Positions 1-26,271 of a stretch of 26,271 nucleotides of DNA are shown here, piece by piece. The stretch spans positions 1 through 26,271 of the forward strand of contig JAKAFF010000001.1 in NCBI GenBank assembly GCA_021818045.1, in the 5' to 3' direction. Position 1 is the stretch's first letter, and each line of letters opens with the position of its first letter. Position numbers and translations under genes: made by a program. This stretch comes from a bacterium (GTDB taxonomy: Bacteria > Chlamydiota > Chlamydiia > Chlamydiales > SM23-39). A model generated the notes under the pieces. That model was not told the DNA's origin. It did no database searches and saw nothing but the letters and a program-made list of their open reading frames with translations.

Positions 1-1
1 G

Positions 2-712
2 GGCGAGCTCCATTTGGAGATTTTGAGAGACCGGATGTTTCGCGAGTTTGGGGTAGAGGCAAATGTCGGCAAGCCGGAAGTTTCTTACAAAGAGACCATC
101 ACGACACCGGGCTCCTCTGAAACCAAATACATCAAGCAATCAGGCGGTCGCGGTCAATATGCGCACGTCTGTCTTGAAATCGAGCCAAACGAAGCGGGCA
201 AAGGAAACGAAATCGTCAGCAAAATTGTGGGCGGCGTGATTCCTAAAGAGTACATCCCTGCTTGTATTAAAGGGATCGAAGAGGGGCTGCAGACAGGCGT
301 TCTTGCAGGCTACCCACTCATCGATATGAAGATCGCAATTACATTTGGATCTTACCACGATGTTGACTCGAACGAGATGGCGTTTAAGATTTGCGCCTCC
401 ATGGCTGTCAAAGATGCAGCTCGCAAGTCCAAGCCGGTTCTTCTCGAGCCCATCATGAAAGTCGTTGTCACCACTCCAGAGACCAACATTGGCGATGTGA
501 TCGGGGACCTCAATAGACGCCGCGGAAAAATCCTCGGTCAAGAGTCTATCAAAGGAACTGTCGAAGTCACCTCTGAAGTGCCTCTCAGCGAAATGTTTGG
601 CTATTCGACCCAGCTGCGCTCTATGACCTCTGGGCGAGCCACTTATACCATGGAACCGAGCCACTTTGAAAAGGTTCCGACTAAAATCCAAGAAGAAATC
701 TGTAAAAAGTAA
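2..712 (+). CDS. fusA: Elongation factor G, C-terminal part (5' truncated by window edge)
   Basis: Frame open from base 2 ([12 protein letters not shown]...); EF-G motifs [80 protein letters not shown]. Confidence 0.99.
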
Positions 713-718
713 GAGATT

Positions 719-1039
719 ATGGCAAAAGCACCAAGAAAAAGAATCCGGATCCGCCTCAAAGCATTTGATCAGCGGACCCTCGACCGTTCCGTTCAGGATA
801 TCGTCGAAACAGCTAAAAGAACGGGCGCACGCGTTGTGGGCCCCATTCCATTACCTACTAAGCGCGAAATCTACACAGTTCTGCGCTCCCCACACGTCGA
901 TCGCAAATCGAGAGAACAATTCGAGATGAGAACCCACATTCGGGTATTAGATCTACTCGATCCCACTCTCGACACCATCGATAAATTGAAAGTATTGCCT
1001 GTTGCAGCGGGCGTAGACATCAAAATTAAAGCTGCCTAA
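719..1039 (+). CDS. rpsJ: 30S ribosomal protein S10
   Basis: [48 protein letters not shown]; 6 nt after the fusA stop. Confidence 0.99.
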
Positions 1040-1047
1040 GTGTTCTA

Positions 1048-1088
1048 AAAGTAGAAGGGACTTCCACTGAGGACGTCCCTTCTGCTTT
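1048..1088. terminator. Probable bidirectional intrinsic terminator between convergent rpsJ and the Inc-like gene
   Basis: AAAGTAGAAGGGAC (1048-1061) pairs with GTCCCTTCTGCTTT (1075-1088): 14-bp stem with one G-U pair and A/T tracts at both ends. Confidence 0.75.
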
Positions 1089-1092
1089 CTAT

Positions 1093-1629
1093 CTAAGCTC
1101 GCGCTATTCGTGGTTCTTGCTGTTCTACACCTGCGATTCGGTGTCTCCAAAGAGAGAAGTCTTCAAACGTAATGAAGTTTTCTACCCAGAGTTCATTGGC
1201 TTCAACCCCTTGTACTCCCATATTTGCTAGAATTTGTTGGTTGCGATCGCCTCCGAAAGGTAAAGCGTGCATCACTGCTCGGCCAATTCTTTGGAACAGC
1301 CGCGCAACACCTCTATCTTCGTCTCGCGCTACCTCCAGGTTGACAGGAGCTTCCGCAGCATGGCGATCGATCTCTCTATCGGCAATATAACGCAATCCTA
1401 GCCCGATCGCACCCACAACAAACGCCTTTGTGAAAGCCAAAAATATGGCGGCCACAACAGCTGTTACTAACAATGCAGTAGAGATATTGAATGCAGAGAC
1501 CAAAACATTATATTTTGTAGCGGGAAGCATGCGCTCAATTCTATCTTCTCGAATTCCTTGAATAGAAGAGAGCCATTTACGTGTCGCCCAACCAAGGGCT
1601 GCATCTGTGGTTAAATGATGTGTAGCCAT
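1093..1629 (-). CDS. Hypothetical membrane protein with bilobed hydrophobic domain (Inc-like), 178 aa
   Basis: Start moved from 1737 to ATG 1629, which has a GGAG SD just upstream and avoids overlap with the lipoprotein gene. Residues 42-79 are hydrophobic, split by TK; no Sec signal peptide. Confidence 0.8.
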   Translation of the reverse strand: MATHHLTTDAALGWATRKWLSSIQGIREDRIERMLPATKYNVLVSAFNISTALLVTAVVAAIFLAFTKAFVVGAIGLGLRYIADREIDRHAAEAPVNLEVARDEDRGVARLFQRIGRAVMHALPFGGDRNQQILANMGVQGVEANELWVENFITFEDFSLWRHRIAGVEQQEPRIARA

Positions 1630-1661
1630 ACTAACTCCATGTTGTGATGAAAGGAGGCAGC

Positions 1662-1690
1662 ATTCTAAAGATTGCGCAAAATGTTGTCTA
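1662..1690 (-). promoter_or_regulatory. sigma66/sigma70-type promoter for the Inc-like gene
   Basis: Minus strand TAGACA (1690-1685) - 17 nt - TAGAAT (1667-1662). Confidence 0.6.
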
Positions 1691-2041
1691 GGACTCTTCT
1701 TCTCCGTTTTGCGTCGTCTGCATTTGGTAACTATCAAATCCGTTTAAGTAATAAGGAATCGGGCCTGTTTGTTGCACTCGCTTGGAGATGACTTGCCCAT
1801 TTTTGAGAAGCACAAAATAGTGTCGCTCTTCTGCATCGCGATCTCCGATTTTAATGCGCTCAATATATTCATATTCGACAACATCGCCCTCCTTCTTTTG
1901 TATGGAATAAGGCTGTCCCATGGATGACACGACCTCTGCGGAACTTGCACCTATCGGCAAATCTTGAAATGTGTTCATCGTGGCCACAGTGCCATTCAGC
2001 GAACAGGCAGCTAAAAGCAAAAAAGACGCCCATCGTTTCAT
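1688..2041 (-). CDS. Lipoprotein, SmpA/BamE-like fold
   Basis: Lipobox LAAC (Cys13); FQDLPIGASSAEVVSSMGQP...YEY resembles the SmpA/OmlA pattern; ATGA overlap with the upstream gene. Confidence 0.8.
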   Translation of the reverse strand: MKRWASFLLLAACSLNGTVATMNTFQDLPIGASSAEVVSSMGQPYSIQKKEGDVVEYEYIERIKIGDRDAEERHYFVLLKNGQVISKRVQQTGPIPYYLNGFDSYQMQTTQNGEEES

Positions 2042-2538
2042 TCATCGCCCCCTTCTGACTCATCTTGTTCTTGAGACCCTCCCGATTCGGGAGCCTCTGT
2101 AGAACGGGGCCAAATGCGCGCTTCAATCCGAGTACGAAACTGATCTTGAGTCACATATTCGCCTTTCATGAGATAGCTCCCATCTTCTTGCACACTATAT
2201 GTCTCATACCCTTCGAAATCCATATCGTTATTGCGAAATTCCCAAGCGATCATTTTGTCATCATAAACGCCCGTCCCAACAATTTTCCCCACATTTTGAT
2301 TTTCCATATCGACCGTGAAAGTCTTGGATTGGAAATCATAAAACGAGAGTTCGTTGCGCATATTTTCCGAAAGTCCCTGGATTTGGATCTCTTGCGCACA
2401 GCAGACTTTGCCCGCAAAGTCTTTATCTTGCACGGCCCAATGGGTATTGAAGATCAGCTCCTCTTCAACCATGTTCAAAAGGATCTTCCCTTCTCCACGC
2501 CAAGTGCCTGGTGAAAAAATAAATGAATGATTAAACAT
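2038..2538 (-). CDS. Hypothetical beta-rich protein, possibly calycin/nitrobindin-like barrel, with acidic tail (166 aa)
   Basis: ATG at 2538 overlaps the rodA stop (TGATG); N-terminal GTWRGEG; alternating beta-strand pattern; tail ESGGSQEQDESEGGDE. Confidence 0.82.
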   Translation of the reverse strand: MFNHSFIFSPGTWRGEGKILLNMVEEELIFNTHWAVQDKDFAGKVCCAQEIQIQGLSENMRNELSFYDFQSKTFTVDMENQNVGKIVGTGVYDDKMIAWEFRNNDMDFEGYETYSVQEDGSYLMKGEYVTQDQFRTRIEARIWPRSTEAPESGGSQEQDESEGGDE

Positions 2539-3665
2539 CAAAACATAAACCTTCTGCTATAAATGCTCTGGAGCAGGCCGAGAGCTGCCATGGTGGTCAA
2601 AAGGGAACTGCCTCCGTATGTTACACAGATCAGCGGCACCCCTGATATAGGCAAAAGGGCGCACATCATCCCCACATTGACCAGCACGTGCATGGCTATA
2701 TAGACCGCAAGGCCTGCTGCTAACAGCCGACCAAAGGGGTCCTTCGCCACTGCCGCCACCTGAAAGCTAAAATAGATTAAAGCATAAAAAAGGAACAGCA
2801 AGAATACAAGTCCCACAAAACCAAACTCTTCTCCGAATGCAGCAAAGACCGAATCGGTATGCGCTGCGGGAAGCCACCCACGTCCTGAAAACCCTCCTTT
2901 ATGCCATCCCGAGCCGGTCATCCCACCGATACCGATTGCGATTTGTGAGGCTTTTTGGTGATATGTGTTGGGATTGAGCCTTTCGTATTGGTACTCTTTC
3001 AGCACCTTTGTAAAAACAGGGCGCATCTGCTCGTGATCCAGCACGCCGACGAACATCAAAGTGACTGCACTCAAAGCGCACAGCCCCAAAATGCCCATGA
3101 AGCGCAAACAGCTTCTATGAACATCTGCAAAATACCCCATCACTAAAGCGATCGGATATAAAATCAAAGCGGTGCCAAGATCTGGCTGTTTTAAAATCAG
3201 CAAAAAAGGGATCCCCACAATAGCGCCCATTTGCAAGGCGCTCGTCAAGCTACTGCTTTGAGAGCCTCTTCTTTCTAAAAACCAACTCAGAAACAAGATT
3301 AAGACTAATTTTGCCTGTTCGGAGGGCTGAAAACTGGCCACTCCTGGGATGCGATACCATCGATGGACATTTTGAATAGGGCTTACGAAAAACAGACCCG
3401 CCAACAATAGGAGTACCGCTGCATAAAGAAATGGGCTCCAGCTACGCAACAAGCGATAATCAAGGGCCGAGCATGCCATAAACACACCCCACCCCAAAAC
3501 AAACCAACGCACCTGGCTTTTGACAGCCGGCGTCCAAAATACCGGCCCCTCCTCTCCCCACTCTCCCGTCATTGAAGAAATCACTAACAAACTAATGAGC
3601 ATCAATCCCAATAGAACCGGAATCATCCGGTAGTCGAGCCTAGAAAAAGACCACAATTGCCGCAT
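2538..3665 (-). CDS. rodA: Rod shape-determining protein RodA (SEDS family peptidoglycan glycosyltransferase)
   Basis: Multi-TM protein; FQPSEQAKL, QPDLGTA, LPAAHTDSVFAAFGEEFG, LPISGVPLICVTYGGSS. RodA rather than FtsW is inferred from the chlamydial rodA-birA neighbourhood. Confidence 0.93.
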   Translation of the reverse strand: MRQLWSFSRLDYRMIPVLLGLMLISLLVISSMTGEWGEEGPVFWTPAVKSQVRWFVLGWGVFMACSALDYRLLRSWSPFLYAAVLLLLAGLFFVSPIQNVHRWYRIPGVASFQPSEQAKLVLILFLSWFLERRGSQSSSLTSALQMGAIVGIPFLLILKQPDLGTALILYPIALVMGYFADVHRSCLRFMGILGLCALSAVTLMFVGVLDHEQMRPVFTKVLKEYQYERLNPNTYHQKASQIAIGIGGMTGSGWHKGGFSGRGWLPAAHTDSVFAAFGEEFGFVGLVFLLFLFYALIYFSFQVAAVAKDPFGRLLAAGLAVYIAMHVLVNVGMMCALLPISGVPLICVTYGGSSLLTTMAALGLLQSIYSRRFMF

Positions 3666-3671
3666 ATCTCG

Positions 3672-3701
3672 ATTCTATTCGCAAGTTTTGATAGAATACA
3701 A
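3672..3701. promoter_or_regulatory. Overlapping divergent promoters for rodA and birA
   Basis: Plus strand TG-A-TAGAAT (3689-3697); minus strand TTGTAT (3701-3696) - 18 nt - TAGAAT (3677-3672). Confidence 0.45.
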
Positions 3702-3708
3702 GGCCATC

Positions 3709-4434
3709 ATGCATGAAATTGAGCTCGATCGGATCGATTCCACAAACACATACGCGAAAATTCATGCCCCAAGCTTTCCGCCCAACACCATCACTTGCAT
3801 CACAGCAAACGAACAAACAGCGGGTAGAGGAAGATTTGGCAGACCCTGGCTCTCTCCAAAGGACCAAAATATTTATGCCACATTCTCCTTTTCCCTCCCC
3901 ACTTCCGGATCACTAGCCCAGCTCATGGCAGCAAGCCTGATTGCCGTATTGCGTACCCTTGGTCTGTCTCCCTTACTGAAATGGCCTAATGACGTGTTAT
4001 TAAACGGCAAGAAACTTGCCGGCCATTTATGTGAAACCTATACACAAAGCCAAATCACTCAAATTATTTTAGGTGTGGGCATCAACATCAATATGGACGC
4101 ACAAACAGCTGCCCAAATTGATCAACCAGTAACCTCTTTGTTTCTCGAAACAGGCATTCTTTGGGATCGCCGCAAGATTCTCAAAGACTTGCAACACCAA
4201 TTTGAGAAAGACCTCGATCAATTCGAACGCGAAGGTCTTCTTCCCTTTTGCGCTTTACTCAACGAAACCCTTGCCTACAAGGGTGAAAAAATCATTTTAC
4301 GCGAAAAAGATCAAACCATCACAGGCATTTGCCATTCGATCGCGCCAAATGGACAACTCAATCTCTTGCAAGATAACAACACCATCCACACCCTCTTTTC
4401 AGGAGATCTCTCCATCTGTAGGCGTCACAAATAA
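3709..4434 (+). CDS. birA: Biotin--[acetyl-CoA-carboxylase] ligase, group I (no HTH domain)
   Basis: DSTN, QTAGRGRFGRPWLSP, LKWPNDVLLNGKKLAG, LGVGININ; ATG 3709 preferred over TTG 3688. Confidence 0.96.
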   Translation: MHEIELDRIDSTNTYAKIHAPSFPPNTITCITANEQTAGRGRFGRPWLSPKDQNIYATFSFSLPTSGSLAQLMAASLIAVLRTLGLSPLLKWPNDVLLNGKKLAGHLCETYTQSQITQIILGVGININMDAQTAAQIDQPVTSLFLETGILWDRRKILKDLQHQFEKDLDQFEREGLLPFCALLNETLAYKGEKIILREKDQTITGICHSIAPNGQLNLLQDNNTIHTLFSGDLSICRRHK

Positions 4435-5145
4435 AGAGGGGTGCACTCGCGCGCGCAAAATCTTTTGAATCGCTGTTAAAGTAGAGCCCGTCGCGCTGAG
4501 ACAGCTCGTGCAAGCGCCCTCGTAAGCGATGAGCACTTCGCGCTCTTCTCTAAAATCCATCACCTTCACATTGCCCGCATCCAATTCGACATAAGGGCGA
4601 ATTTCCTTACCGATCACCTCTTCAATAATATGCAGCTTTTGTTCTTTGGAAAATGTCTCCCACCCGGGAATTCCTCCTGGAATCTCTCCAAAATCGTTTT
4701 CAATGGGCGTCATGTCATAGCTTGCTACACAAGGGATGTCCAAGCAGTGTTGTACTGCTTGATCGATCGCAGACAACACTTGATTTAAGTAAGGATCGCA
4801 CTCTTTAGGAAAGGCAGGAATCTCTTTGCGATCTCGCACGTGTTGATCTATGAGATCCGCCGTGACTCTAGAGGCCTGATCATATGTTTTACGCAATAAT
4901 AACTCGCTTGCCACCTCAGCTGCTGCAATCAGACCGATCGGCCCCCATGCTTGAAACTTCGCATCGGCGATCACCCCATCGCTTTCATCGACAAGCCAAT
5001 AAAGCGCTACATCCTTCTCGCGCCCCACGACAAGCCGCATCCCCTTTGCTTGTGCAAGATCGAAGGTGAAATACCCTGCAAATCCCAACCGATCGATTTT
5101 TTCGCGCAATTTTTTGCTCAACCGTTCCCAATAAAATCGTTGCAT
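4399..5145 (-). CDS. NifU-like protein: degenerate IscU-like N-domain plus C-terminal Nfu domain with CxxC
   Basis: DGVIADAKFQAWGPIGLIAAAE (IscU-like); IRPYVELDAGNV...YEGACTSC (NifU_C); ATG 5145 overlaps the nifS stop (TGATG). Confidence 0.9.
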   Translation of the reverse strand: MQRFYWERLSKKLREKIDRLGFAGYFTFDLAQAKGMRLVVGREKDVALYWLVDESDGVIADAKFQAWGPIGLIAAAEVASELLLRKTYDQASRVTADLIDQHVRDRKEIPAFPKECDPYLNQVLSAIDQAVQHCLDIPCVASYDMTPIENDFGEIPGGIPGWETFSKEQKLHIIEEVIGKEIRPYVELDAGNVKVMDFREEREVLIAYEGACTSCLSATGSTLTAIQKILRARVHPSLFVTPTDGEIS

Positions 5146-6251
5146 CACATCCCTTCCGAAACACGGCGAAGCATCTCTACCGCCTCGTTAATAAGGCTTG
5201 CTGCGCGCAACACCTCTTCTTCTGTTGTCATCCGGCTCAAAGAAAAGCTCACCGTACATTCATCTCCCGTAACACGCCCCAAATGGCCACAGTATCCCCC
5301 TCCTATGGTAGCCAGCACCCCTTTGCGGTTGAGCACATACAAAAGCGCTTCTTGGTGCACTTTCGCAAAACTGATGCAAGCTGTATTAGGAAGCCGCAGC
5401 ACATCTTGATATAGCGGCGTGCCTTGCACGCGACTTTCCAACAAATCGCGCAAGCGCGCCACTTCTAAATTCATGACATCTAAATACAAAAGCAACTGCT
5501 GCGCGGCGGCGCTCAATGCCATAAAAGAGGGAATATCAAATTGACCTCCGCGCAGTCCATTTTGTTCATTGCCTCCCACGATCAATGCAGTCAAAGGGCT
5601 TTTTTCTTTGGCAAAAAGGGCGCCCGATCCCTTTACAGAGTGCATGCGATCCCCCGAAAAGGTCAAATAATCGCCCAACCACCCATCAAAGGGCAGCTTA
5701 CCAATCGCATAGGTTGCCTCAAGATGCAAAAGCACGCCCCGCTTTTGTGCCAGATCTGCGATCTCTTCGTAGGGCTGAATCACCCCTGTCAAACCATGCG
5801 CCATCGTGATGGAAATCAACGCCGTCCGAGGATTGATCAACTCGGCCAATTTTTGCACATCGATCCTCCCTTGCGCGTCGACGGGAGCAATCTTCACTAT
5901 ACAACCTAGATCCTCTAAACGCTTTGCGCACTGCATCGTTGGCGCATCTTCTATTTGAGAAATAATAAAATGGCACTTGCCTTCTGTACGGGCCTTGTGC
6001 AAAAAAACAGACCAAAACACTTGGTTAATTGCCTCTGCGCCAGAAGAGGTAAAGACGAAGCGATCGCACTCTTCCTGTGCGCCGATGAGATCGTAGAGCA
6101 TCCGATAGCGCGCATCTAATGCAGCAATCAGCTCTTGGCCCATGCGATGAGGAGCAAAGCCTGCTCCCCAGTGCTCTTGTTGATAGGGGCCCATGCGCTC
6201 CAAAGCCGCTTGGCATGGGCGCGTTGCAGAGTGGCTATCGAGATAAATCAT
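5145..6251 (-). CDS. NifS/IscS-like class V aminotransferase-fold protein with degenerate active site
   Basis: IYLDSHSATRP, FTSSGAEAIN, LISITMAHGLTGVIQP, RLPNT, VSFSLSRMTTEEEV; ATG 6251 overlaps the gpmA stop (ATGA). Confidence 0.9.
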   Translation of the reverse strand: MIYLDSHSATRPCQAALERMGPYQQEHWGAGFAPHRMGQELIAALDARYRMLYDLIGAQEECDRFVFTSSGAEAINQVFWSVFLHKARTEGKCHFIISQIEDAPTMQCAKRLEDLGCIVKIAPVDAQGRIDVQKLAELINPRTALISITMAHGLTGVIQPYEEIADLAQKRGVLLHLEATYAIGKLPFDGWLGDYLTFSGDRMHSVKGSGALFAKEKSPLTALIVGGNEQNGLRGGQFDIPSFMALSAAAQQLLLYLDVMNLEVARLRDLLESRVQGTPLYQDVLRLPNTACISFAKVHQEALLYVLNRKGVLATIGGGYCGHLGRVTGDECTVSFSLSRMTTEEEVLRAASLINEAVEMLRRVSEGM

Positions 6252-6931
6252 CTCTCCCACCGTCCATTTTGCTGCGTATAGATCAGGGGCTCTCCCGTTG
6301 CAAGCTCTAACGCTACCACCTCTTTAGGACTGAGTTGATCTAGATGCATGATAATCGAGCGCAGTGAATTGCCATGCGCTGCGATCAACACAGACTCCCC
6401 CCTCTCCAAGCGCGGCAAAATCACTGTTTGAAAATAGGGAATCGTCCTTTGCGCCGTCATCTCTAAGCTTTCTCCTCCAGGCGGCCTGACATCGTAGCTG
6501 CGCCGCCATGTGTGCACTTGCTCTGTCCCATATTTTTTAGCCGTCTCCGCCTTATTGAGCCCCTGAAGCTCTCCGTACATCCTCTCATTGAGCTCCCATG
6601 CAATATGCACCGGAATCAACTCTTTTTGCGCCTCTTCGCTATACACCTGCTCCCACTCAAAAAGTCTCTTAACGCCTGGATGTAAAAAAACGGGAATTTT
6701 ACCGCTTTTATGATGCAAAAGAGCAAGCGTTGCCGTCATTTGCGCTCGATTGAGAGTCGACGTAAACACGACATCTACAGGCAAATCCGCGATCCGCTTT
6801 CCCGCCTCCATGACCTCTGCAATCCCATCCGCACTCATTGGGATATCGACCCATCCCGTAAACAAATTTTTTTTATTCCAAATCGACTGACCGTGCCTGA
6901 GTAAAATCAATTTTGGCAATTTCTGAGCCAT
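6248..6931 (-). CDS. gpmA: 2,3-bisphosphoglycerate-dependent phosphoglycerate mutase
   Basis: LILLRHGQSIWNKKNLFTGWVD, LNERMYGELQGLNK, WRRSYDVRPPGGESL, AAHGNSLR; GAGG SD upstream. Confidence 0.97.
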   Translation of the reverse strand: MAQKLPKLILLRHGQSIWNKKNLFTGWVDIPMSADGIAEVMEAGKRIADLPVDVVFTSTLNRAQMTATLALLHHKSGKIPVFLHPGVKRLFEWEQVYSEEAQKELIPVHIAWELNERMYGELQGLNKAETAKKYGTEQVHTWRRSYDVRPPGGESLEMTAQRTIPYFQTVILPRLERGESVLIAAHGNSLRSIIMHLDQLSPKEVVALELATGEPLIYTQQNGRWER

Positions 6932-6955
6932 AGGGCGTCCTCGTTTTTTAGCAGT

Positions 6956-6983
6956 TTAACAGAAACGTCGATTCCTTTATACT
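6956..6983 (+). promoter_or_regulatory. sigma66-type promoter for rluB
   Basis: TTAACA (6956-6961) - 16 nt - TATACT (6978-6983), ending 9 nt before the ATG. Confidence 0.5.
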
Positions 6984-6992
6984 CCACGCTCT

Positions 6993-7700
6993 ATGGAAAA
7001 GAAAAGACTTAGTAAAGCTCTCGCCGCGGCAGGAATTGCCTCTCGGCGCGCCTGTGAAGAGCTGATCTTTCAAGGGCGTGTGCAAGTCAACGGCACGACG
7101 ATCAAGCAACCTCAACACCACATCGACTGGCACATGGACCGCATTACCGTCGATGGGACAGCGATCAAAGCAGAGCAGAAAAAAATTTACTACATCCTCA
7201 ACAAGCCATCAGGGTATCTCTGCACGAATGTACGTCCTGGGAAAAGAGCCATCGTGCTCGACCTATTTCCCGACTCTCAAGAGCGGCTCTTTACCGTTGG
7301 CAGGCTCGATCGCGAAACGACGGGATTGCTCCTTGTGACTAATGACGGCCACTTTGCCAACCAAGTGATCCACCCCTCCTCCAACATCATCAAAGAATAC
7401 ATTGTCAAAACCACCTCTGAAATCACCCCAGAGCACCTCGAATGCCTCTCTCAAGGGGCCCGCGTCGATGAAAAATGGGTACGCCCCGTATCTGTGCACA
7501 AAGTGCGCCGCGGCACATTTCGCATCTGCGTGAAAGAGGGGAAAAAGCACGAAGTGCGCATCATTGCAGAGAGGGCCAAACTCAAAGTCATCGAATTGAC
7601 GCGCGTGCGCATTGGCGGTCTTGTTCTCGGTCCACTGCCTGTAGGAGAGTTTAGAAAATTGACAGAGGAAGAAAAGCAGCGCATTTTCCAGCATAACTAA
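6993..7700 (+). CDS. rluB: rRNA pseudouridine synthase, RsuA/RluB family
   Basis: N-terminal S4 domain (RLSKALAAAGIASRRACEELI); LNKPSGY; catalytic VGRLDRETTGLLLVTNDG; EGKKHEVR. The exact subfamily is inferred. Confidence 0.9.
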   Translation: MEKKRLSKALAAAGIASRRACEELIFQGRVQVNGTTIKQPQHHIDWHMDRITVDGTAIKAEQKKIYYILNKPSGYLCTNVRPGKRAIVLDLFPDSQERLFTVGRLDRETTGLLLVTNDGHFANQVIHPSSNIIKEYIVKTTSEITPEHLECLSQGARVDEKWVRPVSVHKVRRGTFRICVKEGKKHEVRIIAERAKLKVIELTRVRIGGLVLGPLPVGEFRKLTEEEKQRIFQHN

Positions 7701-7718
7701 GAAAAAATGCGAGCCCGG

Positions 7719-9446
7719 TCAATAGCTCAATAAGAGCCCCAAATGAAACTGTCCAAATCCTAGCCTTATTTCCCGTGCAGCAGCATTGTTGGTAAAAAGT
7801 TGATGCAACTTAAAACCGTAATCGATCCGGGCTTGCAAATAAGGATTAATCGTATAGCGAATACCAGGACCGACTCCCATAAGGTACTGTGTATGAGGTG
7901 GTGTTGCGATTCCTGTAATTTTCTGAACAAACCAATTATTCCCCAACCCATAATCCCAAAATGCAAGAAATATTAATTGATCCCCCACCGATCGCCAAAG
8001 ACTAATTGGCAAAGAACGCAACTCCACATTTACAATCAATCCATTATCTGTACTTAACTCTGCTTCATGATACCCACGTATCGTGTTGTACCCACCCAAA
8101 TTGATTAATTCTGTCGAAGGAAGGGTATCATTGGAAACTTGCCCACGAAGCAACACAGAAATAGTCATGATATTGGGCAAGGTAATGACATCCGCTGCAG
8201 TAATAAACGCATAACAATACTGATTTTTCGAATTAGGGCGCAGAAGACCAAAATCTTGATTAGACTGATGGGGGAGCAAAGCCCCTGGTGATCCATAGAA
8301 ATCAGCGCTCGCTATAATGTCATGTACACTCACCTTCTGTCGCATCGTATAATTAGCGTAAAACTGCGTAACATTCAAATTACTCATTACAGGAGGGCCA
8401 ATGAGTTGTGTTTCCACCACTCCCCCAGACAAAGATACTGTGTTACTATTGGTGTTTTTATATTCAAACCCAAAGCTAATTTCTTGAGAAAAGGGGGTAT
8501 ACATCGGCTTAATAGGAATTGTATAGTGCAAATAAGCCTGTGTTGCATGAGCAGTCATGGCGTGAGTAGGTGGGACGTCCGGCTCTGGAGGAATCTTCGG
8601 GTTGACTTTAGCGTAACTACCGAATAACAGCAAAAGGTGTTGCCAAGGTAAAAAAGAAGTATAGGCCCCCATGTAAGATTGATACCGCATAAAATCGTTC
8701 GAGCAGTCATACTCAAAGGTAAGCAAATCTCCTCTCCACAGCGCATTGCCCCAGGAAAACCCCCCGGCAAATCTTCCATATCCAGTGGAAGCAGACCCTG
8801 TGTCATCAGCCCTGGTATACCAGCGCAGCGGACTTCTGGCAGTGGTGGTGACTTCCAGGTTTGAAACTCCCGGCTCCTCTGCAGGGACAAACGATGTCGT
8901 AGAATAATGAAACGGATTTCTATTGAGCCAAGATAGATTATTCTGCAGCACATCTTCAGAAATTTCTTGATGAGGCACAATACCCAAGTATTGACTTAAC
9001 TGTGCATCAGTATACCATTGTTGGCCCTTGTAAATGTACACAGGACGTCCAAACTGCTGCTTTAAAACAAGAATTTGCAAAACCCCTTCTACGGTAGATT
9101 GCTTAGGCATCTCGATGTCTACTAGCAATTGTTGGTGCTTTTGATAGTAAAGAAGAACTTGTCCTTTGATTTCAATGGCAGTATCTAAATTTAATTTCCT
9201 GCCTAAATACGGCTTCAATAAAGCTTCCAATTCCTCAGGCTTTCCTGGGATCGACAGGTCTTGAATCTCTACTCCTTGAATATCAGACCGTCCTCCAGCA
9301 TGAATATTTTTGGGGTTACTTGTAATCAAAATACCACGAATATCACTCGGCGTTCCTGGCTTTTTATGAGCCAGCGCGAGCTCTGCAGACGCAGCAAACA
9401 CCTCCAAACGCACCAACACCATCAAAAATACGATCCACTTAGCCAC
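7719..9446 (-). CDS. ShlB/FhaC/HecB family (TpsB/Omp85) outer-membrane secretion protein
   Basis: POTRA-like segments (LKPYLGRKLNL...YYQKH; LSWLNRNPF); Omp85 loop-6 motif TIRGY; amphipathic beta strands; C-terminal aromatic (LLLSY). GTG 9446 gives a clean signal peptide (MAKWIVFLMVLVRLEVFA) and an 8-nt overlap with the FecR gene. ATG 9476 is an alternative start. Confidence 0.9.
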   Translation of the reverse strand: MAKWIVFLMVLVRLEVFAASAELALAHKKPGTPSDIRGILITSNPKNIHAGGRSDIQGVEIQDLSIPGKPEELEALLKPYLGRKLNLDTAIEIKGQVLLYYQKHQQLLVDIEMPKQSTVEGVLQILVLKQQFGRPVYIYKGQQWYTDAQLSQYLGIVPHQEISEDVLQNNLSWLNRNPFHYSTTSFVPAEEPGVSNLEVTTTARSPLRWYTRADDTGSASTGYGRFAGGFSWGNALWRGDLLTFEYDCSNDFMRYQSYMGAYTSFLPWQHLLLLFGSYAKVNPKIPPEPDVPPTHAMTAHATQAYLHYTIPIKPMYTPFSQEISFGFEYKNTNSNTVSLSGGVVETQLIGPPVMSNLNVTQFYANYTMRQKVSVHDIIASADFYGSPGALLPHQSNQDFGLLRPNSKNQYCYAFITAADVITLPNIMTISVLLRGQVSNDTLPSTELINLGGYNTIRGYHEAELSTDNGLIVNVELRSLPISLWRSVGDQLIFLAFWDYGLGNNWFVQKITGIATPPHTQYLMGVGPGIRYTINPYLQARIDYGFKLHQLFTNNAAAREIRLGFGQFHLGLLLSY

Positions 9447-10257
9447 AGGCAGGATTCCCTTGTGATGCAGGCACATGTAGCCACTCTCCCTCCTTTTCAC
9501 TTGCCTTTTCAGGAGACCGTGGAGATTGCATAGGCTTAGTTTTTGCAGATGGCGGATTAGGCTTTACTTTTGCTGAAGAAGACTTAGGCACCATATACAT
9601 CGACCGTCCTTCTATCTTGCTTTGAGCTCTCTGCACAGACTCTCCCCCCACAGGAGGAGCAAAGTTCAACTCAGTAAACACTGCAGGAGCTGTGGTCTCT
9701 GGTTTGCCAAGCTCTGAGTACGACATAGCAGAAACATACATACCAGAAGAAAGTTCCACTGAACCTGCCGCATTATGCACAATAACCGTTCCAAAAACAG
9801 TGCCCACATTCAGCTCCCCATCTTGAAAAAAAGCATCAAATATTGTGCCACGAATCCCAATTGTTGCAACCGGCGTGGTGACTTGATAACCACCAGGGTT
9901 CTGTTTACCAATATTGCCTGTCATAGCTCGAAAACCACCCTCAAATAAATCGACCGCAATATCTTGTTTTTCATCACTAAAAGAATAACTGCTGATGCGG
10001 TACACGGTGTTAGGCAATAAATTCACCAAGCCCTCATCCGTAAATTTCAACTGTATTTTTCCATCAGGCCCTGTAGTAAGCACATCTGCAGTAAATAAAG
10101 CAGCGCCTCGAAAAAGCACTCTTTTTGTATCCTGTAATTGGTTCGTTGCCACTACCGTTCCCTGTACAGCAACTACATGCCCGCATACTGAGGCATCTGA
10201 AGCAAACAAGTACAAGGCGTTCCATGTCACAAATACAAACGACAAAAACCATCTCAT
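9439..10257 (-). CDS. Secreted FecR-domain protein with Pro/Ser/Lys-rich tail
   Basis: Signal peptide MRWFLSFVFVTWNALYLFA; FecR pattern DVLTTGPDGKIQLKFTDEGLVNLLPNT...VTTPVATIGIRGT...GTVFGTVIV. Confidence 0.87.
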   Translation of the reverse strand: MRWFLSFVFVTWNALYLFASDASVCGHVVAVQGTVVATNQLQDTKRVLFRGAALFTADVLTTGPDGKIQLKFTDEGLVNLLPNTVYRISSYSFSDEKQDIAVDLFEGGFRAMTGNIGKQNPGGYQVTTPVATIGIRGTIFDAFFQDGELNVGTVFGTVIVHNAAGSVELSSGMYVSAMSYSELGKPETTAPAVFTELNFAPPVGGESVQRAQSKIEGRSMYMVPKSSSAKVKPNPPSAKTKPMQSPRSPEKASEKEGEWLHVPASQGNPACG

Positions 10258-10453
10258 GCTACAGACATAACATACAGAATCCCTTTCTTGTCAACCACAG
10301 GCTCACTTCAATCACACAATTCTTTTTTGGCACTCAAGCGTTGAGCATACCGAAACAGCTTGAAGAATCAGGAATGAAAGATAGTCTCTTGTGCTCTATT
10401 GGGTACGAGAACTGGTCAAATCGGGTTTGTATGGATAAAGCAAGGGACAGGAC

Positions 10454-10582
10454 ATGCAAGATCGCAAGCGACATGATGGGCAAAATAAATTTAGTGAGAT
10501 AACGAAAAAGATTGTGGGATGTTGCTTCGATGTATACACATTCGATTGTTCTGTCATTTTTCTAATTTTTTCTTGCACATAA
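10454..10582 (+). pseudogene. 5' remnant of a GxxExxY-family gene (42-codon ORF)
   Basis: ATG 10454 encodes ...FSEITKKIVGCCFDVYT, like the GxxExxY N-terminal helix (ELTxxIIGxAFEVYN). Similarity stops before the GxGxxExVY motif. Confidence 0.5.
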
Positions 10583-10623
10583 AAACCGCCTTCCCCAAAC
10601 TGTTCAAAAAATTATGAGGGTCT

Positions 10624-11913
10624 ATGTTATTTCGCGTCTCCATGTTTCTTTTTCTTAGCTCCCTAGTTGGCGCTGCTGACCTAGTCTATGTAGGCAACAA
10701 AAATGCGGGCACAATCTCTGTCATCGATTCTTCTATCCAACAAGTCATTGCCACAGTATCTCTGGGGGGCCTTCCTTCTGCAATAGCGATAGGCATCAAT
10801 CAAGCACAGGCATACGTTGTAAACACTGCTAATAATAACATATCCGTTATCGACACCACTAACCAATCTGTCACTGCAACAATCGCGGTCGGCAACGGCC
10901 CCTCTGCAATTGCTATCACTCCAGACAACCAATTCGCCTATGTATGCAACACTTCTAGCAATTCTGTATCTGTAATCAGCACAGCCTCGCAATCAGTAAT
11001 CGCAACAATCAACGTGGGAACCGGCCCTTCTGCAGTAGCTACAAACGGCACCCAAGTTTACGTGACGAATCAGCAAGACAATACCGTGTCTGTCATCAAT
11101 ATTGGAAGCCAAACAGTAATTGCAACTCTTTCCGTTGGCACATCCCCTACATCAGTCGCGGCCACTCCCAATGGCTCTCAAGTCTATGTCGGCAATCAAA
11201 ATAGTATTTCCGTTATTAACACCAACACACTGGCGGTCACTTCAATTAGCATCAATCCTTACACCGGCAGCGCTCTTGTAATTACCCCTGATAGCAGCTT
11301 TGTCTACGCATGTTCCTACAATGATGGTATCGTTGAAGTCATTCGAGTGTCCTCTCAGAGCGTGATCAGCACGATTAATGTAGGCGGATTTGGAGCGGGC
11401 ACAGATGCGATGATCATTTCTCCAGACGGATCTTCTGTGTATGTTTCCAACGGCGACTCAAGCTCTGTTTCAGTAATCAGCGTCGCCTCTCAAAGCATTG
11501 TTGCTACAATCAGTCTTGCAGTAGGCGATACGCCAGCTGCCCTTGGCATAACATCCAATGGTTCGCTGATATATGTAGCAAGCAGCAACACCAATAATGT
11601 GCAAGTTTTTAACACAAGCAATTATAGTTTACTCACAACGATCCCTGTCGGCAGTTATCCGGGCGTCATTGGAGTAGCAGCCCCCAATGCAGCCTCCGCC
11701 CTCAGCGCTAATGGTTCTGCTATCACTGCGACACAGCAAAGCCTGCAACTCACAAACTCTGCTACGGCCAATGCACTTAACGATGTACAAACGACAGGCA
11801 TTTTTTCTGCAGCACAAGGAACTTTCCCCGACTTACTCAACCCTCATATAATTGACAATTCAGTACCGTACACTCAGGAAACTAATTTACCCCCTGTATG
11901 GTGTTCTCATTAG
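10624..11913 (+). CDS. Secreted YVTN-repeat beta-propeller protein (YncE-like) with about 75-aa C-terminal tail
   Basis: Signal peptide MLFRVSMFLFLSSLVGA; GAGGG SD; eight YV-x-N...SVI repeats; Ser/Thr/Asn-rich. Confidence 0.93.
   Translation: MLFRVSMFLFLSSLVGAADLVYVGNKNAGTISVIDSSIQQVIATVSLGGLPSAIAIGINQAQAYVVNTANNNISVIDTTNQSVTATIAVGNGPSAIAITPDNQFAYVCNTSSNSVSVISTASQSVIATINVGTGPSAVATNGTQVYVTNQQDNTVSVINIGSQTVIATLSVGTSPTSVAATPNGSQVYVGNQNSISVINTNTLAVTSISINPYTGSALVITPDSSFVYACSYNDGIVEVIRVSSQSVISTINVGGFGAGTDAMIISPDGSSVYVSNGDSSSVSVISVASQSIVATISLAVGDTPAALGITSNGSLIYVASSNTNNVQVFNTSNYSLLTTIPVGSYPGVIGVAAPNAASALSANGSAITATQQSLQLTNSATANALNDVQTTGIFSAAQGTFPDLLNPHIIDNSVPYTQETNLPPVWCSH
10681..11676 (+). repeat. 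Eight tandem YVTN protein repeats of about 40-44 aa
   Basis: VYVGN, AYVVN, AYVCN, VYVTN, VYVGN, VYACS, VYVSN, IYVAS, each followed by (S/E/Q)V(I/F) and a tI.vG..P-type linker. Confidence 0.88.
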
Positions 11914-11977
11914 CGCTCTCATCTTCCTTAACTGATGCCATTTTTCATCAAGATGTCTTTGATGAGTTTCGCCGAGC

Positions 11978-12006
11978 TTGTCAAAAAATTTTGAGAAACT
12001 TAAACT
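11978..12006 (+). promoter_or_regulatory. sigma66-type promoter for the CaaX gene
   Basis: TTGTCA (11978-11983) - 17 nt - TAAACT (12001-12006). Confidence 0.55.
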
Positions 12007-12036
12007 GCGGCGTTGTTTTTCCCAAATAGGCAAATT

Positions 12037-12837
12037 ATGACATCTCGCATTCAAAGTGGGCCTTTTGCAGCGACGCCTCCTTCTCCAGAACCGCAGGCGA
12101 CGGGATTGGCGCCTTTTGCTAATTGGGAAGATCCGAGAGGCACTCTAACCCTCGTCAAATCTGCTCAGACTGCGGCTCAATTAGCAGGACGCGTGAATGC
12201 ACAGGATGGTTTTGTTAAAAAATATGCGCTCTCCGCAGATTGTCAGCGATTGATGGACCAATTTTATAGAGAGCGAATTACAATTGTCATTGATGATAGG
12301 AATGCAGCAGAGTTTCAAGGGGAAAGACTCTTCCTTCGCGAGCTTTCTCTCATGCTTTTGGAACTTGCTAAAGTGCGCGGCCGCGGCATTACTCTCAGAT
12401 TTTTGAGCGAAAAGAACAGTCAGGTGTTTGAAGAGGAAGCTCTCTTGCGGGCCGCGTTTACCCCTCAAGCTCGTGCAGGTAAGGAGGGAGCTTCTCTAGC
12501 CAACGCGCTGAGGCAGTTGCACAACGCTGCGGAAGACGCTACTGTTTTGATCATCCCTGTAGTGACTGTTCCCCTGCCTCACGAGGATGACGCTCTCCAA
12601 CAATTTCTAGGCGATCGCCAAAGGGATGCGAGAGGACACATGTCAAGACCCATCCGCTTTATGCCACGTGCGGAGGCGGCTTTTGCGTATTGCCAGACGC
12701 TCGCTGGAGGAGACATTACTGTTTTCGCAAGGGACGATCGGGCCTCGAAGGGAGAGGCGGTTGTGAAGATTGCGCTAGAGCCTTTCTTCAAGAATCCCGA
12801 ATCGCGCCCAGCCGCTAGCTGCTGCGCGATTCAATAA
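12037..12837 (+). CDS. Hypothetical protein (266 aa), vWA-like alpha/beta core, C-terminal CaaX motif; candidate secreted effector
   Basis: ATG 12037 preferred over TTG 12013. Ser/Thr/Pro-rich N-terminus; ITIVIDD...GITLRFLS; ends AGC TGC TGC GCG ATT CAA TAA = SCCAIQ*. Confidence 0.83.
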   Translation: MTSRIQSGPFAATPPSPEPQATGLAPFANWEDPRGTLTLVKSAQTAAQLAGRVNAQDGFVKKYALSADCQRLMDQFYRERITIVIDDRNAAEFQGERLFLRELSLMLLELAKVRGRGITLRFLSEKNSQVFEEEALLRAAFTPQARAGKEGASLANALRQLHNAAEDATVLIIPVVTVPLPHEDDALQQFLGDRQRDARGHMSRPIRFMPRAEAAFAYCQTLAGGDITVFARDDRASKGEAVVKIALEPFFKNPESRPAASCCAIQ

Positions 12838-12842
12838 CAACT

Positions 12843-12944
12843 TATACACAAATGAGTTCAAAAGTTGGTTTTTCGGCTGCGCCAAAGCGGCGCAATTTAC
12901 CTATCGCGTTACCCAAAACCAACTTTTGAACTCATTTGTGTATA
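12843..12944. mobile_element. 102-bp MITE-like palindromic element with TA ends (ERIC/RUP/Correia-like class)
   Basis: Perfect 30-bp inverted repeats TATACACAAATGAGTTCAAAAGTTGGTTTT at 12843-12872 and 12915-12944; 42-nt spacer with internal hairpin TGCGCC-AAAGC-GGCGCA (12878-12894). Confidence 0.78.
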
Positions 12945-13007
12945 GGCTCGATGTGCGATTTGTCGGCAGCTTTCACGCAGCTTAAATGTGAAGTTATTTA
13001 TTACATT

Positions 13008-13016
13008 TGGTATAAT
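13008..13016 (+). promoter_or_regulatory. Extended -10 promoter for DUF47-pit
   Basis: TG-G-TATAAT, a perfect extended -10, ending 27 nt before ATG 13044. Confidence 0.55.
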
Positions 13017-13043
13017 TTTTCGATTCGTGTAACATCCCTGACA

Positions 13044-13718
13044 ATGTTGACGATTGCCAAGTTGTTCGGAAAATCGCCTTTCGCGCCTCTGCAAACGCAC
13101 ATCGACAAAGTCGCGGCTTGCCTGCACGAATTACCTCCCCTATTCAAAGCGTTTATGTCCCAAGACATGGATGTGATTTGCAAAAATGCGGCCATCATTT
13201 CTCGGCTTGAACACGAAGCAGACCTGACCAAAAACGACATTCGCAACCATCTTCCCAAAAGCCTATTTCTCGCAGTAGATCGCGGAGCCATTCTTGAAAT
13301 TCTCTCTTTGCAAGACGCTCTTGCAGATCAAGCAGAACTCATTGCCAAACATGCCACCATGCGGCCCATTGACTTACTCCCCGCCATGCAAACGCCATTT
13401 CTCGCTTTTTGCCATAAAAGTCTAGACGCCTTTCACCTGGCCAAACAAATCATCAAAGAGTTGGAAGAGCTCCTGGAATGTTCTTTTGGCGGCTTTGAGG
13501 CGCAAAAAGTCAAGCGCATGGTCGAACAGACCGCATTCGCGGAATACGAAACGGACCTTTTGAAGACGCAGCTACTCAAGCAATTGTATCAAGATGGCGA
13601 GCTCATGCCCTATCCTGCCTTTCATCTACTGCACACGCTTATCGATGAAATTCGGGCCATCGCTGCGCTATCTGAAAAACTAGGCAATCGCATCCGCATG
13701 CTATTAGAGCTAAAATAA
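13044..13718 (+). CDS. DUF47 / PhoU-like phosphate transport regulator (224 aa)
   Basis: LFGKSPFAPLQTH, ISRLEHEADLTKNDIRNHLPKSLFLAVDR, LSLQDALAD; directly upstream of pit. Start moved from 12936 to ATG 13044. Confidence 0.92.
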   Translation: MLTIAKLFGKSPFAPLQTHIDKVAACLHELPPLFKAFMSQDMDVICKNAAIISRLEHEADLTKNDIRNHLPKSLFLAVDRGAILEILSLQDALADQAELIAKHATMRPIDLLPAMQTPFLAFCHKSLDAFHLAKQIIKELEELLECSFGGFEAQKVKRMVEQTAFAEYETDLLKTQLLKQLYQDGELMPYPAFHLLHTLIDEIRAIAALSEKLGNRIRMLLELK

Positions 13719-13721
13719 CTG

Positions 13722-15137
13722 ATGGACCCATTCACCCTCATCCAGACCCTGGCCCTGCTTCTCGGCTTCTACATGGCTTGGAATATCGGCGCAAATGACG
13801 TCGCAAACGCCATGGGCACCTCTGTGGGATCGCGCGCCCTTTCCCTAAGGCATGCTGTCATTCTCGCTGCCATCTTAGAGTTTTCCGGAGCTTTTTTTGT
13901 AGGATCTAGCGTCTCGCAAACCATCCAAAAAGGGATCATTGACACATCCCTCTTCCAAGCAGACCCCTGGACCTTTGTCCTTGGCATGATGGGATCGCTT
14001 CTTGCCACAGGTTTGCTTTTGCAAGCGGCCTCTTACTTTGGCCTTCCCCTCTCCACAACTCACGCAATCGTTGGATCGGTCGTCGGCTTTGGATTGTGTG
14101 TTGCGGGCATCCACGCCATCCATTGGCAAGAGCTCGCCTGGATCGCCTCCAGCTGGATCCTCTCACCGCTCCTGAGCGGCCTTGTCGCCTATGCGATCTT
14201 CTCGATCATCCAAAAAAAGATTCTCTTTACCTTAAACCCCATCGAAGCCGCCACAAAACTCACCCCCGCTCTCGTTTTTTTATGCTTTAGCGTCGTCACA
14301 CTCAGCTTAGTATTTCACGGCCTGCACCTCGACCTCTCCTTCACCCACGCCATCTCCCTTTCTTCCTGTGTAGGACTGAGCGCTGCCTCCGTGAGCCATC
14401 TTTTAGTCAAACGCAAATACCAGGCAACGCCGCAGCTTGCCTTAGGATTGCAGTTACACCAAGCCATCAGTCTTGAAAAGGCGCTCTACCACTTACAACG
14501 CGTGCATCTTTCCAACCAAGCGGGCGCCCATGCACAAGAAATCTCCCAAATCCTACACCAAATGCATCAACTCAACGACACCGTGCGAAAAAGCTCCCCC
14601 CTTCTCCAGTCGGCCACTCCTTATCACAGCGTAGAGCAAATCTTTATTCCCCTCCAAATCCTCAGCGCATGCCTCGTGGCTTTTGCTCATGGAGCCAACG
14701 ACGTTGCCAACGCTATAGGCCCCGTGGCCGCCATCGTCGGCGTCTTCCAAACACACGCCATCCCCACCCACTCTCCCATTCCTTCATGGCTTTTGGCACT
14801 TGGCGGCAGCGGCATTGTCATCGGTCTTGCGACCTGGGGATGGCGCGTCATCGAAACAGTTGGCAAGAGGATCACAGAGCTCACTCCAACGCGCGGATTT
14901 TCTGCGGAATTTGGCGCAGCGCTCACCATCCTTCTCGCATCCAAACTTGGCCTTCCCATCTCCACAACACACGCCCTCATTGGGGCGGTGCTAGGTGTTG
15001 GCCTTGCAGGCGGCATCAAAGCCCTCAACTTACAAACCCTCAAAGAAATCGTCATCTCTTGGGCAGTCACAATTCCCCTTTGTGCACTCGTTAGCATCCT
15101 GGCCTTTCACGCTTTAAAATTGTGCATCAAAATGTAA
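13722..15137 (+). CDS. pit: Inorganic phosphate transporter, PiT family
   Basis: Two signature motifs, GANDVANAMGTSVGS and HGANDVANAIGP; duplicated P(L/I)STTHA; multi-TM. Confidence 0.96.
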   Translation: MDPFTLIQTLALLLGFYMAWNIGANDVANAMGTSVGSRALSLRHAVILAAILEFSGAFFVGSSVSQTIQKGIIDTSLFQADPWTFVLGMMGSLLATGLLLQAASYFGLPLSTTHAIVGSVVGFGLCVAGIHAIHWQELAWIASSWILSPLLSGLVAYAIFSIIQKKILFTLNPIEAATKLTPALVFLCFSVVTLSLVFHGLHLDLSFTHAISLSSCVGLSAASVSHLLVKRKYQATPQLALGLQLHQAISLEKALYHLQRVHLSNQAGAHAQEISQILHQMHQLNDTVRKSSPLLQSATPYHSVEQIFIPLQILSACLVAFAHGANDVANAIGPVAAIVGVFQTHAIPTHSPIPSWLLALGGSGIVIGLATWGWRVIETVGKRITELTPTRGFSAEFGAALTILLASKLGLPISTTHALIGAVLGVGLAGGIKALNLQTLKEIVISWAVTIPLCALVSILAFHALKLCIKM

Positions 15138-15174
15138 AGCCGCTTTACATCGCAAAAAAGTCTGTGTATACACA
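15132..15174. promoter_or_regulatory. Putative glgP promoter overlapped by two palindromes
   Basis: ATGTAAAGC-C-GCTTTACAT (15132-15150) and TGTGTATACACA (15163-15174); TTTACA (15144-15149) - 17 nt - TATACA (15167-15172). Confidence 0.4.
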
Positions 15175-15179
15175 AGAGC

Positions 15180-17705
15180 ATGAGCCTAGAAAGTCAAGCA
15201 GACGACCTCGTCCAAAAGATTAAACACCTCATCATCACCTCGAGCGGCCATACGGCAAAAGATGCGACCATCGGGGAATTTTACCGCGCTTTTTGTGAAG
15301 CTTTACGAGAAGAGATCATGGTCAATATGACCGCGACCATCGACACGATGCTTTACAAAAAGCCACGGCTTCTCAATTTCTTATCCATGGAGTATCTCCC
15401 TGGCCGGTTGCTCGGCAACAATATCCGCAATATGGGAGGTAAAGAACTCACACAACGGGTATTGGAAAAAATGGGAAGAAGTTATTCCGATCTCATCCAT
15501 TGTGAAAGCGATCCAGGGCTTGGCAATGGGGGGTTGGGGCGGCTGGCCTCCTGTTTTCTGGAATCGCTTGCAGCTTTGCGCTATCCAGCGCGCGGCTATG
15601 GCCTGCGCTATCAGTATGGCATTTTTGAACAAGAGATCTGGAATGGGATACAAATGGAGCGTCCGGATCGCTGGCTAGTCAATGCAGATCCTTGGGAATC
15701 GAGGCGAGATGCTTTTTCTGTAAGCGTATTATTAAGCGGCCAAGCAGTCCCCAAGACAAATAGCCATGGGGAGGAAGTTTATGATTTAGAAAATTATGAA
15801 GAGGTGCGCGCCTTACCCTTCGACATTCCCATCTTAGGCTATTCCGAACAAGCAGACTACTCGGTATTGCTACTGCGCCTCTGGTCGACAAAGGAATCTC
15901 CTCGCAATTTTCTGTTACAGCGCTACAACTCGGGATTTTTAGATCAGGCATCAGAAAACACCTCTTTAACTGACGTCTTATATCCCAACGACAACAACGA
16001 ATTGGGCAAAAGAGTACGCTTAAAGCAGGAATTTCTCTTAGTGTCCGCCTCATTGCAAGACATCATCAGGCGCCACCTTCGCGACTTTGGCAATTTAAGC
16101 CAATTTGGCGACAAAGTGCGCATTCAGATCAACGACACCCATCCCGCGATGACCATTGCGGAGCTCACCCGCATCCTCGTCACCCACTATGACTTTCCTT
16201 GGAATACGGCTTGGGAAACATGTCAAATGGTATGTGGATACACCAACCACTCCATCCTACGCGAAGCATTAGAGGCGTGGAATGAAGGGCGTGTGCAAGC
16301 GCTCTTGCCGCGTCAATATCGCATCATCCAAAAGCTCAATTGGGACTTTTGTACTGCAGTCCGCGCCCGTTTTCCAAACGATGAGGAAAGAGTGCGCCGC
16401 ATGTCGATCATTGAAGACGGGCAAATTCGGATGGCGCATCTGGCGATCTGCGGCTCGCACAAAGTCAATGGGGTTGCAGCTTTACACACGCAAATTTTAA
16501 AGACGAATATCTTCAAAGATTTTTATGAGATGTACCCAGATCGCTTTGTCAATGTGACCAACGGCGTGGCTCACCGCAGATGGCTCTATGCGGCAAACCC
16601 CCTACTTGCAGATTTCATTACAAAACGGATCGGCAAAAAATGGGTTCTAGACTTTACAGAGATTGCAAAACTATCTCAATTTGCCTCAGATCCTGCATCG
16701 CAAGATGCGTTTTTGGAGATCAAGAAGAAAAACAAAGAGGCCTTCCATCAATTTCTCACTGCAGAAAGCAGCATCCGCGATGCTACAGGCAAAGTGATCG
16801 CGCACTCCCATATTCTCGATTCCTTGTCCCTTGTGGATGTGCAAATCAAGCGCATTCACGAATACAAAAGACAATTACTCAATGCCCTGCATCTCATCAT
16901 GCTCTATCAAGAGATTCGCAACAATCCGGCTGCAAGACCCCTGCATCGCCTCAGTGTATTTGCAGGAAAAGCTGCCCCTGGCTACAAAATGGCCAAACAA
17001 ATCATCCAACTCATTTGTGCGCTTTCCCGAAAGTGCCATGCAGATCCTGTGGTGAAGAACTATCTTTGTGTAGCCTTCGTTGAAAATTACAACGTATCGA
17101 GAGCGGAAGTGATTATCCCTGCAGCAGATCTATCGGAACAGATCTCAGCTGCTGGGTGGGAAGCATCGGGCACCGGCAATATGAAACTTGCCATGAATGG
17201 CGCGCTCACTATTGCCACAGATGATGGATCCAATATAGAGATGCAAGCCGCCGTCACAGATCGTTGGTGGCCCTTTCGATTTGGGGCCAGCGCTGAGGAA
17301 AACCAAAAACCCTATAATCCTTGGGACATTTATTCTCAGGACGAAGCGATTCGACGTGCGGTGGACACGCTCAATGACGACACCTTTGCTCAAGGACTTG
17401 AAGAGTCAGAAAGCTTTAAAAGCATCTACCAAAACCTCACACAAGGCGATCCTTACCGAGTGTTACAAGACCTGCGTCCCTATTACCAGACGCAGCAAAA
17501 AGTGGAAGCACTCTTTTCAAAACCACGGCTTTGGGCAGAAAGTGCTCTACACAACATCGCTGCAATGGGGAACTTTTCTGCAGACGCATCGATCCACAAC
17601 TATGCGAAAAAAGTCTGGGATATCACCCCTTGTCCTATCGACCCCGCGATTTTGCAAAAAGTCAGAGACGAATATTCGGAGCACGATCGCTGCAAAATCA
17701 AATGA
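15180..17705 (+). CDS. glgP: Glycogen/alpha-glucan phosphorylase
   Basis: DPGLGNGGLGRLASCF, GYGLRYQYGIFEQ, LYPND, QINDTHP, YTNHS, QIKRIHEYKRQLLN, PLP-lysine motif EASGTGNMKL. Confidence 0.98.
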   Translation: MSLESQADDLVQKIKHLIITSSGHTAKDATIGEFYRAFCEALREEIMVNMTATIDTMLYKKPRLLNFLSMEYLPGRLLGNNIRNMGGKELTQRVLEKMGRSYSDLIHCESDPGLGNGGLGRLASCFLESLAALRYPARGYGLRYQYGIFEQEIWNGIQMERPDRWLVNADPWESRRDAFSVSVLLSGQAVPKTNSHGEEVYDLENYEEVRALPFDIPILGYSEQADYSVLLLRLWSTKESPRNFLLQRYNSGFLDQASENTSLTDVLYPNDNNELGKRVRLKQEFLLVSASLQDIIRRHLRDFGNLSQFGDKVRIQINDTHPAMTIAELTRILVTHYDFPWNTAWETCQMVCGYTNHSILREALEAWNEGRVQALLPRQYRIIQKLNWDFCTAVRARFPNDEERVRRMSIIEDGQIRMAHLAICGSHKVNGVAALHTQILKTNIFKDFYEMYPDRFVNVTNGVAHRRWLYAANPLLADFITKRIGKKWVLDFTEIAKLSQFASDPASQDAFLEIKKKNKEAFHQFLTAESSIRDATGKVIAHSHILDSLSLVDVQIKRIHEYKRQLLNALHLIMLYQEIRNNPAARPLHRLSVFAGKAAPGYKMAKQIIQLICALSRKCHADPVVKNYLCVAFVENYNVSRAEVIIPAADLSEQISAAGWEASGTGNMKLAMNGALTIATDDGSNIEMQAAVTDRWWPFRFGASAEENQKPYNPWDIYSQDEAIRRAVDTLNDDTFAQGLEESESFKSIYQNLTQGDPYRVLQDLRPYYQTQQKVEALFSKPRLWAESALHNIAAMGNFSADASIHNYAKKVWDITPCPIDPAILQKVRDEYSEHDRCKIK

Positions 17706-18414
17706 GATGCCATTTTTTGAGCAAGTCTTGAAACTGCTTTTTCCGCTTGAACGCATCGAGGTTTTTGTTAAATACAGCTACGAGATGAGAGTGATCTTTG
17801 AGGGCGAGCAAATGGAGCCCTTTTTGGTTAAGCGGCGCGCCTGCGATCTTCAAGCGATCGGCATATAAATCGGCGACATAATTCACCGCCGGAATCTGAT
17901 CGAGCAAAGCCCCTTGCACCTCTCCTATCGCAAGCGCATTCAAAAGTTCAGGGATAGTTGCATACTTACGGATGATGAGATTTGGGTGCACTTCGATCAA
18001 ATTTACGGCTGGATCATTCGTGATAATGCCAATCAGCGCCTCTTGAAATGAGGCCAGAGTCTCATGAGATGACCCCACAGGGACAATCAACACAGGGCCC
18101 AAGGTCAAAAAATTCGAAGAAAAGTCATAGCGCGCCGTGTTAAAAATATAGGGCTCCATCGACGTGAGCACCGCATCGTATTGATTGCGTCTTAAGCCAT
18201 CAAATAAGGTATCCCAATTGGCAGGGATCTTTTCGAATTCAAGGCCGCTATAGTGAGCCAACTCTACTAAAAGCTCTTCGGTAAAACCATTGACGTAGGA
18301 GACTTGCGTGCCAAAATCTAGCGGATACCAGTTTGGATCGACCCCAATGCGCAGAGTTCCCCGCGAAGAGTTGCCACAAGAAAACAGCAAACAAAGCAAA
18401 AGGTAACGGATCAT
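17698..18414 (-). CDS. Polar amino-acid ABC transporter substrate-binding lipoprotein (family 3, FliY/ArtJ-like)
   Basis: Lipobox LFSC (Cys13); LRIGVDPNWYPL, NGFTEELL, WDTLFDGLRRNQYDAV, YDFSSNF; ATG 18414 overlaps the upstream stop (TGATG). Confidence 0.92.
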   Translation of the reverse strand: MIRYLLLCLLFSCGNSSRGTLRIGVDPNWYPLDFGTQVSYVNGFTEELLVELAHYSGLEFEKIPANWDTLFDGLRRNQYDAVLTSMEPYIFNTARYDFSSNFLTLGPVLIVPVGSSHETLASFQEALIGIITNDPAVNLIEVHPNLIIRKYATIPELLNALAIGEVQGALLDQIPAVNYVADLYADRLKIAGAPLNQKGLHLLALKDHSHLVAVFNKNLDAFKRKKQFQDLLKKWHLI

Positions 18415-19490
18415 CAAAATCTCCGATCCACCATGAAGGAAATCGCATAAAATGTCCAGCGGATGAGCGCGGGGCTTACGCTATGGCTTTTTGTCATGTC
18501 AATGGGCGTTGCAAAGAAATTTTCCTGTGTAAGCTGCGCGATATTTCTCCCATTTTTCCAAGTGGTGGCCCCTTCAAAATGGGCACCGACTGCCCACCCT
18601 TGTCCAAAGGAAAATTTGAGACTCGTGCCGGCCAAAACCATCCCTAAATCGCCAGACTTCATGACGGAATTGATTTGCGAGAGCTCATCTGATACCAAGG
18701 CCCCCGACGCATCATATGAGTACGTTTCGATCTGTGTTTTCGATTTTGCAACTAAGTAGGGCCAATGGTACTGGCAAAAGAGGACCCAGGAGAAAAAATT
18801 CCATGCGATCGTCTGAAATTTTCCTTCCACAAATGGACCAAACCAATCTTGTTGATTGGGTTTTGGGAAATAGCACGTGGAGACATTGTGCGTATCTGGC
18901 AATGTGTAGCGCTTGACGCCTTGCGGGTCATTCATCATGTGATCGTAGTTGTAACCAACGGAGGGGATAAAGGAAAAAGTGACATTAGGACGCGTGAAAA
19001 GAGCAAATTTCCATCCAAGCGCTGCCCGCACATCGATGTTATAACCGGCTCCGAGAGAAAATGAGGGGAAAGTGAGAGGGGGGCTATTGCCCGGATCGCG
19101 AAAGCGAGTCTCTCCGGAAACGAGCCACCCATAACTTGCCGAAACAGTTGTGACGAGCTTTTTAAATTCGATATGGGAGCCGACAATCAGGTGCATCGCA
19201 TTGCGATCCTTTACCTGCGTCCGCGTATTGAGTAGGCCCGGCCCAAAGGCATCGAACTCTTGTCGATCTCTGCGATATCCCACGTAGGCAGAGTGGTGGT
19301 GCGTCCAATAACTTTTGCGCAAAGCCGTCACTTCTGGGGCTATTGGCGGCGGCGGTGGTGGCGCTTGCGTATCGATGCGCTCTGTCGGCGGCAGCGAGGA
19401 TGGTTCTTTGGGCGCTGTAGGCTGTGTAGAGGGCTCTTTTGCCACAACAAGCGAGCTAAAAATCAGACTCAGCAATACAATCATATACAT
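18414..19490 (-). CDS. Outer-membrane beta-barrel protein, probably Pom (PomS-like) porin family
   Basis: Signal peptide, Pro-rich N-terminal linker, amphipathic strands (VGYRRD, ASYGWLVSG, IPSVGYNY, WFGPFVEG), C-terminal Phe. Confidence 0.78.
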   Translation of the reverse strand: MYMIVLLSLIFSSLVVAKEPSTQPTAPKEPSSLPPTERIDTQAPPPPPPIAPEVTALRKSYWTHHHSAYVGYRRDRQEFDAFGPGLLNTRTQVKDRNAMHLIVGSHIEFKKLVTTVSASYGWLVSGETRFRDPGNSPPLTFPSFSLGAGYNIDVRAALGWKFALFTRPNVTFSFIPSVGYNYDHMMNDPQGVKRYTLPDTHNVSTCYFPKPNQQDWFGPFVEGKFQTIAWNFFSWVLFCQYHWPYLVAKSKTQIETYSYDASGALVSDELSQINSVMKSGDLGMVLAGTSLKFSFGQGWAVGAHFEGATTWKNGRNIAQLTQENFFATPIDMTKSHSVSPALIRWTFYAISFMVDRRF

Positions 19491-19508
19491 ACTTCGAGAA
19501 TATAGCAG

Positions 19509-20426
19509 ATGGACGATTTACTACTGGTAAATTTTGGCGGACCGCGTCATTTAGAAGAGATCGAACCTTTTTTAAGAGAGCTTCTTTGCGATCAAGATGT
19601 GATCCGCACCCCCTTTCCCCCTTTTCTACACAATTGGATTTTTGGGCGTGTTGCAACAAAAAGATCCGTCGCCGTGCGCGCGGATTATGAAAAAATTGGA
19701 GGCGCCTCTCCGATCTACTTTGATACGGAAGCAATCGCTAACGCGCTTGCAAAGCTCCTCAATTGCCGTGTATTGACATTTCACCGCTATCTGCCGGCAA
19801 CGCATGCAGCCTCTTTCGCTGCCATCCAACAACACACGCGCCTTTGCGCTCTCCCCTTATTTCCGCAATTTTGCTCTGCGACAACAGGTAGCGCAATCCG
19901 TTTTTTAAGTCGCAGTCAGCAAATACGCTGGATCCACTCTTACGCCAATCACCCCGCTTTTCTCAATGCATATCAAAAGCGCATCCGCACCTTTTTGCAC
20001 GAACACCACCTGCAAGAAGAAGAGACAGCGCTCCTCTTTTCTGCCCATGGAGTTCCCCGCTCTTTCATTGCATCTGGGGACTGCTACGAAAAAGAGTGCA
20101 ACGCCTCTTTTCAAGGCGTCATGCGCTTTTTCCCCAAAGCGCTCGGCAAGCTCTCCTATCAATCTAAATTTGGCAAAGGCGAGTGGCTGCGCCCCTACAC
20201 AAATGAAATATGTCAAACAAGCGCTGCATGGGCTAAAGGCAAAAAGCAAATCGTCATCGTCCCCATCACCTTCACCTCGGATCACATCGAAACGCTTTTT
20301 GAAATTGAAGAGCTATATCTCCCTCTCATTCGCGCTCAAAGCATAGATGCATACCGCTGTCCTGCACTCAATCTAGAACCCTATTGGATCGAGGCCTTAG
20401 CAACCATCGCCACGTCTTGTGGATAA
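19509..20426 (+). CDS. hemH: Ferrochelatase
   Basis: LLVNFGGP, IGGASPI, LPLFPQF, LLFSAHGVP, YQSKFGKGEWLRP, FTSDHIETLFEI. Confidence 0.97.
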   Translation: MDDLLLVNFGGPRHLEEIEPFLRELLCDQDVIRTPFPPFLHNWIFGRVATKRSVAVRADYEKIGGASPIYFDTEAIANALAKLLNCRVLTFHRYLPATHAASFAAIQQHTRLCALPLFPQFCSATTGSAIRFLSRSQQIRWIHSYANHPAFLNAYQKRIRTFLHEHHLQEEETALLFSAHGVPRSFIASGDCYEKECNASFQGVMRFFPKALGKLSYQSKFGKGEWLRPYTNEICQTSAAWAKGKKQIVIVPITFTSDHIETLFEIEELYLPLIRAQSIDAYRCPALNLEPYWIEALATIATSCG

Positions 20427-20454
20427 AATCGGGCTTTGAGTATGCTCGCAAGGC

Positions 20455-21501
20455 ATGACTCCATCTCAGCTCGTCCTGAAATCGGGAGAAATCTTCCCAG
20501 GCTTTTCGCCAAAGTGGCAAACTAACACCTATTTCGGAGAAGTGGTCTTTTCGACAGGAATGACAGGCTACGTCGAATCGCTCACCGACCCCTCCTATGC
20601 AGGGCAAATTTTTGCATTTACATCGCCACTCATCGGCAATTATGGGGTCCCCACCAGCTCTGAATGGGAATCGGAAAAAATCCAAGCAAGCGGCGTTGTT
20701 GTCAATTGGGCAAGTCCCATCGCCTCTCACCACAGCTCCCACACCCCTTTTTTGCAATGGCTGCAAAGCCAAAACATCCCACTTATTACAGGCGTTGACA
20801 CAAGAGCTCTTGCCAAAACCTTGCGCAAAAAAGGAGCCACACTTGGCGCCATCTGCCAAGGGCGCAACCGTCCTAGGCGCTTTTTTGACCCCAATAATAC
20901 CCATCTCGTGCAGCAAGTAAGCCTCCCCCACAAACAGCTCTATGGCACAGGCACAAAAAAAATCCTCCTCGTCGACTGTGGAATGAAGGAAAACATCTTG
21001 CGCTGCTTACTCCGTTTCCCTGTGCAAATACTCCGAGTGCCCTACAACTACGACTACTCCAACGAGGAATATGACGCTCTCTTTCTCTCCAATGGACCTG
21101 GCGATCCAGCCCTTTGCAAAGAGACCGTATCGATTTTGCAACGCAACCTCAAGCGAGGAAAACCACTCATGGGCATCTGTCTTGGCGCCCAAATCTTAGC
21201 TCTTGCAATTGGAGGAAAAACGTACAAGCTCAAATTCGGACACCGCGGCCAAAACCACCCTTGCATCGACCTCGAAAAAAAGCGTTGCGTGATCACCTCC
21301 CAAAATCACGGCTATGCCATCGATGAAAAATCGCTCCCTTCCGACTGGAAAGTGCTCTTTCGCAGCTTAAACGACCAATCGGTGGAAGGTATTTACCACA
21401 AAAAACACCCCTTCTTTGCCGTGCAATTTCATCCCGAAAGTCATCCAGGCCCAACCGATGCGTTTTACCTATTTGAAAAATTCTACGAGGCCATTTTATG
21501 A
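20455..21501 (+). CDS. carA: Carbamoyl-phosphate synthase small subunit (glutamine amidotransferase)
   Basis: GEVVFSTGMTGYVESLTDPSY, LSNGPGDP, nucleophile GICLG, FGHRGQNHP, TSQNHGYA, QFHPE. Confidence 0.97.
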   Translation: MTPSQLVLKSGEIFPGFSPKWQTNTYFGEVVFSTGMTGYVESLTDPSYAGQIFAFTSPLIGNYGVPTSSEWESEKIQASGVVVNWASPIASHHSSHTPFLQWLQSQNIPLITGVDTRALAKTLRKKGATLGAICQGRNRPRRFFDPNNTHLVQQVSLPHKQLYGTGTKKILLVDCGMKENILRCLLRFPVQILRVPYNYDYSNEEYDALFLSNGPGDPALCKETVSILQRNLKRGKPLMGICLGAQILALAIGGKTYKLKFGHRGQNHPCIDLEKKRCVITSQNHGYAIDEKSLPSDWKVLFRSLNDQSVEGIYHKKHPFFAVQFHPESHPGPTDAFYLFEKFYEAIL

Positions 21502-24500
21502 AAAGCGCCCTCATCTTAGGCTCTGGAGGGCTACGCATTGGCCAAGCAGGGGAATTTGATTATTCGGGATCGCAAGCCATCAAGGCTTTAAAAGAAGAGG
21601 GCATTCGCACGCTGCTTGTCAACCCCAACATTGCAACCGTGCAAACAGACCCCGACATGGTAGACGAGGTATACCTCGAACCGCTCACCATCTCCTCGAT
21701 TGAAAAAATCATCATCAAAGAGCGCCCCTCCTCTATTCTCTTAAGCTTTGGAGGGCAAACAGCGCTCAATCTCGGCCTCGAACTCGATCGCCTGGGCATC
21801 CTTAAAAAGCATAAAGTCACCGTCCTTGGCACCCCGATTGAAGCGATCCGCCTCACAGAAGATAGAGAGCTTTTTAAGCAACATTTAGAATCCATGGGCA
21901 TCCTGTGTCCCAAAAGCATTGCCGTCACAAGTGTCGAAGAGGCGCTTCTTGCCGCCCAACAAATTGGCTATCCGCTCATGATGCGCTCAGGCTTTTCTTT
22001 AGGAGGACTCGGCTCTGGAAGAATCGACTCAGACGCCATGCTCATTAAGCAAGCCCACGCAGCGCTTCAAGGAGCCCCGCAAATCCTCATTGAAGAGTAT
22101 CTACTCGGCTGGAAAGAGTTCGAATATGAAATCGTACGCGACGCTGCAGACCAAGCGCTTGCGATCTGCAACATGGAAAACTTCGACCCCATGGGCATTC
22201 ACACAGGGGAAAGCATCGTCGTCGCCCCCATTCAAACCCTCAACAATGATGAAGTGCAGTTATTGCGCACAATTGCCATCCAATGTGCACGCCACTTTCA
22301 GATCCAAGGAGAGTGCAACGTACAATTTGCGCTCGACCCCAAAAGCGGCCAATACCGAGTCATTGAAATGAACGCTCGCCTCTCTAGATCCAGCGCACTG
22401 GCATCAAAAGCCACAGGCTATCCCCTGGCATTTGTGGCAGCGAAATTAGCCCTTGGCTATCGCCTCGATGAAATCACCAACGCCATCACAAAAAAGACCA
22501 CCGCCTTTTTTGAGCCAGCTCTTGATTACATCGTCGTCAAAATCCCCCGTTGGGACACTCAAAAGCTCAAAACCGCCGACCGCACCATTGGCACAGAGAT
22601 GAAAAGTGTCGGAGAAGTCATGGCCATCGGCCGCACATTCCCAGAAGCGCTCCAAAAAGGGATCCGCATGCTCAACATCGACTCGCAAGGCATCGACGAC
22701 CCTCCAGAATCCATCGACAAACCTCTCGACGACATCCGCCATCCAACAGATAGGCGTCTCTTTGCCATCTATCAAGCCCTCCAAACAAAAGAGACTCTTA
22801 GCACCATTGCCGACCTATCCCACATCGACCTTTGGTTTCTCGAGCAAATTCGAGAACTTGCCCTCTTTCAAAACCACCTCATCAAACACAAACTCACCCC
22901 CGCTCTACTCAAACAGGCAAAACAACTAGGGTTTTCCGACGCATCGATCGCGCGCCTGAAAAAAATCAAAGAAAAGCAAGTGCGTCAACTGCGCATCAAG
23001 CACAAAATCACCCCCTTTTTCAAACAAATCGACACCTTAGCAGGCGAATTTGATGCAAAGACAAACTACCTCTATGCCACCTATCACGCACAATGCCATG
23101 ACATTGTCCCGTCCGCAAAAAAACCCATCATCGTCCTAGGCTCTGGACCCTACTGCATCGGCTCTTCTGTGGAATTTGATTGGTGCGCCGTCAACATGGC
23201 CCGCACTTTAAGAAACTTGGGCGCTGAAACCATCCTCATCAACTCCAACCCCGAAACCGTCTCCACCGATTTCGACGAATCCGACCGCCTCTATTTTGAA
23301 GAACTCACATTTGAGCGCGTCCAAGACATAGCCTCCTTCGAAACGCCCTACGGCCTCATCGTCTCCGTAGGCGGACAAATTGCCAACAACCTCGCCTACC
23401 CCCTACACACAGCGGGCTACCCGCTTCTAGGAACCAAAGCCTCCTCCATCGACAAAGCAGAAAACCGCGATACCTTCTCCTCTCTTTTGAAAACGCTCCA
23501 CATCGACCAACCCCCTTGGCAGCGTGTCACGACGCTTAAAAACGCCCAAGACTTTGCCCGTCAAGTGGGATACCCCATCTTAATCCGACCCTCTTACGTC
23601 CTCTCTGGCGCTGCCATGAACGTCGTTACAAGCGATGAAGAGCTTGAAAAATACCTCAAAGAGGCGGCCCTCTTTTCGCCCGACCACCCCGTCGTCCTCT
23701 CCCAATTCATTGAAAATGCAAAAGAGCTTGAAATCGATGGCGTCGCCCAACGAGGAGAACTCATTATATCCGCCATCTCTGAGCACGTGGAAAATGCAGG
23801 CGTCCATTCGGGCGATGCGACCCTTGTCTTACCTCCTCAAAGACTCTATCTAGAGACCATCCGCCGTGCGAAAAACATTACCCGCGCCATTGTAAAAGCG
23901 CTTTACATTACAGGCCCCTTCAACATTCAATTCATTGCCAAAGACAACGCCATCCAGGTCATCGAATGCAACGTCCGCGCCTCGCGCTCCTTCCCCTTTG
24001 TTTCGAAAGTCACGGGCCACAACCTCATCGAGCTCACAGCGCAAATCCTGCTCGACAAATACACTCCGCGCTCCTTTGAAACCCTAGAACTCGATTACGT
24101 CGGCGTCAAAACCCCCCAATTTTCATACAAACGGCTCAAAGGGGCCGACCCGGTCGCGAACGTAGAGATGGCCTCGACCGGAGAGGTTGCTCACATTGGG
24201 GACACCTATCTCGACGCCTTTTTTATGTCTTGGCTCTCCACGGAGCAGGCCATTTTAGGCAAAAAGCTCCTCGTCTCTGCAAGCGCTGACTATCGCATCA
24301 AACTCCTCGACCCCTTGCGTCACCTCGAGGCTCAAGGGTGGGATCTCTTTGCAACGGAAGGGACCCATGATTTTCTCTCCCAACATGGCATCGGCTCTAT
24401 TGCCGTTTACAAAGTGGGGGAAAAATTTGAGCCAAACATCGCAACACTCCTAGCGCATCGGCGCATCGATCTCATCATCAACATTCCGGGTAAAGGACCA

Positions 24501-24662
24501 GACAAAGCAAGCGCTGGCTTCAAAATCCGCCGCCTTGCCATCGACCACCACATTCCTCTCATTACCAACCTGCAATTGGCTGTGATCTTTTTACAGTGTC
24601 TTTCTGAAGTGCGCTTAAGTCAACTCCCCGTCCGTTCTTTGCGCGAGATTATACAGCGATGA
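21498..24662 (+). CDS. carB: Carbamoyl-phosphate synthase large subunit
   Basis: [22 protein letters not shown], two ATP-grasp halves ([26 protein letters not shown]), C-terminal MGS domain ([14 protein letters not shown]); ATGA overlap with carA. Confidence 0.98.
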   Translation: [1054 protein letters not shown]

Positions 24663-25735
24663 AAAATTTTTTGCTTCGTTTACTAGTCCGCCTTTTTCGC
24701 AAATCTCCCAACCCCACCCATCAGCGCATCCTGATCATCTCCACCACCGCTCTAGGGGACACTCTTTGGGCCGCCCCCGCTATTGAAAGCCTGCGCCAAA
24801 GCTGTCCAGCCGCCTACATCGCCGTCCTCACTAGCCCGACCGGCCAACAAGTGCTTGCCCACAACCCCCACATCGACCGCATTTATCCCCTCAAACTCAC
24901 CCTCCTTCCCACCCTCATCCGCGAGCGCTTCGACACCGTCCTCCTGTTCCATGCCTCGCAGCGCATCGCCCTTCCCCTTGCAGCTCTCCTTGGAGCCACC
25001 CGCATCATCGGCACCATGGGCCTCAACAAAGGACTCGACGACCTCCTCACCCACCCCCTTCCCAACATCCCACAGCACGAAATCACCCGCCGCCTGCAGA
25101 TCATCAGCGCTTATGGAGCCACCCCCACCACGCAAACCCTCTCCTTTTATCTCCAACCCCATGAACAGCTCTCCCGAAGCACACCATCGCTTGCGCGACC
25201 ATCTCCTCATCAAAACTCCATCCTACGCATTGCGCTTCATCCTGGATCCAAAGACCCATACAAGCGCTGGCCATCGGATCAATTCATCCAACTAGGCCGA
25301 AAGCTCAAGCAAAAATACGACTGTGAATTATGGATTACGGCAGCCGCAAGCGAAGCCACGCTTGCGCAGCACGTCGCGGCAAACATTCCTGAAGCACGCC
25401 TTGCCCCGCAAGACCTACCTTTGCGCGCCTTCGCTGCGTTTCTCAACGAAATGGATCTATTGATTTGCAATGACACAGGGCCCTTTCATCTAGCATGCGC
25501 CCTCAACCGGCAGGTAATTGGCATCTATGCCGCAACCGATCCGGCCCTTTGCGGACCCCACCGAGCGCCCAATGCCCGAGTCATTGCGCGCCGTCCCTGT
25601 TGCACCCCATGTCTAAAAAGAAAATGCCGCCAGCCCTTCTGCCTCCTGCAAATTGGAGTACATGAAGTACTTGCGGCTATTGAAACCCTACAATGTATAG
25701 AATCTCGATCCCTCCTCCCACTCAATACTTACTGA
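24659..25735 (+). CDS. Glycosyltransferase family 9 (ADP-heptose:LPS heptosyltransferase-like)
   Basis: RILIISTTALGDTLWAAPAIESLR, ALHPGSKDPYKRWP, ICNDTGPFHLACAL; ATGA overlap with carB. Confidence 0.92.
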   Translation: MKNFLLRLLVRLFRKSPNPTHQRILIISTTALGDTLWAAPAIESLRQSCPAAYIAVLTSPTGQQVLAHNPHIDRIYPLKLTLLPTLIRERFDTVLLFHASQRIALPLAALLGATRIIGTMGLNKGLDDLLTHPLPNIPQHEITRRLQIISAYGATPTTQTLSFYLQPHEQLSRSTPSLARPSPHQNSILRIALHPGSKDPYKRWPSDQFIQLGRKLKQKYDCELWITAAASEATLAQHVAANIPEARLAPQDLPLRAFAAFLNEMDLLICNDTGPFHLACALNRQVIGIYAATDPALCGPHRAPNARVIARRPCCTPCLKRKCRQPFCLLQIGVHEVLAAIETLQCIESRSLLPLNTY

Positions 25736-25740
25736 ACGGG

Positions 25741-26271
25741 TTAGGAGCTAACCGCCCTTCTGGGCACTATGTTATTAGCTGCAAGTGTGCCCTGGCGTGC
25801 AGATTGCGATAATTGCACTATCGATGCACTCCATCGCTCAAACCATTGTTTATGCTTCGTTAGGAGCTCCTCTGAACAGGAATCGCTCTGAACCTCACTC
25901 TGTATCTCCTGTAAACTCTGCAGCCATTTCTGCGGCTGAAAGTTCTTACGTATGGCATTTAATTGCCCGCAAAACACTTCAATCTGCGCCGATAATTCCC
26001 CCGAGGTTGCGCTGCGCAACAACCGAGATACACGTTGTGCTGCTCGATCTATGGCGTGACTAAACTCCTGTATTTCTGGTGGGAAGTGGTCCCCCTTAAA
26101 CGACTCGAAGAGCGCGATTGACTCATTTAGTTCTTTTAAAAACACCCGTTTGTCTTCAACAAAACGCTCCGTTGCTCTTCTCTCCGCCGCTTGAGCCGCC
26201 TCCAAAGATGCTGCCGCCTGTCTCTGTCCCATCCATCGTGCACCTAGAAAACCTGCAGTACCAACTCCTAA
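25741..26271 (-). CDS. Hypothetical protein, 5' truncated; end of a hydrophobic segment followed by a helical/coiled-coil domain (IncA-like layout)
   Basis: The frame stays open upstream of ATG 26232 to the window end (LGVGTAGFLGARW-MGQRQ...); the downstream part is Ala/Gln/Glu-rich and helical. Confidence 0.72.
   Translation of the reverse strand, partial: LGVGTAGFLGARWMGQRQAAASLEAAQAAERRATERFVEDKRVFLKELNESIALFESFKGDHFPPEIQEFSHAIDRAAQRVSRLLRSATSGELSAQIEVFCGQLNAIRKNFQPQKWLQSLQEIQSEVQSDSCSEELLTKHKQWFERWSASIVQLSQSARQGTLAANNIVPRRAVSS

Follow-up and report, generated by a model that had tools for sequence, protein, structure and literature searches.

An orphan gene of an uncultured environmental member of the Chlamydiota encodes a protein that may be both delivered into a host cell and prenylated there. 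This reading, of a host-farnesylated type III effector, is plausible but unproven and is put forward with somewhat less than even confidence. The gene was analysed in a window of 26,271 nucleotides, the whole stretch of DNA under study (assembly GCA_021818045.1, contig JAKAFF010000001.1), and the coordinates of its features are given in Table 1. The product would be a soluble protein of three parts, namely a disordered N-terminus, a vWA core that has lost its MIDAS and a flexible tail ending in CC-AIQ. The inferred course of events, comprising secretion, prenylation, acylation, membrane tethering and a binding function, would begin with export directed by the N-terminus, via the chlamydial type III secretion system (T3SS), into the cytosol of a protist host. 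There, host farnesyltransferase (FTase) would modify C263, after which host Rce1 and Icmt would remove the residues -AIQ and methylate the C-terminus thus exposed, with possible S-acylation of C262 in addition. The vWA module would thereby become tethered to the host or inclusion membrane and bind a host protein at that site.

Table 1. Features of the orphan gene, its product and the flanking DNA (positions are those of the window)
Feature	Position	Strand	Basis or remark
Promoter-like site TTGTCA-N17-TAAACT	11978..12006	+	9/12 consensus positions; consensus match only
Orphan gene	12037..12837	+	ATG 12037, TAA 12835-12837; 266 codons plus TAA
Pro/Ser/Thr/Gln-rich N-terminal segment, residues 1-31	12037..12129	+	Composition; outside most structural alignments
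Helical segment, residues 32-71	12130..12249	+	Sub-threshold AAA_lid_2 resemblance
Predicted vWA fold core, residues 72-256	12250..12804	+	ESMFold model and structural neighbours
Putative beta-1 and DxSxS remnant, residues 81-90, ITIVIDDRNA	12277..12306	+	hhalign register, not significant
Flexible polar linker KNPESRPAAS, residues 252-261	12790..12819	+	Sequence; structural alignments end at 251-256
C262 and CaaX box C263-A-I-Q266	12820..12834	+	Sequence; FTase type, X = Gln
Palindromic MITE-like repeat, 102 bp	12843..12944	.	30-nt perfect inverted arms

The source of the DNA is a Chlamydiota MAG from a mine-drainage metagenome (1.3 Mb, 84% complete, 47% GC, 176 contigs). The T3SS export gate SctV (FHIPEP) is encoded in the MAG with a score of 656 bits, together with at least five NTT (TLC) ATP/ADP translocases, and the nearest relatives of the proteins of the conserved neighbouring genes belong to Chlamydiota/Parachlamydiales MAGs. 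The sequence-only reading had assumed that the DNA is chlamydial, an assumption that these genes and relatives bear out. Relatives of the same genus share a conserved order in which a cysteine-desulfurase-like gene, His_Phos_1 and an RluA-like gene are followed by PhoU_div, PiT and GlgP. The gap between the RluA-like gene and PhoU_div is variable, measuring 0.3-2.3 kb in five relatives and 3.2 kb in a sixth, and its contents differ from relative to relative: genes for an MFS transporter, a TpsB, a cyclase-like protein and an unrelated protein of 315 aa occur there. The same slot in the window extends over 5.3 kb and contains the genes for TpsB, a FecR-domain protein, a secreted YVTN beta-propeller protein and the orphan protein, the last of these genes being flanked by the beta-propeller gene upstream and by PhoU_div-PiT downstream. 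No T3S chaperone gene was found adjacent to the orphan gene.

The open reading frame is as originally marked from the letters, and gene callers applied independently in three public records place its start at the same codon. The three other records in which the gene occurs are 100% identical in DNA and come from the same study, so that the copies in ENA, NCBI and Logan are not independent observations. A weak AGG Shine-Dalgarno sequence lies 6 nt 5' of the ATG. The gene had also been credited with its own promoter. The hexamers named are present and sensibly placed, with the -10 hexamer ending 31 nt 5' of the ATG, but their standing as a promoter is that of a consensus match only. Five promoter-like sites were counted in 1.45 kb, compared with 1.1 ± 1.4 in shuffled sequence. 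The gap to the upstream beta-propeller gene is 123 nt, a search of which revealed no terminator, and the orphan gene may be co-transcribed with that gene. None of the RNA runs listed contained the gene, and two small metatranscriptomes from that study (X3 and X4) yielded no match to the window, an outcome that carries no weight for or against expression.

Codon usage was scored as log-odds, with 509 of the genome's own long ORFs as the training set. The annotated frame scored 0.211, compared with 0.237 ± 0.069 as the genome-wide mean, and none of the remaining five frames exceeded 0.08. From the mine-drainage study that supplied the MAG, a second sample yielded a 304-nt fragment over positions 12,170-12,472 that is approximately 93% identical, with 20 differences and no indels. 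Of these 20 differences, the 12 listed are spread over 10 codons; half of the 10 are changed synonymously and half non-synonymously. The residue changes, among the differences listed, are K61H, R78K, T82A, G115D and E125A, while the synonymous changes include a two-step replacement of CGC by AGA in which arginine is kept. Random single changes would be expected to be synonymous in approximately 23% of cases, compared with half of the changed codons observed. The excess of synonymous changes, without indels, indicates that the frame is translated, under relaxed purifying selection. The ratio of synonymous to non-synonymous changes was 5:5 in the orphan gene and 5:1 in the neighbouring beta-propeller gene; on this small sample, the orphan gene diverges faster than its neighbour. 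Since codon usage is native in the annotated frame only and the second strain differs by synonymous changes without indels, the orphan gene is a genuine coding gene.

The same data bear on the suggestion that the ORF is non-functional or decaying, either as a spurious frame or as the remnant of a larger AAA+/vWA gene of the ChlD or MoxR-associated type. The product is an orphan without a family, encoded in a variable region beside a MITE, and its share of non-synonymous changes exceeds that of the neighbouring gene. In addition, residues 32-71 gave sub-threshold matches to AAA_lid_2 (PF17863, E 0.006 to 0.0017, 16.7-18.5 bits, cut-off 22.7) just N-terminal to the vWA-like core, and AAA_lid_2 followed by vWA is the order found in ChlD/BchD-type proteins. 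Decay is nevertheless considered very improbable, given the genome-typical codon usage confined to the annotated frame, the survival of that frame free of indels and stops in a strain 7% diverged in its DNA, where synonymous changes are in excess, the prediction of a complete globular fold and the position of the MITE outside the ORF.

Searches for relatives of the protein returned little beyond itself. A word-indexed search of 5.8 billion clusters, using the full length, the C-terminal half and the middle part as queries, recovered the protein only, as did an exhaustive phmmer search over 1.84 billion representatives. No homologue was detected in the genomes of 40 relatives, by tblastn (E ≤ 10) against 57 syntenic Chlamydiota loci and the organism's own genome, or, beyond the gene itself, in back-translated scans of metagenome and genome contigs. 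The PDB contained no match by sequence at E ≤ 10, and no Pfam or NCBIfam family exceeded its threshold. The sole related sequence is the fragment from the second sample, which stops 120 codons before the C-terminus. The protein is known from the population of one study.

The N-terminal sequence of the protein is MTSRIQSGPFAATPPSPEPQAT. When 979 crude proteins of the genome were ranked by their content of S, T, P, Q, N and G minus hydrophobic residues over the first 25 positions, this N-terminus ranked first, and it is among the least hydrophobic of the set. The low-complexity N-terminus described earlier is real, its composition being the most extreme of the 979. Residues 1-31 are probably disordered. 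Type III secretion signals typically have a composition rich in Pro, Ser, Thr and Gln and low in hydrophobicity, and that of the orphan protein is suggestive of such a signal.

Hydropathy analysis revealed no Sec h-region, the maximum Kyte-Doolittle (KD) value in a 15-residue window being 0.62 over the first 40 residues, and the absence of a Sec signal claimed from the sequence is thus upheld. No transmembrane (TM) segment was found, the KD(19) maximum of 1.18 falling on the predicted beta-4 strand. Two other assignments find no support in the sequence. The N-terminal signal peptide of Sec/TPS cargo, such as would be exported by the neighbouring TpsB, is missing, as is the bilobed hydrophobic domain of approximately 40 residues that marks chlamydial Inc proteins, the KD(19) value not exceeding that given above.

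An ESMFold model of the exact sequence in the ESM Atlas has a pTM of 0.67 and a pLDDT of 0.65. With residues 72-256 as the query, all ten of the structural neighbours listed were vWA-type models, with TM-scores by query of 0.66-0.79, alignments spanning 171-182 residues and a feature score of 0.91 in the ESM Atlas. Most of the listed neighbours carry the VWA, VWA_2 or Ssl1 Pfam families and one is Rpn10. Neighbours of the full-length model in the ESM Atlas comprised VWA, VWA_2, vWA-TerF-like/copine, Rpn10 and Ssl1 proteins in addition to a few unnamed clusters. AlphaFold2, run without an alignment, returned a pLDDT of 36 for the full length and 41 for the core, and a Foldseek search of the PDB with the latter model gave TM-scores of 0.2 or less only; these outcomes are uninformative and do not speak against a vWA fold.

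Sequence profiles gave no support to this fold. A Pfam search of the orphan protein reported no VWA family even at E ≤ 10, and the locus was not matched in a genome-wide search with VWA_2 and vWA-TerF profiles. A profile was built from 21 chlamydial DUF58/VWA_2 proteins, all of which have D, S, S, T and D at the MIDAS positions; it scored the orphan protein at 0.9 bits using hmmsearch --max, and the corresponding hhalign comparison was not significant (P 0.099). The vWA-like core proposed from the sequence therefore finds support in the ESMFold model and its neighbours, but in none of the sequence profiles, all of which were non-significant. A vWA fold, the three-layer alpha/beta Rossmann-like fold of Pfam clan CL0128, is considered likely for the core, on the strength of one predictor at medium confidence.

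In the non-significant hhalign register (P 0.099), ITIVI-D86-D-R88-N-A90 would correspond to beta-1 and the DxSxS motif, GITLRFLS to beta-2, G-A152-SLANAL to the MIDAS-Thr helix and TVLII to beta-4. This arrangement is the one that a vWA fold would predict. At the same significance, D86 occupies the place of the invariant aspartate, R88 and A90 stand where the profile has its two serines, and A152 where it has threonine; in the sequence itself, beta-4 is followed by no acidic residue. The first aspartate alone thus appears to be kept, and the other four of the five MIDAS positions lost, on a register that is not significant. The degenerate DxSxS motif noted earlier is consistent with this register. 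MIDAS-less vWA domains exist, so the loss is compatible with a vWA fold; the MIDAS being lost, the core would therefore be a metal-independent protein-binding module.

The main rival reading is that the gene product is an ordinary protein that is not secreted, has a diverged vWA-like fold, works inside the chlamydial cell and ends in CCAIQ by chance. This alternative is judged rather unlikely, although it has points in its favour: vWA proteins are common in the bacterial cytoplasm and envelope, VWA_2 proteins were found in 47 of the 120 Chlamydiota genomes sampled, and both the chance-level frequency of the motif and the CxxX endings of the housekeeping proteins PiT and GlgP, detailed below, agree with it. 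The typical partners of such a protein are missing, however, there being no MoxR (AAA_3) gene adjacent to the locus and none that reaches the cut-off anywhere in the genome, which is 84% complete (best score 16.9 bits, cut-off 27), and a MoxR-associated vWA partner of the RavA-ViaA, NorQ-NorD or BatA type was rejected on these grounds. The MIDAS, invariant in the chlamydial vWA set, appears to be lost in the orphan protein, and the extreme N-terminus, orphan status and variable slot would be odd for a housekeeping protein. Paralogy with the one borderline VWA_2 protein of the genome was also considered, and none was found.

Comparison with bacterial DUF58/BatA-type VWA_2 proteins leads to a similar picture. 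The fold is probably the same, and beta-1, beta-2, the MIDAS-Thr helix and beta-4 align in register, but these proteins retain the complete MIDAS (D, S, S, T and D) and a MoxR neighbour, whereas the orphan protein has neither, apparently retaining the first aspartate alone. Among its nearest neighbours in predicted structure, with TM-scores by query of 0.68-0.79 and a similar size, are the intracellular vWA modules of Rpn10/PSMD4 (N-terminal domain), Ssl1/p44 of TFIIH and copine (A domain), as well as small vWA proteins that stand alone in eukaryotes and giant viruses. MIDAS-less vWA modules such as Rpn10 are protein-protein interaction domains that need no canonical metal site. The orphan protein differs from the eukaryotic modules in having no detectable sequence similarity to them and in lacking their UIM, C2 and zinc-finger domains. 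The likeness is one between predicted models on both sides, and the taxon labels of the Atlas are no evidence of gene transfer. A more specific proposal, that the protein is a farnesylated and perhaps palmitoylated, metal-independent vWA scaffold that mimics Rpn10-, copine- or Sec23-like modules and captures a protein of the host at the inclusion membrane or another host membrane, is regarded as speculative and improbable.

The C-terminus reads ...RPAAS-C262-C263-A-I-Q266 and is followed directly by TAA; the SCCAIQ ending is present as claimed, with a cysteine exactly four residues from the end. The linker between the predicted end of the fold, at approximately residue 253-256, and C262 is predicted from the model to be exposed and flexible. 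CAIQ fits the CaaX rule, with X = Gln favouring farnesyltransferase, and canonical boxes of the FTase type are usually modified once in the eukaryotic cytosol. C262 is a possible S-acylation site. PRL phosphatases (CCIQ or CCVQ) and RhoB (CCKVL) are farnesylated or palmitoylated proteins in which a cysteine precedes the prenylated cysteine. PRL-1 shares X = Gln with the orphan protein; the two are unrelated and the likeness is limited to five residues. A search for the exact box CAIQ in the searchable literature found no relevant paper.

The frequency of such endings was determined in a crude set of 1057 ORFs, the expectation being derived from 40 control offsets. The ending C[AVILM][AVILM][SMQACT], representing the FTase type, occurred once, in the orphan gene, against 0.55 ± 0.59 expected; classic CaaX endings occurred twice, against 1.8 ± 1.2, and any cysteine at position -4 occurred 17 times, against 14.2 ± 3.6. 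The housekeeping genes just downstream likewise encode CxxX endings, CIKM in PiT and CKIK in GlgP. CaaX frequency in the proteome is at chance level, and the proteome-wide enrichment that had been suggested as a check on the effector hypothesis did not materialise. The lack of statistical excess is also in keeping with a type III effector whose function needs no lipidation, the CaaX box being incidental, inaccessible or unrecognised by host enzymes. Such a protein would display the same effector-like traits as the farnesylated effector favoured here; it is thought distinctly unlikely, as the canonical FTase-type box ends an exposed, flexible tail.

Downstream of the orphan gene, the palindromic MITE-like repeat begins 5 nt after the stop codon and lies outside the ORF. 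The creation of the stop codon or the CaaX box by the MITE is rejected because the stop codon is 5 nt upstream of the element. The repeat has a predicted RNA fold of -55.3 kcal/mol and could act as a transcript-end hairpin. Its arms gave 158 matches on 76 of the 176 contigs; of these matches, 35 lie no more than 200 nt from the end of a contig. Its word depth was 2639, compared with approximately 7 in the flanks. Dispersal of the repeat probably explains the fragmented state of the assembly.

Host prenylation is used by 7-11 of approximately 368 Legionella effectors and by SifA and GtgE of Salmonella (PMC4951486, PMC13081727, PMC13423502). Functional CaaX boxes are carried by approximately 2-3% of Legionella effectors (PMC13081727, PMC4951486), a share roughly ten times the chance rate measured in the chlamydial genome. 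The orphan protein resembles AnkB, PelA-K/CMPs and the R-SNAREs of Legionella, as well as SifA and GtgE, its closest counterparts in function if the effector reading is right, in that C-a-a-X follows a flexible linker in a protein devoid of a TM segment, and the producer is in each case an intracellular, protist-associated bacterium with a secretion system. As in SifA, the neighbouring cysteine could be S-acylated (PMC4951486, PMC13081727, PMC13423502, PMC9546365). The orphan protein differs from the Legionella effectors in belonging to another phylum and in its presumed route of delivery, the T3SS rather than Dot/Icm, and its cargo is a predicted vWA domain in place of the F-box/ankyrin, SNARE, WEK or protease domains of known CaaX effectors. 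The Legionella CaaX effectors are experimentally confirmed, whereas the secretion and lipidation of the orphan protein are putative. The searchable literature, which offers partial coverage, contained no characterised chlamydial CaaX effector, in agreement with the sequence-only reading, which knew of none, and no vWA-fold effector.

Taken together, the evidence for a host-farnesylated effector lies in two independent rare features at the two ends of the protein, the most T3S-like N-terminus of the proteome and an exposed canonical CaaX box, both of which an effector of this kind would be predicted to have. It lies also in the orphan, fast-diverging character of the gene, its variable slot and the absence of a Sec signal, TM segment or MoxR partner, and in the apparent loss of a MIDAS that is conserved in bacterial housekeeping vWA partners. 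Against it stand the chance-level CaaX count, the derivation of the fold from one model and the absence of a homologue reaching the C-terminus. The weakness of the candidate is that it is an orphan of a single population whose key motif is indistinguishable from chance.

The orphan protein is small, soluble and easily tested by ectopic expression. Chlamydiae and the Legionella and Salmonella producers of CaaX effectors share the same protist hosts. If the farnesylated effector reading is true, it would extend the hijacking of host prenylation to the Chlamydiota and to another secretion system, with vWA as a new cargo fold. If, further, the protein is a membrane-tethered vWA scaffold, it would be the first effector with a vWA fold and, for the Chlamydiota, the first CaaX effector amenable to experiment.

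The orphan gene lies in a genomic slot of 5.3 kb, which it shares with TpsB, a FecR-domain gene and a YVTN beta-propeller gene. Among same-genus relatives, the same slot measures 0.3-2.3 kb in five and 3.2 kb in a sixth (L019), and its gene content differs from relative to relative. The codon adaptation of the beta-propeller gene was unusually low at 0.103, the 5th percentile of the long-ORF training set being 0.116, and that of the FecR-domain gene was 0.142. These scores hint that part of the slot was recently acquired.

Features in and around the variable slot
Feature	Position in window	Remarks
Variable genomic slot	7700-13038	between a conserved RluA-like gene (6993-7700) and conserved PhoU_div-PiT-GlgP
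YVTN beta-propeller gene	10624-11913	secreted product; directly upstream of orphan
AAA_lid_2 resemblance, sub-threshold	12130-12249	orphan residues 32-71, directly before vWA-like core
Palindromic MITE-like element	12843-12944	102 bp; 30-nt perfect inverted arms
PiT transporter gene	13722-15137	housekeeping; protein end CIKM
Glycogen phosphorylase gene	15180-17705	housekeeping; protein end CKIK

Within the orphan protein, the resemblance to AAA_lid_2 yielded E-values of 0.002-0.006 and 16.7-18.5 bits, under the cut-off of 22.7. Proteins of the ChlD/BchD type exhibit the same order, AAA_lid_2 followed by vWA. The resemblance could be a remnant of an ancestral, larger AAA+/vWA protein; alternatively, it could be noise. 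With respect to the C-terminus, the endings of the PiT transporter and glycogen phosphorylase indicate that chance CxxX endings arise readily in this genome.

Elsewhere in the genome, an ORF of 1412 amino acids (contig C125, 9571-13809) has a cysteine-rich end, GCESCQ. Its N-terminal composition ranks second in the genome for likeness to type III secreted proteins (STPQNG minus hydrophobic content of the first 25 residues, 979 crude proteins), and its product may be a further effector candidate.

The MITE-like element 3' of the orphan has a predicted folding energy of -55 kcal/mol as RNA. Its arms are highly dispersed, with 158 matches on 76 of the 176 contigs of this genome; 35 of these matches fall no more than 200 nt from where a contig ends. 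The word depth of the element was 2639 compared with approximately 7 in the flanks. The element is a likely cause of the fragmented assembly.

A second sample of the same mine-drainage study (run X2) also contains the MITE-like element, together with a related strain. Fragments of the beta-propeller gene (window 11264-11497) and of the orphan gene (window 12170-12472) were recovered from this run at approximately 97% and 93% identity respectively, indicating that the pair is present in at least two diverged populations.
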